64,000 nt of DNA from SAR324 cluster bacterium. Lineage in GTDB: Bacteria; SAR324; NAC60-12. The stretch covers positions 1,349-65,348 of the forward strand of contig JADGAT010000014.1 of NCBI GenBank assembly GCA_015231885.1, written 5' to 3'. Of this stretch, positions 1 through 64,000 are shown one piece after another (position 1 is the stretch's first letter; every line of letters begins with the position of its first letter). The translations under genes and the position numbers were made by a program. The notes under the pieces are model-generated. The model did not search any database. It was given only the letters and a program-made list of their open reading frames with translations, and had not been told where the DNA came from.

Positions 1-1283
1 GCCCCTCCCTTGATTTCATGGAGAAGCGCAAATTCATCATCCAGCATCACTTTTTTCAATTCAATGGTCAGAGTCCCTCCTTTCTCTGCCATAGCCTGGC
101 TAGCATTGGTACACAGATTCATAATCATTTGGTGGATTTGTGTGGGATCTGCCAGAATCCGATCTTCCTGAACTTCGATATTTTGGGAAATTTCAATGGT
201 TGTGGGTAAGGTTGCTCGCATCAATTTGAGTGCTTCTTTGACGAGGGGATGAATCTGTACGGGTTTGCGTTCACTTTCACTGCGACGACTGAAGGTTAGA
301 ATTTGCTGTACCAGATCTTTGGCTCTTCCGCCCGCCTTAAAAATTTGATCGACACTGTCGTGCATTAATTCATCAGCCACCAGATCTTCCCTCAGCATTT
401 CTGCATATCCCAGGATTGCAAAAAGGAGGTTGTTGAATTCATGCGCAATACCTCCCGCTAATATACCAATGGCTTCCATTTTTTGAGACTGATGCAATTG
501 TTTCTCCAATCGTTCCCGTTCTTTTTCCGCATGCTTTCGGCCGGTAACATCACGCAGAGTTCCAGTAAATAAATGCTGCTCATTTTTAATTATTTCTCCA
601 AAAGACGATTCTAGAAAAATTTCGGTACCGTTTTTATGCAAACCAATGAGTTCAATTCTCTTCCATGAATGTATTTGTTTGTTGGTCTTGAGATACTGTT
701 TCAAGGCTTCTGAATGCTTCAGTCTCGTGCTTTTTGGCATCAGCATCGTTATATTTTTCCCTATCAACTGTTTCAAAGAATGACCAAAGATTTGTTCTGT
801 AGCAGGGTTTGCAAACAAAATATTGTTTTTCTCGTCAATAGTGACAATCGCATCCGATACCGTTTCTGCAACCAAACGGTAATTTTCTTCACTTTCTTTT
901 AGCTTTTGTATGTACTCCTGAATGGCCAATGCCGAACTAATTCTGGCACGAAGCACCACTTCATCGAAAGGTTTGTTGATAAAATCAACAGCTCCGTTTT
1001 CAAAACATTTTTTCAACAACATGTTATTGGTGTCACCTGTTAGCATAATCACGGGAATCTTGCGGAAGACCGGATGTTCTTTTAGTTGTCTCAGAAGCAT
1101 GATCCCATCGATCTCGGGCATGTTAATATCCAATAAAATCAGATCAACCGATTCGCTTTTCAAAAATTGAAAAGTATAGGTAGCATACAATGTGGTTAAT
1201 GGAACATGTCCAAATGATTTAATGAGTACTTCCAATTGCTTGAGTACCTGCCCATCATCATCAATTACAAAAATATTTGCCAT
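1..1283 (-). CDS. Hybrid sensor histidine kinase, REC-PAS-HisKA-HATPase (partial, runs off window start)
   Basis: Not in the ORF track. Manual translation from ATG at 1283 gives MANIFVIDDDGQVLKQ...DLILLDINMPEIDG...PVIMLTG...DFINKPF (REC), then DAIVTIDEKNNILFANPATEQIFG (PAS), SQKMEAIGILAGGIAHEFNNLL (H-box) and DPTQIHQMIMNLCTNASQAM (N-box). Confidence 0.9.
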   Translation of the reverse strand, partial: MANIFVIDDDGQVLKQLEVLIKSFGHVPLTTLYATYTFQFLKSESVDLILLDINMPEIDGIMLLRQLKEHPVFRKIPVIMLTGDTNNMLLKKCFENGAVDFINKPFDEVVLRARISSALAIQEYIQKLKESEENYRLVAETVSDAIVTIDEKNNILFANPATEQIFGHSLKQLIGKNITMLMPKSTRLKHSEALKQYLKTNKQIHSWKRIELIGLHKNGTEIFLESSFGEIIKNEQHLFTGTLRDVTGRKHAEKERERLEKQLHQSQKMEAIGILAGGIAHEFNNLLFAILGYAEMLREDLVADELMHDSVDQIFKAGGRAKDLVQQILTFSRRSESERKPVQIHPLVKEALKLMRATLPTTIEISQNIEVQEDRILADPTQIHQMIMNLCTNASQAMAEKGGTLTIELKKVMLDDEFALLHEIKGG

Positions 1284-1321
1284 AACTGCCTTAGTTTCTG
1301 ATTGCTCTACTTCACTTTTAT

Positions 1322-2833
1322 TTAGTTTTTTTGTCTTAAATACTCATTCAACATGACCGTATGCGTGTTTTCCAGAGGAAGTAAACGACTAATAATCTCC
1401 GTTAAGAGTTTTGGATTGGCATATGCTTCCTGAATAGCCTGTACGCGCAATTGAAACTGCTGAACGGTCTCGATGAGTGTCGAATTTTCCAAATATTCTT
1501 GTTGCTGTATGGCATGCTGGCTCTCATCCAGTACGGCCATACTCATACGCAACAGATTTTCACTTTCAATTGTAAAAAACACTTTAGAAAAGGGCCGAAT
1601 GTATTCGATGGCTTTGTAAGGTTTTTGCGTAGGAAGGCTGTGATTCTTTCTGTAATAATCCTGAAATAATCTCGCAAAACCGTTTTGAAATTGCTGCAGT
1701 TTGGGAAGGTGCTTAGTGATGCCAAATAATTCACGGTGCTTGAATAACAAATCCAAAGCATTGATAAATTTTTCAAAACATTGCACCAGACGCCTGTTCG
1801 TAATCAATCCTTTACCAGATGCAGGGGTTTGCATGATACGAATGTACTCTCCCACGCTCTCTTCTATGTAATCACTAATATCATACAAACTCTGTTCCAC
1901 TCTCAATAGATTCTCAAAATGTTTTTCATCAAAAACCTCATACAGTCCTAATTCCATGTAGTGGATAGCCCTGTCTTTGCTGATATATTCACTAATTTTT
2001 TCTAAAAAAAGAAAAAATTCTTCCAACTCATCCAAGTCATGTATCAGCTGATAGTGAAACTTTTTAACCAATACTTTGCTCAGGTAGCCGCCATTGTACC
2101 ATTCAGCAAGCGCCTTGAATCTTTTAAGAATTGGCACTCCTTCATTCATTCCCCGTTCCAGTTCCATCTGAATGACATCATCCATATAATGCCCTCCCAG
2201 CAGTTGTATGATTTCTTGTGCCAAACGGTATTTTGGAACAACAATTTGAGTGATGATGTGGTTATTCTGTACTTGGTTATTTAAAATAAAATCCTGATCC
2301 TTTTTACAAAGCTCCAGATCATACTTGATTTGAATCTCAGCTTGTATTTGGTTTAAAACGGCCTGGAGTTCTTCTTCAGTGGCTCTTCGTTGCAATTTAT
2401 AAATTCCCTGATCAAACAGGCCGCTTTGTAAATATTTGCGGAAGTCTGCAGGCTCAAAAGATTGTTCCTTTGCCTGATTTACCAGTTCGATCAATTTTTG
2501 GTAAAGTTGAGTATGATTGAGGAGTTTGCGATGATACTTGTCAAATAAATCATCATCAAAATGACCTGATTGTTTCAGGTGAGTCAAGTCGCTCATACGT
2601 GTCAACCCCTTCATGCTGGATTGGAGGGATTGACGGAGTAACTGGGTGATTGTTCTTTTAGACAGAGGTGTGTTGATGATGCTCAAAATCTTTGCGCCAA
2701 TTTCATACTTGCGCTCTATTTTTTTTTGAAGGGCCTCTAATTCACTGGAGGGAGTGGTGTGCAGCGCTTCTTGATCAGGAATACTTAGTGGAAAATGATA
2801 TGTGTTTTCTATGTAATCTGTGAAATTTTTCAT
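1322..2833 (-). CDS. Hypothetical 503-aa soluble, probably all-alpha-helical protein
   Basis: Long ORF, co-oriented and closely spaced (58 and 38 nt gaps) with its neighbours; no motif recognised. Confidence 0.75.
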   Translation of the reverse strand: MKNFTDYIENTYHFPLSIPDQEALHTTPSSELEALQKKIERKYEIGAKILSIINTPLSKRTITQLLRQSLQSSMKGLTRMSDLTHLKQSGHFDDDLFDKYHRKLLNHTQLYQKLIELVNQAKEQSFEPADFRKYLQSGLFDQGIYKLQRRATEEELQAVLNQIQAEIQIKYDLELCKKDQDFILNNQVQNNHIITQIVVPKYRLAQEIIQLLGGHYMDDVIQMELERGMNEGVPILKRFKALAEWYNGGYLSKVLVKKFHYQLIHDLDELEEFFLFLEKISEYISKDRAIHYMELGLYEVFDEKHFENLLRVEQSLYDISDYIEESVGEYIRIMQTPASGKGLITNRRLVQCFEKFINALDLLFKHRELFGITKHLPKLQQFQNGFARLFQDYYRKNHSLPTQKPYKAIEYIRPFSKVFFTIESENLLRMSMAVLDESQHAIQQQEYLENSTLIETVQQFQLRVQAIQEAYANPKLLTEIISRLLPLENTHTVMLNEYLRQKN

Positions 2834-2891
2834 AATATTTCACATCAAAATTATAAAACATTCCAAGTAAGCATTCATCCTGGTCCGGCAT

Positions 2892-5651
2892 TTATGGATT
2901 TGCCATTTTTTCTTCATTTGCATAGTTTTTGTCTCCATGGGCACTAAAAACGGCATCCTTGAATTGCCAGGATAAGGTCTTTTCCCGGCTCTGTTCGTCC
3001 AAAGCCAGGGAATGCCCAGATGCCATGCTATTGTACCAAAAATCCGTTTTGAGCTGCTTATTGCCCATATTCACAGCATTGTTGCTTAAAAACCGGTCTA
3101 TGCTTTTATACAAGTGAGGGTGCTGCAATAAGGGGTGGTGGTGATCATAAAAATCCTGAGCATGTAACATCAACTCAGGATGATCAAACTCATCAACATA
3201 CCACCTTTGCAAATTATCACGATACAGAATGGACAGTCTGCCGAACTTAAATAAATGTAAAAAAAAATAAATTTCTGTCACTTCTCTTGTGAGTTTAACT
3301 CCATCCATGTAGTGAGAGTACCGATATGGAAAAAAACTAACAATGCGGTCAGCAAGGCGAACCAGTACCTCTGCATCAATAATACTCCAGATGTTATCTA
3401 CTATATTTCCCAGGTCACTGGCGCCCAAGTCGATTTGAAACTTTGTTTTGCTTTCTGACAAAGAACCAGTACGAACCAATCCATAGTAACCATTCAAAAT
3501 GCAATAAGCCAGCCCTTTTAAAAAGCTCATTTCATAAATCAAAACAGTATCTTGAGAAACTGAAGAGGTTGCTGTATCAGTGGGTATACCCACAGTTTTT
3601 TCCTCAGTCAAGCCGCTGAAAACCCAGTTTCCCCGCCGCCTACTTTTCTCATATCGTATCACAATACGAGCTCTGGGGACTTTCAAGTGAGATAAAAAAT
3701 TTCTTGGAATTTCATTGGGATCATAATCAAAATTTTGTTGGTAAAAATGATACCAGATTTCAAATTCAGACTGATTGCTAGTGTCAGGAATATTGCTCTG
3801 TGCCATAATGCGGTGAATGCGATCCAGACAATTAGAAAAGAGATTTTTTAAATCATGTTCAAAATGGTTGATTGCCTGGACTTCTCCTATGAAAATCTGC
3901 TTGACTGTCAAATACTGCGAACTATTGGGGGGAAACGCCATATCTAGAAAAGATTTCAAAAAGCGTTCACGGTAGCTGCGGCAGTTCACCAGAGCAAATC
4001 CATCAGCAAGATTCACGTGTAAAGCAAAGCATAAATCAATATTACGGGAAATGCTTCGACGTTCTGATGAATCCAGTTGGATGGAAGGATCACTGTAATA
4101 AATTTTTAGAACTTTATATTTCAACCACCAGGGATCCATCAATAACAAAGGAATTTTTTCCTCCAGGGTAAGTATTTGCTGGACAGAAAGTCCATATCGG
4201 TGCTTACTGTCATTTTCCTGTTCTTTTGCAATTTCTTTATAATTCTTAGGAATCAGATGGTGGAGGGCCTCTGGTGATTTGACAATTTCTATCAACGTCA
4301 GCAAGTACTTTGAATGATAGAGAACCTCTATGCGGAATAAGTTCAGTAAGGCTTTGGGCAGGTTACCAGAAGCGGCTTTAAATGATTCCCAATAGGCAGC
4401 ACCAATATGGCTCAGCATGTAGGACATTTTTAATGAAGGGGTGGGGCCCATGTCAACCAAATAGTCATCTATGCGAAAATACAAAGGCAAGCAGTGAAAC
4501 CTAAGAAAATTAACGGTTCTTTTATAGAAAGCGGTAGAATTATTGAATACACTGGAAAAAATAAAGTGGGTGGGAATTGTTGGAGCAAACTGAATCCCAG
4601 GCATTAAAACTTCATAATTTAAGATCAATTCATAGGCAGACCCCGACGCCTCTTTTGATTCCAGCGTCGTGCCATGCTGCCCATTTTGAAATGATTCACA
4701 ATCACATGAAAACAGATAGACTTCGGCATGAGGAAATTTAGTCTGTACATAGTCCTGAATTGCTAAAATGCGTTGTTTGAGTAAACTTTCTTTTCGCTCT
4801 ATTTCTTCTGCATGAGCCGTTTTATAGGATTTTGTGATCAACTCCATCATCTCTAAAATGACGCTCATTTTGAATTGCGCACCATGAGTAGAGGCCAAGG
4901 CTCCGGATATGTCTTTATGTTTGAACAGTATTTGATACAGGTAAGGATAGGCTTTGCCAATATGAAGGGTTGCTTGTTGACGCAATTCTTTATAAATCTC
5001 AGAAGTCTTAGAAATTTCGCCTGGATCTAGCTTTTTTCGAAGGCAGAGACGAAGAAACCATGAATGGATTTCCTCTGATAACGCATCTCTCAAATGATCA
5101 CTGTCCCATTCATCAAGATTGAACTTAAATGGCTGCAGTGTGTATAAAATCTGAAGATCTAGATCCGATTTACCGGGCTTATGGCCAATGGTGCCAATTG
5201 AGCCCAATGAAGAAATACTGACGATGGGGCAAAAGTCCGAGATCATTTCTTTGGTAGGTTTTAATCCAAACTCGGCTGTCACATATTGATAGAAATCTTG
5301 ACGAAAGGCTTGTGGCAACTTATCAATTCCGGCAACTCCATGCAGAGTATCAGGCGCATATAAATTTGCGGTTGCCCGGTATTCGGTTTCTCGAATGATC
5401 CCGCTGACTCGTTCTACTTTGGTTGCCCGGTATTCTAGCTTTTCAAACTGAGGATCGTTGACATGTAAAAAATAGATAACTTCATACAAAGCTTTTTTCA
5501 TGTCTTCAGTAAAGACAGAAAAAGCTATCTTCATACGGGATTCATTGAAATGATTGAAAAACTTTTTTCCCTCTGTTAAGGCGTTTTCCAACTCTTTTGC
5601 ATTTTTTTCAGGTAAAGCAATCCCTGATTTAAATAATTTATTCAACCCCAT
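2892..5651 (-). CDS. Class I adenylate cyclase-like nucleotidyltransferase (Pol-beta fold), divergent
   Basis: SSLGSIGTIGH..KSDLDLQ (GS...DxD motif), GSAYELILNYE, YWESFKAASGNLPKALL and DPWWLKY resemble CyaA class I blocks. ATG at 5651 is the likely start; the ORF is open to a TTG at 5726. Confidence 0.7.
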   Translation of the reverse strand: MGLNKLFKSGIALPEKNAKELENALTEGKKFFNHFNESRMKIAFSVFTEDMKKALYEVIYFLHVNDPQFEKLEYRATKVERVSGIIRETEYRATANLYAPDTLHGVAGIDKLPQAFRQDFYQYVTAEFGLKPTKEMISDFCPIVSISSLGSIGTIGHKPGKSDLDLQILYTLQPFKFNLDEWDSDHLRDALSEEIHSWFLRLCLRKKLDPGEISKTSEIYKELRQQATLHIGKAYPYLYQILFKHKDISGALASTHGAQFKMSVILEMMELITKSYKTAHAEEIERKESLLKQRILAIQDYVQTKFPHAEVYLFSCDCESFQNGQHGTTLESKEASGSAYELILNYEVLMPGIQFAPTIPTHFIFSSVFNNSTAFYKRTVNFLRFHCLPLYFRIDDYLVDMGPTPSLKMSYMLSHIGAAYWESFKAASGNLPKALLNLFRIEVLYHSKYLLTLIEIVKSPEALHHLIPKNYKEIAKEQENDSKHRYGLSVQQILTLEEKIPLLLMDPWWLKYKVLKIYYSDPSIQLDSSERRSISRNIDLCFALHVNLADGFALVNCRSYRERFLKSFLDMAFPPNSSQYLTVKQIFIGEVQAINHFEHDLKNLFSNCLDRIHRIMAQSNIPDTSNQSEFEIWYHFYQQNFDYDPNEIPRNFLSHLKVPRARIVIRYEKSRRRGNWVFSGLTEEKTVGIPTDTATSSVSQDTVLIYEMSFLKGLAYCILNGYYGLVRTGSLSESKTKFQIDLGASDLGNIVDNIWSIIDAEVLVRLADRIVSFFPYRYSHYMDGVKLTREVTEIYFFLHLFKFGRLSILYRDNLQRWYVDEFDHPELMLHAQDFYDHHHPLLQHPHLYKSIDRFLSNNAVNMGNKQLKTDFWYNSMASGHSLALDEQSREKTLSWQFKDAVFSAHGDKNYANEEKMANP

Positions 5652-5771
5652 ACGTGTAATGAGAAAAAGGAAGGAACATTTGCAGAGCGGGGAGTCTTCT
5701 CCTCCTTGGTCTGCCGAACGAAACAAACCAAGGAAAAGTTATGGCAATAATCCGACCGTTTGACAAGCTAT

Positions 5772-6515
5772 TTAAATGTCTTGATCGGCCTTACTGTCTC
5801 GTCTTTGATTCCATTGAATCCATTCATTTTGAACAGACTTTAGATGAAAAGGTTGTGGAGGGCCAGGCTTTTGGTCCTTTGATACAGAGATTGTGTAAAA
5901 AGCGGAAACAATCACTTGCCAATTTTCCCTGGAAACCTCATGAGGCGGAGCAATTTCTCTGGGGGCATAATTACTGGTTTGCGCTGCCTGATTATTGTCA
6001 CTAACGGCAACCTCTCCAGTAAAAACGCGAACCTGTGTATTGTCCTCAGAAACGGTTGCTTCATAAGAGGTCCCATGTATATTTATTTTTGCATGGGCTG
6101 TTCGTAAAATTAATTTTGCCTGACGGCTTAAATTTTTCCGAAACTTTGCCCAGGCTTTTCCTAAAATCAACTGTAAATCAATCTGTCCTGTCCCCATATT
6201 GGTCTGGCGATTGATTCTCATGTGAGTATTGGGAGCAACCCTCACTTCACTACCCTCGCCTAACTTCATGGTCATACGGGTGTGAGGAAATGTTTTGATT
6301 TCATACTCAGGCAAAAGCTCCTGCCCCACTTCTAATGATTCCCAATCCGCATAATTCGAGGTTCGGTATTGAGCTTGATTTTCCAAATGAGTGACTACGA
6401 TTACCTCTGACTGGCTGGCTGCATACAAAAGATTAGAACCCATCAGCACAAAAAGTATCAGCAGGAGTACTCGGAGTTGCGCTAATCTTTTCCAGTTCCA
6501 ACTAATTTTCCACAT
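5772..6515 (-). CDS. FecR-domain exported/periplasmic protein
   Basis: N-terminal hydrophobic signal; motifs GSEVRVAPNT, LILGKAWAK, LRTAHAKINIHGTSY, VRVFTGEVAV. ATG 6515 has an AAGGAAGG SD (track start 6554). Confidence 0.8.
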   Translation of the reverse strand: MWKISWNWKRLAQLRVLLLILFVLMGSNLLYAASQSEVIVVTHLENQAQYRTSNYADWESLEVGQELLPEYEIKTFPHTRMTMKLGEGSEVRVAPNTHMRINRQTNMGTGQIDLQLILGKAWAKFRKNLSRQAKLILRTAHAKINIHGTSYEATVSEDNTQVRVFTGEVAVSDNNQAAQTSNYAPREIAPPHEVSRENWQVIVSAFYTISVSKDQKPGPPQPFHLKSVQNEWIQWNQRRDSKADQDI

Positions 6516-6579
6516 AAAATCCTTCCTTTGAGGAGATGGTTCGATACCATTCAAATGAGCAGTGAATCTCTTGGTTCAT

Positions 6580-6595
6580 TGTCTGGTAACAGACA
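6580..6595. promoter_or_regulatory. Palindrome TGTCT-N6-AGACA (CRP/FNR-like geometry)
   Basis: TGTCTGGTAACAGACA, with 6-bp perfect arms, in the divergent fecR/argC intergenic region. Confidence 0.3.
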
Positions 6596-6691
6596 TCATA
6601 TATAGGATGCACTCTGTACACAGAATGTTCAATTATTGAGTAATTAAATTATGAGTCGAATCTATTATGGAATGAGAAACGGCTTGTACTT

Positions 6692-6700
6692 TTATCCACA
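6692..6700 (+). promoter_or_regulatory. Perfect DnaA box TTATCCACA
   Basis: Exact consensus 9-mer in an intergenic region; could be chance. Confidence 0.3.
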
Positions 6701-6762
6701 AACTATGATCATCTTGCAAGTATTTACTTTGAAAACACACTTCATTTTTAAGGACAGACAGC

Positions 6763-7791
6763 ATGATTCGTGTTGCAATTATAGGTGCCGCAGGCCTTTC
6801 TGGTTTGGAATTAATTCACTGGTTACGCTCTCACCCCCAGATTGAATTAAGCATACTGACCTCAAGCAAATATGCAGGTCAAACATTAGAAGAAGTTTTT
6901 CCCAAGTATACCGGGATGTCACAATCATTCGAAAAGCATGACGCCAATTTAGACCATTGTGATGCTGCATTTTTGGCAATCCCTAATAAAGCCAGCCTTG
7001 ATCTGGTTCCAGCACTTCTGGAAAAAAAAATTCGAGTGGTTGATTTATCAGGAGTGTACCGTCTGAACAATACCTCCATTTTTGAAAAGTATTACGGTTT
7101 GACACACACTTCTCCGAATTTATTAGAAACCGCTGTTTTTGGTTTGCCAGAATACTTCAAAGATCAAATTTGCGAAGCAAACTTGATTGCAAATCCTGGA
7201 TGCTATCCAACCGGGGCTTTACTGGGCATGCTTCCTTTTGGTAATTTACTGGAAAATTTGAGTACGGCCCCCATCCTTGATGCAAAATCTGGAGTCAGTG
7301 GCGCTGGAGGCAGAGTAGAAGATGATACTACCAATTATGTGACCGTAAACGAAAATTTTAAAGCATATAAGATATTCAATCATCAACATACTCCAGAAAT
7401 TGAACAATATCTCGCAGAATTGACAGGGTACAGTATGCCTCAGCATGGCAGCCTTACATTCACTCCGCATTTGCTTCCATTGAACCGGGGGATTTTGACG
7501 ACTATTTATCTCCGTTTCCATGACGCTCTCCCTGTAGAGCATGTGAGACAATCTTTTGAAGACACTGCACAGAGCAATCCCTTCATGCATGTATTGCCAC
7601 AAGGACACTTTCCGGATTTAGCCATGGTCCAGAATACCAACTATTGCCGTATTGGTATTGCCCACGATGATTCCAGAAAAAATTGGATTGTTGTGACGAC
7701 CATTGATAACTTAGTCAAAGGCGCAGCAGGGCAGGCAATTCAAAACATGAACCTGATGTTTGGTCTGGATGAGAGTACAGGATTGATTTAG
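6763..7791 (+). CDS. argC: N-acetyl-gamma-glutamyl-phosphate reductase
   Basis: IRVAIIGAAG Rossmann motif, IANPGCYPT catalytic Cys, DAKSGVSGAG, IDNLVKGAAGQAIQNMN. Confidence 0.96.
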   Translation: MIRVAIIGAAGLSGLELIHWLRSHPQIELSILTSSKYAGQTLEEVFPKYTGMSQSFEKHDANLDHCDAAFLAIPNKASLDLVPALLEKKIRVVDLSGVYRLNNTSIFEKYYGLTHTSPNLLETAVFGLPEYFKDQICEANLIANPGCYPTGALLGMLPFGNLLENLSTAPILDAKSGVSGAGGRVEDDTTNYVTVNENFKAYKIFNHQHTPEIEQYLAELTGYSMPQHGSLTFTPHLLPLNRGILTTIYLRFHDALPVEHVRQSFEDTAQSNPFMHVLPQGHFPDLAMVQNTNYCRIGIAHDDSRKNWIVVTTIDNLVKGAAGQAIQNMNLMFGLDESTGLI

Positions 7792-7813
7792 AGACAAAGG
7801 GAATTAGACCATT

Positions 7814-8551
7814 GTGCCTGGAAATTTACTGCCAATTTTAATGTACCATCACATTGCAGAACCCCCTCGGGCTGTGAAAGTACGTGGATTGTATGTCACT
7901 CCAAAACAATTTGAATGGCAGATTCAGTGCCTGAAAGAAGCGGGCTTTGAATTCACTAATTTTCGTAAATTGACAAATCAAAATGGTGAGCAGTTCTCAA
8001 CCTCTTCTTCAAAACGTCAAATTATTCTAACATTTGATGACGGTTACCTGGATAATTATGAAAATGCTTTTCCCATTTTACGGCATTATGGAATTACTGC
8101 GGTAATCTATCCAGTGGTTGGTGCAATAGGCAAAAAAAAAGTCATTTGGAAAGAAAATGATGAGCAATATCCTGTTGACTTAATGACAAAAAATGCTATC
8201 CAGGAAATGCATCAGGCTGGTGTTGAATTTGGATCTCATCTTTATGATCACATGCACCTGGAACAACAAACCCAGGCAAGTATTCAGAATCAATTGTGTC
8301 GTTCAAAAGAAATTCTAGAAAACATTTTAGGAGAAGATGTTCTTTCGGTTGCGTATCCTTTTGGATCATATAGCAGTACCGTATTACAAGCAACCGCAGA
8401 GGCTGGATATCAGTACGGCCTGACCACTGTGTCTGGAATCAATACAGCCCAGCAGCCGCATTTGGAATTGAAAAGAACAGCGATTAAGGGGAATCGTTTG
8501 CATCATCGTTGGACGTTCATGAAACAGCTTCAACATGAGCTGTTGGCATAG
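7814..8551 (+). CDS. Polysaccharide deacetylase (CE4/NodB family)
   Basis: PILMYHHI, ILTFDDGY, FGSHLYDH, AYPFG motifs. Confidence 0.9.
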   Translation: MPGNLLPILMYHHIAEPPRAVKVRGLYVTPKQFEWQIQCLKEAGFEFTNFRKLTNQNGEQFSTSSSKRQIILTFDDGYLDNYENAFPILRHYGITAVIYPVVGAIGKKKVIWKENDEQYPVDLMTKNAIQEMHQAGVEFGSHLYDHMHLEQQTQASIQNQLCRSKEILENILGEDVLSVAYPFGSYSSTVLQATAEAGYQYGLTTVSGINTAQQPHLELKRTAIKGNRLHHRWTFMKQLQHELLA

Positions 8552-8572
8552 TGTTTCAGATTTATTTTGGAA

Positions 8573-9493
8573 TCAATAATCCACTTCTGAGCCTTCAAGG
8601 CGGCGGTCACGACCGGTCAGTGTTTCAAAATAACACATTTCTCGCAGACGAGAATAAATTCGCTCTCCCACTCGTCTACGCAAGGTATCGGCAGTAAATT
8701 TATCTTCTCCTGTTTTATCTTTAGTTAATAAACGTTCCTTGATAGTTGTTGATTCTCTTTCTGTGTAATTGGAAGTGACCATGATGGGCTTGTTGCTATT
8801 GTAGCGTTGGGAGATGAGAGTGTCTAAAACACTCAATTCCCATTCGGTGTTACGGCCCTTGCCCAAATCATCAATGATGAGTAATTCTGCTGCTAAGTGT
8901 GGTGCAATGATTTCCATTTCAGATTTTTGGGAAGAAAAACCATTTTTGATTTCAGACAACAGTTCGGAGAATCCTTGAAACATGCAGGACACCCCAAGGT
9001 TGATCGTACATTGATAAGCAAAGCCTGCCATCAGATACGTTTTGCCAGTCCCGGGTGAGCCCATCAAAACAAGTCCTTTTGAATCGATGGTTTGGCGACG
9101 TATTTCGGTAGGAGAAGGTGTTGATTTTTTATTTTTTGCATAATTTCGCACAATAGTCGTCAACAAGTTATAAACGCGTTGATTTTCTTTGTCACGATCG
9201 GAGCGAGGGAGTTTACTGGGTGCGTAATTATTGGGAACCCGTGCATTGTTATACAATTTAATATTGCGTTTCCGCACTTCACACTCTGGGCATGGCATGG
9301 CAATATCACGCCCCTGACTATCTTGCTCCAGCTTAAAACGGGCACCATGGCACACTCCACAAGGGACGGGAAAACATGAGCAAAGAGCTGCCTGAGCGTA
9401 TGCACCGGACATGGCTTCAATTACGATGTAAGTATCATCGCAATAGCGGCATTTTTGTGACGGTACTTTTTTTATTTTTGTACTCATTGTCAT
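8573..9493 (-). CDS. DnaC/IstB-like AAA+ ATPase with Cys-rich zinc-binding N-terminus
   Basis: Walker A GSPGTGKT, Walker B LLIIDDLG, 'RYNSNKPIMVTSN' and 'GERIYSRLREMC'; N-terminal CRYC, CSC, CGVC and CPEC. Confidence 0.85.
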   Translation of the reverse strand: MTMSTKIKKVPSQKCRYCDDTYIVIEAMSGAYAQAALCSCFPVPCGVCHGARFKLEQDSQGRDIAMPCPECEVRKRNIKLYNNARVPNNYAPSKLPRSDRDKENQRVYNLLTTIVRNYAKNKKSTPSPTEIRRQTIDSKGLVLMGSPGTGKTYLMAGFAYQCTINLGVSCMFQGFSELLSEIKNGFSSQKSEMEIIAPHLAAELLIIDDLGKGRNTEWELSVLDTLISQRYNSNKPIMVTSNYTERESTTIKERLLTKDKTGEDKFTADTLRRRVGERIYSRLREMCYFETLTGRDRRLEGSEVDY

Positions 9494-9530
9494 ATTTTTT
9501 AATTTTGACCATAACTAAAGGGAAACATCC

Positions 9531-10607
9531 ATGACTCTGGATTCCAATACAGTATCACAATATCCATTGCCTGCTCTTAAAAATGATTTACTTTTACGCA
9601 CCATCAATCGCCTTCCTATCACCAGAGTTCCTATTTGGATGATGCGCCAGGCCGGTCGTACAGATCCTCTATATAGGCAACTCAGAGAACAGGCTGGGCA
9701 AACGTTAGAGGATCTTTTCCAAAATGTGGAACATTCCATTGAAATTTCCTTACTGCCCAAACGATTGGGGGTGGATGCCATCATCATCTTTCAAGATATT
9801 TTGACGCCTCTAACGCCAATGGGAGCAATGTTTCATTTCAGACCAGGGCCTGTGCTGGAATCTCCTATCCAAAGTAAAGAAAAAGTCGAGGCCTTACGCC
9901 CGATCGACCCTGTTTCCGACTTGCCCGTTGTTGGAGCGATCATTAAGGGAGTCAGGAAACAGTTGAATCAGGAACTTCCCGTTCTCGGGTTTGCAGGTTC
10001 TCCAATGACTCTCGCTTTTTTTATGATACCCGGAAGAAGTCCTGCAGGAGACTATAGCACGATCTTCTGTTTCATTGAAGAACAACCTGCACTCTTTCAA
10101 CAATTATTGGATACTTTGACCACCATGACCATTGACTATTTGAATTATCAAATCGAGTCAGGGGTTCATGCCGTCCAATTATTTGAATCTTTTGGAGAAA
10201 TCATTCCACGAGCAATTTATGAACGCTTTGTGCAACCATCTCATGAAAAAATTTTTTCTGCTTTACACTCCAAGACGCCTTCGATTCTTTTTGTCAAAGA
10301 GAGCAATTACCTGGATTTGATGGTAAAAACCGGAGCCACTGTTTTGAGTGTCGGGAAATGTGTGAATCTACAAGATGCCAAAGCACAAACTCCAGATTAT
10401 ATTATTTTTCAAGGAAATGTGGACAACCGAACCTTACTGGAAGGAGATAAGGAACAAATCACAGCAGCAGTGAAAGCCTGCTTTGCCGAAAGCAATAAGG
10501 AGAGGCATATACTCAATCTCAATCATGGACTGCTTGCAGATACCCCTTTTGAAAATGTGCAGCACTTTGTGAAAATTGCAAAGCAGTTAGGCACCGTAGA
10601 AAAATAA
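9531..10607 (+). CDS. hemE: Uroporphyrinogen decarboxylase
   Basis: PIWMMRQAGR, DAIIIFQDIL, LGFAGSP, QLFES, QGNVD, ILNLNHG. Confidence 0.95.
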   Translation: MTLDSNTVSQYPLPALKNDLLLRTINRLPITRVPIWMMRQAGRTDPLYRQLREQAGQTLEDLFQNVEHSIEISLLPKRLGVDAIIIFQDILTPLTPMGAMFHFRPGPVLESPIQSKEKVEALRPIDPVSDLPVVGAIIKGVRKQLNQELPVLGFAGSPMTLAFFMIPGRSPAGDYSTIFCFIEEQPALFQQLLDTLTTMTIDYLNYQIESGVHAVQLFESFGEIIPRAIYERFVQPSHEKIFSALHSKTPSILFVKESNYLDLMVKTGATVLSVGKCVNLQDAKAQTPDYIIFQGNVDNRTLLEGDKEQITAAVKACFAESNKERHILNLNHGLLADTPFENVQHFVKIAKQLGTVEK

Positions 10608-10615
10608 AACATCGA

Positions 10616-11524
10616 TTACGAAGATATAATGTCGTCTATATCCTCAATCCACTCATCTATTTTTTCAATAGCATGGGTCCGCTGTTCTGGTGTTAAAATC
10701 TGATCAATCGATAACATCATTCGTTTGACGGCTTCTTTCTGTTTTTCAATCATTTGCTGATAATGCGGAGGGTAGGACTGATCCACATCTAAAAACCAAG
10801 CCGCCAGTTGCGTTTCAATTGCTTTGGCGCTACTCCCAGACCGCAAGAGTTCAAGGAATTCTTTTTGGCGTATTTTTCGGATTTTGATCCGTTCTGTGAA
10901 TGTTTCAGGTAATTGACGGCTTAGTTGAGAGATTTTTTCTTGTTGATTAGCAGAAAGCTGACCAAACCAATCTTCCGAAAATTCCAATGTCCTATCCACA
11001 CGCCTTTGTCTCCGTTCTTCCTGTGGAAGCTTAACTCGCTCCAAGGCCGACTCGTTGAACTCCATGAGCTGTGTCTCAAAAAATTCAATCTGCTCTTGCG
11101 TTAAACCTGCCAAAAAAACAGATGTATCGGTGAGCAGTCGTTGGACTAGATTTTTGCGGAGATACTCTATCTTCGTAAAACACCATTCTATTTCTTCAGG
11201 CTCCAGTCCATCCTGTCCTTTTTGCTTAAATTCTTTCAAAAGTACAGAATATTTATGCAGTTCATTTTGTTTATGCCAAGTTAGATGCCGTTGAACCTTC
11301 TCTTCTAAGAGTGTTTTTTGCTCAGCACTCAAGTCAAAATAATCATCAACCGCCCACAAAGCAATCCAATCGGCATACTGATAAGCTATTTTTAGTGTGC
11401 AGCCAGTCAAAAGCAATACACTAAAAAAAACAACCCACCATCTTCTTGGAATGATGATTGTGCGAATAGGTAGAAGCTCAAACCATAATATTGGGATTTT
11501 GTCTGCCAATTTTTTCCAAGGCAT
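10616..11524 (-). CDS. DUF6279-family lipoprotein (start uncertain)
   Basis: Lipobox LLTGC followed by TLKIAYQYADWIALWAVDDYFDL, and C-terminal ILTPEQRTHA. Confidence 0.7.
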   Translation of the reverse strand: MPWKKLADKIPILWFELLPIRTIIIPRRWWVVFFSVLLLTGCTLKIAYQYADWIALWAVDDYFDLSAEQKTLLEEKVQRHLTWHKQNELHKYSVLLKEFKQKGQDGLEPEEIEWCFTKIEYLRKNLVQRLLTDTSVFLAGLTQEQIEFFETQLMEFNESALERVKLPQEERRQRRVDRTLEFSEDWFGQLSANQQEKISQLSRQLPETFTERIKIRKIRQKEFLELLRSGSSAKAIETQLAAWFLDVDQSYPPHYQQMIEKQKEAVKRMMLSIDQILTPEQRTHAIEKIDEWIEDIDDIISS

Positions 11525-13232
11525 ATTGTAATACATACTCATCTTCAATTTCAACTTTCATGATTTCCAGGCCATATTCCCAAAGTTTTTGCTGATCGGA
11601 AGTTTTATGCTCACGGGCCCAGCGAATTTGGCAAACTGTGTCTAACGTATTGACCTGTAGATATTTTTGGATCGGAGTGTCGCCCACTTTTATTGCTAAT
11701 TTGACCATTTGTCCAATTGGTAATTCGTTGGAAGACTCAAGTTTCAGTCCTGTTGCTGAAATATCTTGTACAGTCCCAGTCAAGTGTTGCCAAAGATTAT
11801 CTTCTTGTTCAACGGAAATAGGAGAAACATCAGAAGTGGTTACAAACATATAACGGTTTGAACGTCTGGAAAGAATATAATCCATCAAGCCTTCTATTTC
11901 TTTGATCACATTATCCCAATAAGGATTATTAGCAGGCAGAGGATATTTTTGAAAATACTGGCATCGTTTGATGTAGCTCAAAGACACTCCATCTTCTGGC
12001 AGAATCTGCAGACATTGGATGAATTGATCCAGTGCGCCTTTGAAGTTCCGTTCATTGTAAAATTGGATTCCTCTGGAAAGAGACGGCTGAATATCCTGTT
12101 TTTTTTGTTTCAACTCCTGTGGATCGCTATCAAAAACTTCATAAATCACGACCGGTTCTGATCTCCCGCGGACTTTCACAACATCTACTTCGCGGATATC
12201 GTATTGATCGGGAGTGAGAGCTGCGTAAGTATGGTGAGAAATTAAAATATCCACTTGAAAACGTTTGGTAAGTCCTTCCAGGCGTGAAGACAAATTCACA
12301 TGATCCCCAATGACTGTGGATGTTACCCGACTGGGGGTGCCCAGGGTTCCTACCATTACGGGTCCTGTATCAATGCCTATTCCCAGATGAATTGCAGGCA
12401 GCTCCTGTTGTCTGCGCCCCTTATTATAGGAATTGAGAAGTGTTTGTATATCAATTGCTGCCTGGACAACATGGTCTGCTGATTGTTTACCGTCAAACAA
12501 TGCCATGATGGCATCCCCAATAAATTTATCAATGAAACCATGATTGTTCCTGATGGCAGGTTCCAAGTGAGTAAACAATTGATTGAGAAAATCGAAATTT
12601 TCCTGGGGTGACATTTTTTCTACGTGAGTGGTGTAAGAACGGATATCTGCAAAAAGAATAGAAAGAGGTTCTTCTTTACCCACCCCGACCTGAAAAGAAT
12701 CCGACTGCCAAGATAATATTTTTTGCAGAAATTGTTCAGGAACAAACCGCTTAAAATCTTGATTTAGCTGTTCGAGTTTGGAATATGAATCATTCAAGTG
12801 TTCATTGGCATCCCGTAATTCCAGAGTTCTCTCCTCTACTCTTTTTTCAAGTGCATCTTTTGCATCTTTTGCGGTAAGTGCTGTTTTCACGCGAGCTTTT
12901 AAAATCAGCTCACTGATAGGCTTTGTGATAAAATCAACTGCGCCAAGTTCAAAGCATTTTGCCAACAGCTGGTCACTGGTTTCACCCGTTAGCATGATCA
13001 CGGGCACTTTAGAATAATCAGGATGAGCCTTGAGTTGCTTCAATAGCATAATACCATCGGTTCCCGGCATATTGACATCCATTAAAAATAGATCAAATGT
13101 CTCGACTTTCAACTTGGGAAATAAAAACTCCGGCTTTGTGATAAAACCAGACACATAGCCTTGGGTACTGAGCAATGCTCTCACTTGTTGTACTACTTGT
13201 GGGTCATCATCAATAATTAATAGCTTTGCCAT
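11478..13232 (-). CDS. Response-regulator class III adenylate cyclase with TPR-like segment and C-terminal PilZ domain
   Basis: REC (IIDDD, MDVNMP, KP); cyclase ILFADIRSYT, DKFIGDAIMALF, TVIGDHVNLSSRLE; PilZ motifs RRSNR and DISATG. Confidence 0.88.
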   Translation of the reverse strand: MAKLLIIDDDPQVVQQVRALLSTQGYVSGFITKPEFLFPKLKVETFDLFLMDVNMPGTDGIMLLKQLKAHPDYSKVPVIMLTGETSDQLLAKCFELGAVDFITKPISELILKARVKTALTAKDAKDALEKRVEERTLELRDANEHLNDSYSKLEQLNQDFKRFVPEQFLQKILSWQSDSFQVGVGKEEPLSILFADIRSYTTHVEKMSPQENFDFLNQLFTHLEPAIRNNHGFIDKFIGDAIMALFDGKQSADHVVQAAIDIQTLLNSYNKGRRQQELPAIHLGIGIDTGPVMVGTLGTPSRVTSTVIGDHVNLSSRLEGLTKRFQVDILISHHTYAALTPDQYDIREVDVVKVRGRSEPVVIYEVFDSDPQELKQKKQDIQPSLSRGIQFYNERNFKGALDQFIQCLQILPEDGVSLSYIKRCQYFQKYPLPANNPYWDNVIKEIEGLMDYILSRRSNRYMFVTTSDVSPISVEQEDNLWQHLTGTVQDISATGLKLESSNELPIGQMVKLAIKVGDTPIQKYLQVNTLDTVCQIRWAREHKTSDQQKLWEYGLEIMKVEIEDEYVLQYALEKIGRQNPNIMV

Positions 13233-13413
13233 AACAAACCCATTGTGTTAAAAAATTCAATTTTATGAAAGCGCATTTTCTGTTTGGAAGCAATCATATT
13301 TTATCATCTTTTCAATTTTCTCTTCATCTCCTGCATAAGCTACTGCTTCAATTTTATTTTATAGCAAAGAAAAGAAAAAATTTCTTCATTATGTTTTTTC
13401 TATCAAAAAATTA

Positions 13414-13442
13414 TTGACAATTCTCGTATTTTGTTTTTAAAT
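13414..13442 (+). promoter_or_regulatory. Candidate sigma70 promoter for the small ORF at 13510
   Basis: Perfect -35 TTGACA (13414-13419), 17-nt spacer, weak -10 TTAAAT (13437-13442). Confidence 0.45.
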
Positions 13443-13468
13443 AGCACCATATTAGTGCTATTTAAAAA
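13434..13468. promoter_or_regulatory. Perfect 14-bp inverted repeat operator with NtrC/Fis-family-like core
   Basis: TTTTTAAATAGCAC-catatta-GTGCTATTTAAAAA; the core AGCACCATATTAGTGCT resembles the NtrC consensus TGCACCA-N3-TGGTGCA. Confidence 0.6.
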
Positions 13469-13509
13469 CGAATGAAATCAGCTTGAGTCCTATTTAAAAA
13501 GGAGGTTTT

Positions 13510-13695
13510 ATGAGGAAAGCAGTTGCTGGCCCTCCAATTACGAGAGGAGTGATTGAAACGGCTATCAGAAGTTACGTTGCTAAAGGTGGGAAAATCACTA
13601 TGCTGCCACCTCAATCTGTTACAACCAGGACAGTAATTGGGGGAGATATGTGGGCGGCCTATGAGAGTGCAGACTCTTGCTTGTTTATTTCGTGA
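13510..13695 (+). CDS. 61-aa small protein, SutA RNAP-binding-domain-like
   Basis: Strong SD (AAAAGGAGGT) 4 nt before ATG; IETAIRSYVAKGGKITMLPP resembles the 'AxxxFLxxGGxIxxLP' motif. Confidence 0.7.
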   Translation: MRKAVAGPPITRGVIETAIRSYVAKGGKITMLPPQSVTTRTVIGGDMWAAYESADSCLFIS

Positions 13696-13759
13696 TCACA
13701 CCCTCCAGGTGGAAGACTGCATCGGCACACTGTTCTTAAAAAGAGCGTCCTTCCGTAAT

Positions 13760-13782
13760 GCATCAGGGGCATTAGCTGATGC
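13760..13782. terminator. Hairpin between convergent genes (possible terminator)
   Basis: GCATCAG-gggcattag-CTGATGC, a 7-bp stem with only a weak U tract. Confidence 0.35.
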
Positions 13783-13797
13783 GGTTTCCATGCAGCT

Positions 13798-14142
13798 TTA
13801 TACATCATTAAAGCTATTCAATGCGGCTTCCTCTGTGGAGTAAAATGGGATCATCCGATCCAAACCAGCCATCTGTAATATTTGAAAAATGCTCGCCTCT
13901 GCCTCACATACAACCAGTTGAACCCTCTGTTTTTCAAATTCTCGAAACAGAAATATGATGATTCCAATTCCAGTAGAATCAATGAAGGACACCTTGCCAA
14001 GATGGAGAACAACCCCTTTAAGCATATCATATTTGAGTAATGACTGAGAATATACTTTTACCTTTGAAACGGTATGATGTACCAGTTTTCCTTGAATAGA
14101 CACGGTGCAGATATTATTTTCAACAAGATGCTCCAATTCCAT
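13798..14142 (-). CDS. STAS-domain anti-sigma factor antagonist
   Basis: VVLHLGKVSFIDSTGIG (phosphorylatable Ser motif), ILQMAGLD; 114 aa. Confidence 0.9.
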   Translation of the reverse strand: MELEHLVENNICTVSIQGKLVHHTVSKVKVYSQSLLKYDMLKGVVLHLGKVSFIDSTGIGIIIFLFREFEKQRVQLVVCEAEASIFQILQMAGLDRMIPFYSTEEAALNSFNDV

Positions 14143-14363
14143 GTTTTTCCTTTTTAGTCAGTTTATATTTTTTGTTGCAGCTTTCGCAATTCTATGGAAA
14201 ATCAGTGAGTATTAAGTAGAAAGAAAGACCATGAGTAACATCTTTTAAACGAGAATTTTCTGGAAGTTTCTAATAGGAATATACACTTGAGATTGATTAT
14301 TAGCAATGATATCTCACTTTTTTTTCTGTTCACAGTTTCACACAAGACGCATATCAAGAAAAT

Positions 14364-15491
14364 ATGAAAGAAGGATTCCAGTTTAGAGACGTATTCAATG
14401 CCACAGTCGTTCAGGATCTGGCAGAACAAATTCACAAAACATGGCCTGAATTTGCAAAAAATGATTTTACAGACTCCATTACAGCACGATTGGAGCAATT
14501 TAGTTTTGGAGGCCGCAATCAATTGATTGCAGAACAGTTAAAAGTCTATCTACCCGATGATTTTCCCAAAGCAGCAGAAATTTTGGTTCGCTCATTGGGG
14601 CCAGAACTGCCGCAAAAGGAATTAACAGGGTTTGATGGTTTTATGATCATGCCCCAATGTAAGTTCATCAGCCAAAATGGATTGGAGTACTTTGACATTT
14701 CCATCAACGCTCTCTATGAAATGACAAAACGCTTTTCTGCAGAAGGAGACATTCGCCTGTTTATCAAGAAATACCCTGAAAAAACAATGAAGCTGCTGCA
14801 TCAATGGACAAACGATGCTAACTGCCATGTCCGGCGTTTGGTTTCAGAAGGCACGCGCCCCCGATTACCACTATACTCTCCATTGCCTCAGTTTAAAAAA
14901 GACCCAGTGCCTGTCATTGAGCTGCTGGAAAAATTAAAGCAGGATCCTGAATTGTATGTTAGACGCTCTGTTGCCAACAATCTCAATGACATTGCCAAAG
15001 ACAACCCCCATATTGTGGTAGAAACATTAAAGGCATGGTCTACCATTCAGGAGGAAGGAACCCATTGGATAATACGCCATGCTTCCAGATCACTTGTTAA
15101 ATATGGAAATAAAGAGATGTTGTCCCTGCTTGGCTATCCCGGCAACCCAAAAATCTCTGTCCATCACCTCCATATACACCACCCAACCATCAAAATTGGG
15201 GAAACACTGCAGTTCGATCTGGAAATACAATCCAGCGTAAAAAAAATGCAAAATTTAATGATTGATTATGCAATTCATTTTGTGAAAGCAAATGGCAAGC
15301 AAGTCCCTAAAGTTTTTAAGCTGGCCAAAAAAAAGATTAATAATTGCGAATCTCTAAAAATTTCTAAAAAACATTCTTTTAAACCAATCAGTACCAGAAA
15401 GTATTATCCTGGAGAGCATTTTCTGGAAATTATAATCAATGGAGACTCTTTGGGAACAACTACTTTTTTTCTGAAAGAACCCGTAAAATGA
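14364..15491 (+). CDS. DNA alkylation repair protein (HEAT-repeat, COG4335-like) with C-terminal beta domain
   Basis: MTKRFSAEGDIRLF, HVRRLVSEGTRPRLP, YVRRSVANNLNDIAKD, RKYYPGEH. Confidence 0.85.
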   Translation: MKEGFQFRDVFNATVVQDLAEQIHKTWPEFAKNDFTDSITARLEQFSFGGRNQLIAEQLKVYLPDDFPKAAEILVRSLGPELPQKELTGFDGFMIMPQCKFISQNGLEYFDISINALYEMTKRFSAEGDIRLFIKKYPEKTMKLLHQWTNDANCHVRRLVSEGTRPRLPLYSPLPQFKKDPVPVIELLEKLKQDPELYVRRSVANNLNDIAKDNPHIVVETLKAWSTIQEEGTHWIIRHASRSLVKYGNKEMLSLLGYPGNPKISVHHLHIHHPTIKIGETLQFDLEIQSSVKKMQNLMIDYAIHFVKANGKQVPKVFKLAKKKINNCESLKISKKHSFKPISTRKYYPGEHFLEIIINGDSLGTTTFFLKEPVK

Positions 15492-15928
15492 AAGAAATTG
15501 TATTTACTGTTGCTACTCCACAAGACCGTATCCCCATCGAACAATTATTGTCGAATGCAAAATTACCTTTTACCGATTTGATCACCCATCTTCCTCACTT
15601 CGTTGTTGGCAGGAAAAATAACGAAGTGATAGGAGTGATTGGGTTGGAAATTTTAGGTGAAATAGCACTGTTGCGCTCTTTGGCAGTAACCGGTTCTTAT
15701 CAGGGCAAGGGGCTCTCCCAAATACTTTACGAAAAAATTCTTGATCATGCCAAACTTCAACAAGTCAAAACACTTTATGTGCTGACGACTACAGCAGAGG
15801 ATTATTTTGATAAGCGTGGATTCTTGAAAATACAAAGGAGTGAGGCTCCCGAATCAATTAAGGCAACAAAACAATTCTCTGGGCTGTGTCCGGCCAGTGC
15901 TGTTTGTCTGGTGAAGGATATTCAATAG
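15488..15928 (+). CDS. GNAT N-acetyltransferase, ArsN2-like
   Basis: ALLRSLAV, YQGKGL, YVLTTTAEDYF..GF and terminal CPASA; ATGA overlap with the upstream gene. Confidence 0.8.
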   Translation: MKEIVFTVATPQDRIPIEQLLSNAKLPFTDLITHLPHFVVGRKNNEVIGVIGLEILGEIALLRSLAVTGSYQGKGLSQILYEKILDHAKLQQVKTLYVLTTTAEDYFDKRGFLKIQRSEAPESIKATKQFSGLCPASAVCLVKDIQ

Positions 15929-15939
15929 GGGAAGTAAAA

Positions 15940-15971
15940 GAATGGCTGGAACAAATTTGTTTCAGCCATTC
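15940..15971. terminator. Long hairpin, probable bidirectional terminator between convergent genes
   Basis: GAATGGCTGGAACAA-at-TTGTTTCAGCCATTC, ~15-bp stem with one G-T pair. Confidence 0.7.
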
Positions 15972-15997
15972 CAAACTAATAATTACATCTTCATTGT

Positions 15998-17896
15998 TTA
16001 CTTGGCAAACTGTCCAACTCCGTTTGCGCTCAATGCATCCTTAATTTCATCTAAAATTACGGGATCATCAATTGTTGCTGGTGTTGGCACATTATCTTCT
16101 GATGCTAAGCGGCGTATGGTTTTGCGGAGGATTTTTCCAGAACGGGTTTTTGGAAGGCGCTTGACCTTAAGTGCCTGGCGAAAGCAGGCAACGGCGCCAA
16201 TTTCAGCACGAATCAACTGAACCAATTCGGTTTCCAGTGCTTTGTCATCCATATCCATACCATCTTTGAGGATCACAAATCCCACAGGAACTTGACCTTT
16301 CAGCTCATCATCAATTCCAACAACGGCACATTCGGCAACAGACTCATGCCCTGCAATGATTTCTTCCATTTCTCCAGTAGACAGGCGATGTCCGGCAACA
16401 TTGATCACATCATCAATCCGTCCCATGATAAAAACATATCCGTCCTCATCAATATACCCGCTGTCTCCAGTGAGATAGTATCCCTTATAAGTAGACACAT
16501 AAGATTCCACATAGCGCTCATTATCCTGCCATAACGTGGGCAGACATCCTGGAGGCAACGGGAGCTTGATGACAATACTGCCTGACTCACCACGAGGGAC
16601 TTCATTACCTTCTTCATCCAAAATCTGCACATTAAATCCAGGAACTGGTACTGTGGCAGAACCACTTTTTACCAGACGAGGTTCGATTCCCATCAGGTTA
16701 GCAACAATTGCCCAGCCTGTTTCTGTTTGCCACCAGTGATCCACAATAGGAATATCGAGGATGTCGGCAAGCCAGTCATAGGTTGGAGGGTCCAGACGTT
16801 CCCCGGCCAGGTACAAGGTTCTGAGCATGTTGAGATCATACTTTGCTTTGAATTTAGCCTCTGGGTCTTCCTTTTTGATGGCACGAAATGCAGTAGGTGC
16901 TGTAAAGAAAGCACTGACTTTATGCTCCGACATCACCCTCCAAAAAGCTCCTGCATCTGGAGTTCGTACGGGTTTCCCCTCATACATAATAGTAGTGCAG
17001 CCATGAAGTAATGGGGCATATACAATATAAGAATGGCCGACTACCCAACCCACATCAGAGGCAGCCCAATAGACTTCGCCAGGATTGATGTTATAAATGT
17101 TTTTCATGCTGTATCGTAATGCCACGGCATGTCCTCCATTGTCCCGCAAAACCCCTTTTGGTTTACCAGTGGTTCCTGAAGTATAAAGAATGTACAGAGG
17201 ATCATTGGCATCAACAGGGACTGGATCAGCAGGAGAAGCAGACTTTGTGATCTCTTCCCAATCGTAGTCCCGTCCACTCTGCATTTCACAACTTTGCTGA
17301 GGACGTGCCAGGATTACCGTTTTTTCTGGTGGAGTGTTTGACAGTTCAAGGGCTTTATCGACCAATGGTTTATATGGGATGACTTTATCAAACTCGATAC
17401 CACAGGTAGCAGAAACCAATACTTTTGGTGTGGCATCATCAATACGAATGGCCAGCTCATTAGGCGCAAATCCTCCAAAAACAACAGAGTGCACTGCACC
17501 CAGTCGAGCACATGCCAGCATTGCAATTGCCGCCTCGGGTACCATCGGCATATAAACAATCACGCGATCGCCTTTTTCAACACCCAGCCCCCTCAAGGCT
17601 CCCGCAAACGAGGCCACTTCATCGCGAAGCTGAGAGAAAGTGTATTTTTTTTGGCTCCCTGTCGCAGGAGAATCATAAATCAAGGCTGTCTGATCACCTC
17701 GACCGGTTTTTACATGATAATCCAGGGCAAGATAGGAAGTATTCAATTTTCCCCCTTTATACCACCAGTACAAACCTTGTTCATCTTGTGAAACGACTTC
17801 CTTTGGTTCTTCAAACCAGTCGATTAACTTTGCTTGTTCTCCCCAAAACTTTTCCGGATGTTCTATAGATAACTTATGTAGTTCAGCATATCTCAT
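15998..17896 (-). CDS. prpE: Propionyl-CoA synthetase (acetate/propionate-CoA ligase)
   Basis: YILYTSGTTGKPKG, WAASDVGWVVGHSY, DHWWQTETG, GRIDDVINVAGHRLSTGEME, LPKTRSGKILR. Confidence 0.9.
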   Translation of the reverse strand: MRYAELHKLSIEHPEKFWGEQAKLIDWFEEPKEVVSQDEQGLYWWYKGGKLNTSYLALDYHVKTGRGDQTALIYDSPATGSQKKYTFSQLRDEVASFAGALRGLGVEKGDRVIVYMPMVPEAAIAMLACARLGAVHSVVFGGFAPNELAIRIDDATPKVLVSATCGIEFDKVIPYKPLVDKALELSNTPPEKTVILARPQQSCEMQSGRDYDWEEITKSASPADPVPVDANDPLYILYTSGTTGKPKGVLRDNGGHAVALRYSMKNIYNINPGEVYWAASDVGWVVGHSYIVYAPLLHGCTTIMYEGKPVRTPDAGAFWRVMSEHKVSAFFTAPTAFRAIKKEDPEAKFKAKYDLNMLRTLYLAGERLDPPTYDWLADILDIPIVDHWWQTETGWAIVANLMGIEPRLVKSGSATVPVPGFNVQILDEEGNEVPRGESGSIVIKLPLPPGCLPTLWQDNERYVESYVSTYKGYYLTGDSGYIDEDGYVFIMGRIDDVINVAGHRLSTGEMEEIIAGHESVAECAVVGIDDELKGQVPVGFVILKDGMDMDDKALETELVQLIRAEIGAVACFRQALKVKRLPKTRSGKILRKTIRRLASEDNVPTPATIDDPVILDEIKDALSANGVGQFAK

Positions 17897-17991
17897 TTTA
17901 TTCTCCTAACAATAAAAATTGATTGTATGATCAACAATCATAAAATTATTTTTGTTTCAAACTAGACATGATAACCTTGGCTTAATCACTA

Positions 17992-18149
17992 ATATGCGAA
18001 TCCAGAGTTAAAATTTATTTTATAAAAACAAGCTTTACAAAAATTGATTTGTCATGCCGGACTTGATCCGGCATCCAGAAAACTATGGGAAGTCTTTTGG
18101 ATTTCGGGTCGAGCACGGAATGACATCTTTTTCAACTCCGGATTCATAT
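17992..18149. mobile_element. MITE-like element: outer imperfect terminal inverted repeats enclosing a REP-type palindrome
   Basis: Outer ATATGCGAATCCAGAGTT (17992-18009) versus AACTCCGGATTCATAT (18134-18149), with the inner element at 18050-18125. Confidence 0.5.
18050..18125. repeat. REP/RPE-like palindromic repeat (CGTC/TGTC-tagged type)
   Basis: TGTCATGCCGG-ACTTGAT-CCGGCATCCA...TGGATTTCGGGTCGAGCACGGAATGACA; terminal TGTCAT/ATGACA inverted. Confidence 0.75.
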
Positions 18150-18243
18150 CCTAACATTAATGATTGAATCCAGGTTCAATCTAGAATAAACTGAAAAAAA
18201 GCAATAATGCCCACTTTCACCCCAAAGATCAAAGGAAATATTT

Positions 18244-19224
18244 ATGACAAATTCACTTTCATTAAAGGTACTGGTAATTGGTGGTGCCGGGTACATAGGG
18301 AGTCATGTTAACAGTGCGTTAATCAAGGCTGGTCATCAGCCCACAGTTTTTGATAATTTAAGCTCTGGTCTTCGAGAAAATTTATTCGAAAATATTCCTT
18401 TCATCCATGGGGATGTTCTTCTGTCCGAACATATCAACAAGGCTGTGATTGGAATGGATGCTATCATCCATCTGGCCGCATTGAAGGCTGCAGGAGAATC
18501 CATGCTCAAACCAGAGGTTTATATTCAAAACATAACAGGGGCCATCAATATTTTGAATGCCGCTGTTGCTGCAGGAGTCTCTCAATTCATATTTTCTTCA
18601 ACAGCAGCCGTTTATGGAGATCCTCAATATCTGCCAATAGACGAGGAACATCCAACCGATCCTGTTAATTTCTACGGTTTTACCAAACTGGAAATCGAAA
18701 GACTGCTGGCATGGTATGATCAACTCAAAGGAATAAAATATGTAAATTTACGTTATTTCAATGCTGCAGGGTACGATATGGAGGGAAACATCAAAGGACT
18801 TGAGCAAAATCCTCAAAATTTATTTCCTCTTATTATGGAAGCTGTGATGGGCAAAAGAACACAAGTTGACGTGTATGGAAATGATTATGATACTGCCGAT
18901 GGCACCGGTATACGGGACTACATTCATGTTACCGATCTTGCGGATGCGCATGTGTCCGCGCTCAATTATTTAATAGAAAATCAACAAAGCAATATTTTTA
19001 ATTTAGGCTCGTCTTCTGGTACAAGCGTGTTGGAAGCTCTGGAGACAACAAAGAAAATGACAGGAGCCCGTTTCAAAGTAAATATGGTACCTAGAAGACC
19101 AGGAGATCCGCCTGTCGTTTTGGCCAATCCTCAAAAAGCGAATCAGATTCTCAATTGGAAGGCCAAATACAGCAATGCCGAAGACATTGTCAGAACCATG
19201 CTTGATGCCTACAGAAACCAGTAA
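18244..19224 (+). CDS. galE: UDP-glucose 4-epimerase
   Basis: GGAGYIGSH, FSSTAAVYG, YGFTK, LRYFNAAG, RDYIHVTDLADAH. Confidence 0.93.
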   Translation: MTNSLSLKVLVIGGAGYIGSHVNSALIKAGHQPTVFDNLSSGLRENLFENIPFIHGDVLLSEHINKAVIGMDAIIHLAALKAAGESMLKPEVYIQNITGAINILNAAVAAGVSQFIFSSTAAVYGDPQYLPIDEEHPTDPVNFYGFTKLEIERLLAWYDQLKGIKYVNLRYFNAAGYDMEGNIKGLEQNPQNLFPLIMEAVMGKRTQVDVYGNDYDTADGTGIRDYIHVTDLADAHVSALNYLIENQQSNIFNLGSSSGTSVLEALETTKKMTGARFKVNMVPRRPGDPPVVLANPQKANQILNWKAKYSNAEDIVRTMLDAYRNQ

Positions 19225-19247
19225 GTTGATAGGACTGAAATCATAAT

Positions 19248-19889
19248 CTAGACAGAAATAATCATTCCTATAAATCCCTGGCTAAGACGACTGATCCAGG
19301 AAAAAGGACTCCAGCTCGGTAAAAAAATGCTGAGCAGCAGCATTCCCATGATAGCATGAGTGCCATACTGCATATTCCACATCTGGTATTTGCGCCTGAT
19401 ATCAACGGGAAGAAAATGTGGCAGCACATAGCTTCCGTCGAGAGGTCCCAGGGGAATCAAATTAAACAGACACAAGCTCATATTGATCAGCATGAATAAG
19501 TACAAGAGTTGAAATGCTGTCTGACTCAATCCTCCTGCACTTGATAAAAGATGAAGAAAGATTCCTCCAATCAATGCCAGTAGCAGATTCATACCAGGGC
19601 CAGCAGCAGAAACATATAAATCCGCATTTTTGTATCGAAAATTTCTGGGGTCGACAGGAACTGGCTTAGCATAGCCAATCCCCACAAATAATAGCATCAA
19701 ACTCCCAAAGATATCCAAATGGACAAATGGATTGATACTCATCCGGCCATGCATTTGTGCCGTTCGATCTCCACATAAATAAGCTGCATAGGCATGACCA
19801 AATTCATGCAGCGTCAATGCAAACATCAATGAAACAATCAGGAGAATTCCCAACTGAAGATTTTGCTGCAATATATTGATTAAAGACAT
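19248..19889 (-). CDS. Site-2 protease family (M50) membrane peptidase
   Basis: LHEFGHA (HExxH), AKPVPVDP, SAAGPGMN, FNLIPLGPLDG. Confidence 0.9.
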   Translation of the reverse strand: MSLINILQQNLQLGILLIVSLMFALTLHEFGHAYAAYLCGDRTAQMHGRMSINPFVHLDIFGSLMLLFVGIGYAKPVPVDPRNFRYKNADLYVSAAGPGMNLLLALIGGIFLHLLSSAGGLSQTAFQLLYLFMLINMSLCLFNLIPLGPLDGSYVLPHFLPVDIRRKYQMWNMQYGTHAIMGMLLLSIFLPSWSPFSWISRLSQGFIGMIISV

Positions 19890-19902
19890 ACTTTCCTATT
19901 GA

Positions 19903-21195
19903 TTAAGCCCATATTTGATCAGGATCAGAAACAATCGTTTCTTCTCGTTTTGGTCCTACGGAGATGATAGAGACAGGAGCACCCACCAGTTCGCTCATGC
20001 GATTTAAATAATCAATTAATGCCTTCGGCAAGTCATCATATTCTGTTATGTCCTTTGTGGGACATTGCCAACCAGAGTGTTCTTCATAAATAGGCGTCAT
20101 TCCTTCCTCATAAATAGGGGGAAGTTCAGTATGTGTTTTTCCATCTGCTGATTGGTACCCCACCGCCATTTTAATGGTTTCCAGTTTGTCCAAAACATCG
20201 AGCTTCGTAATAGCTAAAGATGTCAACCCGTTCAAACGAACGGCTTGCCTGACCAATACCGCGTCAAACCATCCACAACGACGAGGACGGCCTGTGGTTG
20301 CGCCAAATTCTGAACCTTCTTTACGTAAAAATCCTCCCATGTCATCAAGCAGTTCTGTAGGAAATGGACCACTGCCTACCCGGGTTGTATACGCTTTTAC
20401 AATGCCAATAACTTTATCAATTTTTGAGGGTCCTACTCCGCAACCGGCACAAACACCGCCAGCCATCGTGTTAGAAGACGTCACAAAAGGATAGGTACCA
20501 TGGTCAACATCGAGGAATGTTCCTTGTGCTCCTTCAAACAACACATTCTGGTTGTTGTCGATCGCCTGGTTGATCAGAAGTGAAGAATCACACAAAAAGG
20601 ACTTAAACTGCTCATAATAGCCTCGGTATTCTTCCACAATCTGGTCAACCGAAAACTGAACTGGTGATTGAAAAAAATACTTCATAAGACAATTTTTTTC
20701 AGGGATGAGAGTTTCCAAACGATTCCTGAGATGAGCGGGATTCTTTAGATCGGTAAAACGAATTCCCGAGCGTGCCACTTTGTCTGTGTAGGCGGGGCCA
20801 ATCCCTCGACCTGTCGTTCCGATTTTATTGTCTCCCTGGGCTTGTTCACGCAGTTTGTCAAAAACTCGATGATATGGCATGATCAAGTGTGCGGTCTCAC
20901 TGATTTTTAAATATTTTTCCACAGAAATATCCACTGTTTGTAAGCCTTCAAACTCCTGTAATAATGCTTCAGGATCGACCACCGTGCCATTGCCGATCAC
21001 CGACATTTTATTTCTTAAAATTCCAGAAGGGATCAGGTGTAAAATAAATGATTGATCCTCAAATTTAACAGTATGCCCAGCATTATTCCCTCCTTGGTAA
21101 CGTGCCACTAAATCCGCACCCTCTGTTAGAAAATCAACCAGTTTGCCTTTTCCTTCATCTCCCCATTGGGTGCCAACTATCACGACACAAGTCAT
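19903..21195 (-). CDS. purA: Adenylosuccinate synthetase
   Basis: GTQWGDEGKGK, GGNNAGHT, EGAQG, GATTGRPRRCGWFD; ATG at 21195. Confidence 0.97.
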   Translation of the reverse strand: MTCVVIVGTQWGDEGKGKLVDFLTEGADLVARYQGGNNAGHTVKFEDQSFILHLIPSGILRNKMSVIGNGTVVDPEALLQEFEGLQTVDISVEKYLKISETAHLIMPYHRVFDKLREQAQGDNKIGTTGRGIGPAYTDKVARSGIRFTDLKNPAHLRNRLETLIPEKNCLMKYFFQSPVQFSVDQIVEEYRGYYEQFKSFLCDSSLLINQAIDNNQNVLFEGAQGTFLDVDHGTYPFVTSSNTMAGGVCAGCGVGPSKIDKVIGIVKAYTTRVGSGPFPTELLDDMGGFLRKEGSEFGATTGRPRRCGWFDAVLVRQAVRLNGLTSLAITKLDVLDKLETIKMAVGYQSADGKTHTELPPIYEEGMTPIYEEHSGWQCPTKDITEYDDLPKALIDYLNRMSELVGAPVSIISVGPKREETIVSDPDQIWA

Positions 21196-21219
21196 ACGTT
21201 TCCTATCCAAGTTTAAATG

Positions 21220-22026
21220 TTATGAGTTCTGGGCCAGTTCCTTTGCTCTTTGATAAGCAGATTGGAGACCTTGTTGAAAGTTTGAATCTATTTTATTTTC
21301 TGTAAACGTCTGGAGTGCCGATTCTGTTGTCCCGCCAGGAGATGTAACCTGTTGCCTCAATTCACCAGCAGAAATCTCCTGTTTTTCCCAAAGTAATACG
21401 GCTCCTTTTATAGTTTGCTGCACCAGAAGCGTTGCCTCGTCCTCTGAGAAACCGAGTTGCCTGGCACTGGCCACCATTTGTTCTGCAATATAGAAAATAT
21501 AGGCAGGTCCACTCCCCGAAATGGCAGTTGCCGCATCAATAGCATCTTCATTTTTAACTGCCAAGGCCTGCCCAGTCGCTTTTAAAATTTTCTTAGTGAA
21601 TTCGAGTTGTTCCTGATTCACAGTAGGAGTGGCAAAATAGACACTCATTCCCTCTCCAATTTGTGAGGGCGTATTTGGCATCACACGAACAATGGCTTCA
21701 TGATTTAGTGTTTGAACCATTTGTCGGGTCGAAATCCCCGCCATGATAGAAATTACCAGTTGATGAGACGCAAGAAAGGATGCTAGTTCCTCCATCACCG
21801 AGGATGACATCTGGGGTTTCACGGCCACGATGACTCCGGTGAACTGCGAAATTTCTGCCCCGATTTTTTCAAGCACACGACAACCAATAGTGTCTACGAG
21901 TTGTTCGCATTTTGCGGAAACCGTCTCTACCACTAATATGTCCGACTGCAAAAAGGTCTGAGTATGAAGCAGGGAATGAGCAATGGCTCTTCCCATGTTG
22001 CCTCCACCAATAATCGCAACACCCAT
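21220..22026 (-). CDS. proC: Pyrroline-5-carboxylate reductase
   Basis: IIGGGNMG, AVKPQ, VRVMPNTP, SGSGPAY, VTSPGGTT; ATG 22026 is the likely start. Confidence 0.95.
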   Translation of the reverse strand: MGVAIIGGGNMGRAIAHSLLHTQTFLQSDILVVETVSAKCEQLVDTIGCRVLEKIGAEISQFTGVIVAVKPQMSSSVMEELASFLASHQLVISIMAGISTRQMVQTLNHEAIVRVMPNTPSQIGEGMSVYFATPTVNQEQLEFTKKILKATGQALAVKNEDAIDAATAISGSGPAYIFYIAEQMVASARQLGFSEDEATLLVQQTIKGAVLLWEKQEISAGELRQQVTSPGGTTESALQTFTENKIDSNFQQGLQSAYQRAKELAQNS

Positions 22027-22310
22027 TCCAAACTCCACAAAAATGATCAACAGTTATTCAAAAAAATCCGTACCATGCTTTTCTCTCTTGACAACTTTAA
22101 AGAGAAAAAGAAACAATAGATGGCTGTATTTGATGAAATACGGAGGATTGATAGCTGAGAAAGTTATTACAGAATAAAAGAGTAAGATACAAACTATCCA
22201 AATATCTAGAAGACAAATGTGTTGTTCAACAAGCCAAAAGAACAAGGCAACAAACCGCCACATGATAAGGATAGTTTACAGAAAAATCAACTCGAAAGCC
22301 CCTGAACGCA

Positions 22311-23099
22311 ATGAACCAAATTATAGTTCCTGATCCTGAGCATTATCTTTATATTGTTTCAGATTCTCATCTAGACCACAATACGGCTTCTTACCAAGAG
22401 TTCATTGCCATGCTTTCTCAATTGCATCGCCCACAAATAGTGATATGCCTAGGAGACTTATTTAAAGTTTGGCTGGCATTGCCAAAGTTTTGGGCGGCTA
22501 TGCATCAGGATGTCATGCAGGCTTTTGCACTCCTCATCGCAGAACAACATGTCGAGGTCATCTTTGTTGCAGGTAACCGGGAAGTTCTTCTTCCAAGGAA
22601 GTGGAATGCACACTGGAAGGCTGTATATCCGTTCACTTATCTAATCCGGGACTATTGCTCGCTGAACTGGGGAGATCGGAAATATGGTTTCACACATGGG
22701 GACATTATCAACTGGCGGGATTTGAAATATTTACGCTGGCGTAAATTTGCCCGTAGTTATGCGTTTGAATGGTTTTTTCGTGCCATACCTACCTCTTTGG
22801 CGAGGCGAATGGCTCTGCGTTTGGAAGCAACGCTTGCAGAAACTAATCAGGCATATAAAATTCAACTGCCTGAAAAAGAGATTGAAGATTTTGCTAAAGT
22901 GGTTTTGCAGGACCTGGATCATTATTTTGTCGGACATTTTCATCAGGACAAAGAGTATCAGTTTCCCAATCTTTCTGGAAAACTAAGGATTGTACCTGAT
23001 TGGTTATCCAAAAGAGCCGTCCTGCAAATCGCTCCGGATGGAACGATCAATACCCTTTATTTTAAACATGGTTCATTTCAGCAAAGCAGTCATGATTAA
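22311..23099 (+). CDS. lpxH: UDP-2,3-diacylglucosamine hydrolase-like metallophosphoesterase
   Basis: SDSHL, LGDLF, GNRE, HGD, GHFH calcineurin-like motifs. Confidence 0.75.
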   Translation: MNQIIVPDPEHYLYIVSDSHLDHNTASYQEFIAMLSQLHRPQIVICLGDLFKVWLALPKFWAAMHQDVMQAFALLIAEQHVEVIFVAGNREVLLPRKWNAHWKAVYPFTYLIRDYCSLNWGDRKYGFTHGDIINWRDLKYLRWRKFARSYAFEWFFRAIPTSLARRMALRLEATLAETNQAYKIQLPEKEIEDFAKVVLQDLDHYFVGHFHQDKEYQFPNLSGKLRIVPDWLSKRAVLQIAPDGTINTLYFKHGSFQQSSHD

Positions 23100-23177
23100 A
23101 TTCTGCTGGCTCTTTACAGGTATTACCGACTATTTTTCTGAAGTGTTTGGGAGACCATGAGGTAGGATTTTTCCTTC

Positions 23178-24155
23178 TCAAGAAGTTTGCCAGCGTTTTG
23201 CGGTATCTCGGATTACTTCCAATTGTGCTAATAGCATTTCCTGTTTTTCTGGCTGGATTTGTGTCCAATATTTCTTTATTTCTTCTTGCAATGCTTGCAG
23301 TTTGTGAACTTGAAGTGGGGAGGAAGCGTTCAATTCGGTAACGACTGGCTGGAACCGGTGGATATTTTCATTATGAACCAGCAGTCTCAGTTCATTATAA
23401 TTCCAGTGGAATAAAGAAGCGATACGCTTAAGCATTTCGGGATCAGGAATAATTTTTCCTGCTTCTATCTCCAGATAATAGTCTTCGCTGATATCTAATA
23501 AAAGGGAGATTCCATCAGGATTTTGCCCAAAATCCATGCGTGCTTTATAAAGGCGTGAAGCCAATGTCTCTTTTTTTCCTTCACCTGCTGGCAGAAAAGC
23601 TCTATCTTTTTTGGGTAGTTTTGCCTGAACTTCTTTCAATGAGAGCGGTGGTGAAACAGCAACCATTCTTGGAGTCGAACGGTTGATCACTTGCCTTCGA
23701 ACTTCTCGGTAATTCCAGCTGAACAATGAACAAATATTACGAAGAAGATCATCAGAAGGAACCTTATCCTGTTCAAAGGACTCATAATAATCTGGAGCAA
23801 TGTTCAAAAGCATCGCAATTCCTTCAGGACTTTGCCCGACTTTTTGACGAGCATCTCGCAGCATGCTGTGAAAATCAAATGCAGCAACGGGTTTTGGAGA
23901 AGATGGTTTGTGGGGTTCTACTGCAGGTTGCTCCTTTTTACTAAATGCAGGAGAATTACGGGCGATACGCTTAATATCATTGTAATTCCATTCAAATAAG
24001 GTACAAATTTCTTTCAATGCTTCATCTGGTGGAATCCAGTCTTTTTCTAAAGATTCATATTCTTCTATAGTCAGCTGGAGCATCATCGCCAATGCTTCTA
24101 CACTTTGATTGATAGAAAGACGAAAGTCCTGAATCATTTCATTCAATTTCGCCAT
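23178..24155 (-). CDS. Protein with three tandem XRE-type helix-turn-helix domains
   Basis: Three ~60-aa repeats, each ending ICxLFxWNY / IASLFHWNY. Confidence 0.8.
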   Translation of the reverse strand: MAKLNEMIQDFRLSINQSVEALAMMLQLTIEEYESLEKDWIPPDEALKEICTLFEWNYNDIKRIARNSPAFSKKEQPAVEPHKPSSPKPVAAFDFHSMLRDARQKVGQSPEGIAMLLNIAPDYYESFEQDKVPSDDLLRNICSLFSWNYREVRRQVINRSTPRMVAVSPPLSLKEVQAKLPKKDRAFLPAGEGKKETLASRLYKARMDFGQNPDGISLLLDISEDYYLEIEAGKIIPDPEMLKRIASLFHWNYNELRLLVHNENIHRFQPVVTELNASSPLQVHKLQALQEEIKKYWTQIQPEKQEMLLAQLEVIRDTAKRWQTS

Positions 24156-24252
24156 GATCCTCCAAAATTATAAGTTACTTTTTGAGATGCGCTTGGTATA
24201 ACTCTTGATTTACTCAACGAATCAGTTGTAGATTTTTGTATATAAGGAAGAA

Positions 24253-25392
24253 ATGGATAAAGTAAAGCATATTTTATTCCTCTTTGCCACGATTCTATTG
24301 TTGTGGGGAAACGAAAAATTTGCAGAGGCTGCCGAAGAAAACTCAGGATTGGGCCCTTTAGAAATCAGAGACCAATTCCCCGTGACTCTTCCGTATTTGT
24401 CCATGTCTCCTGAAAATACAAGTACCATTGAGGATAACGTATTCTTTTTTTCCTATCAACTGGCTGTTGCCAATACATTTCTTAATAGTGCAGGACGAAA
24501 TAAGCAAATCACAAAAGACGAGATCAGTCGTGGTCTAGTGGAAGCCGATTTTTTCAGCAGCAAAACGGGTAAACCTGTTCCAGGATATCATACCTACATT
24601 GATGTGGAAAGCTACCGCCATGTGTTTCGCATCAAATATGGTTTATTTGATGTGATGGAATTTGGATTGGAACTCCCTTATGTTACATTTGCAGGAGGGT
24701 CGCTGGATATTGGTTCCGAATTCGTTCACAGCTTGGTTGGTATTGATAATAGCTCTGCTGCGGGAGCCTATCGGTCACAATCTGAACGAAACCGTTATGA
24801 TTACTATATTCAGCAAGATGACCAGTTCTTGATCAATACGGACAGCCAGTTTGAAAATATTCCAGGAGATCCGATATTGAAATTCAAATGGAATTTTTGG
24901 GAAGGAAATTCTATTTTTCCGGCAATTACTCTCAAACTTGTCTATAAACTGGCTACAGCAAATCGTTCCACAGAACAAAAATTAATCAGCAGTGGGCATT
25001 CCGATTTTGGAAGTTATTTGATATTTTCCAAAACGTATGGGGACTGGGTTGTTTATTTAGGATGGGGTCATTCTGATTTTGGTAAATCTGAAAATTTTTC
25101 TTCTGAACTGTCTCATCGCTTTGTGGCATTAGAATATCGTCTGGATTCTGATCTTTCAATCGTGTTGCAGACCATGAGCCAAAGCAGTATTTTCCCAACA
25201 TCGGGCAGTCTTTTTGGCACACAGCAAGAAGTGGGTAGTGCCTTTTTATCTAATTTAACCGATGTGGCTGTTATTGGGTATAAGCAATGGCTCGGAGCTT
25301 TATTTATTGAAGCCGGCTTTATCGAAGATTATAATCAAACCGGCAATCAAACAGATATTGTTCTATTTTTCGAATTGGGACAAAAATGGTAA
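24253..25392 (+). CDS. Outer-membrane protein, DUF3187-like
   Basis: Signal peptide; GLGPLEIRDQFP start; alternating beta-strand pattern; aromatic C-terminus. Confidence 0.65.
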   Translation: MDKVKHILFLFATILLLWGNEKFAEAAEENSGLGPLEIRDQFPVTLPYLSMSPENTSTIEDNVFFFSYQLAVANTFLNSAGRNKQITKDEISRGLVEADFFSSKTGKPVPGYHTYIDVESYRHVFRIKYGLFDVMEFGLELPYVTFAGGSLDIGSEFVHSLVGIDNSSAAGAYRSQSERNRYDYYIQQDDQFLINTDSQFENIPGDPILKFKWNFWEGNSIFPAITLKLVYKLATANRSTEQKLISSGHSDFGSYLIFSKTYGDWVVYLGWGHSDFGKSENFSSELSHRFVALEYRLDSDLSIVLQTMSQSSIFPTSGSLFGTQQEVGSAFLSNLTDVAVIGYKQWLGALFIEAGFIEDYNQTGNQTDIVLFFELGQKW

Positions 25393-26060
25393 GACATCCA
25401 TTCAAAATTGGTATCACGATACTGTTTGTCATTGTACTCCAGGGGTACGTGTCTCACGCAAATGCTTTGGGACAAGCCTTTTATTTTGTTTCAGGAAAAA
25501 TAGGCAGCCAGGAAACGGGGCAACCTGCGCCTTTGATTGGTAAAGCCGATCAATACCTAGATACAATAAAAGCCGATCATGGCAACCTGAAGGACGATCG
25601 TACAGTAACACCTATTGGGTTCGGATTTGATTTTTATCGGGTGGATGGTGCGTTAGCGACAGGTTTTGGCCTGGAACTCAACCGATACAGCAAAAGCTAT
25701 TCATTTGCTGATAGGTCCAGCGTACAATTAGATGTCCAAGGCGTATTATTCGCTTTTTCTACTTACTATCGAGGGGAATTTTTGTTTCCTTATCTTGCAT
25801 TGGGAACCGGAGGTTACAGTGTCAAAATTCGAGAGAAACTGGTTGCTACTTCTGATGAGATTTCTACAACCAACGCCTCTTTTATTGATGCGGCCCCTAG
25901 TGTATCCTATTATGAAATAGGAAGCCGTTTTCCATTTGGCGAATGGGGTCTATTGACAAGTTGGAGAGCAACATCTGCACAACTAAAAATCCAAACCATT
26001 GGAAAACGACTGGAACTCGGAGGACAAACTATTATTTTCGGGGTTTACTATAGCTATTGA
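25386..26060 (+). CDS. Putative outer-membrane beta-barrel protein
   Basis: Signal peptide, PYLALGTG, C-terminal GVYYSY; overlaps the upstream gene by 7 nt. Confidence 0.6.
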   Translation: MVRHPFKIGITILFVIVLQGYVSHANALGQAFYFVSGKIGSQETGQPAPLIGKADQYLDTIKADHGNLKDDRTVTPIGFGFDFYRVDGALATGFGLELNRYSKSYSFADRSSVQLDVQGVLFAFSTYYRGEFLFPYLALGTGGYSVKIREKLVATSDEISTTNASFIDAAPSVSYYEIGSRFPFGEWGLLTSWRATSAQLKIQTIGKRLELGGQTIIFGVYYSY

Positions 26061-26067
26061 TTCAACT

Positions 26068-26433
26068 TTATTCGAACCACCCGCAAGACTTGGTTTGCCC
26101 TTTTCCTATCATCATTTTCCCACTGCAGGAGTAAACCTGTCCTTTGAGTAGTTTCCCACCAATCAAACCATACCAAAACCCATCAGGATCACCAAGGTAG
26201 GAAGACAAAACCACATCGCCTCCCAGATCGGCCGCTGCCGCATTTTTTGCACACATTTGAACATTATCTTCGCCAATTGCTTCTGCTGTAATATCTCCCA
26301 ATAGTTTGCAATCTTTAACTTGCCGCATGTCACCAACTACCCTGACCATTTCTCCATTAGAAGATAATGACACACACCCTGATAATAAGAGAATAAAAAT
26401 CCCGATACTCAAAAAACTATAATATTTTTTCAT
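26068..26433 (-). CDS. Lipoprotein, DUF4156-like
   Basis: Lipobox LLSGC; CKLLGDI, AKNAAAADLGGDVV, GQVYSC. Confidence 0.6.
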   Translation of the reverse strand: MKKYYSFLSIGIFILLLSGCVSLSSNGEMVRVVGDMRQVKDCKLLGDITAEAIGEDNVQMCAKNAAAADLGGDVVLSSYLGDPDGFWYGLIGGKLLKGQVYSCSGKMMIGKGQTKSCGWFE

Positions 26434-26628
26434 AATCATCTTTCCTTTCATAAGTTATCAATTAACGATCAGACCAACTTCATATTAACATTGGTGAGGA
26501 AAATACTTTCTATCTTCCATCAAGTATATTTGGAGTAACACAATCTGCAATGAATCGCAACGCAAAGGCTGAAATTAATCGGAGCTTTTTCATTTTACCA
26601 GCAAATTATACTCCAATTCAACATATGT

Positions 26629-27582
26629 TTAGCGTGCTATGGCATTCTTTAGATACTCATGCTGATACCAGTGGTATACTGTCTCCAACCCCTCCTTGAG
26701 TGATGTTTTAGAGAACCAGCCTAGTTGGTTGATACGAGAAACATCCAGTACCTTTTGAGGGGTCCCATCGGGCTTGGTGGTGTCAAAAACAATACGGGCA
26801 TCACACCCAACCACTTCTTTGATTAAATTGACTAATTCGCGGATATTCAAATCCTTTCCTGTGCCCACGTTGATTATTTGCGAATCATTATAATGTTCCA
26901 TTAAGAAGATGCAGGCTTCTGCCAAGTCATCAACAAACAATAATTCCCGTTTTGGAGTGCCTGTGCCCCAAACGGTTATTTTTGAGGCTCCATTTTGTTT
27001 TGCCTCATGAAACCGGCTCAATAGTGCCGGCAATACATGTGAATTCTCGGGATGAAAGTTGTCATTGATTCCATATAGATTAGTCGGCATGACAGAAATA
27101 AAGTTAGTCCCATACTGCAGGTTGTAACTCTGGCAGGTTTTGATTCCTGCGATTTTAGCAACCGAATAAGCATCATTAGTTGGCTCTAAAGGTCCGGTCA
27201 GCAGATATTCTTCCTTGATGGGTTGTGGACAATGTTTAGGATAAATGCAGGAACTTCCCAAAAAAAGTAGTTTTTTCACTCCGTATTGATGGGAATGATG
27301 AATCACATTATTTTGAATTTGAAGGTTTTCATAAATAAATTCAGCAGCATATGCACTGTTTGCATAAATGCCGCCAGCCTTGGCGGCAGCAAGAAAAATA
27401 TATTCAGGTTGTTCTTGTTTCAGAAATTGTGCAACTGCTTTTCCGTCAAATAAATCAAGCTCCTGACGAGTACGCATCACCAAATTGGTATAGTTTTGCT
27501 GTTTGAGTTGACGAATCAATGCCGAACCAACCAATCCCAAGTGCCCTGCTACATAAATTTTAGAAGTTTTTTCCATATTCAC
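26629..27582 (-). CDS. fcl: GDP-L-fucose synthase
   Basis: AGHLGLVGSA, LAAAKAGGI, FLGSSCIYPK, YSVAKIAG, PTNLYG, KPDGTP. Confidence 0.95.
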   Translation of the reverse strand: MNMEKTSKIYVAGHLGLVGSALIRQLKQQNYTNLVMRTRQELDLFDGKAVAQFLKQEQPEYIFLAAAKAGGIYANSAYAAEFIYENLQIQNNVIHHSHQYGVKKLLFLGSSCIYPKHCPQPIKEEYLLTGPLEPTNDAYSVAKIAGIKTCQSYNLQYGTNFISVMPTNLYGINDNFHPENSHVLPALLSRFHEAKQNGASKITVWGTGTPKRELLFVDDLAEACIFLMEHYNDSQIINVGTGKDLNIRELVNLIKEVVGCDARIVFDTTKPDGTPQKVLDVSRINQLGWFSKTSLKEGLETVYHWYQHEYLKNAIAR

Positions 27583-28655
27583 TACTCATTCTCAATCCCT
27601 GCACCCCGGTCCACAGCTTGTTGCACTGCCCTCAGATCAGATTGCACCATTTCTTGTATCAGGCTGCGAACATCATATTTCGGTTTCCACCCCAGTTGTT
27701 TCTGAGCTTTTGTCGCATCTCCGAGCAGTATATCGACTTCTGTGGGACGGAAATAACGAGAATCTACTTTAACATAAACTCTGCCGGAAACAGCATCAAA
27801 CCCTTGTTCCTCAAGTCCTTTTCCTCTCCATGTTAACACGATACCAACTTCTTCAAAAGCCCACTCTACAAACTGACGTACAGTTGTTGTGACCCCTGTT
27901 GCTAACACAAAATCGTCTGGTTCTGCTGTTTGTAGAATTTGCCACATTCCTTCTACATAATCTTTCGCATGCCCCCAATCTCGTTGGGCATCCAAATTGC
28001 CGAGATATAATGTTTTCTCCAAATCTAATGAAATACTTGCCGCAGACCGTGTTATTTTTCGTGTGACAAATGTTTCTCCACGAATGGGAGATTCATGATT
28101 AAAGAGAATCCCGTTACTGGCAAAGATATTATAGGCCTCTCGATAATTTACAGTAATCCAATAGGCATACAGTTTGGCTGCTGCATAGGGGGAGCGAGGG
28201 TAAAACGGGGTTGTTTCCGTTTGAGGTATTTCCTGAACCAGACCATACAATTCGCTGGTAGAGGCTTGATAAAATTTAGTTTTATTGGTCAAGCCCAATA
28301 AACGAATGGCTTCTAACAAACGAAGTGTCCCCAAAGCATCTGAGTTTGCCGTGTATTCTGGTGTGTCAAACGAAACTTGGACATGGCTTTGAGCTGCTAA
28401 ATTGTAAATTTCATCTGGCTGGGTTTCCTGAATAATACGAATCAGGTTTGTCGAATCGGTCAAATCCCCATAATGTAAGAAAAATTTTCCACCCGGAATA
28501 TGAGGATCCTGATAGAGATGATCTACTCTTGCTGTATTGAATGAAGAAGAACGTCTCTTGATTCCGTGGACAAGGTACCCTTTTTTGAGCAGAAACTCGG
28601 CTAAATAAGCCCCATCTTGTCCTGTGACACCTGTAACGAGTGCAATTTTCGACAT
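27582..28655 (-). CDS. gmd: GDP-mannose 4,6-dehydratase
   Basis: [48 protein letters not shown]. Confidence 0.97.
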
Positions 28656-28658
28656 AAC

Positions 28659-29105
28659 TTAAATCCTTTTATGTTTTTTCTTATCTTCCTTGAAATACAA
28701 ACGGTAATCAATGGCTGAAGGTCGAACAGTATTTTTATAGACACGACTGGAGTACATGATTTGTGTGATCTTACCGGTCACTTGTTGATATTGCTCATAT
28801 AAAAAAATTACTCTTTTGTAGTGTTCTGTTCGTAACTTGACGATTTTGGACATTCTGTCAACGGGAGTATAAATAAATCTGACATCATGCTGACCATGCG
28901 CAAAAATAAAACGTTCAAATAAGAAGTTTTGAAATTCATCTTCTCTCATTTCTTCCAGTAATTCCGGAAAATCATCAATTACCTCCTCATAGGTACCTGT
29001 TTGGAGTATAAATGCTAAATTTCCTGGTAAACCAAATTCCATACGATGTTGTTCACAACAATGTAAACAAATGAAAGAAGAAATGATATGAGTGCTAATT
29101 GGCAT
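28659..29105 (-). CDS. Hypothetical 148-aa protein
   Basis: ORF ends 3 nt before the gmd start; N-terminal CLHCCEQH motif. Confidence 0.6.
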   Translation of the reverse strand: MPISTHIISSFICLHCCEQHRMEFGLPGNLAFILQTGTYEEVIDDFPELLEEMREDEFQNFLFERFIFAHGQHDVRFIYTPVDRMSKIVKLRTEHYKRVIFLYEQYQQVTGKITQIMYSSRVYKNTVRPSAIDYRLYFKEDKKKHKRI

Positions 29106-29273
29106 GGGATTTTACTCAACATGACATTAGAAAGACGATTTTGTACATCCAGAAGTGAATAATATGTAGTACGAGTCAAACATAACTACAAGGGATTCTT
29201 GCCTGACTGGGACGAAAGATATCCGAATTCAGAAAGAATGATTTTTTGAGATGAAAATTTTTATTCTATATGA

Positions 29274-29302
29274 TTGCTTATCAAATTAAAATGTGATATA
29301 AA
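29274..29302 (+). promoter_or_regulatory. Candidate sigma70 promoter for rpoBC
   Basis: -35 TTGCTT (29274-29279), 17-nt spacer, extended -10 TGnTATAAA (TG 29294-29295; TATAAA 29297-29302). Confidence 0.55.
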
Positions 29303-29636
29303 ATTCTATTTAGCAGATTGCGATGTATTCATTCAATAATCGTTAATGAAATGAATTTCATGAGCGAGTTTTCGTTGAAATTCCCCTCCTCATTTCTATT
29401 CCTGAATAGATGGTTTTACCGTCTTATGTTTATATCCAAGAATAATATCTCTAGTGATTTTCCGATAGCTAGTCGTCGTCAAAATTGCTCTGTATCGAAA
29501 TAGAGCAATCTCGATTTGTTAACAATTACAGTCTTCGTATTGCAGGATAATGGCAAAATTAGAAACTCCTGAGCTGATTCAAAAACTAGTGGTCACTGCA
29601 TAATACTTGATTAATAATTTTAGCGAAAGAAGAATT

Positions 29637-32600
29637 ATGTCCACCAACTTAAAAAATCGACACCGTATACGCCGTTCATTTGGACGAATCATTGCGCCAA
29701 TTGAAGTTCCCCATTTACTAAAAATCCAGTTGGATTCTTATGAGCGTTTTCTCCAAAAAAACACACCACCGGATCAGAGGATAGAAGAAGGGTTAGAGGC
29801 GGTATTTCGTTCTGTGTTCCCTATTTCAGATTTCAGTGGTTCGTCTACTCTGGAATACGTGCACTACCGTTTGGGAGAACCTAAATATTCTGTAGAGGAA
29901 TGCCGTGTACGCGGTGTTACTTATGCTGCACCATTACGTGCGGCCTTACGGTTGATTGTATGGGAGAAGGACAGTAATTCAGATGCCAAGCATATTCATG
30001 ATATTAAGGAACAAGATATTTATTTGGGGGAAATTCCGTTGATGACACCAACTGGCTCATTTATTATCAATGGAACAGAGCGTGTCATTGTCAGCCAAAT
30101 GCATAAAAGTCCAGGATTATTCTTTTCCATGGATAAAACAAAAACGAATACTGCAGGAAAAACCTTTTATTCAGCACGTATCATTCCACAACGTGGATCA
30201 TGGTTGGATTTTGAGTTTGATTCAAAAGAATTTTTGTATGTCCGAATAGACCGCAGACGTAAATTTCCTGCTACTATTTTGCTGCGCGCACTCGGCAATA
30301 CAACAGAAACAATAATTTCTTCGTTTTACGATGTTGAAAAAATCAATTTGAGTGGTGCCCAGGATGAGAGTATTCCGGAAAATCAGAAATATTTTAAATA
30401 TGTTGATTCTAAGGTAACAGCAAATCAAAGGGCTTCTGCAGAAATATTAGATCCAAACTCAGGAGAAGTTCTTATCAAGGCTGGGCGCAAAATAACAGAA
30501 AAACTTGTCCAGAAGCTTCAAAAAGCAGGGGTGGAGCATGTTCCAACGACCATTGACGAAATTTTAGGACACTATACGGCATGTAATATTGTTGGAGAAG
30601 ATGGGCAAGTGGTTCTCCCGGCTAATACGCTCATTGATGCAATCGCCTTTGAAAAGTTGGTAGAGCATAAAGTGGAAGTTATTGAGGTTTTGCACATTGG
30701 CGCCAAAACGATTGGACCCTGCCTTCGAGACACCTTGGCAATGGATAAAATCAATTCTCCAGACTCTGCTTTGATTGAGCTGTATAAGAAACTAAAACCA
30801 GGTGATCCTCCGACGTTAGAAGCCGCAAATACATTAGTTCAAAATTTCTTTTTTAATTCTTCACGTTACAATTTGTCTAAAGTGGGCAGATTGAAACTCA
30901 ATAAAAAGCTTGGTTTGGAGTATCCTCTGGATCAGACTATTTTGACTCATGAAGACATTTTTGGTGCGGTCAAGTATTTGTTGCTGCTCAAAGAAGGACA
31001 AGGAACCGTTGATGACATTGATCACTTGGGCAATCGTCGAGTACGGAGTGTTGGAGAATTATTAGAAAATCAATTTCGTATTGGTTTAGTCCACATGGAA
31101 CGTGCCATCAAAGAAAGAATGAGTTTGCAGGACACTGAATCAATGATGCTCCATGACATTGTTAATGCCAAACCAGTTGCTGCCGCAATTCATGAATTTT
31201 TCAGCAGCAGTCAGCTCTCTCAATTTATGGATCAAACCAATTCTCTTTCTGAGATTACCCATAAACGCCGCCTGAGTGCGTTAGGACCAGGAGGATTGAC
31301 TCGGGAACGAGCAGGATTTGATGTCAGAGATGTGCATGCTTCTCATTATGGCCGAATTTGTCCAATTGAAACACCAGAAGGCCCCAATATTGGACTGATT
31401 GCTTCCTTGGCAACGCATGGTTCTGTGAATGAGTTTGGTTTTATTGAAACTCCTTATCAAAAAGTAACCAATGGAGTGGTCAGTGATGACGTTGAATTCC
31501 TGTCTGCCATTGAAGAAGATACCGTCAATATTGCCCAGGCAAATGCCAAAATAGATGAAAACAGGGAATTGGTTGCAGAGTTTATCTCAATTCGGAAAGG
31601 GGGAGAGTACAGTACGATTCCCAAAGTTGATGTGCAGTATATGGACGTTGCTCCGTGTCAACTGGTTTCTGTTGCGGCATCTCTTATTCCTTTTTTAGAG
31701 CATGATGATGCAAATCGTGCATTAATGGGTTCGAACATGCAACGTCAGGGAGTACCTTTGATAAAGCCAGAAGCTCCGCTGGTAGGAACAGGTGTCGAAT
31801 TTCAAGCAGCACTGGATTCAGGATCTTGTGTCCTTGCAAAACGATCAGGGATTGTGGACAGTGTTGATGCCGGAAGAATTGTGATTCAAGCGGATGTTGA
31901 CCTGTCCAGTGAGTCAGGAGTGGTACCAGCCAATGTGGATATTTATCATCTGACCAAATACCGTCGTTCAAACCAAAACACGCTCATCAATCAAAGAACA
32001 TTGATTTCCAAAGGGGATCGAGTGAAGGCAGGTGATATCATTGCAGACGGGTCGAGTTGCGATAATGGAGAGTTAGCATTGGGGCAGAATATCCGTATCG
32101 CCTTCATGCCCTGGAACGGATACAATTTTGAGGATTCGATTCTTGTCTCAGAACGCCTGTTGCACCAGGATCGTTTCACTTCGGTACATATTGATATCTT
32201 TGACATGGTAGCCCGTGATACCAAACTTGGGAAAGAAGAAATCACTCGTGATATTCCAAACGTCAGTGAAGAAGCACTGAAATATCTTGATGACAGCGGA
32301 ATTGTTCAAGTGGGAACTTATGTCCGTCCTGGTTCTATTTTAGTAGGAAAAGTTACTCCCAAAGGAGAAAGCCAGCTCAACCCAGAAGAAAAGTTGCTTC
32401 GTGCTATCTTTGGAGAAAAGGCGGGAGATGTGCGTGACACTTCCCTACGGGTGAATCAGGGAGTAGAAGGGATTGTCATTGATGTAGTCGTGTTTAATCG
32501 TGGTGGTGTCGAGCGTGATCAACGGACTAAAGAAATTGAGCAGGAACAACTGCAACGATATTACAAAGATCACCAGGATGAATTAAGAATTGTAAAGCGC

Positions 32601-33809
32601 AACCTCATCAAAATGGCTCAGTCGTTGGTGCAGAATAAAGTATTAACACAGGATGTTGTATCGGTAGAAGGAGAAACGATTCTGACGGAGGGTTCTCACC
32701 TGACAGAAGCTGATTTGGAACAAATTTCATTAACAAGCTGGCATACCGTCAAGGTAAATGATCCTGAAGCCAATCAAAAGCTGGAAACCTTGGTACGCAA
32801 TGCGCAATCACAGATGTACCTTCTCGAAAATATCTACCAAGATAAATGTGAAAGAGTTTCTAAAGGAGATGAGCTTCCTCCTGGCGTCATTCGGATGGTT
32901 AAAGTATACATTGCTACCAAACGCAAGCTGGCAGTTGGAGATAAAATGGCAGGACGCCATGGTAATAAAGGTGTGGTTTCTAAAATTCAATTGACAGAAA
33001 ATATGCCTTACATGGAAGATGGAACACCAATTGATATTGTATTGAATCCGTTGGGTGTACCTTCCCGCATGAACGTAGGACAAGTTTTGGAAACCCATTT
33101 AGGATGGGCCTCCTCCGAGCTAGGCCGCAAAATTGAAAAATTTGTCCAGGCGAATCACCCAGTCACTCAATTGAAAAATTTTCTGAAGCAAATTTATGAT
33201 TCTCCAGAAGTTTCTGAGTTTTTTGAAAACCAAAGCGATGAAGATTTTTTGGAATTTATGAAGAAATACAAAAAAGGAGTACATATCGCCACTCCTGTTT
33301 TTGACGGGGCAAAAGAAGAAGATATTCAGAGTTTGATGAAACTTGCTGACTTGCCAACAACGGGTCAGGTTTGGTTGTATGATGGATTGACCGGAAATCG
33401 TTTCAGTCAAAAAGTAACGGTGGGCTATGCGTATATTTTAAAATTACACCACTTGGTTGATGAAAAGATTCATGCCCGCTCCATTGGTCCCTATTCTTTG
33501 GTAACACAACAACCACTTGGTGGAAAAGCTCAATTTGGAGGGCAACGCTTTGGAGAAATGGAAGTTTGGGCACTGGAAGCCTATGGTGCTGCTTATACCT
33601 TGCAGGAACTCCTGACTGTAAAATCTGATGATGTCCAAGGACGTAACCGAATGTATGAAACCATTGTCAAAGGACACCATCATTTGGAGACAGGAATTCC
33701 AGAATCATTTAAGGTATTGATCAGTGAACTGAAAAGTTTGTGTTTGAATATTGAATTACTTCAAGTAACGGAAGAGAATCCAGAGGTTGAAGCGACTGAG
33801 GAAGCCTAG
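29637..33809 (+). CDS. rpoB: DNA-directed RNA polymerase subunit beta
   Basis: [54 protein letters not shown]; ATG at 29637 (track TTG 29607). Confidence 0.99.
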
Positions 33810-33874
33810 CCTCGCAGCAGCACGATTTTCTTTAACTATTATTTTTTGATACAATCTAAAATTGGAGAACACCC

Positions 33875-36800
33875 GTGGCCACGTTAAAAAATTTCTTTGA
33901 ACTATCCACAGATCCTAAAGATTACACTGCCGTACGTATCAATATCGCCACACAGGATGACATTTTATCTTGGACGCATGGTGAAGTGAAAACCTCAGAA
34001 ACCATTAATTACCGTACTTTTAAACCAGAAAGGGATGGTTTATTTTGTGCAAAAATTTTTGGTCCTATTCATGATTATGAATGTAACTGTGGAAAATATA
34101 AACGGATGAAGCACAGGGGTATCACCTGTGAAAAGTGCGGAGTAGAAGTAATTCAGTCGAAAGTCCGAAGAGAACGAATGGGACATATCAAACTGGCGTC
34201 TCCGGTTTCTCATGTCTGGTTTCTGAAAGGAGTTCCCAGTCGCATTGGAACCTTGCTGGACATGACATTGCGCGATTTGGAGCGAGCACTATATTTTGAT
34301 TCTTATATTGTCTTAGAGCCAGGAAGTTCCACCTTCAAGGAAAGGGATTTAGTGGAGGAAGACAAATACAGGGAAGTGATGGAACAGTTTCCTGATTTGG
34401 AAATTGGAATGGGTGCGGAAGCAATTCGTGTATTGCTCCAGAGAATTGATCCTAACGAACTGAGTGTCACACTGCATCAAGAATTAGTAACAACAGGCTC
34501 TGAAGCAAGGCGGAAAAGAATCGTCAAGCGGCTAAATATTGTCAATGCTCTCAAATCATCGGGAAATGCCCCTGATTCCATGATCATGGATGTTCTCCCT
34601 ATCCTTCCACCAGAACTACGACCTCTGGTACCTTTAGAAGGCGGCCGTTTTGCAACCAGTGATCTCAACGATTTGTACCGCCGGGTGATCCATCGCAATA
34701 ACCGGCTCAAGCGTTTGATTGAATTACGAGCACCCAATATCATTATTAAAAATGAAAAACGAATGCTGCAAGAATCAGTAGACGCTCTTTTTGATAATGG
34801 ACGCAGGGGGCGTCCAATCATGGGAACCAACAAACGGCCTTTAAAATCATTGAGTGACATGTTAAAGGGAAAACAGGGAAGATTTCGTCAAAACCTGCTG
34901 GGCAAACGGGTTGATTATTCAGGACGTACTGTGATTGTTGTTGGACCCGAATTGAAATTGCACCAATGTGGCCTTCCTAAAAAAATGGGACTGGAACTAT
35001 TCAAGCCCTTTATCTACAATAAACTGATTGACGGCAATGAAGTTCCTACCATTAAAATGGCAAAGAAAAAACTGGAAGAAGGTTCTCCGGAAGTGTGGGC
35101 TCTTTTAGAGGAAATTATTGTAGACCACCCTATATTATTGAACCGGGCCCCCACCTTGCATCGTCTTGGAATCCAAGCTTTTGAACCAGTTTTGATTGAA
35201 GGAAAAGCAATTCAGCTTCACCCGCTGGTCTGTACCGCATTCAATGCTGATTTTGATGGGGACCAAATGGCGGTTCATGTACCGCTTTCCGTAGAAGCCC
35301 AATTGGAGTCAAAAATTTTGATAATGGCTACAAACAATATTTTATCTCCTGCTAATGGAAGACCAGTCATGACTCCAAGTCAGGATATGGTCCTTGGCCT
35401 GTATTGGATTACACGAGAACAAGAAGGTGCACGAGGAGAAGGAAAAGTTTTTGCGAACCGGGAGGAAGTATTGGTCGCATACGACCATGGTAAAGTGGAT
35501 CTTCATGCAAAAATCAAATGTCGGGTGGATGGTCAGATCCTTGAGTCAACTGTAGGACGGATCATACTGTCCTTTCATATTCCCAAAGAAGTTTCTTTTG
35601 ATCTAATCAATCGCCACTTGAAAAAGAAACAACTTGGAGATTTGGTAGACATTGCCTTCCGTAGAGCTGGATCTAGAAAAACGGTAGAAATGCTGGATGC
35701 CTTGAAGCAACTTGGGTATTCTTTTGCAACAAGTGCCGGATTTTCGATTAGCATGCATGATATGGTGATTCCGCCACAGAAAAAAATCTTGTTGGATGAC
35801 GCCCAGCAACGGGTCAACACCATCAATTATCAATACCAGGACGGATTGATTACGGATGGAGAGCGTTATAACCAAGTGATTGATATTTGGGCGCGGGTTA
35901 CTGAGAAAATTGCTGAGGAAATGTTGCAGGTTTTGACCAAAGAGACTATGGATGATGACGATTTTCCCAGAGTGAACTCCATCTTCATGATGGCTGATTC
36001 CGGGGCACGTGGTAGCAGCCAGCAGATGAAACAGTTAGCAGGAATGCGCGGTTTAATGGCCAAACCTTCTGGAGAAATTATTGAAACTCCAATTACTGCA
36101 AATTTTCGTGAGGGATTGGATGTTCTGCAGTATTTCATTTCGACGCATGGTGCCCGTAAAGGACTGGCAGATACGGCACTGAAAACAGCAAACTCAGGAT
36201 ATCTCACTCGACGTCTTGTTGATGTGGCACAAGACAGTGTTGTACTGGAGCATGATTGCGGAACGCTTGATGGCATCGAAATGACAGCCTTGATTGAATC
36301 TGGAGAAATTATTGAAACTTTGTCAGAACGTGTGCTGGGGCGCATCGCATTAGAAGACTTGCTCGATCCTGATGATGAAAAGAAGTGTTTAGTAAAGGCC
36401 GGTGAAGAAATCACAGAAGATGTCGTTGTGAAAATTGAACATGCCGGGGTGGAAAAAATGAAGATTCGCTCTGTGTTGACCTGTATGACTGTGCGAGGGA
36501 TTTGCCAGATGTGTTATGGGCGTGATTTAGCACGGGGCAACTTAATTAACCTTGGTGAAGCCGTAGGAGTTATTGCCGCACAAAGTATCGGTGAGCCTGG
36601 GACTCAGTTAACCATGCGTACTTTTCACATTGGGGGAACTGCCAGTAGACGCGCAGAGCAGAATACATGGGATGCCAAATTCAGTGGAATTTTGAAATTC
36701 GATAACTTGAAAGAAGTAAAAAACGATCAAGGCAACTGGGTCGTATTGGGTCGTAAGGGCGAAGCTGTCATCGTCGATGAAAAAGGACGGGAAAAAGAGC

Positions 36801-37963
36801 GTCATCCACTACCCATCGGAGCAGTTATCAAAGATCTACTTGGAAAAAAGGTTTCTCAAGGGGATCTGCTTGCCGAATGGGATCCTCATGCTGTTCCCAT
36901 CTTGACTGATATTTCAGGTTTTGTTCGATTCAATGATGTCATTGAAGGATTGACGTTTAAAGAACAAATTGATGAAGCAACTGGACTGGCACGTCGTGTC
37001 ATTCAGGAATCTTCGGATCCAGATATGCATCCTCAAATTACGATTCGGGATAGCAGGGGGCATGAAATCAAAAATGCCAGTGGGAAGGCCACGGTCTTTT
37101 CTCTTCCTGTAAAAGCAGAACTGGTCGTAGAAGAGGGTGATGAAGTGCATGCGGGCTCCATTTTAGCAAAAATTCCAAGAGAATTGGCTAAAAACAAAGA
37201 CATCACAGGAGGTCTGCCACGTGTAGCAGAGCTCTTTGAGGCAAGGATACCAAAAGATCAGGCAATTATTACAGAAATTGACGGTCTTGTTTCCTTTGGA
37301 AAAGATATCAAGAAGAAGCAGAGGATTATAATCAAGCCAGAAGATGAAAAAGGTGAGAAAAAAGAATACCTGATCCCTCGTGGTAAGCACATCACGGTAC
37401 ATGAGGGAGAATATGTCCGTGCCGGCGATCCTTTGATTGATGGGTCTCCCAATCCTCACGATATTCTTGCAGTAAAAGGAACCAAGGCATTACAAAAATA
37501 CCTGGTTGATGAGGTCCAGGAAGTCTATCGACTTCAGGGGGTTGGTATCAATGATAAGCATATTGAGGTCATTGTGAGACAAATGCTAAAGCAAGTATAC
37601 ATTGAAGCTCCTGGTGATTCTACATTCTTGATAGGGCAAGTCACATCCAAACTCCATTTTAATCAGCAAAATGCGGAACTGATTAAAAATGGTATGGAGC
37701 CCGCGCGATCCAGACCCGTTCTTCTCGGGATCACTAAAGCGTCATTGAGTACGGACTCTTTTATTTCTGCAGCGTCTTTTCAGGAAACTACAAAAGTATT
37801 GACCGACACTGCATTAGCAGGAAAATACGACACCTTCCGTGGATTAAAAGAAAATGTTATCCTGGGAAGATTAATTCCAGCAGGAACCGGATATGAAAGC
37901 TTCAGAAATACTGGCTACGAGTTTGCGGATGAGAAAGCAGAAGAAGCGGCAGAAACTTCCTAA
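33875..37963 (+). CDS. rpoC: DNA-directed RNA polymerase subunit beta'
   Basis: Zinc finger CGK...CEKC, catalytic NADFDGDQM, trigger loop [30 protein letters not shown]. Confidence 0.99.
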
Positions 37964-38024
37964 TGTTTGATTGCATCCGGTTCGCTACGGCAAGCTGTCA
38001 TAGCGGAGACAATTTGATAAATTC

Positions 38025-38444
38025 ATGAAAAATTCCCCTGCCTACTGCTTTGAATTAGAATTTGCGGTACGTGACTCTGAAGTAGATATGTTTGGGGTCG
38101 TGAATAACTCTGTTTATTTGCGATACCTGGAGCATACACGCCATACCTTCTTAAAATCCACGGGCATTGATGCAGCACACATGCAGCAACTCGGCTTTAA
38201 TTTAGTGGTCACCCGCATAGAAATCGACTACAAGCAGCCACTAAGAAGTGGTGATCTATTCGTCGTCAAACTTGCAGTATCTGCAGTGACTCGGGTGAGG
38301 TTTGTTTTTTTACAGGATATCTATCATTTGTCGTCCCAGCAGTTGACAACTTCAGCAAGAATTGTTGGTACGGCAATTCCACCAAACGGGCGTCCTGGTA
38401 TTCCTGATGACTTTTATCAAGTGCTGCACACACATCTAGCATAG
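38025..38444 (+). CDS. Acyl-CoA thioesterase (4HBT/YbgC family)
   Basis: VRDSEVDMFGVVNNSVYLRYLE hotdog-fold motif. Confidence 0.88.
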   Translation: MKNSPAYCFELEFAVRDSEVDMFGVVNNSVYLRYLEHTRHTFLKSTGIDAAHMQQLGFNLVVTRIEIDYKQPLRSGDLFVVKLAVSAVTRVRFVFLQDIYHLSSQQLTTSARIVGTAIPPNGRPGIPDDFYQVLHTHLA

Positions 38445-38452
38445 CGATCCTC

Positions 38453-38502
38453 CAACCAAAACAAAATATTCGTTTTTGATCTGATCTCAACCAAAACAAA
38501 AT
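38453..38502 (+). repeat. 15-bp direct repeat CAACCAAAACAAAAT x2
   Basis: Copies at 38453-38467 and 38488-38502, ending 1 nt before the sohB ATG. Confidence 0.7.
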
Positions 38503-38503
38503 C

Positions 38504-39640
38504 ATGAGCCAATTTTTTGAAGAATACTATACATTTTATTATGCTGGAGTCACTTTATTCTTATTAGTGGGAATACTACTTATCATTAAATTTTTCTTCT
38601 TCAAAAAACCTCTAAAACCCAAGGAGTCTCATATCAATTTCAAGCGACTCAATGACCGGTTTGAAAAGGATCTGCATAAACTCGAAAAATTAGTGAGCGA
38701 AAAGGAATCGATCTCTAAATCGGCGTTGAAGTTGCTGAAAAAAGCGAAAAAAAAGGAAAAAAAAGAAGAAGATCTTCAGAAAAAAGCGAAAACCGAAACC
38801 ATGCTGGCCGATGTAAAAGAGCAACTGGACTCTAATTTGAAAAGCAATGAAATTTTAGAAAAACATGATCCTAAGGTATACGTACTGACCTTCGTAGGGG
38901 ATATCATGGCAAATGCCACACAGCATTTGCGGGAAGAAATATCGTTATTGCTGGAGGTTGCCACATCGTCTGATGAAGTCGTTGTGCGTTTGACCAGTCC
39001 CGGAGGAGCCGTGGCACAATATGGACTGGCGAGTGCTCAACTCGCACGCTTGAAACATGCAGGACTGTCGTTAACAGTGTGTGTCGATGTTATTGCCGCC
39101 AGCGGAGGATACATGATGGCATCGGTTGCTGATCAAATCATTGCTTCTCCTTTTGCGTTTATTGGTTCTATTGGGGTCGTTGCCGGAATACCCAATTTTC
39201 ATAAGGTTTTCCAAAAGCACGACATTGACTACCATTTATTCACTGCTGGTAAACACAAACGCACCATCACGACTCTTGGTGAGGTCACCGAAGAAGGCAA
39301 AGAAAAATTCCAGAAAAATTTAGAGGACATCCACAGAGCCTTTAAGCAACATGTTGCCAATAGCCGCAAAGATCTGGATATTGAAGAAGTGGCCACCGGA
39401 GATTATTGGCTGGCAACCGATGCCAAAGAAAAAGGGCTCATTGATGCAATAATGACCAGTGACGATTATTTATGTCAAAAAATGAAGGACTTTGATGTCA
39501 TTGAAGTCAAAACTACAGATTCACGACATTGGCTGGAACGGATGTTTCAAAAAAATTCCAGTCTGCTTAAAAAGATGAGCATGTACTTCAATCCAAGGCA
39601 AGAGGATTGGAGAGAAGAATCATACTTGCACTACCGTTAG
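38504..39640 (+). CDS. sohB: S49 family protease SohB
   Basis: N-terminal TM, Lys-rich linker, LTSPGG, AASGGYMMA, GSIGVVA, TAGKHKRT. Confidence 0.92.
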   Translation: MSQFFEEYYTFYYAGVTLFLLVGILLIIKFFFFKKPLKPKESHINFKRLNDRFEKDLHKLEKLVSEKESISKSALKLLKKAKKKEKKEEDLQKKAKTETMLADVKEQLDSNLKSNEILEKHDPKVYVLTFVGDIMANATQHLREEISLLLEVATSSDEVVVRLTSPGGAVAQYGLASAQLARLKHAGLSLTVCVDVIAASGGYMMASVADQIIASPFAFIGSIGVVAGIPNFHKVFQKHDIDYHLFTAGKHKRTITTLGEVTEEGKEKFQKNLEDIHRAFKQHVANSRKDLDIEEVATGDYWLATDAKEKGLIDAIMTSDDYLCQKMKDFDVIEVKTTDSRHWLERMFQKNSSLLKKMSMYFNPRQEDWREESYLHYR

Positions 39641-39647
39641 CGAGGAT

Positions 39648-40109
39648 TTAAGGAGCTGCTTGTAAATTGGCTTCATAATAACGGGTGTAGAGGTCTTTTT
39701 TCTCTGGAAAACGCACTCCATACACATTGCTCCTCAGATCTGGACGATAAAAGATATTTTCTACTTTTCCCACCCATTGATCACTAATATGCTTTTTTAA
39801 AACGACCTGTACGGAATCTCCTACTTGGAAGCGGGGGCTGATGGGGGCAGGCGGCGGACAAACTTTTTTAAACTTGGAGGTATTGCCCCAACACATCCAG
39901 GACGCACGAATGATCACTCCAATTCTCTGCGCTCCGCCATGAATCAGGGTGTAATCGGAAGGAGAAAAAGTTGTGATAACAATTTCTCGTCTCTGCTCCA
40001 CCCTATCAAAAATTTCTAATTCATAAGCACGGTATTCTGCATAGGCCGGTTGATATGAAAATAATAGAACCAAGAGAATACCTAGCCCAAAATAGATGTG
40101 TTTCCTCAT
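39648..40109 (-). CDS. Hypothetical exported protein with SH3/KOW-like C-terminal beta region
   Basis: Signal peptide ending AYA-EYRAYEL; RFQVGDSVQV...WVGKVE...YGVRF. Confidence 0.65.
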   Translation of the reverse strand: MRKHIYFGLGILLVLLFSYQPAYAEYRAYELEIFDRVEQRREIVITTFSPSDYTLIHGGAQRIGVIIRASWMCWGNTSKFKKVCPPPAPISPRFQVGDSVQVVLKKHISDQWVGKVENIFYRPDLRSNVYGVRFPEKKDLYTRYYEANLQAAP

Positions 40110-40121
40110 TGTCCCCCCATG

Positions 40122-40961
40122 TCAACGACGTGTATTCTGAAAACTGACATTTTCAAATACTGTGCGGCTCTCCATGGTCTCCATCATAAAAGAAGAGTCA
40201 AAATTACTGCTGGTAAAATCAGCATCTATCAAATTAGCACCTTTTAAATTAGCACCATTGATTTTGGCAGATTCTGCAAACGTATTCATGAAGTGAGCCT
40301 GTGCCAGATTGGATTTGGTGAGATGAGCGTCTCGTAAAACAGTGGCAAAAAAATTAATTTCCTCCATCTGACATCCTCGCAAAAATGCCCCAGATAAATC
40401 ACAGAAACTCATATTGGCTCCTTTGAAATTGGAGCGGTCCATTTTTATCCCGGTCATGACCGATCCTGAAAAATCGGCTTTGGCAGCTATCAAATTACCC
40501 GAATCACAGGCAGTGAAGTCACATAAGGTCAATACGGATTCATCCAGACGTGCATTGAACATGGAAGTATTGGAGAAATCGGCCAGGGGCGCATTGACTT
40601 TAATTAAAAGAGCGCCATCCAGATTAGCCCCCCTGAAGGTGGCTTGCTGCATTTCAGCTTCTCTAAAATTGGCTTCCACCAAATTGGCATTTCGAAAACT
40701 GGCTCTCTCCATCTGGCATGAAACCAACGACGCTTCCTGAAAGCTGGCATCCAGCAATTCACAATCATTAAAACTGCATCGCTCCAGCATGCTTCCACTC
40801 AAGTTAACACCATTTAAATTACAATCAGCAAGATTGGAAAAACGCATATCCACTCCTACCATTACCAGATCTTCAAGGTTCAGTCCTGTCAGATCCAAGT
40901 TTCTCATCGGATCTCTTCTTTGAATCCTGCGTTCAACTTCTGATCGAGTAATACGTGCCAT
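40122..40961 (-). CDS. Pentapeptide repeat protein
   Basis: Continuous (A/S/C)-(D/N)-(L/F)-x-x pentads over ~250 aa. Confidence 0.92.
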   Translation of the reverse strand: MARITRSEVERRIQRRDPMRNLDLTGLNLEDLVMVGVDMRFSNLADCNLNGVNLSGSMLERCSFNDCELLDASFQEASLVSCQMERASFRNANLVEANFREAEMQQATFRGANLDGALLIKVNAPLADFSNTSMFNARLDESVLTLCDFTACDSGNLIAAKADFSGSVMTGIKMDRSNFKGANMSFCDLSGAFLRGCQMEEINFFATVLRDAHLTKSNLAQAHFMNTFAESAKINGANLKGANLIDADFTSSNFDSSFMMETMESRTVFENVSFQNTRR

Positions 40962-40978
40962 ACTGTTTCTGGGAGATA

Positions 40979-42607
40979 TTAAAAAAAACGGCGATAGAAC
41001 CGGATGGCTTCATCATAGTCCTGCATCTGTATCCTGCCTTTCATTGAAGTAAATACAGCACGGGCTACCGGCATATCGACATGGTGATGCATTCTTCGAA
41101 TTTTCACAGTAGCTCCCGGATAAATATTACCAGGGATAAAAACAATTCCTCCATCTTTGGCATGCTCCGTTTTGATGATGTCCACGGTGCGCCGCCACTC
41201 ATTTATATCTTTGATAGCATCATCTCGCAATTTCTGTACGGTCTCTACCATCTCACCAAATGCCTTTTCATGCTCTGAAGGAAGGATTCCACGCTTTTCA
41301 CGGGCTGATTGCAGCACCAATAGATTCTTTTTAGTTTTTTGAAAATTATAAAAATTCTGTCGAAGCTCTGATTCCAGGTTTTTAAAGTGCAGTCGGGTAT
41401 CTGGATCCAGCCCCACTTCTACAACGGTTTCATCGCCAATTTTATTTGAACCAACATTGGAAATGTTGACAAAGTTTCCTCCATGGCAAACCCCTCCATG
41501 AAAAAAGCCTTCTGGGTCCGTGACATGGATAATTTTTCCGGCAGATACATTCGAATTGATAATGTATTCTTTGACTACTACATTTCTACCCGCCTCAATC
41601 TGAGAATCGGAAACAAAAGAAGCACGTACGGATTGCTTGGCTTTGATTGTTGCTCCTAAAATCCCCTGCCCTACTTTCACCTCACCATCTGTCATCAAAA
41701 TAGCTTTACCGACGGAGCCAGTCACCTCAATACGATTAGTGGCATTGACAGTATATCCATCTTCCACATTGCCATCCACATAAACAATTCCATCGAAATT
41801 AAGATTACCGACAGAGGAATCAATATTATTGAGGCGCAGAATATTTTCAATAGAAATTTTATGATTAAACAGAACAACAAATCCTGCTTTAGCAGCAACA
41901 ATCTGAGTACGATCGGCATTAAAGGCCGTATGCCTGCCAGGAAAAATTAAACATTTGCGTCCAGGTCTGGCGGGAAGAGGAACCCCTTTGACATTATAAC
42001 CATTTTTACCCTTTGTGGGGGGAATGATATTGACCAGTACATCTCCGGCCTTTACATTTGTCAAAAAATTCATATCCCGGTGATTCACTTGGAGGGGTTC
42101 CTCCTGATTTGATTGTTTCTCTGATCCATAAACCAACTGAAGATAACCCTCTTTCCCATCAACGGGTTTTCTGCCACGTGCCACTAAAACGGGTTCATTT
42201 TCAATGTGCTCATCAATCATTTTCTGTAGTACATCACGCATGATTCCTTGTATCACACCGGCTTTGCTTAATTCTGCTTCCAGTCGGTCTACAGTGAGTG
42301 CGTCTTCTGGAGCATTGTATGGGGGATGAATAGAAAGGTGGGCTCCACCTGCGGTAGGGGGTATTTCGATAGTAAACTGATAGTCGGTGATTTCTTCATC
42401 ACACAGCAATTCAAAAGTATCCGAGGCGTGTTCATAAATCTCAAGTAATCGCTCAGGAAGGTAGTCAGCATCGATATCATGCAGTTCTTCCTGGATCTCG
42501 TCAAGATCTGCTTTGATTTCATCCAGAGCTGGTGCAATCCTCAGATATACTTTTCCCCCTTCAACTTTTATTTCATACAAACTCTCTAATTCTTCTTGTG
42601 CAATCAC
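40979..42607 (-). CDS. fapA: FapA / DUF342 family protein
   Basis: ARGRKPVDGKEG, PPTKGKNG.NVKG, SVGNLNFDG.V.V.GNVEDG, VEVGLDP, G.IYPG.TVKI. Confidence 0.8.
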   Translation of the reverse strand: MIAQEELESLYEIKVEGGKVYLRIAPALDEIKADLDEIQEELHDIDADYLPERLLEIYEHASDTFELLCDEEITDYQFTIEIPPTAGGAHLSIHPPYNAPEDALTVDRLEAELSKAGVIQGIMRDVLQKMIDEHIENEPVLVARGRKPVDGKEGYLQLVYGSEKQSNQEEPLQVNHRDMNFLTNVKAGDVLVNIIPPTKGKNGYNVKGVPLPARPGRKCLIFPGRHTAFNADRTQIVAAKAGFVVLFNHKISIENILRLNNIDSSVGNLNFDGIVYVDGNVEDGYTVNATNRIEVTGSVGKAILMTDGEVKVGQGILGATIKAKQSVRASFVSDSQIEAGRNVVVKEYIINSNVSAGKIIHVTDPEGFFHGGVCHGGNFVNISNVGSNKIGDETVVEVGLDPDTRLHFKNLESELRQNFYNFQKTKKNLLVLQSAREKRGILPSEHEKAFGEMVETVQKLRDDAIKDINEWRRTVDIIKTEHAKDGGIVFIPGNIYPGATVKIRRMHHHVDMPVARAVFTSMKGRIQMQDYDEAIRFYRRFF

Positions 42608-42690
42608 AACAACAACTCAATAAAGTCGAATCAAAAATGGAGAGAATTGACGGAACCAAAATCCACGCATTTCATTAATGCTAATAGTTA

Positions 42691-42706
42691 AGCGAGTACC
42701 GTGCCA
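42691..42706 (-). promoter_or_regulatory. Sigma54 (-24/-12) promoter
   Basis: Minus strand TGGCACGGTACTCGCT versus consensus TGGCACGNNNNTTGCW: 11/12 defined positions match, with GG and GC correctly spaced; ~85 nt upstream of fapA. Confidence 0.7.
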
Positions 42707-42730
42707 AAAGAAAAATGGCAAATTGTAGAA

Positions 42731-43516
42731 TCAAGATGTGTTTTTTGTTGTTTTTTCCGAAACCCTGAGCAAGCTTTCAATCTCTCCAGGAGATAACAGA
42801 CGCGACATGCCAGGTTCTAATTCCCCCAGTGTGATAGCATCAATGCTATAGCGTTTGATTTTTTGTACAGAGTACCCCAATTTTCGAAACATCTTCTTGA
42901 TTTGCTGATTTTTCCCTTCTTGCAAAGAAACTTCCAACCAGGTTTTATTATTAATGGAGTGTAAAATTTTTACCTTTGCAGGCAGGTATCGATGTCCTGC
43001 AAAGGTACAACCCTTTTTTAGTTTATGCAGCTCATCGTTTCGAATCAATCCCTTGATTTTCACAAAATAGGTTTTCCAAAGTTGATATCGAGGATGTATC
43101 ACCCTCTGTGCAAAATCTCCATCATTTGTCAGCAGCAGCAGTCCTTCTGCGTCATAATCCAAACGTCCTACTGGAAAAAGTCTCTGTTTAGTTTCAGGAA
43201 AAAAGTCTTTGATCGTGGAGCGTCCTTCAGGGTCATTTAAAGACGTGATACAGTTTTTGGGTTTATAAAAAGCATAAACGACATGTTTATGCCGTGTTGG
43301 AAGATAAACGACCACTCCTTCTACTTCGAGTTCGTCACGTCCCACCTGCATCCTCTGCCCCAACGTAGTTTTTTCCCCATTGAGTGTTACTAGTCCGGCC
43401 CTGATCAGTTTTTCTGCAGATCGTCTAGAGGCAATACCTGCACTGGCAATTACTTTTTGGATGCGAACACCTGCTTCATCGGTTTGTTGTTTCGTCATAG
43501 CAACTCGTTTATTCAA
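42731..43516 (-). CDS. rluB: rRNA pseudouridine synthase, RluB/RsuA family
   Basis: S4 domain RIQKVIASAGIASRR; catalytic PVGRLDYDAEGLLLLTNDG. Confidence 0.88.
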   Translation of the reverse strand: MNKRVAMTKQQTDEAGVRIQKVIASAGIASRRSAEKLIRAGLVTLNGEKTTLGQRMQVGRDELEVEGVVVYLPTRHKHVVYAFYKPKNCITSLNDPEGRSTIKDFFPETKQRLFPVGRLDYDAEGLLLLTNDGDFAQRVIHPRYQLWKTYFVKIKGLIRNDELHKLKKGCTFAGHRYLPAKVKILHSINNKTWLEVSLQEGKNQQIKKMFRKLGYSVQKIKRYSIDAITLGELEPGMSRLLSPGEIESLLRVSEKTTKNTS

Positions 43517-44247
43517 TTTTTTTCTTCGTTTGTATCCATTTTCAAAAGTAAGGATAATGCCTCTTGAGCAGCAAACTGCTCTGCTTGTTTTTTACTGGTT
43601 CCCTGACCAGCACCATATTGTTTATTCCCAATAACCGCAATAACCTCAAATTGTTTTTGATGGTCGGGTCCATAAGCATTCAATAATTTATAAGTTGTTG
43701 TGGTACCAAATTTTTTTTGAACAAATTCCTGGAGATCGGTTTTGTAATCATGTGAAAAAAAAGACGCCACATTATCAGGGAATTCATTTTGAAACAGATG
43801 CCAGATAACGGCCCTCACTTCTCCCAGGTCTCCTTTTTGTGAATCTATATAAATCGCAGCAATCAATGCTTCTAAAGAACTGGAAAGAATTGATTTTTTA
43901 TGACGTCCCCCTGTCAATTCTTCTCCCCGTCCAAGCATTAAGCAGTTGCCCAGGTCGATGGATTTAGCAATTTTACTCAAACCGGTTTCACTGACTAAAC
44001 TGGCACGTAATTTTGTCAATCCGCCCTCTGGCAACTCAGGAAAAAGCTCCATCAAAAGATCGCTGATGACCAGATCTAAAACAGCATCGCCTAAAAATTC
44101 GAGACGTTCATTGTCCTGGCAGTCCTTCACCTGTTCATTTGCATAGGATTTATGAGTACAAGCCTGCTGTAACAAAGAGCGATCTTTGAACTGATAATCT
44201 ATTTGCTCACACAAATGCTTCAGATTGCTATCCATATTTTTATCCAT
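43513..44247 (-). CDS. rnc: Ribonuclease III
   Basis: THKSY, NERLEFLGDAVL, SSLEALIAAIY, dsRBD YKTDLQE...GPDHQKQF...SKKQAEQ.AA; start trimmed to ATG 44247 (or 44235). Confidence 0.96.
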   Translation of the reverse strand: MDKNMDSNLKHLCEQIDYQFKDRSLLQQACTHKSYANEQVKDCQDNERLEFLGDAVLDLVISDLLMELFPELPEGGLTKLRASLVSETGLSKIAKSIDLGNCLMLGRGEELTGGRHKKSILSSSLEALIAAIYIDSQKGDLGEVRAVIWHLFQNEFPDNVASFFSHDYKTDLQEFVQKKFGTTTTYKLLNAYGPDHQKQFEVIAVIGNKQYGAGQGTSKKQAEQFAAQEALSLLLKMDTNEEKN

Positions 44248-44261
44248 TTTGATAGAAATCA

Positions 44262-44564
44262 TTATTCCTGATATCTGCGTTTGCACCATACCCGAGTTGT
44301 CTGTGTACTGTACAATCCAAAAGAAAAATAATGAATGAGACCATCCGTAAATGTCTGCTCCATTTCTAACCGGGACACTCCACTGGGACACAAAGGCCTT
44401 AGCTGGGTGGGATGATCCAGCTCAATTGCCGCAAAAATCACACTGCCGTGAGAAGTTTCACCATCATAAGAATCACGTAATGGTTCTGTATCTGTATAAT
44501 AATTTGTTGTATAACAACCAGAACAAAGCAAAAATACTATGAAAAATATTGTCCAAATTTTCAT
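44262..44564 (-). CDS. Bor/Iss-like small lipoprotein
   Basis: Lipobox LCSGC; LCPSGV..LEMEQTF.DG....FSFGLYSTQT.RVWC pattern. Confidence 0.65.
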   Translation of the reverse strand: MKIWTIFFIVFLLCSGCYTTNYYTDTEPLRDSYDGETSHGSVIFAAIELDHPTQLRPLCPSGVSRLEMEQTFTDGLIHYFSFGLYSTQTTRVWCKRRYQE

Positions 44565-44646
44565 CAGGCACTTGTATGTTTGTGGTGAATCATATGTAGT
44601 AAAGAATTAAATATAAACTTTAGATTTTATCTTATAAAGAGGAAAG

Positions 44647-45420
44647 ATGACAAGTTTTATTGATACCCACTGCCATTTGGATATGCTGAGACAAAAAACC
44701 AAAACTGCCATTCAAGCCGCTGCAAGCGCAGGTGTTGAACAAATCATCACTATTGCTATTGATGAAAAGTCGATTCAATTTGTGGAACAGTCCGTAAAAA
44801 AGTATCCGCAAGTATTTGGCAGTATTGGTATTCATCCTCATGAAGCAAAGACATATACACAGGAGATTGGTCAACAAATCCATAATTTGTCAACCCAGGC
44901 AGAGGATATTGTTGCAATCGGAGAAACAGGGCTGGATTATCACTACATGCATTCTGAGAAAAAGATACAGCAAAAAGTATTCAGCGAGCACCTTGAACTT
45001 GCAGCACAGCTGCAGATGCCTGTTGTACTCCATACCAGGGAAGCAGAAGAAGATACCATGGCCATTCTTAAAGAGAATTCCATAAATCATGGAGGAGTGG
45101 CGCACAGCTTTACAGGGAGTCTGGCAATGGCAAAAGAATTATTGGACATGGGCTGGTATATAGGAGTCAACGGGATTGTTACTTTTCCTAAAGCAGAACC
45201 TGTCCGTGAAGTGATGTGCTATTTGCCAGCAGACCGCCTTCTCTTGGAAACGGATGCCCCGTTTTTAGCTCCCAAGCCATTTCGAGGAAAACCCAATGAC
45301 CCTGCTAAAATTCCTATTATTGCAGAATTTGTTGCAAAGCAACGCAATATTTCTATAGAAGATCTGGCCAGCCAAACGACAGAAAATGCACAAAGGTTAT
45401 TTCAATTCGGAATCAAATAG
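44647..45420 (+). CDS. tatD: TatD family deoxyribonuclease
   Basis: IDTHCHL, GIHPHEA, AIGETGLDY, VLHTRE, HSFTG, LLETDAPFL. Confidence 0.93.
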   Translation: MTSFIDTHCHLDMLRQKTKTAIQAAASAGVEQIITIAIDEKSIQFVEQSVKKYPQVFGSIGIHPHEAKTYTQEIGQQIHNLSTQAEDIVAIGETGLDYHYMHSEKKIQQKVFSEHLELAAQLQMPVVLHTREAEEDTMAILKENSINHGGVAHSFTGSLAMAKELLDMGWYIGVNGIVTFPKAEPVREVMCYLPADRLLLETDAPFLAPKPFRGKPNDPAKIPIIAEFVAKQRNISIEDLASQTTENAQRLFQFGIK

Positions 45421-45516
45421 ATTCAGTCCTCTGATAGAATATGGCCTTTTTCCCATTAATCGGTTATATTGAAACTCAATCAATTGAAATGATCAAAACA
45501 AGGAAAATGATACCTT

Positions 45517-47538
45517 ATGCAGACCACACGAATTAAGGTTGGAGGTGCCGCGCTCAATCAAACTCCGCTGGATTGGAGTGGTAACCAAGCCCATATTCTT
45601 CAGGCCATCCATCAAGCTCAACAGGACAGTGTTTCGATTTTATGCCTGCCAGAACTGTGTATCTCAGGTTATGGTTGTGAAGACGCATTTCATTCGGAAG
45701 GAGTGAGTGAGATGGCATTTCAAATGCTGCTCAAAATCATTCCGCACACAAAAGACATTGCCGTTGCCATCGGGTTGCCTATTTATTCGAATCAAGTGGT
45801 TTACAACGCAATTGCCTGGGTTTGTGATGGTTCTCTAAAAGGGTTGGTTGCCAAACAGTTTTTAGCAGGCCAGGATTTGTATTATGAAACACGATGGTTC
45901 AAACCATGGCCCCGGCAAAAAGTCCAACCTTTTATAAACCGTCAACAAATCATTCCTCTTGGCGATTTAATTTTTGACCTTGCAGGAATTCGGGTTGGGT
46001 TTGAAATTTGTGAAGATGCCTGGGTTGCCGACAGGCCAGCAGGAAGACTGGCAGCACAAGGTGTGGATATCATACTCAATGCGAGTGCCAGCCACTTTGC
46101 ATTTGACCAGTTGCGAACACGTCGAAAAATTGTGGAAGAAGGAGCACGCTCCACCAATACCGTTTATATATACAGCAATCTTTTAGGATGTGAGGCCGGT
46201 AGAATTATTTATGACGGTACTGTCCTTATTGCTTCAGGCAATCAGGGGATGCTTGCAGAAAGTTGCCGCTTCTCTTTCCATGATTTTGTATTAACGACAG
46301 CAGAAGTGGATCTCGGTATCAATCGATTGCAAAGACGTAAAAACATCCATTATCAACCGACTGGAGAACCGACAGAGAATGTAATTACATGCCCTTTTAC
46401 ATGGGACAATCTTTCGGCCTCACTCTCCAGCAAAGAGAAAAATCATCGGCTTTTTCAGCAAGAAAATTTATCTCACTTTGAGGAATTCACCCGGGCCGTC
46501 ACTTTAGGATTGTGGGACTATCTCAGGAAAAGCTGCAGCCAGGGATTTGTTGTTTCCATTAGTGGAGGTGCTGACTCTGCGACGGTTGCTGTTCTGATCT
46601 ATCTCATGGTAGAACTTGCGTTAAAAGAACTAGGCTGGAAAAGTTTCACTCAAAAGCTGAAATACCTTTCCTGGTTACCCGATAAAGAAAAATGGGATAT
46701 TTCTCAACTGATGTCACACTTATTGCTTACGGTATACCAGGCAAGTAACCATTCTTCAGAAACAACGTATAATGCCGCAAAACAATTATGTGCATCCATT
46801 CATGCCCGTTTCTTGCAATTCAATATTTCGGATGTGGTCACCAGCTATACTGCCTGGCTGGAAGAAGTTGTGGAACGTCCTCTCAGTTGGGAGCAGGATG
46901 ATCTGGCACTGCAAAATATTCAGGCACGCGCCCGGGGTCCGAGTGTTTGGCTATTGGCCAATACTTATGGAGCCCTGCTGCTTTCGACCAGCAATCGGAG
47001 TGAAGCGGCCGTGGGTTACGCAACAATGGATGGAGATACTTGTGGTGGTTTGAGCCCCATTGCAGGCATTGACAAAGCCTTCATATTACGCTGGTTGAAA
47101 TGGATGGAGACCGAAGGCGCATTTTCAGTTGGGCCTTTGCCAATACTGAAGCTGATCACCGCGCAAGAACCCACTGCCGAACTAAGACCATTGGACAGTA
47201 AACAGTCCGATGAAGAGGATCTGATGCCGTATCCTGTTTTAGATGCTATCGAACGGTTGGCAATTCGTGATCGCAAAATGCCTCTGCAAGTCTGGAAAGA
47301 TTTACAATTGCAATTCAGTAACTCACAACCATACACAACAGAGCAACTGGCATTGTTTGTAGAACGGTTTTTTCAACTTTGGAGCAGAAATCAATGGAAA
47401 AGGGAACGTTATGCCCCTTCCTTTCATCTTGATGATGAAAACCTGGATCCAAAAACCTGGTGCCGTTTCCCCATCCTTTCCGGAGGATTTTCCGAAGAGT
47501 TAAAACAGCTTCATGCAGCTTTAGAGAATGAAGCTTAG
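45517..47538 (+). CDS. nadE: Glutamine-dependent NAD+ synthetase
   Basis: Nitrilase domain (LPELC, EICED) plus SISGGADS, QNIQARAR, ELRP. Confidence 0.93.
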   Translation: MQTTRIKVGGAALNQTPLDWSGNQAHILQAIHQAQQDSVSILCLPELCISGYGCEDAFHSEGVSEMAFQMLLKIIPHTKDIAVAIGLPIYSNQVVYNAIAWVCDGSLKGLVAKQFLAGQDLYYETRWFKPWPRQKVQPFINRQQIIPLGDLIFDLAGIRVGFEICEDAWVADRPAGRLAAQGVDIILNASASHFAFDQLRTRRKIVEEGARSTNTVYIYSNLLGCEAGRIIYDGTVLIASGNQGMLAESCRFSFHDFVLTTAEVDLGINRLQRRKNIHYQPTGEPTENVITCPFTWDNLSASLSSKEKNHRLFQQENLSHFEEFTRAVTLGLWDYLRKSCSQGFVVSISGGADSATVAVLIYLMVELALKELGWKSFTQKLKYLSWLPDKEKWDISQLMSHLLLTVYQASNHSSETTYNAAKQLCASIHARFLQFNISDVVTSYTAWLEEVVERPLSWEQDDLALQNIQARARGPSVWLLANTYGALLLSTSNRSEAAVGYATMDGDTCGGLSPIAGIDKAFILRWLKWMETEGAFSVGPLPILKLITAQEPTAELRPLDSKQSDEEDLMPYPVLDAIERLAIRDRKMPLQVWKDLQLQFSNSQPYTTEQLALFVERFFQLWSRNQWKRERYAPSFHLDDENLDPKTWCRFPILSGGFSEELKQLHAALENEA

Positions 47539-47629
47539 TTTAGTTTTAGAATCGTTCGCGTGAAACGACAAATAGCCCTTATTTGCAAAAAGTTGAGTTG
47601 AGTAAATTTTGATTATTTAGGAGAAGGTT

Positions 47630-48445
47630 ATGAATCTCGCTACCGTCTTAGGATACGCTCTAGCCTATTTTCTATTGTTGATCGCTATTGTGGTGGATTT
47701 TAGTAATTTTGCCCTGCAATTTCATGCTTTGGCCTGGTTTGTTGACATCCCCTCTTTGATGATCGTACTGGGCGGCACAATTGCTTCGACAATGGCCAGT
47801 TATCCAATGGAAATGTTCACTACTTGTGGCAAATCGATCAAGTCCACATTTGGAGCAAACAATGTTCCCCTTGTAGAAACACTGACGTTGATTGTTGATG
47901 TTTCAAAAATTGCCCGGAAAAATATTCTGGCCATTGAAGATGCGTTACCCAGTATCGAAAATTTATATTTGCGGGGAGGGCTACGATTAGTGGTTGACCG
48001 GGTGGACCGCAATCTGATTGTGGAAATGATGTCTCATGAAATGAAGTATACGGATGCCGGTAAAGACGGAGAAATAGCGGTCATTAAAACCATGGCATCT
48101 CTATGCCCTGCCTGGGGAATGTTAGGAACACTCGTTGGGCTGGTGATTCTGCTGCAAAACCTGGATGACCCTTCTGCGATTGGTCCTGCGATGGCTGTGG
48201 CATTGATTACGACACTGTATGGATCCTTGTTTGCCAATACGATTTTTGCTCCTACGGCAAACAAAATGACGGTGACCAAAGACGATGAAAAACTTCTGAT
48301 GGAAATGATTCGCGATGGAGTACTTTATATTGAGCAAGGGGAACGCCCTGATTTTATTGAACAAGATCTTGTCAATTATTTGCCATCGGATCAAAAAGCG
48401 ATGTATGAGCAACTCAAATTTGACAATGAAAAGAAGGAAGATTAA
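47630..48445 (+). CDS. motA: Stator A subunit (MotA/PomA family)
   Basis: SLMIVLGGT, GLRLVVD, CPAWGMLGTLVGLV, AMAVALITTLYG, P.ANKM. Confidence 0.92.
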   Translation: MNLATVLGYALAYFLLLIAIVVDFSNFALQFHALAWFVDIPSLMIVLGGTIASTMASYPMEMFTTCGKSIKSTFGANNVPLVETLTLIVDVSKIARKNILAIEDALPSIENLYLRGGLRLVVDRVDRNLIVEMMSHEMKYTDAGKDGEIAVIKTMASLCPAWGMLGTLVGLVILLQNLDDPSAIGPAMAVALITTLYGSLFANTIFAPTANKMTVTKDDEKLLMEMIRDGVLYIEQGERPDFIEQDLVNYLPSDQKAMYEQLKFDNEKKED

Positions 48446-48448
48446 ATC

Positions 48449-49108
48449 ATGGGACAGATGATCGATGAAGAGGATTGCGAAGTATGTGTAGAATTTGACC
48501 AGGAATGGATTTTTACCTACGGAGACTTGGTTACTCTGCTGCTGTGCTTCTTCATTTTGCTTTTTTCCATGTGTAAAATGGATGTAGAAAAAATTAAAGA
48601 AGTTTCTCAGAGTTTTAAATCCATGCCTCCCGGCAGTCCTTTTGTGTTTAGTGGAAAACAATCTGTCATGGAATCAGTTGCCCAGGAAGTAGAAGACATG
48701 GAAATGCCTGACGATGTAAATGTCAATGTTTCTGATGAAGGAGTAGAGATCACCTTCAAAGAAACCATTCTGTTTGATGTCGGTGCTACTGAATTAAACC
48801 AGCAGGCAAAAGAAACTCTGGCAAGAGTGATTCCTATTATTAGCGGTCTTCCTAATATTATTCTCATTGAAGGGCATACTGATAGTGAAACAGACAACAA
48901 TCCGAATTTTCCCAGTAATTGGGAATTTTCTGCGGCACGTGCTGGTGCGGTCGCCTCTTTTTTGGAATCTGAAGGTATTCCAGGAGCACGCCTTCAAGTG
49001 TCGGGGTATGCTAATCTTCGTCCTCGTTTTTTTAATGACACTTCCTACAAGAGAAGCTTGAACCGGCGTGTGGATATCATACTGCTGCCCGAAAACCTGA
49101 CCAGGTAA
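48449..49108 (+). CDS. motB: Stator B subunit (MotB/PomB family), copy 1
   Basis: WIFTYGDLVTLLLCFFILLFSM TM with the conserved Asp; OmpA-like IEGHTD, NWEFSAARA, NRRVDI. Confidence 0.92.
   Translation: MGQMIDEEDCEVCVEFDQEWIFTYGDLVTLLLCFFILLFSMCKMDVEKIKEVSQSFKSMPPGSPFVFSGKQSVMESVAQEVEDMEMPDDVNVNVSDEGVEITFKETILFDVGATELNQQAKETLARVIPIISGLPNIILIEGHTDSETDNNPNFPSNWEFSAARAGAVASFLESEGIPGARLQVSGYANLRPRFFNDTSYKRSLNRRVDIILLPENLTR
48464..48592 (+). repeat. 129-bp exact repeat, copy 1 (identical to 49136-49264)
   Basis: Base-by-base identity from GATGAAGAGGATTGC to GATGTAGAAAAA. Confidence 0.95.
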
Positions 49109-49120
49109 AAAAGGACTCCC

Positions 49121-49771
49121 ATGGGTCAAATGATTGATGAAGAGGATTGCGAAGTATGTGTAGAATTTGACCAGGAATGGATTTTTACCTACGGAGACTT
49201 GGTTACTCTGCTGCTGTGCTTCTTCATTTTGCTTTTTTCCATGTGTAAAATGGATGTAGAAAAATTCAAGGATGTTGCTCAAAGCTTCAAACCGACTCCG
49301 GCAGGCAGCCCATTTTTACTGGAAGGTAATGATGCCATTGTTGAACGAATTTCAACAGTGGTGGAAAACAGTGAGATTTCTGAGGAGACCACAATGCGGG
49401 TAGAAGATCATGGCGTTGTGGTGTCTTTCAATGCAAGGGCACTTTTTGAATCAGGTTCTTCCGTCTTAACTGAAAAAGCAAAAACGGAACTGTCTAAATT
49501 TTCTAAACTGCTTTATTTCCTGCCTAACAAGCTCTTAGTGGAAGGTCATACAGATGATGCTCCACTGCCTCAAGGAATGTCTCATTGGCAGCTGTCTAGT
49601 GCGCGCAGCAGTGTTGTTGCACGTCATTTAATTACAGGGGGTGTGGATGAAAAGAAGATCACTATCAAAGGATATGGAAAATATCGTCCACAATTTCAAA
49701 ACAATATACCCGAGCAACGCGTTTTGAATAATCGGGTAGAAGTGATTGTGGTGCCAGAAGGAGAACAATAG
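49121..49771 (+). CDS. motB: Stator B subunit (MotB/PomB family), copy 2
   Basis: Same first 48 aa as copy 1; diverged OmpA-like domain VEGHTD, WQLSSARS, NNRVEV. Confidence 0.92.
   Translation: MGQMIDEEDCEVCVEFDQEWIFTYGDLVTLLLCFFILLFSMCKMDVEKFKDVAQSFKPTPAGSPFLLEGNDAIVERISTVVENSEISEETTMRVEDHGVVVSFNARALFESGSSVLTEKAKTELSKFSKLLYFLPNKLLVEGHTDDAPLPQGMSHWQLSSARSSVVARHLITGGVDEKKITIKGYGKYRPQFQNNIPEQRVLNNRVEVIVVPEGEQ
49136..49264 (+). repeat. 129-bp exact repeat, copy 2
   Basis: Identical to 48464-48592; period 672 bp. Confidence 0.95.
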
Positions 49772-49780
49772 GATAAAGCT

Positions 49781-50707
49781 CTATTTTTCAGCAGATCCCT
49801 CCCATTTGGGACAGATCTTTTTAAAATTGCAGTACATACAAAATCGGTCATTCTCCGTCATAGTAAACCGTTCTTCATTTGCTTGATTATTTCCAATATC
49901 TTCCAGTAAAAATTGCATATCCTGAATGGATTCAAAGATGGTCTTTTGAATTTTTTCTAAATTGACACCTGTTAGTTGATGATGTGTGGTATCCATGTGC
50001 ATCAGATTGACTTCCATGAGTTTTATTGTTTTTGGATCGACTTCCCATTGCTGCCATGCAAACCATCCATAACATGCCATTTGTAAATCATGATTATACT
50101 CCACGGATGATCCAGTTTTCCAATCATAAACCAGTACCTGGCCTACCATTCGTATCGCCAAATCAATGGATACATATACTTTGACCTCATTGAGAAGAAA
50201 ATAAGATAACTCTTCCAGGCAGAGCCACTGTTCTTTGGGGATCGTTTTGATTTCTTCCAGTAGTGGGGAGTGATAAAAATTTCGTATACATTTTTCTATA
50301 TGCTCGGCCGTCTCTTTCCATACTTCACCAGGTAATTCCAATTGATATTCATGCTCAAACAGTCCACAGCTCTTTGGTGACTCTAAATAAAGCTGGTCTC
50401 TTGAGCTTTTAAAATCGTCCCTCATGCTGCGAAGTGTTTGTTCAATGACCTCTTCCTCTGTTTTTATAGGTTTTTCATCTCGGACCGCTTCTAGAATTCT
50501 ACGGATGGCTGTGCGTACTTTTTCTCCAGACCAGAGGTGCCGGTTGACCAGTTTTTTCAGGACATAAGTCGTACGGGTGCGTTCATCACAGTTGCGCTGC
50601 CATCCTCCCCATGAACCATAATAATGGTAATAATATTGTTTCTGGCACTTTCTAAATATCTCTTCACGAGACTTTGACCAGGAAAATTCATTTTTGAAAC
50701 CTATCAT
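49781..50707 (-). CDS. PD-(D/E)XK nuclease, AddB/Cas4-like, with 4-Cys Fe-S staple
   Basis: SWSKS...KCQKQYY, IDL...VYDWKTG, QMACY, C-terminal CMYCNFKKIC. Confidence 0.82.
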   Translation of the reverse strand: MIGFKNEFSWSKSREEIFRKCQKQYYYHYYGSWGGWQRNCDERTRTTYVLKKLVNRHLWSGEKVRTAIRRILEAVRDEKPIKTEEEVIEQTLRSMRDDFKSSRDQLYLESPKSCGLFEHEYQLELPGEVWKETAEHIEKCIRNFYHSPLLEEIKTIPKEQWLCLEELSYFLLNEVKVYVSIDLAIRMVGQVLVYDWKTGSSVEYNHDLQMACYGWFAWQQWEVDPKTIKLMEVNLMHMDTTHHQLTGVNLEKIQKTIFESIQDMQFLLEDIGNNQANEERFTMTENDRFCMYCNFKKICPKWEGSAEK

Positions 50708-50898
50708 TCTTTCCCTTGATATTTATGGCTGCTCTTCCATAATTATGCGCTTGTGTTGTTACTGAACCTACCTTTTATTAGCAAGGGTGGGAAAAATCAC
50801 AAGCTTGTGTTTGGAACACTTGCAATTGTCTTTCGTTTTATTCAATATACTCTGGTAAGTTATCTAACTCAAATAGCGCGTTTGGTCTCTGCGAATCG

Positions 50899-52713
50899 AT
50901 GATTCCAAGAAAAATCTCCACTCAAGTGTCCATGCTGCAACTGTCCATCGCTAAAAAAATAATTTTGGTTGCCATGGCGGCGTTATTGCTCGCTATTTGG
51001 AGTATTCACTCTGATTATACTGCCCAACTAAAAAATCATAACAGAGATACTCTCCGATCACATGCTTCAACCATTGCCGCACACTTCCAAAAATATGTAT
51101 CCGACCAGCTAGAACAAAGAGAGGAGTTTCTTTCTATTAGAACAGGCCTTACGGAACAAGTTCGTTGGATGCGCCAGCATCTTCCCTATCAAAAAATGCT
51201 CAGTCATATTGGAATTGTCGCAACTACCGGCCGCATTTTATCCCATACAAACACGAATCTAGTAGATCAGCATCTGCCTGAATCAACTATCCGGGAACTT
51301 TCTTCTACCAGGAAGCAGACATTTTTCAAAGAAAACGGAAGCTATCATTTTTATACCCCACTCATACAAGATGATAAGTTGTATGGTTTTGTACTCATTG
51401 GCTTTTCAGAGTCTGCAATTGAGGAAAACATTGGAAAAAATTTTCAAAACTCTTTATTCACGCTCGCAAAAGCCATTACTATCTTCATTGTCATCATCGG
51501 TATTTTTCTATTCTTCTGTATTGATGCCCCTTTTAAACAAATTCTTAAAGACATTGAGAGCATCGTACAGTCAGAAAATTTATCATTAAGGGTTGAATTT
51601 CAGTCAAAAGATGAAGCAGGTCAGATAGCTCAAAAAATCAATCTGCTGTTAGGCCTTCTGGGGCAAAAAGAAAAAGATGGGGAAGTATTATCAAAAAAAC
51701 ATGAAGAGGAAATACTCCATTATAAAGAATGGTTGAATCCGCTTGAAGAAGCCACTCAAACACTTTGCTCGCTGTTACCTCAAGATTTAATTGCCGCTTC
51801 TGCTAAGACAGCACAGGACGAGAAATCAAATCTGCAGACGATTATAGAGGCTCAACCTCCTATCATTGAGGAAAGGGATTCATCCCGATATTCTGCTGCG
51901 CAACTCAATAAACAAAAACTTATTACTATTGCAACCGATATAATAGTCGTGCAAAAAATTCTGCCTCACTTGCTTAAACTAGCTGCAGAAGGCGAGGCGA
52001 TATTGCAGGAAGTGTATGAGGATACACCATATCCAGAGCAACTGCTTAATGAAAAAACGGCGGACTTTCAACTCCATAAAGTTCGTTTTTTAGAACCTCC
52101 ACAAGATGCACCCGCTCGAGTTGTGATCTTTGATGATTTTGAAATGACTCGGTTTGCCTACGCAAAGACATTAGAAAATGACAAGGATTTTGAAGTCGTG
52201 GGATCCTTCAGCAATGCAGACAACTTCGTAGGAATATGTAAGGAACTCTCGCCTCACTTGGTATTAATGGATATTGACATGCATGCTACCATGAATGGGA
52301 TTGATGCTACCCAGGCATTGACTACCTTGTTTCCACATGTCTGCGTTGTCATTCTTTCGATACACCGCAGTCCTTATTTCATTACCAGAGCTTTGGCCGC
52401 AGGAGCCCGTGCCTATCTTTCCAAAAAAACCAGTTTGGCCAAACTATCCACTATTCTGAAAATGAGTTTGGATAATTGTATTGTCATCAATGAAGCCAGC
52501 GCCATTTATTATCTCAACTACCAAAAATTCTCTGAAATTTTTACCAGCACAGAAATGAGAGTATTTATGGAGATGCTGGAAGGATACACTGCAAAAGAAA
52601 TTGCGGAGCACTTGGGGTCGTCCAGTAAAACTGTGGAAAATCATATCCATAATATCTTACGAAAATCACATACCTCCCGTGAAGACATTACTCGATATTT
52701 TACCTCTATTTGA
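50899..52713 (+). CDS. Membrane sensor (TM-periplasmic-TM-HAMP) fused to NarL-type REC and LuxR HTH
   Basis: Two TM segments; HAMP PFKQILKDIESI...DEAGQIAQKIN; REC VIFDDF...LMDIDM...VVILS...YLSK; HTH FTSTEMRVF..MLEGYTAKEIAEHLGSSSKTVENH. Confidence 0.8.
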   Translation: MIPRKISTQVSMLQLSIAKKIILVAMAALLLAIWSIHSDYTAQLKNHNRDTLRSHASTIAAHFQKYVSDQLEQREEFLSIRTGLTEQVRWMRQHLPYQKMLSHIGIVATTGRILSHTNTNLVDQHLPESTIRELSSTRKQTFFKENGSYHFYTPLIQDDKLYGFVLIGFSESAIEENIGKNFQNSLFTLAKAITIFIVIIGIFLFFCIDAPFKQILKDIESIVQSENLSLRVEFQSKDEAGQIAQKINLLLGLLGQKEKDGEVLSKKHEEEILHYKEWLNPLEEATQTLCSLLPQDLIAASAKTAQDEKSNLQTIIEAQPPIIEERDSSRYSAAQLNKQKLITIATDIIVVQKILPHLLKLAAEGEAILQEVYEDTPYPEQLLNEKTADFQLHKVRFLEPPQDAPARVVIFDDFEMTRFAYAKTLENDKDFEVVGSFSNADNFVGICKELSPHLVLMDIDMHATMNGIDATQALTTLFPHVCVVILSIHRSPYFITRALAAGARAYLSKKTSLAKLSTILKMSLDNCIVINEASAIYYLNYQKFSEIFTSTEMRVFMEMLEGYTAKEIAEHLGSSSKTVENHIHNILRKSHTSREDITRYFTSI

Positions 52714-52717
52714 TTAT

Positions 52718-53185
52718 TTACTGTTTCTTCAAACAAAACTTATCATAATTCTGCCTATCGTTTTTGGCATGATCTGAACCTCCCTCCATTTTTGCTTTTT
52801 TAACAGCGTATTCCCAATGAGTACACGGCGGTTCAAATGTTTCTTCATAGATGTAGGATCCTATATTATTTAAAACTTCCTCTGGCAAGGGCAAAGGGGG
52901 CATCACTCCCAAAGCACTCACGGCATTTTTCATTAACGCTTTTTCTTCCTGCGGGTGATTCACATATGCGACAATATGTTCAATCACTTTTTCTTTTGTC
53001 AGATAAGCTTTTTTATATTGCCTCTGAATTCCGTACATAGGAGGACCCAGTGGGGGAATTTGATCAGGATCGTGGCAAACCTGGCAGGAAGGATAAAATA
53101 ATTTTCCAGTCTCAGCTTCTGGGCTGAAGGCATACACATTAGAAAAAATCATCACTGCAGTAATACCAATAATCAATACTCTCAT
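52718..53185 (-). CDS. Monoheme c-type cytochrome
   Basis: Signal peptide, CQVCH heme motif, GPPM, distal GVMPP. Confidence 0.85.
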   Translation of the reverse strand: MRVLIIGITAVMIFSNVYAFSPEAETGKLFYPSCQVCHDPDQIPPLGPPMYGIQRQYKKAYLTKEKVIEHIVAYVNHPQEEKALMKNAVSALGVMPPLPLPEEVLNNIGSYIYEETFEPPCTHWEYAVKKAKMEGGSDHAKNDRQNYDKFCLKKQ

Positions 53186-53329
53186 ATTTCACCCCTTGTT
53201 TTTTTATCCGTTTTTGCTGTTTGCTCTCAGCAAAATAACTTATTTATTAAATAATTGCAATATATTAATATACTTATTAGTTAAATAAAAGATGAAAGAA
53301 AAATGGAAAAATTGTGAAGAGTACGAGTT

Positions 53330-54538
53330 TTAGGGAAGAGAAAGTTTACCCAGTGTCGTTAACGTTTTACACCCTGTGACACCTGGCAGAGTGACTGAAT
53401 TGCCAGAGAGAAATTCATTGGCCAGTACAGCAAACCCCATGGCTTCCCATGCATCGGGGTTCATTCCTAGCTCAGAAAAAAGGCGAATATCTAGATGGGG
53501 AAGCAGAGTCCGAATTTCCTGCATCAATGTCTGATTATGAAGGCCTCCTCCGCTGAAATACACTTCTATTGGCTGATCAGTTGGAAGAAACCTTTTATAG
53601 GCATCCTGAATAGAATGTGCTGTCAGAGAAGTTAAGGTAGCAATGATATCCTCTGAAGATAAATGATAGTTTTTTGCAAGATTTAGTACTTTTTTCAAAT
53701 AGGTTTCTCCAAATAATTCACGACCTGTTGATTTGGGAGGAGACCATTTAAAAAAGGGTTCATCCATTAAATAATTGAGCAGGCCGGAATGGGTTTTTCC
53801 CCGAGCAGCAATCTGCCCATCCAAATCAAAGTGTTGTTCTGGGTCAATCAAATCAGCAACAGCCAGATTAATCAACACATTGGCAGGCCCGGTGTCAAAT
53901 GCCAAAACTTTTTTATCATCATCAGAGCCTGGTAAATAAGTCAGATTGCTGATGCCTCCCAGGTTGTGAAATACTCTATTTTTTCCGGGTTCAGAAAAAA
54001 GAAGGTAATTCACATACGGAATCAAAGGAGCTCCCTCTCCCCCCATTGCAATATCCTTCATGCGGAAATCAGAGACAGTGATGATTCCTGTTAAGGCAGC
54101 AATCTGGTCAGCATCCCCAACTTGGAGCGTAGCCACCAGCCGATCCCCTTCCCAATTTTTACCATTTGGCAAATGAAACAGTGTTTGCCCATGACTGGCG
54201 ATGCAGTCAATTTCGGAAGGAGGTTCTTCCCATTTGTCCAGCACTGCTAGAACTGTTTTACCTAAAAACTGTCCCAGATCTGTGTGCAATGCGCAAATTT
54301 GATCAACACTGGACAGATGAGGCTGAAGCTGTTCCTGAATTTGTTCTTTGAGAATACTGGGGTAGGGGATGGTAATGAAATGCTCCAATTGCACATCTAA
54401 TTTTTGCTCTTTTCTTGAAATAACGGTCAATGCCAGATCCACTCCATCCAGTGAGGTTCCTGACATGATTCCTATAATACGTTTTTTTACTTGATGTGAA
54501 ACAGCAAGCAATTGTTCCATTTTGTTCATTGCAGTCAT
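53330..54538 (-). CDS. anmK: Anhydro-N-acetylmuramic acid kinase
   Basis: IGIMSGTSLDGVD, ASHGQT, DFRMKDIAMGGEGAPL, NLGGISN, FDTGPAN, PPKSTGRE. Confidence 0.95.
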   Translation of the reverse strand: MTAMNKMEQLLAVSHQVKKRIIGIMSGTSLDGVDLALTVISRKEQKLDVQLEHFITIPYPSILKEQIQEQLQPHLSSVDQICALHTDLGQFLGKTVLAVLDKWEEPPSEIDCIASHGQTLFHLPNGKNWEGDRLVATLQVGDADQIAALTGIITVSDFRMKDIAMGGEGAPLIPYVNYLLFSEPGKNRVFHNLGGISNLTYLPGSDDDKKVLAFDTGPANVLINLAVADLIDPEQHFDLDGQIAARGKTHSGLLNYLMDEPFFKWSPPKSTGRELFGETYLKKVLNLAKNYHLSSEDIIATLTSLTAHSIQDAYKRFLPTDQPIEVYFSGGGLHNQTLMQEIRTLLPHLDIRLFSELGMNPDAWEAMGFAVLANEFLSGNSVTLPGVTGCKTLTTLGKLSLP

Positions 54539-54641
54539 GATAAAGAATAAAGTGAAGTAGAAACGATCATAGCAAGTGTGTGCGAAAATCATTCCATTTC
54601 GTAGACTGCAGCCGGCATAAAATGTTGATAATGAAGAAAGA

Positions 54642-55415
54642 CTAAAATGAATCTTTCATAAGCCGTATTTCCTTCAACACCGCAATTGGTGTGACTTCTT
54701 TTTGAGGTTTACGCTGTTTAAACAATTCCTGAATTTCGGTACTGTCGCAGCGTAAAAATGGATTGGTTTGTTTTTCAGATTCGAGAGTGGAGGGCGTTGT
54801 GTACCCTCCTTTACTTCGTATTTCCTGCACTTGTGTCATTTTTTCCTGCAATGTTTGATTTCCGGGTTCCACCGATAAAGCAAACTGCAAATTGCTTTCT
54901 GTATATTCGTGTCCAAAATAAATTTTTGTTGCAGACGGATGTGCCCCTATTTTCTCATTCAGTGAGCGGTACATTTGTCCAGCAGTTCCTTCAAACAAAC
55001 GCCCACAGCCTCCTGCGAACATGGTATCGCCTGTAAATGCAGCATCCTCAAAATAATAGGAGACAGCACCCGTTGTATGTCCTGGATTAAAAGTGATATG
55101 TCCTTCTAAATTTCCTATTGTGACGATATCGCCGTCATCTAAAAACACATTCTGCCCTGGGATTCTTCCTTGATCAGAGTGGTGTCCATATACTTTCAAA
55201 CCAGGTATTTTGTCAATCAGTTTTGTGTTGCCGCTCACATGATCCCAATGGTGGTGGGTATTCAGGATAGCAACCAGCTCGATGCTCTGCTGATGGATTT
55301 TTTCCCACACAGGGCTAAATTCGGCTGGATCCACAACACCAGCCTGACCAGTCTTTTCACAAATAATTAAATATGAATAGTTGTCACTCAAACATGGAAT
55401 TGGGATTATTTTCAT
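54642..55415 (-). CDS. gloB: Hydroxyacylglutathione hydrolase (glyoxalase II)
   Basis: MKIIPIPCLSDNYSY, THHHWDH, PGHT, FTGDTMF..GCGRLFEG, GHEYT, EKQTNPFLR; ATG 55415 with SD AGAGG. Confidence 0.95.
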   Translation of the reverse strand: MKIIPIPCLSDNYSYLIICEKTGQAGVVDPAEFSPVWEKIHQQSIELVAILNTHHHWDHVSGNTKLIDKIPGLKVYGHHSDQGRIPGQNVFLDDGDIVTIGNLEGHITFNPGHTTGAVSYYFEDAAFTGDTMFAGGCGRLFEGTAGQMYRSLNEKIGAHPSATKIYFGHEYTESNLQFALSVEPGNQTLQEKMTQVQEIRSKGGYTTPSTLESEKQTNPFLRCDSTEIQELFKQRKPQKEVTPIAVLKEIRLMKDSF

Positions 55416-55473
55416 AATAGACCTCTTTTTATTGTGAATAATTGAATGAAAAATTTGTAGAAAGAGTCCCTGT

Positions 55474-56310
55474 CTAACTGGACTTGAGCATGGAATACAG
55501 GCGGTCAAAGTCATCCAGAGAATAATACTCAAGAGAGATGCTTCCTTTTCCGCTGCGGTGGTGCTTGATTGAAACTTTTGTACCCAGGTGTCTTTGTAAT
55601 TCTGTTTCCAGAGTCATCAATTGAATTTTCAAATCTTTATCATCCACGGTTTGTTTTTTTGTGGAGGAAGCATTTCTGTCTTTGCCCATCAGAGTTGTCA
55701 AAATTTTCACAGCCTTTTCGGTTTGTCGAACCGACCAATTGTATTTGAGCACTTGCTCCCGAACACGCAGTTGTTCTTCTGGAGAATGGAGTGCGAGTAG
55801 TGGGCGGGTGTGACCGATGGTCAAACGAAATTCTTCCAGGTCATTTTGAATGGCAGAAGGAAGTTGCAGCAGGCGAATCAAATTAGCAATGGTGGAACGG
55901 TCTTTGCCGATTCGCCGGGCTAATTCTTCCTGAGTATACCCATGCTGCTCCAACAACTCCCGATAGCAGGCTGCCTCTTCAATGGGGGTCAGGTCTTCCC
56001 TTTGAATATTTTCAAGTAGTGCCACTTCCAGTAAATCATCTTCTTCAATCTCCTTAACAATAACTTCCACTTCCAGGATATCTGTCAGCTGAGTAGCCCT
56101 CCAACGTCGCTCCCCGGCCACTAACTCATAGAGGTTTTCACCGGAAGAAGACTTTCTGACAATCAAAGGCTGAATAATTCCTTGTACACGGATAGATTGT
56201 GCTAAATTCTGAAGGGATTCTTTTTTGAAACGACGTCTAGGCTGGCGAGGGTTCGGGATAATTTGCCCCAATGGTATTCGCAGCAAGCGTTCTTGCTCAT
56301 TTAGCGGCAT
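55474..56310 (-). CDS. parB: ParB/Spo0J family CTPase
   Basis: PNPRQPRR.F, GIIQPLIVR, LVAGERRWRA, ALLENIQREDLTPIEEA, HTH GKDRSTIANLIRLL, WSVRQTE. Confidence 0.88.
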   Translation of the reverse strand: MPLNEQERLLRIPLGQIIPNPRQPRRRFKKESLQNLAQSIRVQGIIQPLIVRKSSSGENLYELVAGERRWRATQLTDILEVEVIVKEIEEDDLLEVALLENIQREDLTPIEEAACYRELLEQHGYTQEELARRIGKDRSTIANLIRLLQLPSAIQNDLEEFRLTIGHTRPLLALHSPEEQLRVREQVLKYNWSVRQTEKAVKILTTLMGKDRNASSTKKQTVDDKDLKIQLMTLETELQRHLGTKVSIKHHRSGKGSISLEYYSLDDFDRLYSMLKSS

Positions 56311-56337
56311 ATAACTCCTGCATGTTCTCTAAGGCTT

Positions 56338-57087
56338 TCATAAAATAAAACGATCTTTTCTTTGCAAAAACACAAAGAATTCCTTATTGCCACTTTTTTT
56401 ACCCGGAATAGAGGATTCAATCCATTGCAACACTTTCAATCCTTGTGTTTGGGCCACTGCGATGATATCTTCCTGTACTCGTTGATGAACATCGGCTTTA
56501 CTCACACGTCCACGCTTACCGACGTCGGCTTTACTTGCTTCAAATTGAGGTTTTACCAATGCGATGATGTGCCCCTCTGATTTCAAAAATCGAAGTACTT
56601 CTGGAAAGATCAATTTAAGAGAAATGAAAGAAACATCAATGACAACAAGATCCACAAAGGTGCCAATCTGTTCAAATGCGAGATTGCGAATATTCGTTCG
56701 TTCCAGGGAAGTCACTTGCGGATGCTGACGAAGTTCCCAGGCAAGCTGCCCATATCCTACATCTACCGCAAAAATGTGTTCAGCACCATGCAACAACAGG
56801 CAATGGGTAAAACCACCTGTAGAAGCACCAACATCTAAAGCAACCAGTGCCTCCGGAGAAAATTCTAATTCCCACAGAGCAGCTTCGAGTTTCACGCCTC
56901 CACGGCTGACATAGGGATGATCTTTTTCTATAATCCGAAGTTTTGAGGATGCCTGAACCAATTTTCCTGCCTTTTCCACCCGCTCTTCATTAACCAGTAC
57001 TTTTCCGGCCAAAATCAATGCCTGAGCTTTTTCGCGTGATGGAACCAGCTTCTGTTCAACGAGAAGAAGATCAATCCTTTTTTTCAT
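56338..57087 (-). CDS. tlyA: TlyA family rRNA 2'-O-methyltransferase
   Basis: S4 domain; YVSRGGVKL, LDVGASTGGFT, DVGYGQL, DVSFISL, LVKPQFEA, GN.EF. Confidence 0.93.
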   Translation of the reverse strand: MKKRIDLLLVEQKLVPSREKAQALILAGKVLVNEERVEKAGKLVQASSKLRIIEKDHPYVSRGGVKLEAALWELEFSPEALVALDVGASTGGFTHCLLLHGAEHIFAVDVGYGQLAWELRQHPQVTSLERTNIRNLAFEQIGTFVDLVVIDVSFISLKLIFPEVLRFLKSEGHIIALVKPQFEASKADVGKRGRVSKADVHQRVQEDIIAVAQTQGLKVLQWIESSIPGKKSGNKEFFVFLQRKDRFIL

Positions 57088-57106
57088 GGATTGCCAGTTT
57101 TATGAG

Positions 57107-58426
57107 TTACCGTAACTGTAAGATATCATTATAAGTAACCGCTATCATAAAAAACATTAGAATGGCAAAACCAATCATTTGGGTACGTTCGCGCAGGACC
57201 GCACTCAAAGGAGAGCCTTTCAGTTTTTCAATCCCCAGAAAAAAGATATGACCTCCATCCAAAACAGGAATAGGAAGCAGGTTGAAGATTCCCAGCTGCA
57301 GACTGATGACTGCCATCATGAAAAATACATCTGCTAGACCTTTCTCAACGGCATCCCCAATGACCATACCAATTCGCAAAGGTCCTCCCAAATCATCAAA
57401 AGAGCCTTCTCCTACAAAGAGTTTCCCCAAAAAGTTAAATGTCATGGTGGTGATAAAAATCAAACGCTCTGTTCCCATCTTGATTGAAGTCCATAAACTA
57501 TAAGCTTTTCTCGTTTGTTCCACCGTCATGCCAAGCAAGTAAGACTTTGTCGTCTTATTATAATACGGAGTAATTTCTGCAACAGTGGTCTCTCCGTTGC
57601 GATCCACTTCCACAACAACAGTGATACCCGTGTGCTTTATCTCAGCATCAGATTCAGAAACAACAGGTTGTGATTGCTGAATGATTCTCGAGATGTCTCT
57701 CCATTCGTTGACTTCCAAACCATTGATACGAACCACGCGATCCCCAATTTGCAAGCCCGATTGCTGAACAGGAGAAACTTCTGAAAATCCGCCTATCACT
57801 GGGCTGATGCGAGGAATCCATCCAGCTCCCTGTTCTTTCAAAGCTTCAATGCTTCCTGTGACATTGTGCAAGTAGCCTTTACGATCAACATCTAAAGCAA
57901 CAGTTGCTGTGTTGATATTACCAAATTGCGTATGTACCTCTTCCCAGCTTCTCACTTCATTTCCATTGACCGCAACAATCTCGTCTCCTTCCCGCAGACC
58001 TATTTTCTGTGCGAAACTGTTCTCCTGGACAGAGTTGACAATCGCAGGGTCCAGCAGATACTTGGGCATACTGATTCCTGCTACATAAACCAATGGCATG
58101 AATAAAAAAGCAAACAATAGATTTACGGCGGGTCCAGATACTAAGATGTAGAATCGTTGGAAAATGGTCTTTGCTGCATAATTTGCAGGATCTTGAGGAT
58201 CTTCATCATCCATGTTTTGACCTAACAATTTGACATATCCTCCCAATGGAATCCAGGAGATCACATATTCCGTCTCCCCATATTTTTTTCCCCACATTTT
58301 GGGAGGGAATCCAATAGAAAACGTTTGGACATGAACTCCCGTGTGACGTGCTGCCAAATAATGTCCCATTTCATGAATAAAAATGAGAAAACCTAAAATG
58401 GCAATAAAGGAAATAACGGAAATCAT
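57107..58426 (-). CDS. rseP: RIP metalloprotease RseP with two PDZ domains
   Basis: IHEMGH, IPLGGYVKL, SGPAVN, FNLLPIPVLDGGH. Confidence 0.94.
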   Translation of the reverse strand: MISVISFIAILGFLIFIHEMGHYLAARHTGVHVQTFSIGFPPKMWGKKYGETEYVISWIPLGGYVKLLGQNMDDEDPQDPANYAAKTIFQRFYILVSGPAVNLLFAFLFMPLVYVAGISMPKYLLDPAIVNSVQENSFAQKIGLREGDEIVAVNGNEVRSWEEVHTQFGNINTATVALDVDRKGYLHNVTGSIEALKEQGAGWIPRISPVIGGFSEVSPVQQSGLQIGDRVVRINGLEVNEWRDISRIIQQSQPVVSESDAEIKHTGITVVVEVDRNGETTVAEITPYYNKTTKSYLLGMTVEQTRKAYSLWTSIKMGTERLIFITTMTFNFLGKLFVGEGSFDDLGGPLRIGMVIGDAVEKGLADVFFMMAVISLQLGIFNLLPIPVLDGGHIFFLGIEKLKGSPLSAVLRERTQMIGFAILMFFMIAVTYNDILQLR

Positions 58427-58435
58427 AGTTTTGTC

Positions 58436-59626
58436 TCAGTTGATTAATGAGTGAGCTGCTGAACGGCCCCAATGGTCTGCTTTCAACGCATCGTCAATGG
58501 TTTCGATATGATGCAAAAACGGGATATTGTTTTTCCCTGTTTCTTGGAATCGGCACAATTGATCGAGTACTTTTTCTAATATACCAGCAATTTCTAAAAA
58601 GTGAATCCGTTCCTCTAAATATGCTGCAACTACGGCTTCATTGGCTCCGTTCAATACAGCAGGCGCGGCACCGCCAAGGTTGGCTGCAGAAATTGCCAGT
58701 TGTAAACATGGAAACTTTTTCCAGTCAACGGGTTCAAAATGTAATTTCCCCAACTCGGTCATTTTCATTTTTTCATTTTGCAAAGGCAACCGATCAGGAT
58801 AAGCCAAACAAAATGCAATGGGAATTCTCATATCCGGTAAGCCCAGTTGAGCAATAAAGGAACCGTCTGTGTACTCAACCAGGGAGTGCACAATGCTCTC
58901 TCGATGAACAACGACGTCAATTTGAGACACAGGAATATCAAACAACCATCGTGCCTCAATGATTTCCAGTCCTTTGTTCATCATGGTTGCTGAATCAATA
59001 GTAATTTTGTTGCCCATTTCCCAATTGGGATGATTGAGTGCGTCCTGGAGAGTAATTTCTGAAAAATTTGCAAGTGGAGTATCGCGAAATGGTCCTCCTG
59101 ATGCGGTCAAAATAATTTTTTCGATATCTGAATGCTGATGCCCTACGAGCGATTGGAAAATCGCATTGTGTTCGCTGTCTACAGGAAAAATCGTACTGCC
59201 GGTCTCCTGTGCCTTTGCTATCATCAATTCTCCCGACAGGACCATCGATTCTTTATTGGCCAGTGCAACATCATATCCTCTCTCAATTGCCGCATACGTT
59301 GAACACAAACCTGCCGAACCAACAATTCCGGCGACAACCAAATCGACTTTTGTTTCAGCAGCAAGCTGAATCAGGCCTTCATCTCCGCACACAATGGTTA
59401 AATCGTTTGCGGTGAATTGTTTTTTCAACCAGTCAGCATGTTCCTGGGTGCCAATACATACAATTTTAGGATGAAATTCTCGGATTTGTTCTGCAAGCTG
59501 TTGAACTTGGCTGTGGCAGGATAAGGCACAGACATCAAAATGGTGGGGAAATTGGCGGACAATATCCAAGGTGCTGGTTCCAATGGATCCCGTGGAGCCC
59601 AGAATCGTCAATCGTTTTTTTGTCAT
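58436..59626 (-). CDS. dxr: 1-deoxy-D-xylulose-5-phosphate reductoisomerase
   Basis: ILGSTGSIG, LANKES, PVDSEHNAIFQ, TASGGPF, HPNWEMGNKITIDSATMMNKGLE. Confidence 0.97.
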   Translation of the reverse strand: MTKKRLTILGSTGSIGTSTLDIVRQFPHHFDVCALSCHSQVQQLAEQIREFHPKIVCIGTQEHADWLKKQFTANDLTIVCGDEGLIQLAAETKVDLVVAGIVGSAGLCSTYAAIERGYDVALANKESMVLSGELMIAKAQETGSTIFPVDSEHNAIFQSLVGHQHSDIEKIILTASGGPFRDTPLANFSEITLQDALNHPNWEMGNKITIDSATMMNKGLEIIEARWLFDIPVSQIDVVVHRESIVHSLVEYTDGSFIAQLGLPDMRIPIAFCLAYPDRLPLQNEKMKMTELGKLHFEPVDWKKFPCLQLAISAANLGGAAPAVLNGANEAVVAAYLEERIHFLEIAGILEKVLDQLCRFQETGKNNIPFLHHIETIDDALKADHWGRSAAHSLIN

Positions 59627-59637
59627 TCAACTACCCG

Positions 59638-60480
59638 CTAACGGTTGATCCAATACATTAGATAACAGAAAAAGGGAGCTGCCGTTAAAAAACTGTCCAT
59701 TCGATCCAATACGCCTCCATGTCCTGGAAAGATCCGGCCAGAATCTTTTACGTTGCAAACACGTTTTATCTTCGACTCAATAAGATCTCCAACTTGCCCA
59801 ATTGCAGCAATAAAAATACCGACTAATAAACCAAGGATGGCTCCCATCGATTCCACAAAAAGCAGGCAATATCCAGCAGCAATGACTCCTGCTCCCACTA
59901 CTCCACAAATGCTGCCTTCAAGCGTTTTTTTTGGGCTGATGGCAGGTGCCAATGGAATCCGGCCAAACGTTTTCCCTCCAAAATATGCAGCAATATCGCT
60001 CACCCAGATAATAAAAATCAAGAGCAGTAAAAGGGATGTTCCTTCTTGGAAATTTTTAATCAATGTGATGTGGTTCAAGGACCAGGGAATCCAAATAACG
60101 CCAAATAAACAAATTCCTAATGATTGCAGGTCCTTAATAGAGGGCGGTGAGTCGATGATCAGGAGATGAAAGAACAGACCCGTACAAGTCAGTAACAATG
60201 CAGTTGTTAATCCAATGATTCCGCCAAAAACCGCTCCAGCACTTAGTAATAAAGCTCCTCCCAAGATAGGAATCAAACTCAGACGAACTTGATTGTCGCC
60301 AAACATATTGTCAAACTCAAAAATACCCACAATGACAAAGACCAAAACAATGATTCCCACCACATACGCAGGGGCATAAAGCACAATTCCTAAGATAATG
60401 ACAGCAGCAGGAATACCTGTTTTGACACGGATTGGCAGATCGTGCTTTTTCTCAGTAGTTGATTTTTCTGTTTCTAGCAT
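59638..60480 (-). CDS. cdsA: Phosphatidate cytidylyltransferase
   Basis: Polytopic; SDIAAYFGG, ISPKKTLEG, GDLIES.IKR...VKDSG..FPGHGG.LDRMDS. Confidence 0.95.
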   Translation of the reverse strand: MLETEKSTTEKKHDLPIRVKTGIPAAVIILGIVLYAPAYVVGIIVLVFVIVGIFEFDNMFGDNQVRLSLIPILGGALLLSAGAVFGGIIGLTTALLLTCTGLFFHLLIIDSPPSIKDLQSLGICLFGVIWIPWSLNHITLIKNFQEGTSLLLLLIFIIWVSDIAAYFGGKTFGRIPLAPAISPKKTLEGSICGVVGAGVIAAGYCLLFVESMGAILGLLVGIFIAAIGQVGDLIESKIKRVCNVKDSGRIFPGHGGVLDRMDSFLTAAPFFCYLMYWINR

Positions 60481-60501
60481 ACTATTTCAATATCATTTTT
60501 G

Positions 60502-61221
60502 CTATGTTCCCCCCATACGACGCTGTCGTTGTTGAAACTCAAACAAGGCTTTATAAAAATCGTCCTTAGTAAAATCCGGCCACAGCACATCTGTAAAATA
60601 AAATTCCGAATACGCTGATTGCCAGAGTAAAAAATTTGAAATACGCTGCTCCCCACTGGTGCGAATAATCAAATCGGGATCGGGCAGGTCGGCCGTATAC
60701 ATGAAGCTGGAAATTAATTTTTCATCGATTTGATCGGGTGATAAAGATTTTTCCTGTACTTCTTTCATCAGTATTTGAATGGCTCGAATTATCTCTGCAC
60801 GTCCTCCATAATTCAAGGCTAAATTAAGCACCATCCCCGTATTGTTTTCCGTTGATTGGAATGTATGCTGTAAATACTCTTGAACAAAATCCGGTAGTTT
60901 GCCGTAGTCTCCAATAGCACGAAAACAAATATTGTTTTTGTTCATCGTATCCAGTTCCTTTTGGAGGTACTCTACCAGCAAATTCATCAATACCGAAATT
61001 TCTTTTGGCGGACGCTTCCAATTTTCTGTAGAAAACGCATAAAGAGTCAACGATGTCAAATGCAGCTCTGCGGCGGTGGTTATTGTGGTTCTGACCGCAT
61101 TGATGGCATTTCGGTGTCCCTGAAATCTCTGCAGCAAACGTTTTTTGGCCCAACGTCCATTGCCATCCATGATGACTGCCACATGGCGGGGTAATCGGTT
61201 TAAATCCAGTTGATCCAGCAT
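60502..61221 (-). CDS. uppS: Undecaprenyl/isoprenyl diphosphate synthase
   Basis: HVAVIMDGNGRWA, YAFSTENWKRP, NYGGRAEI, PDLIIRTSGEQRISNFLLWQ. Confidence 0.97.
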   Translation of the reverse strand: MLDQLDLNRLPRHVAVIMDGNGRWAKKRLLQRFQGHRNAINAVRTTITTAAELHLTSLTLYAFSTENWKRPPKEISVLMNLLVEYLQKELDTMNKNNICFRAIGDYGKLPDFVQEYLQHTFQSTENNTGMVLNLALNYGGRAEIIRAIQILMKEVQEKSLSPDQIDEKLISSFMYTADLPDPDLIIRTSGEQRISNFLLWQSAYSEFYFTDVLWPDFTKDDFYKALFEFQQRQRRMGGT

Positions 61222-61294
61222 TTTTTTATTTTTAGCTCAATTAGAAAGCCTATATAAAATTAAGATTTAAACGAACATGTTAGCACAAGATATG

Positions 61295-61852
61295 TTAACA
61301 TTTTACTAAAAAATCCAGTTTAGTCTGCCCATACTGCTTGGACTGGATTCTTTCTAAATTATTTTGCAAAGAAAACTGGTGCGCAATTGGAGATTCAACG
61401 ACCATCATCGAGTTTTGGAGAATTTCCGGGATTTCACTGATGCGAGAAAGAATTTTCTCGTATTCCTGGGATTGATAAGGAGGATCAATAAAAATTAGAT
61501 ACAAGGCCTCATTGATAGATGCCTGATTGAGCCAGCGACTCGCCGTTCTGCAGGCAGCAACGGCCTGTCCCTTTTCAAAAGAAAATGAATTAATATTTTT
61601 TTGTAAGACCTGAAACACTTTGGGCGACTTTTCCACAAAAAACGATTGTAATACCCCACGACTTAATGCTTCTAATCCCATAGCTCCAGAACCGGCATAA
61701 AGATCCAATGCCGTCATTTTTGGGAAGATAACCAAATTCTGTAAAACATTGAAGGCGGCCTCCCGTGTTTTGTTCAGAGTAGGACGAACCTCATCTCTTT
61801 GGGGAACCTTTATTTTCTTTCCTCGAAATTTTCCGCCAATAATGGTGATCAT
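61295..61852 (-). CDS. rsmD: 16S rRNA (guanine-966-N2)-methyltransferase
   Basis: IIGGKFRG, RPTLNKTREA.FN, LDLYAGSG.MG.EALSRG, FIDPPY. Confidence 0.92.
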   Translation of the reverse strand: MITIIGGKFRGKKIKVPQRDEVRPTLNKTREAAFNVLQNLVIFPKMTALDLYAGSGAMGLEALSRGVLQSFFVEKSPKVFQVLQKNINSFSFEKGQAVAACRTASRWLNQASINEALYLIFIDPPYQSQEYEKILSRISEIPEILQNSMMVVESPIAHQFSLQNNLERIQSKQYGQTKLDFLVKC

Positions 61853-61869
61853 AACGCACTCATGGATGT

Positions 61870-63051
61870 CTATTGCTGAAGAGTATAATAATGGTGAAGC
61901 ATTTGCTTTGCTGTGATCTCATTAGAAAAATTCTTCTCAACCCATTGACGTGTTTGGGATACTGTTTGTTTCAACATATCTGGATTGTGCAAAATTTCAC
62001 GTATTGAATTTGTCCAATCAGATACATTTCTTGGTAAAATCCATCCAACTTTTCCTTCTTTTATCTCATTGGCAAGCCCCACCCGATCAGAGATCAGTAC
62101 TGGTGTTTCACAAGCGAGAGCTTCAATCACCACATTACCAAAGTTCTCATGCCGGCTCGGTAGAACAAATAAGTCTGCTGCTGAATAAACTGCAGAAAGT
62201 GAGTCGGGGGAACTCATATCGAGAAAACGAACCTGGTCAGATAAATGGGCCGCCTGAAATTGTTGTTTTAAGGTTGCTTTTGTGCCATCATCGTCTTTTC
62301 CTAAAAATATTATCAGCCAATTCATTCCTTTTAAGGGCTTTAAGGCTTTTGGCAGCAAATCCAACCCTTTTTTGTGATGCAGACGCCCCACATTCAGTAG
62401 CACAAATGTATCTTCTTGAATTCCCTGTACATTACGCCACTTTTTAGCCATGTTCACATCAGGTTTCCAAAATCCAGTGTCTAATCCATTAGGGGTAATA
62501 ATTGGATTTCCTGGTAGTTTAAGCCAGCCGCATTCCTGATATTCTTGCTGAGTGGTATAGTGAATGGCACTTGCTGATTTGATGTTGAGCCGTTCTTGTA
62601 GAAGATAGTATATTATTTTTTTCAAGCTTTTCTGTTGCCAGGAATAAGGACCTAAAGCTCCACGCAAGGATAGGATATAAGGGACTCCAAATTTCTTTGC
62701 TGTGTGACAGGCCGCTCGGCTGGTTCGCTGCCAGATTCCAGTGATATGGATCACATCAAACTCTTTTGCTCGCTGTTTAACGGCTTCTTCCATCCCTGGA
62801 CAACGAATACCCATTCCTCGTTCCTGCTCGAAATAGGTGACTTGGACACCATTACGTAGGATCGGTTGGTTGAAGGGTATGTTATTTTTTTCTGCAAGAC
62901 CAGTATTGGACGTAAATACTTCTACCTCATGTCCCTGCACAGCAAGTTGCTCACACAGTTGACTGACACTGAGTACCGGTCCTCCGAATTGCCAGGCAGG
63001 GGCATAGACTGGAATGTAATGGAGAATTTTTAGTTTTTGGAAGGAACTCAT
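61870..63051 (-). CDS. Glycosyltransferase family 4
   Basis: GGPV.SV, VGRLHHKKGLD, FVLPSRHENFGNVVIEALAC; ATG 63051 overlaps the upstream stop (ATGA). Confidence 0.92.
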   Translation of the reverse strand: MSSFQKLKILHYIPVYAPAWQFGGPVLSVSQLCEQLAVQGHEVEVFTSNTGLAEKNNIPFNQPILRNGVQVTYFEQERGMGIRCPGMEEAVKQRAKEFDVIHITGIWQRTSRAACHTAKKFGVPYILSLRGALGPYSWQQKSLKKIIYYLLQERLNIKSASAIHYTTQQEYQECGWLKLPGNPIITPNGLDTGFWKPDVNMAKKWRNVQGIQEDTFVLLNVGRLHHKKGLDLLPKALKPLKGMNWLIIFLGKDDDGTKATLKQQFQAAHLSDQVRFLDMSSPDSLSAVYSAADLFVLPSRHENFGNVVIEALACETPVLISDRVGLANEIKEGKVGWILPRNVSDWTNSIREILHNPDMLKQTVSQTRQWVEKNFSNEITAKQMLHHYYTLQQ

Positions 63052-64000
63052 AAAACCACTCGCTGGACTGCCTGCCAAACTTCATCAACCGTGATCTCAC
63101 TTAGGCAAAGATTTTCATTTGGACATTCGTCTAAAAAACAAGGTGAACAGGTGACGTCTTTTCGTAAAATTTCATGTTGTTCCCCCCAGGGGTACCATCT
63201 GACAGGAAAATCTCTTGCTGAAAAGGTTACGACACAAGGAGCTCCCACTGCCGCAGCAAGATGCATGGGACCTGTGTCGTTGGTTACCAATGCTGTGCAG
63301 TGCTTCAGCAATTCGGCAGATTCCAATAAAGTCATTTTTCCGCATAGGTTGATAACTTTGTTTTTACAGAATTTTAGAATAACCTCTGCTAATTTATAAT
63401 CTCCAGGGCCTCCAAGAATTACAACTTTCCCTTTGGTTGCAGTCCAGCGTATAGCTATTTCTGCAAAGCGTTCGACAGGCCATTGGTTTGCTAGACGTTT
63501 TCCTCCAGGGACAAGGGCTAAGACCGATCTTTCTTGAAAATTGTACTGTTGAATCAAATCATAGGCGCGTTGTTTTTCTTTTTCAGAAATAGGAAGCGGG
63601 AAAGTCACTTCTTTTGAAGTGATATTCAATTTTTGCAAGTAAGCTAACTGACGCATTACTTCCCTTTGAATCTTCGGACTTTTGGCCTGTGTTTGGAAAA
63701 ATATCGGGATTTTACTTATATAATACCCTGTGGCCCACTGAACACCGACCAGTTTAGTAAACAGCATATTTCGCAACTCTTTGGGGAAAGTTGTTAAGTT
63801 CTGCGGCAATTGAAGCCAGATGTCAAAGTTTTGTTGGCGAAGTGTGTTGATGAAATGTACAATTTTTGGAAAAGAATTGATATCGTCAGAATAATAAATC
63901 CAAATGTGATCTATCCATTTGCTCCCAGACAACAATTCTTTTGCCCCGGGTAGCTCTTTTTTTCCTGGGCTTGATAATAAGGTGATTTCTGCAGAGGGGT
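63048..64000 (-). CDS. Glycosyltransferase family 9 (heptosyltransferase-like), 5'-truncated by window end
   Basis: Frame stays open to the window end (PSAEITLL...); QWPVERF, LCGKMTL.E, VTNDTGPMHLAAAVG, CSPC...C...C. Confidence 0.9.
   Translation of the reverse strand, partial: PSAEITLLSSPGKKELPGAKELLSGSKWIDHIWIYYSDDINSFPKIVHFINTLRQQNFDIWLQLPQNLTTFPKELRNMLFTKLVGVQWATGYYISKIPIFFQTQAKSPKIQREVMRQLAYLQKLNITSKEVTFPLPISEKEKQRAYDLIQQYNFQERSVLALVPGGKRLANQWPVERFAEIAIRWTATKGKVVILGGPGDYKLAEVILKFCKNKVINLCGKMTLLESAELLKHCTALVTNDTGPMHLAAAVGAPCVVTFSARDFPVRWYPWGEQHEILRKDVTCSPCFLDECPNENLCLSEITVDEVWQAVQRVVL

Follow-up and report, generated by a model that had tools for sequence, protein, structure and literature searches.

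Class I adenylate cyclases are, to our knowledge, known almost exclusively from enterobacteria and their relatives, in the form of one CyaA under PTS regulation. In E. coli, cyaA is placed between hemC and cyaY. It has no uncharacterised partner gene or kinase next to it, as an earlier interpretation of the DNA analysed here, made from the letters alone (the sequence-only reading), had correctly pointed out. The CD-NTases of CBASS anti-phage systems share with the enzyme described below the Pol-beta nucleotidyltransferase superfamily, and also an arrangement in which a second gene comes after that of the nucleotide-making enzyme. Finally, secreted FecR-domain proteins occur as partners of membrane sensor kinases or cyclases, and share operons with sensor kinases, as in the Burkholderia RR / LysM-FecR / CHASE2-kinase operon (PMC5192318).

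Here, we compare these systems with a four-gene locus found at one end of a 64,000-nucleotide stretch of DNA (the window) that comes from a SAR324 MAG. SAR324 is a deep-branching phylum of marine and groundwater bacteria, abundant but uncultured. A literature search on SAR324 cyclases, on PF12633, and on the structure and function of class I cyclases found nothing directly relevant.

The sequence-only reading proposed that the locus could be one dedicated second-messenger module, in which a 503-aa protein (U503) next to a class-I-cyclase-like nucleotidyltransferase (NT) is a regulator or effector and a histidine kinase is the output. In its full form, this model would have a FecR-domain protein sense the outside and NT make the messenger. 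A gene-neighbourhood search leaves this proposal partly supported: the NT-U503 pair is conserved in 10 of 11 loci, whereas the full four-gene set with its REC-PAS kinase is found only in the window and in its closest relative, L001. The pair is the only robust unit of the locus. It is this pair, and the family to which its NT belongs, that give the locus its value, and not the four-gene operon as first proposed.

Layout of the locus

All four co-oriented open reading frames are present on the minus strand where the sequence-only reading had placed them, and the spacers it gave are correct: 58 nt between NT and U503 (2834-2891) and 38 nt between U503 and the kinase (1284-1321). The spacer between FecR and NT measures 120 nt; an Rfam scan of positions 1-8000 for a riboswitch in it gave no match. 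None of the minus-strand spacers of the four-gene locus contains a terminator-like hairpin. Short gaps and absent terminator-like hairpins are only compatible with co-transcription, and a look through public sequencing runs for reads that could show it listed no run with this sequence.

NT, a putative nucleotide cyclase

NT (2892..5651, minus strand) is a putative nucleotide cyclase of 919 aa. The mechanical open reading frame runs from 2892 to 5726 with a TTG start; we assigned the start to the ATG at 5651 because homologues are 917-933 aa long and the L001 orthologue has no upstream in-frame start. Its domain call holds: PF12633 (Adenyl_cycl_N) matches the window protein with 36.2 bits for a gathering score of 27, and scores above the gathering score in all 33 members of the NT family (best E-value 4.3e-10). 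The Pol-beta motif GS...K...SDLD aligns, by both hhalign and HMMER, to G102-S103...D114-L115-D116 of E. coli CyaA, and residues G148, S149, K156, S160, D161, L162, D163, and E308 are invariant across the 33 NT sequences, which go down to 36% identity to the window protein.

In the AF2 model of NT (pLDDT 84, pTM 0.82), the GS is flanked by predicted strands 141-146 and 162-168, and E308 is at the head of another, 309-315, an order of secondary structure that is compatible with a Pol-beta fold. A whole-chain Foldseek comparison of this model to the PDB produces no significant match (best E-value 0.3), and thus the fold assignment rests on the sequence models and the motif. HIV RT, which provides the top Foldseek matches (E-values 0.3-2.6), was treated as noise. 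Searching the PDB with a sequence profile of the NT alignment found nothing, and so gave no solved structure of a class I cyclase. At the level of sequence, the data support a distant relationship of NT to Pol-beta nucleotidyltransferases of the class I cyclase type, with the catalytic motif intact.

How close is NT to CyaA? Both proteins carry an N-terminal Adenyl_cycl_N domain with the GS...SDLD in an equivalent place, both are cytosolic, their sizes are close (919 vs. 848 aa), and both have a large C-terminal non-catalytic half. The likeness of NT to bona fide CyaA is restricted to the N-terminal domain. E. coli CyaA and its relatives, which NCBIfam covers with its PRK09450 models, have all five domains, PF12633 plus PF26690/PF26693/PF26691 and PF01295, and the latter four are found in none of the 33 SAR324 NT proteins at E <= 0.01. 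The NCBIfam class I AC model NF006981 gives the window NT 47.6 bits vs. a cutoff of 802 (~6%), and matches 29 of the 33 family members, all far under the cutoff. A SAR324 NT profile gives ~1 bit on E. coli CyaA. When that profile is compared by hhalign either to E. coli CyaA alone or to a shallow enterobacterial profile of 9 sequences, only the catalytic motif is recovered, with E-values of 0.01-0.02; the search for CyaA homologues gave only relatives with at least 84% identity, so the enterobacterial profile could not be deepened. The position of W118 in E. coli CyaA is occupied in NT by Q165, a glutamine that is invariant across the family; Linder reportedly found in 2008 that the Trp at this E. 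coli position is essential. CyaA is found in Gammaproteobacteria and the NT family in the SAR324 phylum, where, unlike CyaA, it is represented in a genome by at least 2-3 paralogues that differ in their conserved contexts. Moreover, the NT lineage of the window has a dedicated partner gene, and cyaA has none.

Paralogues of NT in SAR324

The best NT matches and all 73 related loci come from SAR324 or Lambdaproteobacteria MAGs. NT represents one lineage of a phylum-wide SAR324 family that occurs in at least 7 context types, with 2-3 copies detected per MAG. The family is inherited vertically and includes multiple core-genome paralogues, several of which adjoin genes connected with RNA or translation (mnmG, RlmL, frr, rnhA). 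Downstream of the NT of one of these groups, group E, is a gene of 491-501 aa that we considered as a distant U503 and rejected, as it is YjeF, of NAD(P)HX repair.

In a sister NT clade, the gene upstream of NT is a kinase with the architecture cNMP_binding-PAS-HisKA-HATPase_c in 10/10 cases tested, and the phosphate-binding cassette of these kinases, GEMxLI...RSATV, is intact. That this lineage always has a cNMP-binding sensor kinase upstream makes a role in nucleotide signalling plausible and supports a cyclic-nucleotide product. The pair of kinase and putative cyclase in the sister lineage and the window locus have their enzyme family in common, and each includes an adjacent PAS-HisKA-HATPase kinase in the same orientation. 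The window kinase differs in being downstream of NT, in having REC domains in place of the cNMP-binding domain, and in being only 21% identical to the sister-clade kinases. An identity this low amounts to a generic likeness, and we rejected the idea that the window kinase derives from the sister-clade kinase by an exchange of the cNMP-binding domain for REC. The support that the cNMP-binding kinases give to a cyclic-nucleotide product is indirect, since it comes from a clade paralogous to the NT clade of the window.

Could NT be something other than a cyclase? It could be another kind of Pol-beta nucleotidyltransferase, for instance a GlnE/GlnD-like nucleotidylyl-transferase acting on protein or RNA, with U503 as its substrate or specificity factor. 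The class I cyclase match confined to the N-terminal domain, the low score on the equivalog model, the Q at the W118 position, and the paralogues found beside RNA- and translation-related genes all point that way, as do weak matches of three family members to the MTPAP (poly(A)-polymerase) palm-domain model. But the only curated families that NT proteins match significantly are the class I adenylate cyclase models (33/33 and 29/33), and the coupling of one whole clade to cNMP-binding kinases with intact cassettes would be difficult to account for if the family did not make a cNMP. We consider a non-cyclase NT unlikely. As a cyclase, NT would be a catalytically competent cytosolic enzyme, and its product most likely a 3',5'-cyclic nucleotide, for which cAMP is the default assumption.

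The NT-U503 pair

U503 (1322..2833, minus strand; 503 aa, 59.5 kDa) is, according to its AF2 model and the survey of loci, a soluble all-alpha orphan protein and a conserved partner of NT. It matches no Pfam, NCBIfam, or PADLOC family. It is also very rare: we find seven clusters in 5.8 billion and four full-length representatives in 1.84 billion. About 11 loci are known worldwide, and a scan of JGI metagenomes for further U503 loci added none. The AF2 model (pLDDT 75) has 25 helices, and compared as a whole chain to the PDB by Foldseek it has no significant fold match. A PDB sequence-profile search with the U503 alignment returned nothing, and hhalign detected no relationship of U503 with NT, with CyaA, or with 13 families of neighbour genes from other NT contexts.

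Of the 11 known loci with U503, 10 have NT as the gene immediately upstream of it (the window, L001, L002, L005, L006, L077, L080, L081, L082, and L083), the exception being L078, a U503 homologue without NT. In the seven loci where the NT-to-U503 spacing was measured, it takes the values 58, 200, -4, 30, -8, -8, and 26 nt; thus, in three of the seven pairs, belonging to three lineages, the genes overlap start to stop by 4-8 nt. The link between NT and the 503-aa protein that the sequence-only reading had seen in one locus is therefore tight and recurrent.

It could be argued that U503 is an unrelated neighbour retained by shared ancestry, and that NT acts alone as its paralogues do. Indeed, all U503 loci fall within one narrow NT clade, paralogues of similar length lack such a partner, and the L078 homologue stands alone. 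A search for clade-specific NT residues or indels that could mark a docking site for U503 (clade-a) gave no more than an insertion of 2 residues and a deletion of 4 columns, hence almost no signature of the clade. This explanation has to contend with a pair that is kept down to 46-49% identity in NT and 34-36% in U503 while both flanks change, with the start/stop overlaps in three lineages, and with 59 invariant positions in U503, which argue for purifying selection. We find mere neighbourhood quite improbable.

The explanation that we favour as a whole, and that we hold to be somewhat better than evenly supported, is that the functional core of the locus is a two-gene unit, a putative cyclase (NT) and its partner (U503). 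U503 would be made from the same transcript as NT, often through translational coupling, and would most likely be a regulatory subunit that is specific to this lineage and binds NT, or else the first receiver of the NT product. The window lineage may be a recent duplicate of a paralogue with a housekeeping context (adk-NT-mnmG) that acquired U503.

A broader and more tentative proposal, which we regard as possible and rather less than probable, is that SAR324 radiated an undescribed class-I-type cyclase branch into several signalling modules, one of them tied to cNMP-binding kinases, and the window branch working as an obligate NT-U503 heteromer in which U503 controls the activity or the product, possibly not cAMP. 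If this were true, a strongly diverged, multi-paralogue, phylum-wide branch would broaden current views of class I cyclase regulation, SAR324 would gain a testable cAMP-type signalling network, and U503 would represent a protein family not described before.

The one argument in favour of a CBASS-like anti-phage system with U503 as effector is that of the superfamily, by which Pol-beta nucleotidyltransferases include the CD-NTases, as the sequence-only reading had mentioned. Beyond this, the analogy is unsupported. At E <= 0.1, PADLOC returns 0 families for any of the three proteins FecR, NT, and U503, and we found no effector domain in U503, whether nuclease, lipase, transmembrane, or other. 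Nor does the locus, unlike CBASS, have a defence-island context: the flanking genes are housekeeping (argC, a hemE-type URO-D, GMP synthase), synteny with L005 reaches into them, and the NT family, as described above, is inherited vertically with multiple core-genome paralogues. We give a defence function hardly any credence.

The kinase, FecR, and the four-gene proposal

The kinase gene enters the window with its 5' part (3..1283, minus strand; 427 of 639 codons) and then runs off the window start. Its ATG is at 1283, 38 nt past the U503 stop, and by Pfam the visible 427 aa include REC, PAS, HisKA, and the first part of HATPase_c. The source contig (L079, 11551-13470) supplies the full kinase, which has 639 aa and the architecture REC-PAS-HisKA-HATPase_c-REC. 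A kinase is found downstream in three loci (the window, L001, and L077), with two unrelated architectures. The REC-PAS kinase is present only in the window and L001, whose NT is 84% identical. L077, a distant locus, repeats the order FecR-NT-U503-kinase, with one gap of 4 nt and one overlap (-8), and its kinase is of the Hpt/HATPase type. No kinase is found downstream of U503 in L002, L005, L006, L080, L081, L082, or L083. A cNMP-binding domain is missing from the window kinase, and thus nothing shows it to be the output that the sequence-only reading had made of it. The hybrid kinase would be a genome-specific addition, probably co-transcribed here, and is more plausibly a phosphorelay input into NT-U503, or a gene under shared regulation, than a reader of the nucleotide.

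The FecR gene (5772..6515, minus strand), whose ATG is preceded by AGGAAGG, encodes a protein of 247 aa with a PF04773 domain (E-value 2.5e-12), in agreement with the earlier domain call, and a predicted cleavable signal peptide. All five FecR orthologues have an N-terminal hydrophobic stretch ending in an AxA-type site, and in all five the FecR domain starts ~40 residues past the signal peptide. The best NCBIfam likenesses are Leptospira Lsa33 and LipL45, and window FecR resembles the secreted FecR proteins (COG4254, LipL45/Lsa33-like) in being exported by a signal peptide and in its position beside signalling genes. It has no anti-sigma domain and no cytoplasmic or membrane-spanning part, and there is no sigma factor or receptor within 10 kb on either side. 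A FecR-type transmembrane anti-sigma factor was rejected, given the missing N-terminal cytoplasmic domain and the lack of a nearby ECF sigma or TonB receptor. FecR is upstream of NT in five of eight readable loci (the window, L001, L002, L005, and L077) and absent in L006, L080, and L083; it is a frequent but separable neighbour of NT.

As a conserved unit, then, the four genes fail, with FecR in 5/8 loci, a kinase in 3/10, and a different kinase in L077. A single four-gene second-messenger operon can still appeal to the common orientation with gaps of 120, 58, and 38 nt and no terminator-like hairpins, to the full order repeated in L001, to the same order in L077, where genes for a SpoIIE phosphatase and a REC protein come after the kinase, and to the precedent of secreted FecR-domain proteins partnering sensor kinases in operons (PMC5192318). 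Against it are the seven loci without a kinase and the three without FecR, the two unrelated kinase types, and the distance of the window kinase from those of the sister clade. Furthermore, the Burkholderia operon has a membrane partner, whereas the window locus encodes neither a CHASE2 nor any other membrane-spanning partner for its exported FecR, and hydrophobic segments are absent from both NT and U503. A conserved promoter-like motif also separates FecR from NT. For these reasons we find the four-gene operon improbable. Under the two-gene core that we prefer, FecR would be a separable upstream neighbour, with the promoter-like element between it and NT.

This element, CTTGTCAA-N12-TTGCCAT (5741..5767, minus strand), is located just past the FecR stop. 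It may be a promoter (-35 TTGTCA, 17 nt, TGn + CATAAC), or a regulator site, for NT-U503 and perhaps the kinase. A sigma-54 reading was rejected because the GG is not conserved in L001. The blocks of the element are invariant in the window, L001, L002, and L005, while the remaining spacer diverges. The element has one match in the 64-kb window vs. 0.01 expected, and is also matched in L002, L005, and L079.

Four genes and their spacing

ORF calling in the window agrees with the sequence-only reading that four real, co-oriented ORFs lie on the minus strand, and the gaps of 58 nt (nucleotidyltransferase to 503-aa protein) and 38 nt (503-aa protein to kinase) were re-measured with the same values; the spacer after the FecR-domain gene is 120 nt. 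No terminator-like hairpin was found in any of these three spacers. The FecR gene (5772-6515, minus strand) starts at ATG 6515, preceded by AGGAAGG, and encodes 247 aa. The mechanical ORF of the class-I-adenylate-cyclase-like nucleotidyltransferase (NT, 2892-5651, minus strand) opens at TTG 5726; we place its start at ATG 5651, giving 919 aa, because homologues are 911-933 aa long and the orthologue in the relative locus L001 has no in-frame start upstream. The orphan protein U503 (503 aa) is encoded at 1322-2833 (minus strand). The kinase starts at ATG 1283 (minus strand) and runs off the window start, with Pfam matches to Response_reg, PAS, HisKA and the start of HATPase_c.

A rare protein paired with a nucleotidyltransferase

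U503 is very rare: searches gave 7 clusters in a set of 5.8 billion and 4 full-length representatives in one of 1.84 billion, it occurs in 4 of 185,579 species genomes, and a JGI metagenome scan gave none. Genomic context was recovered for 11 of the 11 known U503 loci, and in 10 of them NT lies directly upstream (the window, L001, L002, L005, L006, L077, L080, L081, L082 and L083, the contigs of L081 and L082 holding the NT C-terminus only). At the seven loci measured, the NT-to-U503 spacing is 58, 200, -4, 30, -8, -8 and 26 nt. The sole homologue without an adjoining NT gene (P0130, 35% identity; L078 8001-9521) is flanked by an FGE-sulfatase-like gene and trkH. NT and U503 thus form a genuine gene pair that looks novel, with a divergent cyclase of class I type as its basis.

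The U503 protein (59.5 kDa, pI 6.2) is modeled with about 25 helices at pLDDT 75. It matched no family in Pfam, NCBIfam or PADLOC and no fold or sequence in the PDB, and no relation was found to NT, CyaA or 13 other neighbor families. Across 10 members, down to 34% identity to the window protein, 59 positions are invariant. Positions 64-152 of the U503 profile weakly match a repeat unit, in 8 stretches (E 6.5e-5), of the giant chemoreceptor-like protein P0132, which has multiple PAS domains, is 2084 aa long and is encoded outside the window; the match is probably compositional or repeat noise.

A divergent family of class I type

All of the best NT matches are annotated as "hypothetical proteins" and belong to MAGs classed as SAR324 or Lambdaproteobacteria or left unclassified. 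When 185,579 species-representative genomes were scanned with only two peptide patterns, the 73 family loci that emerged all came from these same groups. Many single MAGs hold 2-3 copies by the same two-pattern scan; no second copy was found within the 64-kb window.

In an alignment of 33 sequences, with identity to the window protein down to 36%, the invariant residues include G148, S149, G151, T152, K156, S160, D161, L162, D163 and E308, a set that reads as a Pol-beta signature and that hhalign and HMMER align to E. coli CyaA 102-GSTSSVGQSCSSDLDIW-118. In the AF2 model (pLDDT 84, pTM 0.82) the GS sits between strands 141-146 and 162-168, and E308 stands at the head of strand 309-315. A whole-chain Foldseek search with this model gave no significant match, so the fold assignment relies on the sequence models and the motif. 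E. coli CyaA has five Pfam domains, but the NT family shares only Adenyl_cycl_N, which is above the Pfam threshold in 33 of 33 members; the other four are matched by 0 of 33. The NCBIfam class I cyclase model is matched by 29 of the 33, with a score about 6% of the cutoff. Together, these domain matches argue that NT is a distant relative of the class I cyclases and not an equivalog. The suggestion of a CD-NTase or defense role found no support in PADLOC.

ORFs were called in all loci and clustered, and the contexts, with genes named by Pfam, were mapped on an NJ tree of NT, which divides into clades with one context per clade: FecR-NT-U503 (a), a cNMP_binding-PAS-HisKA-HATPase kinase immediately upstream of NT (b), trpB-trpA-NT / rnhA (c), adk-NT-mnmG (d), RlmL / NT-YjeF ... 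frr (e), TPR-CHAT-NT (f) and MBL-ChaC / NT (g). Clade a is narrow and sister to clade d, and in MAGs with a clade-a NT a clade-d NT is present as well (L001/L066, L002/L008, L005/L007). In Lambdaproteobacteria-type MAGs (L056-L058, e.g. L056 4332-7793) a longer NT paralogue of 1050-1079 aa has two genes upstream, one for a TPR-CHAT protein (about 1150 aa) and one for a protein of 249 aa without known domain.

That the NT family may make a cyclic nucleotide is argued most strongly, if indirectly, by clade b (L009-L016, L047, L059, L071 and L073; e.g. L073 6080-7861). The upstream kinases carry a cNMP-binding domain in 10 of 10 cases (E 1e-13 to 1e-17) with an intact phosphate-binding cassette, GEMxLI...RSATV, and are encoded on the same strand as NT at ORF-based gaps of -68 to 55 nt; two small genes without Pfam family (C33, C47) often lie upstream as well. 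This pairing suggests a module leading from cNMP to a two-component system. No cNMP-binding domain was found anywhere in the 64-kb window.

The kinase and FecR as neighbors

A contig extending past the window start (L079; PDZZ01000006.1, GCA_002753255.1) gives the complete kinase, a protein of 639 aa with REC-PAS-HisKA-HATPase_c-REC. The roughly 1.4 kb beyond its stop (L079 13471-14882) hold short ORFs only (<=81 aa), and no terminator-like hairpin was found there. A kinase follows U503 in only three loci: in the window and L001 it is of the same type, and in L077, the most distant FecR-NT-U503 locus, its place is taken by a 934-aa protein of Hpt + HATPase_c architecture, unrelated to that type, with genes for a SpoIIE-type phosphatase and a small REC protein next in line (L077 9683-14622). 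The kinase is a local addition to NT-U503. The window kinase is a generic hybrid kinase; it is 21% identical to the clade-b kinases, and no cNMP-binding domain was found in it. The proposal that it serves as the output of the system found no supporting evidence.

FecR lies upstream of NT in 5 of the 8 loci readable on that side (the window, L001, L002, L005 and L077) and is absent from L006, L083 and L080. Part of this conservation is plain synteny, since the window and L005 also share an argC flank; the flanks of L002 and L077 differ. FecR is a frequent yet separable neighbor of NT-U503. The dedicated four-gene module that had been proposed is partly supported: the neighborhood search recovers the NT-U503 pair repeatedly, FecR in part and the kinase rarely. 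In L077, FecR is preceded by a 546-aa secreted protein without family.

All five FecR orthologues have an N-terminal hydrophobic stretch closing in an AxA-type site (LYA/AS, LQA/AS, VNA/AS, ARG/AE), directly after which the FecR domain begins; this marks FecR as an exported protein and not a transmembrane anti-sigma factor. Membrane CHASE2 kinases are known partners of secreted FecR proteins (PMC5192318), whereas in the window locus all products besides FecR are cytosolic, with 19-residue mean hydropathy peaking at 1.17 for the L005 orthologue of NT and at 0.77 for U503. No ECF sigma factor, TonB receptor or membrane sensor was found within 10 kb of the locus.

Just after the FecR stop, the spacer contains the motif CTTGTCAA-N(10-12)-TTGnCAT (5741-5767, minus strand). 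Four genomes share the blocks CTTGTCAA and ATTGnCAT without change, in a spacer that otherwise diverges, and the window has a single match to the pattern where 0.01 would be expected. It can be read as a -35 TTGTCA, 17 nt and a TGn-extended -10 CATAAC, and may serve NT-U503 as a promoter or operator of its own.

Other genes nearby

An IstB/DnaC-like AAA ATPase of 306 aa (8576-9493, minus strand), without an adjoining IstA transposase gene, is flanked by polysaccharide deacetylase and URO-D genes. About 5 kb from the NT-U503 locus, a 584-aa protein (11481-13232, minus strand) unites REC with a Guanylate_cyc domain (class III cyclase) and, at the C-terminus, PilZ. Such a fusion is unusual and could tie c-di-GMP binding to phosphorelay and to the synthesis of cAMP/cGMP.

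Follow-up and report, generated by a model that had tools for sequence, protein, structure and literature searches.

Our results indicate that the two tandem motB genes of a SAR324-cluster bacterium share an exact 129-nucleotide (nt) tract, and that this tract is best explained, from comparison of the sequences, as the product of gene conversion. The genes belong to motA-motB1-motB2, a three-gene flagellar stator operon within the 64-kb stretch of DNA that was analyzed (here, the window). We consider it very probable that motB1 and motB2 are old tandem paralogs whose 5' codons evolve in concert, with a recent conversion of motB2 by motB1, selection acting between such events, and a putative arrangement of one channel with two anchors.

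All three genes lie on the same strand, separated by gaps of 3 nt and 12 nt (Table 1). A first-pass annotation, made from the sequence alone, had named them as one MotA and two MotB proteins, and the domain searches agree. MotA matches Pfam MotA_ExbB (PF01618, E = 1e-22), and its top PDB matches are all flagellar MotA/PomA proteins (6ysf MotA, 8ucs, and Vibrio PomA 8bri, with E values of about 1e-43 to 1e-19). MotB1 contains MotB_plug (residues 18 to 58) and OmpA (residues 108 to 206; PF00691, E = 2e-16) domains, and MotB2 contains the same domains at residues 18 to 57 and 108 to 203 (PF00691, E = 2e-18); MotB_plug (PF13677) was recovered at an E value of about 1e-16 in both. The PDB matches of the two MotB proteins are MotB, PomB, and MotS, including the C-terminal domains of these proteins, and Asp26, located in the motif WIFTYGD, is invariant across the MotB alignment. 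The nearest NCBIfam profiles are MotP and PomA for MotA, and MotD, MotS, and a MotB subfamily for MotB1 and MotB2, all with scores under the curated cutoffs (for example, 189 versus 394 bits) that place the proteins in no named subfamily or coupling-ion class. The AF2 monomer model of MotB1 has a helix at residues 24 to 54 and an OmpA-like fold at residues 90 to 212; the AF2 models are of moderate confidence (pLDDT 62 to 65) and were used for helix boundaries only.

Table 1. Features of the motA-motB1-motB2 operon, with positions counted within the window
Feature	Position	Strand	Basis
motA, encoding the stator A subunit (271 aa), at the start of the operon	47630-48445	+	Pfam MotA_ExbB
Shine-Dalgarno-like AAGGAAG for motB1, within the motA 3' end	48434-48440	+	direct sequence reading
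motB1 (219 aa): CxxC cytoplasmic tail, transmembrane (TM) segment with channel Asp26, plug, linker, OmpA-like peptidoglycan-binding domain	48449-49108	+	Pfam, PDB, AF2
Tract copy 1, motB1 codons 6-48, putative donor	48464-48592	+	exact run
motB1 plug and early linker, similarity to motB2 (49265-49315) decaying from about 65% nt identity to background	48593-48643	+	sliding-window identity
Shine-Dalgarno-like AAGGA for motB2, in the 12-nt spacer past the motB1 stop codon (49106-49108)	49111-49115	+	direct sequence reading
motB2 (216 aa), architecture as in motB1	49121-49771	+	Pfam, AF2, orthologs
Tract copy 2, motB2 codons 6-48, putative acceptor	49136-49264	+	exact run

The stop codon of motA (48443 to 48445) is followed 3 nt later by the ATG of motB1, which suggests that the translation of the two genes is coupled. 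A scan between motB1 and motB2 found no promoter-like site and no convincing terminator-like site. The 64-kb window harbors no further MotA or MotB homolog, and the earlier claim that both motB genes serve a single motA thus holds, as gene content, for the operon and the window; further stator sets may be present elsewhere in the genome. Flagellar genes have been reported in all SAR324 genomes by published surveys (PMC9031357). Separately, the window harbors a FapA-family gene at positions 40979 to 42607.

The 129-nt tract is the longest exact run shared by motB1 and motB2, its two copies start 672 nt apart, and it is the sole direct repeat of at least 35 nt in the window. The first 15 nt of the two genes differ at three positions, all of them silent (GGA/GGT, CAG/CAA, and ATC/ATT), so that, together with the exact tract, MotB1 and MotB2 are identical over residues 1 to 48. 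Past nt 144, nucleotide identity is 65% in codons 49 to 64 and then about 35 to 55% in sliding windows; the repeat can be extended to 196 nt at 90% identity. The periplasmic parts of the proteins share about 36% amino acid identity (26 to 55% across blocks past residue 48). The break in identity falls inside a predicted continuous helix, residues 24 to 54 of the AF2 models, which comprises the TM segment and the plug. By our arithmetic, the chance of 129 matches in a row is about 3e-13 at 80% identity and about 1e-5 at 92%; the run thus greatly exceeds what chance would produce. The first-pass annotation had given the coordinates and the 100% identity of both copies exactly, and had correctly described the silent 5' differences and the collapse of similarity at the 3' side.

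An assembler that collapsed or cross-joined two 5' ends whose true copies differ could also produce such a repeat. The window comes from a metagenome-assembled genome, and the repeat does interrupt short-read contigs of relatives: among the related loci, designated here by L numbers, the L081 contig stops where motB1 ends and the L164 contig stops at codon 50. We nevertheless consider an artifact very unlikely. Another public assembly, GCA_002753255.1 (PDZZ01000069.1), which was the only other record found in exact-protein look-ups of MotB1 and MotB2, has the same structure, and the two contigs, which were deposited separately (68.8 kb and 17.7 kb), differ at 1 position in 6660 nt. Between true tracts of about 80% identity, as in relatives, shared k-mers would be at most about 30 nt long, and a de Bruijn assembler would find nothing in them to collapse. 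Both copies have clean boundaries and unique, in-frame flanks, and no other direct repeat of at least 35 nt is present in the window. In addition, intermediate states occur in relatives, with exact runs of 29 to 59 nt between the paralogs of L080, L003, and L004.

The motA-motB1-motB2 order is conserved in about 55 related SAR324 loci. A B2 ortholog follows B1 in every locus of the SAR324 main clade that reaches past motB1, and neither gene has been lost in this clade. Both paralogs are under strong purifying selection, with omega values of 0.05 to 0.10 (about 0.07 to 0.10 for B2 orthologs). MotB1 orthologs reach 87% identity in SAR324 MAGs. The tandem order and the identical 5' ends look like a young duplication, of which the tract would be a remnant after very fast divergence of the periplasmic half. 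This reading, to which we assign next to no probability, is refuted by the reciprocal monophyly of the B1 and B2 periplasmic parts across the SAR324 main clade (100% bootstrap); it is also opposed by the 60 to 87% identity among the orthologs of each paralog, and by a B1-B2 dN of 0.66 with saturated dS outside the tract. We favor old tandem paralogs, whose periplasmic halves (linker and OmpA-like domain) would have diverged before the radiation of the main clade. A divergent SAR324-related lineage (L015, L016, and L114 to L116) has a single motB gene, whose sequence fits a predicted pre-duplication state. The possibility that this gene is a deletion chimera was rejected, as it is intermediate between B1 and B2 over its full length and very different in residues 1 to 20.

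Whereas the remainder of the gene clusters by paralog, the tract clusters by genome or clade, which points to concerted evolution of the tract. Outside the tract (alignment columns 66 to 220), B1 monophyly has 100% bootstrap support; inside the tract the value is 0%, and the two copies of the window (W_B1 and W_B2) are sisters in 99 to 100%. Other paralog pairs are also grouped by genome or clade in the tract tree, namely, those of L085, L080, L004, L003, and clades D and E. The identity values follow the same order. In codons 1 to 40, B1-B2 nucleotide identity is higher within genomes than within the same clade, and higher within the same clade than between clades, whereas downstream all three levels of comparison are equal at about 50%. 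In the tract of the window, the paralogs are 98 to 99% identical, versus 75 to 85% identity to any ortholog. The first-pass annotation had proposed looking for within-genome identity that exceeds between-genome identity in this tract; the pattern was found, and it is confined to the tract.

Codon choice provides a further comparison. Among codons for the same residue, the share of identical codons in the tract is 61% within genomes versus 45% between clades, and in the remainder of the gene it is 45% versus 37%. The remainder also has a 7-point within-genome excess of identical codons, and shared codon usage may lie behind part of the clade-level signal. Position 18 and TM positions 27, 32, and 36 each have two or three states among genomes, and B1 has the same state as B2 in 22 of the 22 genomes, which, as with all genomes compared here, are phylogenetically non-independent. 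A whole-gene Sawyer-type permutation gave p = 0.0001 for the window and p < 0.01 for L080, L002, L003, L004, and L009, values that are anti-conservative given that the tract is conserved anyway. When restricted to the tract, where it has low power, the permutation gave p < 0.05 only for L003, L009, and L082; in the window 80 of 81 sites are concordant, so that clustering is not assessable there.

Identity at synonymous sites might instead reflect a constraint on the nucleotides themselves, imposed, for instance, by RNA structure, a regulatory site, or a signal for translation. At the protein level, the tract is indeed the best-conserved region of the gene, and residues 1 to 48 include many invariant alignment columns. 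However, orthologs differ at 30 to 50% of same-residue codons in the tract, just as in the remainder of the gene, and this refutes the constraint, leaving it a negligible probability. (This share was used in place of NG86 dS, which was saturated for most ortholog pairs.) Synonymous divergence of orthologs in the tract is about that found elsewhere (e.g., 0.38 versus 0.44 for B1 of the window and L080), L080, the closest relative, has 14 synonymous B1-B2 differences within the tract, and an Rfam search of the window found no family. The high synonymous conservation between orthologs that the first-pass annotation had named as an argument against conversion is therefore absent. The tree, the order of identities, and the codon comparisons agree on gene conversion as the source of the identical tract, as that annotation had proposed. 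We found no paper on gene conversion between motB paralogs.

The conversion events appear to differ in age, as the synonymous difference between paralogs in the tract is 0.07 in the window, 0.18 to 0.26 in other cases, and as high as about 0.5. Paralog tract identity is 71 to 92% at the nucleotide level in the approximately 55 related loci. The perfect tract is present only in the strain of the window, from which the closest relative is distant (dS of about 0.9 to 1.6). With 0 changes at about 30 synonymous sites, we estimate that dS since the conversion is below roughly 0.1, and it is in this sense that the event is called recent. The direction of transfer is indicated by sites diagnostic of B1 and B2, at which both copies in the window have the B1 state (GAA at codon 11, GTA at codon 14, and C at nt 102). 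In most relatives, the B2 residues here are P11 and E14, whereas B2 of the window has the B1-type E11 and V14, which points to conversion from B1 to B2. In this strain, a recent non-reciprocal recombination very probably copied 129 nt of motB1 over the matching part of motB2, and other lineages very probably experienced similar events that were older or shorter.

In most relatives, the tracts differ at 20 to 25% of nucleotides and the TM residues are still identical, which suggests that conversion is occasional and that selection does most of the work. Conversion is thus episodic, and selection for one MotA-compatible TM segment accounts for most of the maintenance. The first-pass annotation had described the homogenization as ongoing; conversion stands, but "ongoing" is too strong for a perfect tract that is found in one strain only, with relatives diverged to this extent. 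Could parallel selection have acted alone, each TM segment having to match MotA and its partner B, with the same substitutions fixed independently and no transfer of DNA? The identical TM residues in most genomes, the Omnitrophota loci in which a 27-residue TM segment is identical at 75 to 85% nucleotide identity, and the location of covarying residues 27, 32, and 36 in the channel-lining helix are all in line with this. Parallel selection cannot, however, account for the 129-nt run of the window, in which all 38 degenerate codons are identical, and it leaves unexplained the within-genome excess of identical synonymous codons, the exact runs of 29 to 59 nt, and the tract tree. We regard it as very improbable as the sole cause, and as probably a contributing force rather than an alternative. 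In the account that we prefer, the first 40 to 48 codons (cytoplasmic tail, TM helix with the ion-binding Asp26, and start of the plug) would evolve in concert by conversion, and purifying and co-adaptive selection would between conversions keep both TM segments fit for the single MotA pentamer encoded upstream.

As to function, both B subunits would enter the same MotA channel and use the same ion path, with different periplasmic anchors. The cell could thus build stators with two kinds of anchoring and activation modules, possibly including mixed dimers, and putative B1B1, B1B2, and B2B2 stators are plausible. A more specific version is tentative, and in our view rather unlikely: B1 and B2 might form a mixed dimer within one MotA pentamer, or might define two stator classes docking to different periplasmic structures, and the need for both TM helices to present the same face to the one MotA ring might drive recurrent homogenization of precisely this module. 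Non-redundant roles of this kind would fit the universal retention of both genes under strong purifying selection. If that were true, SAR324 and, by analogy, Aquifex and Omnitrophota would represent natural "one channel, two anchors" stators.

The first-pass annotation had also raised the possibility that the direct repeat mediates recombinational switching, with a 672-bp deletion that gives one chimeric motB. As a programmed switch, this deletion would take place in only a fraction of the population. The length and spacing of a perfect 129-nt direct repeat with copies 672 nt apart do suit RecA-dependent or slippage deletion. As residues 1 to 48 are identical, however, the deletion product encodes exactly MotB2, and the outcome would be an irreversible loss of motB1 rather than a switch. 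Moreover, a single motB, chimeric or otherwise, was found in none of the approximately 55 main-clade loci, and the long repeat is missing in relatives, so that a switch cannot be a conserved function. A gapped pattern that accepts both the full and the deleted form (the end of motA, the B1-specific 5' end, a free stretch of 114 nt, and then a degenerate continuation into B1 or B2) had 0 matches in metagenome contigs, a result that is uninformative, since the intact form is also absent there. The switch is therefore unsupported, and we consider it highly improbable.

The combination of one MotA, two MotB proteins, and a shared TM segment is thus no oddity of Aquifex; it is a fixed feature of a marine phylum that is abundant worldwide, and is present also in Omnitrophota. 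The operon offers a natural dissection of MotB into a channel module (residues 1 to approximately 45), kept uniform by selection and occasional conversion, and an anchor module that is free to diverge. This division can guide the design of stator chimeras, and bears on the part of the periplasmic domain in recruitment, activation, or load response. No new mechanism is revealed, as partial gene conversion between tandem paralogs is common.

The layout itself is not new, as it has already been published for Aquifex aeolicus, whose stator operon likewise contains a single motA with two motB genes downstream of it (Takekawa et al. 2015, Sci Rep 5:12711; PMC4525482). The N terminus and TM segment of the Aquifex MotB proteins are 97% identical and the periplasmic part 23% identical, compared to 100% (residues 1 to 48) and about 36% in SAR324. 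Both Aquifex MotB N termini work with MotA as chimeras in Escherichia coli and are Na+ driven, whereas the SAR324 operon is known here from its sequence; gene conversion is not discussed in the Aquifex paper (PMC4525482). The two organisms belong to different phyla, and the duplications are probably independent, as the divergent SAR324-related lineage carries only one motB, with a sequence intermediate between those of B1 and B2. A recent MotAB survey makes no mention of SAR324, Aquifex, or tandem B genes. The layout was also found in Omnitrophota loci.

The gliding motor AglRQS of Myxococcus xanthus consists of one MotA/TolQ-like protein, AglR, and two MotB/TolR-like proteins, AglQ and AglS. 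The SAR324 operon likewise combines one A-type subunit with two different B-type subunits, so that a mixed B dimer is conceivable. AglQ and AglS are TolR-like and are not known to have a peptidoglycan-binding OmpA-like domain, whereas MotB_plug and OmpA domains are present in both SAR324 MotB proteins, which match flagellar MotB, PomB, and MotS. In dual-stator systems (Pseudomonas MotAB/MotCD, Shewanella PomAB/MotAB, and Bacillus MotAB/MotPS), both A and B are duplicated, and the two stators often have different coupling ions or load responses. These systems resemble the SAR324 operon in that two kinds of stator can serve rotation, but in SAR324 the channel-forming parts are shared, so that any difference is confined to the plug, linker, and anchor. 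The periplasmic part of the B subunit as a determinant of dependence on MotY, a periplasmic ring protein, is among the subjects of a preprint on Pseudomonas (bioRxiv 10.1101/2025.11.06.686970).

With respect to partial gene conversion, the motB pair resembles tufA/tufB and rRNA operons in its mosaic structure, in which one segment is grouped by genome and the remainder by paralog. As with other partially converted tandem paralogs, the tract ends are sharp and the events are of differing age. The homology usable for recombination between the SAR324 motB genes is only about 145 to 200 nt. Unlike in tufA/tufB and rRNA operons, the converted segment in SAR324 corresponds to a functional module, namely, the MotB portion located inside the MotA pentamer.

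Direct comparison of motB1 with motB2, which follow motA in a compact operon, revealed an uninterrupted run of 129 identical nucleotides. The 15 nt that precede this run contain three differences, all silent, so that MotB1 and MotB2 are identical over residues 1 to 48, and the first mismatch beyond the run is at nt 145. The exact identity and the silent 5' differences had been described in the first-pass annotation, and every detail was accurate. A repeat finder extended the pair to 196 nt (90% identity, starts 672 nt apart), and the 64-kb window contains no other direct repeat of at least 35 nt. Two long antisense ORFs overlap the tract copies and have one translated stretch in common; they merely reflect the repeat in a mechanical ORF list and are not supported as genes.

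Coordinates of the stator operon, its repeat and neighboring features
Feature	Position	Strand	Length	Remark
Pentapeptide-repeat protein gene	40122-40961	-		adjoins FapA-family gene
FapA-family (flagellar assembly protein A) gene	40979-42607	-		~5 kb upstream of stator operon
motA	47630-48445			co-directional with motB1, motB2
Antisense ORF	48122-48661	-	179 aa
motB1	48449-49108		219 aa	3 nt after motA
Exact run, motB1	48464-48592		129 nt
CxxC codons 10-13, motB1	48476-48487
Antisense ORF	48794-49282	-	162 aa
motB2	49121-49771		216 aa	12 nt after motB1
Exact run, motB2	49136-49264		129 nt
CxxC codons 10-13, motB2	49148-49159
PD-(D/E)XK nuclease-family gene	49781-50707	-		ends 9 nt past motB2 stop, opposite strand
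sCache, receiver and LuxR-type HTH protein gene	50899-52713	+	604 aa	beyond nuclease gene

MotA harbors a MotA_ExbB domain, and MotB1 and MotB2 each harbor MotB_plug and OmpA domains. Among solved structures, MotA is closest to those of flagellar stators (Clostridium MotA 6ysf; 8ucs; Vibrio PomA 8bri/8brd; E of about 1e-43), and MotB1 to the corresponding MotB, PomB and MotS chains. The nearest NCBIfam families (MotP and PomA for MotA; MotD, MotS and a MotB subfamily for the B proteins) all scored below their curated cut-offs, and we therefore assign the stators no subfamily or coupling ion. AF2 monomer models of both MotB proteins, of moderate confidence, predict a single helix over residues 24 to 54 (TM and plug), then a linker and, starting near residue 90, an OmpA-like fold, so that the identity would stop within the helix. 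The cytoplasmic tail of each MotB carries a CxxC motif whose C10 and C13 are invariant across a 16-sequence SAR324 alignment, and the TM helix carries two further invariant cysteines, Cys33 and Cys42. In a B dimer the two tails would place four cysteines close together, as a possible metal-binding or redox site.

The operon lies among ordinary chromosomal genes (rpoB, rpoC, RNase III, TatD, NAD synthase, ParB, Dxr, CdsA, UppS, RseP and FapA-family), and no further MotA or MotB homolog was found within the window. The FapA-family gene is the sole other motility-related gene in the Pfam-scanned part. The nuclease-family and sCache/receiver/LuxR genes are conserved as neighbors only as far as the closest relative (L080). 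Homologs of the stator proteins bear SAR324 cluster names, and, according to published surveys, every SAR324 genome has flagellar genes (PMC9031357; PMC4782131).

Related loci were collected by a scan with one genome per species (16 SAR324 tandem-pair loci and two divergent single-motB loci), by exact-protein look-ups (the closest relatives, at 72 to 87% B1 identity, and one more public record of the window strain) and by a metagenome scan (about 30 further loci). In all three sets, every main-clade locus of sufficient extent has the order motA-motB1-motB2. The long exact tract is absent from all relatives collected, in which the longest exact B1-B2 runs are 11 to 59 nt and B1-B2 identity across the first 144 nt is 71 to 92%; in L080 the tract copies differ by 14 synonymous and 5 nonsynonymous changes. 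In one metagenome contig (L101, ~2480-2490), a 1-nt deletion truncates motB2 after 46 residues: a T run in the TM segment is T5 there, whereas the near-identical L118 and both window copies have T6. The deletion may reflect either a sequencing error or a genuine frameshift. In another locus (L117) both motB genes are truncated.

It is very improbable that assembly produced the identical tract. The second record of the strain (GCA_002753255.1, contig PDZZ01000069.1), deposited as a contig of different length, has the same structure with 1 difference in 6660 nt. True tracts at the ~80% identity of the relatives would have no long common k-mers for an assembler to merge. The flanking sequence is unique, neither reading frame is disrupted, and intermediate states are seen in relatives. 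Two relatives' short-read contigs end at the borders of the shared tract, L081 (Logan contig of SRR20820736) at the motB1 stop and L164 at motB1 codon 50, as would be expected if the repeat broke de Bruijn assemblies in other samples.

Our results support gene conversion of the tract, as the first-pass annotation had proposed, although as an episodic process, from B1 to B2, with most of the upkeep of the shared segment due to selection. In a tree of alignment columns 66 to 220, B1 was monophyletic in 100% of bootstraps, and the paralogs had thus split before the clade radiated. In the tract tree, B1 monophyly had 0% support and the two window copies were sisters in 99 to 100% of bootstraps; grouping by genome was also found in L085, L080, L004, L002/L003 and clades D and E. 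In a sliding window, B1-B2 nucleotide identity over codons 9 to 40 only was higher within genomes (85 to 87%, a mean that includes the window) than within the same clade (79 to 80%) or between clades (73 to 75%), whereas downstream all three were equal at ~50%. With the window excluded, codons for the same residue were identical in 61% of cases within genomes versus 45% between clades in the tract, and in 45% versus 37% in the rest of the gene; a codon-usage effect is present, yet the within-genome excess inside the tract is over double that elsewhere. At positions 18, 27, 32 and 36, which have two or three states among genomes, both paralogs had the same state in 22 of 22 cases. When a Sawyer-type permutation was run across the entire gene, a setting judged anti-conservative, p was 0.0001 for the window and below 0.01 for five other loci; limited to the tract, p was below 0.05 only for L003, L009 and L082.

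A hidden constraint on synonymous sites, which would make orthologs equally conserved in the tract and which the first-pass annotation had named as grounds for rejecting its own reading, does not account for the identity, as orthologous codons for the same residue differ equally often inside and outside the tract (window versus L080: 0.38 versus 0.44 for B1, 0.37 versus 0.38 for B2). Across the tract, the synonymous-codon difference between paralogs amounts to 0.07 in the window, 0.18 to 0.26 in L085, L003, L002, L004 and L014, and about 0.5 (saturated) in L082, L084, L086 and L006-L008, a gradation that repeated conversion events of different ages would leave.

Where relatives have distinct B1 and B2 states (codon 11, GAA versus CCG; codon 14, GTA versus GAA; nt 102, C versus T), both window genes bear the B1 state, indicating B1 as the donor. 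L080 displays a short event in the reverse direction (nt 10-38 identical, B2 type). The window and its nearest relative are separated by a dS of about 0.9 to 1.6, and the lack of any change at the roughly 30 synonymous sites of the tract would, by our estimate, date the event to a dS below about 0.1. Conversion is therefore recent on the dS scale; nothing shows it to be ongoing, as had been suggested.

Outside the tract both old paralogs are under strong purifying selection (omega 0.05-0.10), they always occur together behind one motA in main-clade loci, and concerted evolution affects the MotB module that lies within the MotA pentamer. Both MotB proteins probably assemble with one MotA and use a common ion path, and the differences between them would lie in the end of the plug, the linker and the peptidoglycan-binding domain, giving one stator in two anchoring or activation flavors, or mixed dimers. 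We infer that selection is the main homogenizing force at the protein level, because most relatives have identical TM residues despite 20 to 25% nucleotide divergence; conversion may be an occasional shortcut that also moves co-adapted changes from copy to copy. The proposal that a 672-bp deletion acts as a recombinational switch finds no support: the recombinant would encode exactly MotB2, so that the deletion would be a one-way loss of motB1, no motB1-deleted form was seen among the relatives' loci, and the long repeat is peculiar to the window strain.

A divergent, high-GC, SAR324-related lineage (L015, 3465-4103; L016, 415-1053; L114-L116) has a single motB, intermediate between B1 and B2, that probably represents the pre-duplication state. 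Its protein has H-x-C in place of CxxC and very different residues 1 to 20, and a convergent gene follows motB. Among 60 non-SAR324 loci fetched, four have motA-motB-motB: in L056 (Omnitrophota MAG, 1819-4277) and L064 (2-2041) the two MotB share an identical 27-residue TM at 75 to 85% nucleotide identity and then diverge, and in L049 and L074 (Planctomycetota MAGs) the TM segments have diverged. Our literature search turned up no description of gene conversion between motB paralogs, and tandem B genes are not covered by a recent MotAB survey. The architecture itself is not new, as Aquifex aeolicus has the same layout, with motA, motB1 and motB2 in one operon (Takekawa et al. 2015, PMC4525482). 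Its two MotB are 97% identical in the N terminus and TM (one differing residue) and 23% in the periplasmic region, and chimeras carrying either N terminus work with MotA in E. coli, with Na+ as the driving ion (PMC4525482). Given the single motB of the divergent lineage, the duplication in SAR324 probably arose independently of that in Aquifex, and the tandem motB genes of SAR324 provide a tidy evolutionary signature in an architecture known from Aquifex.
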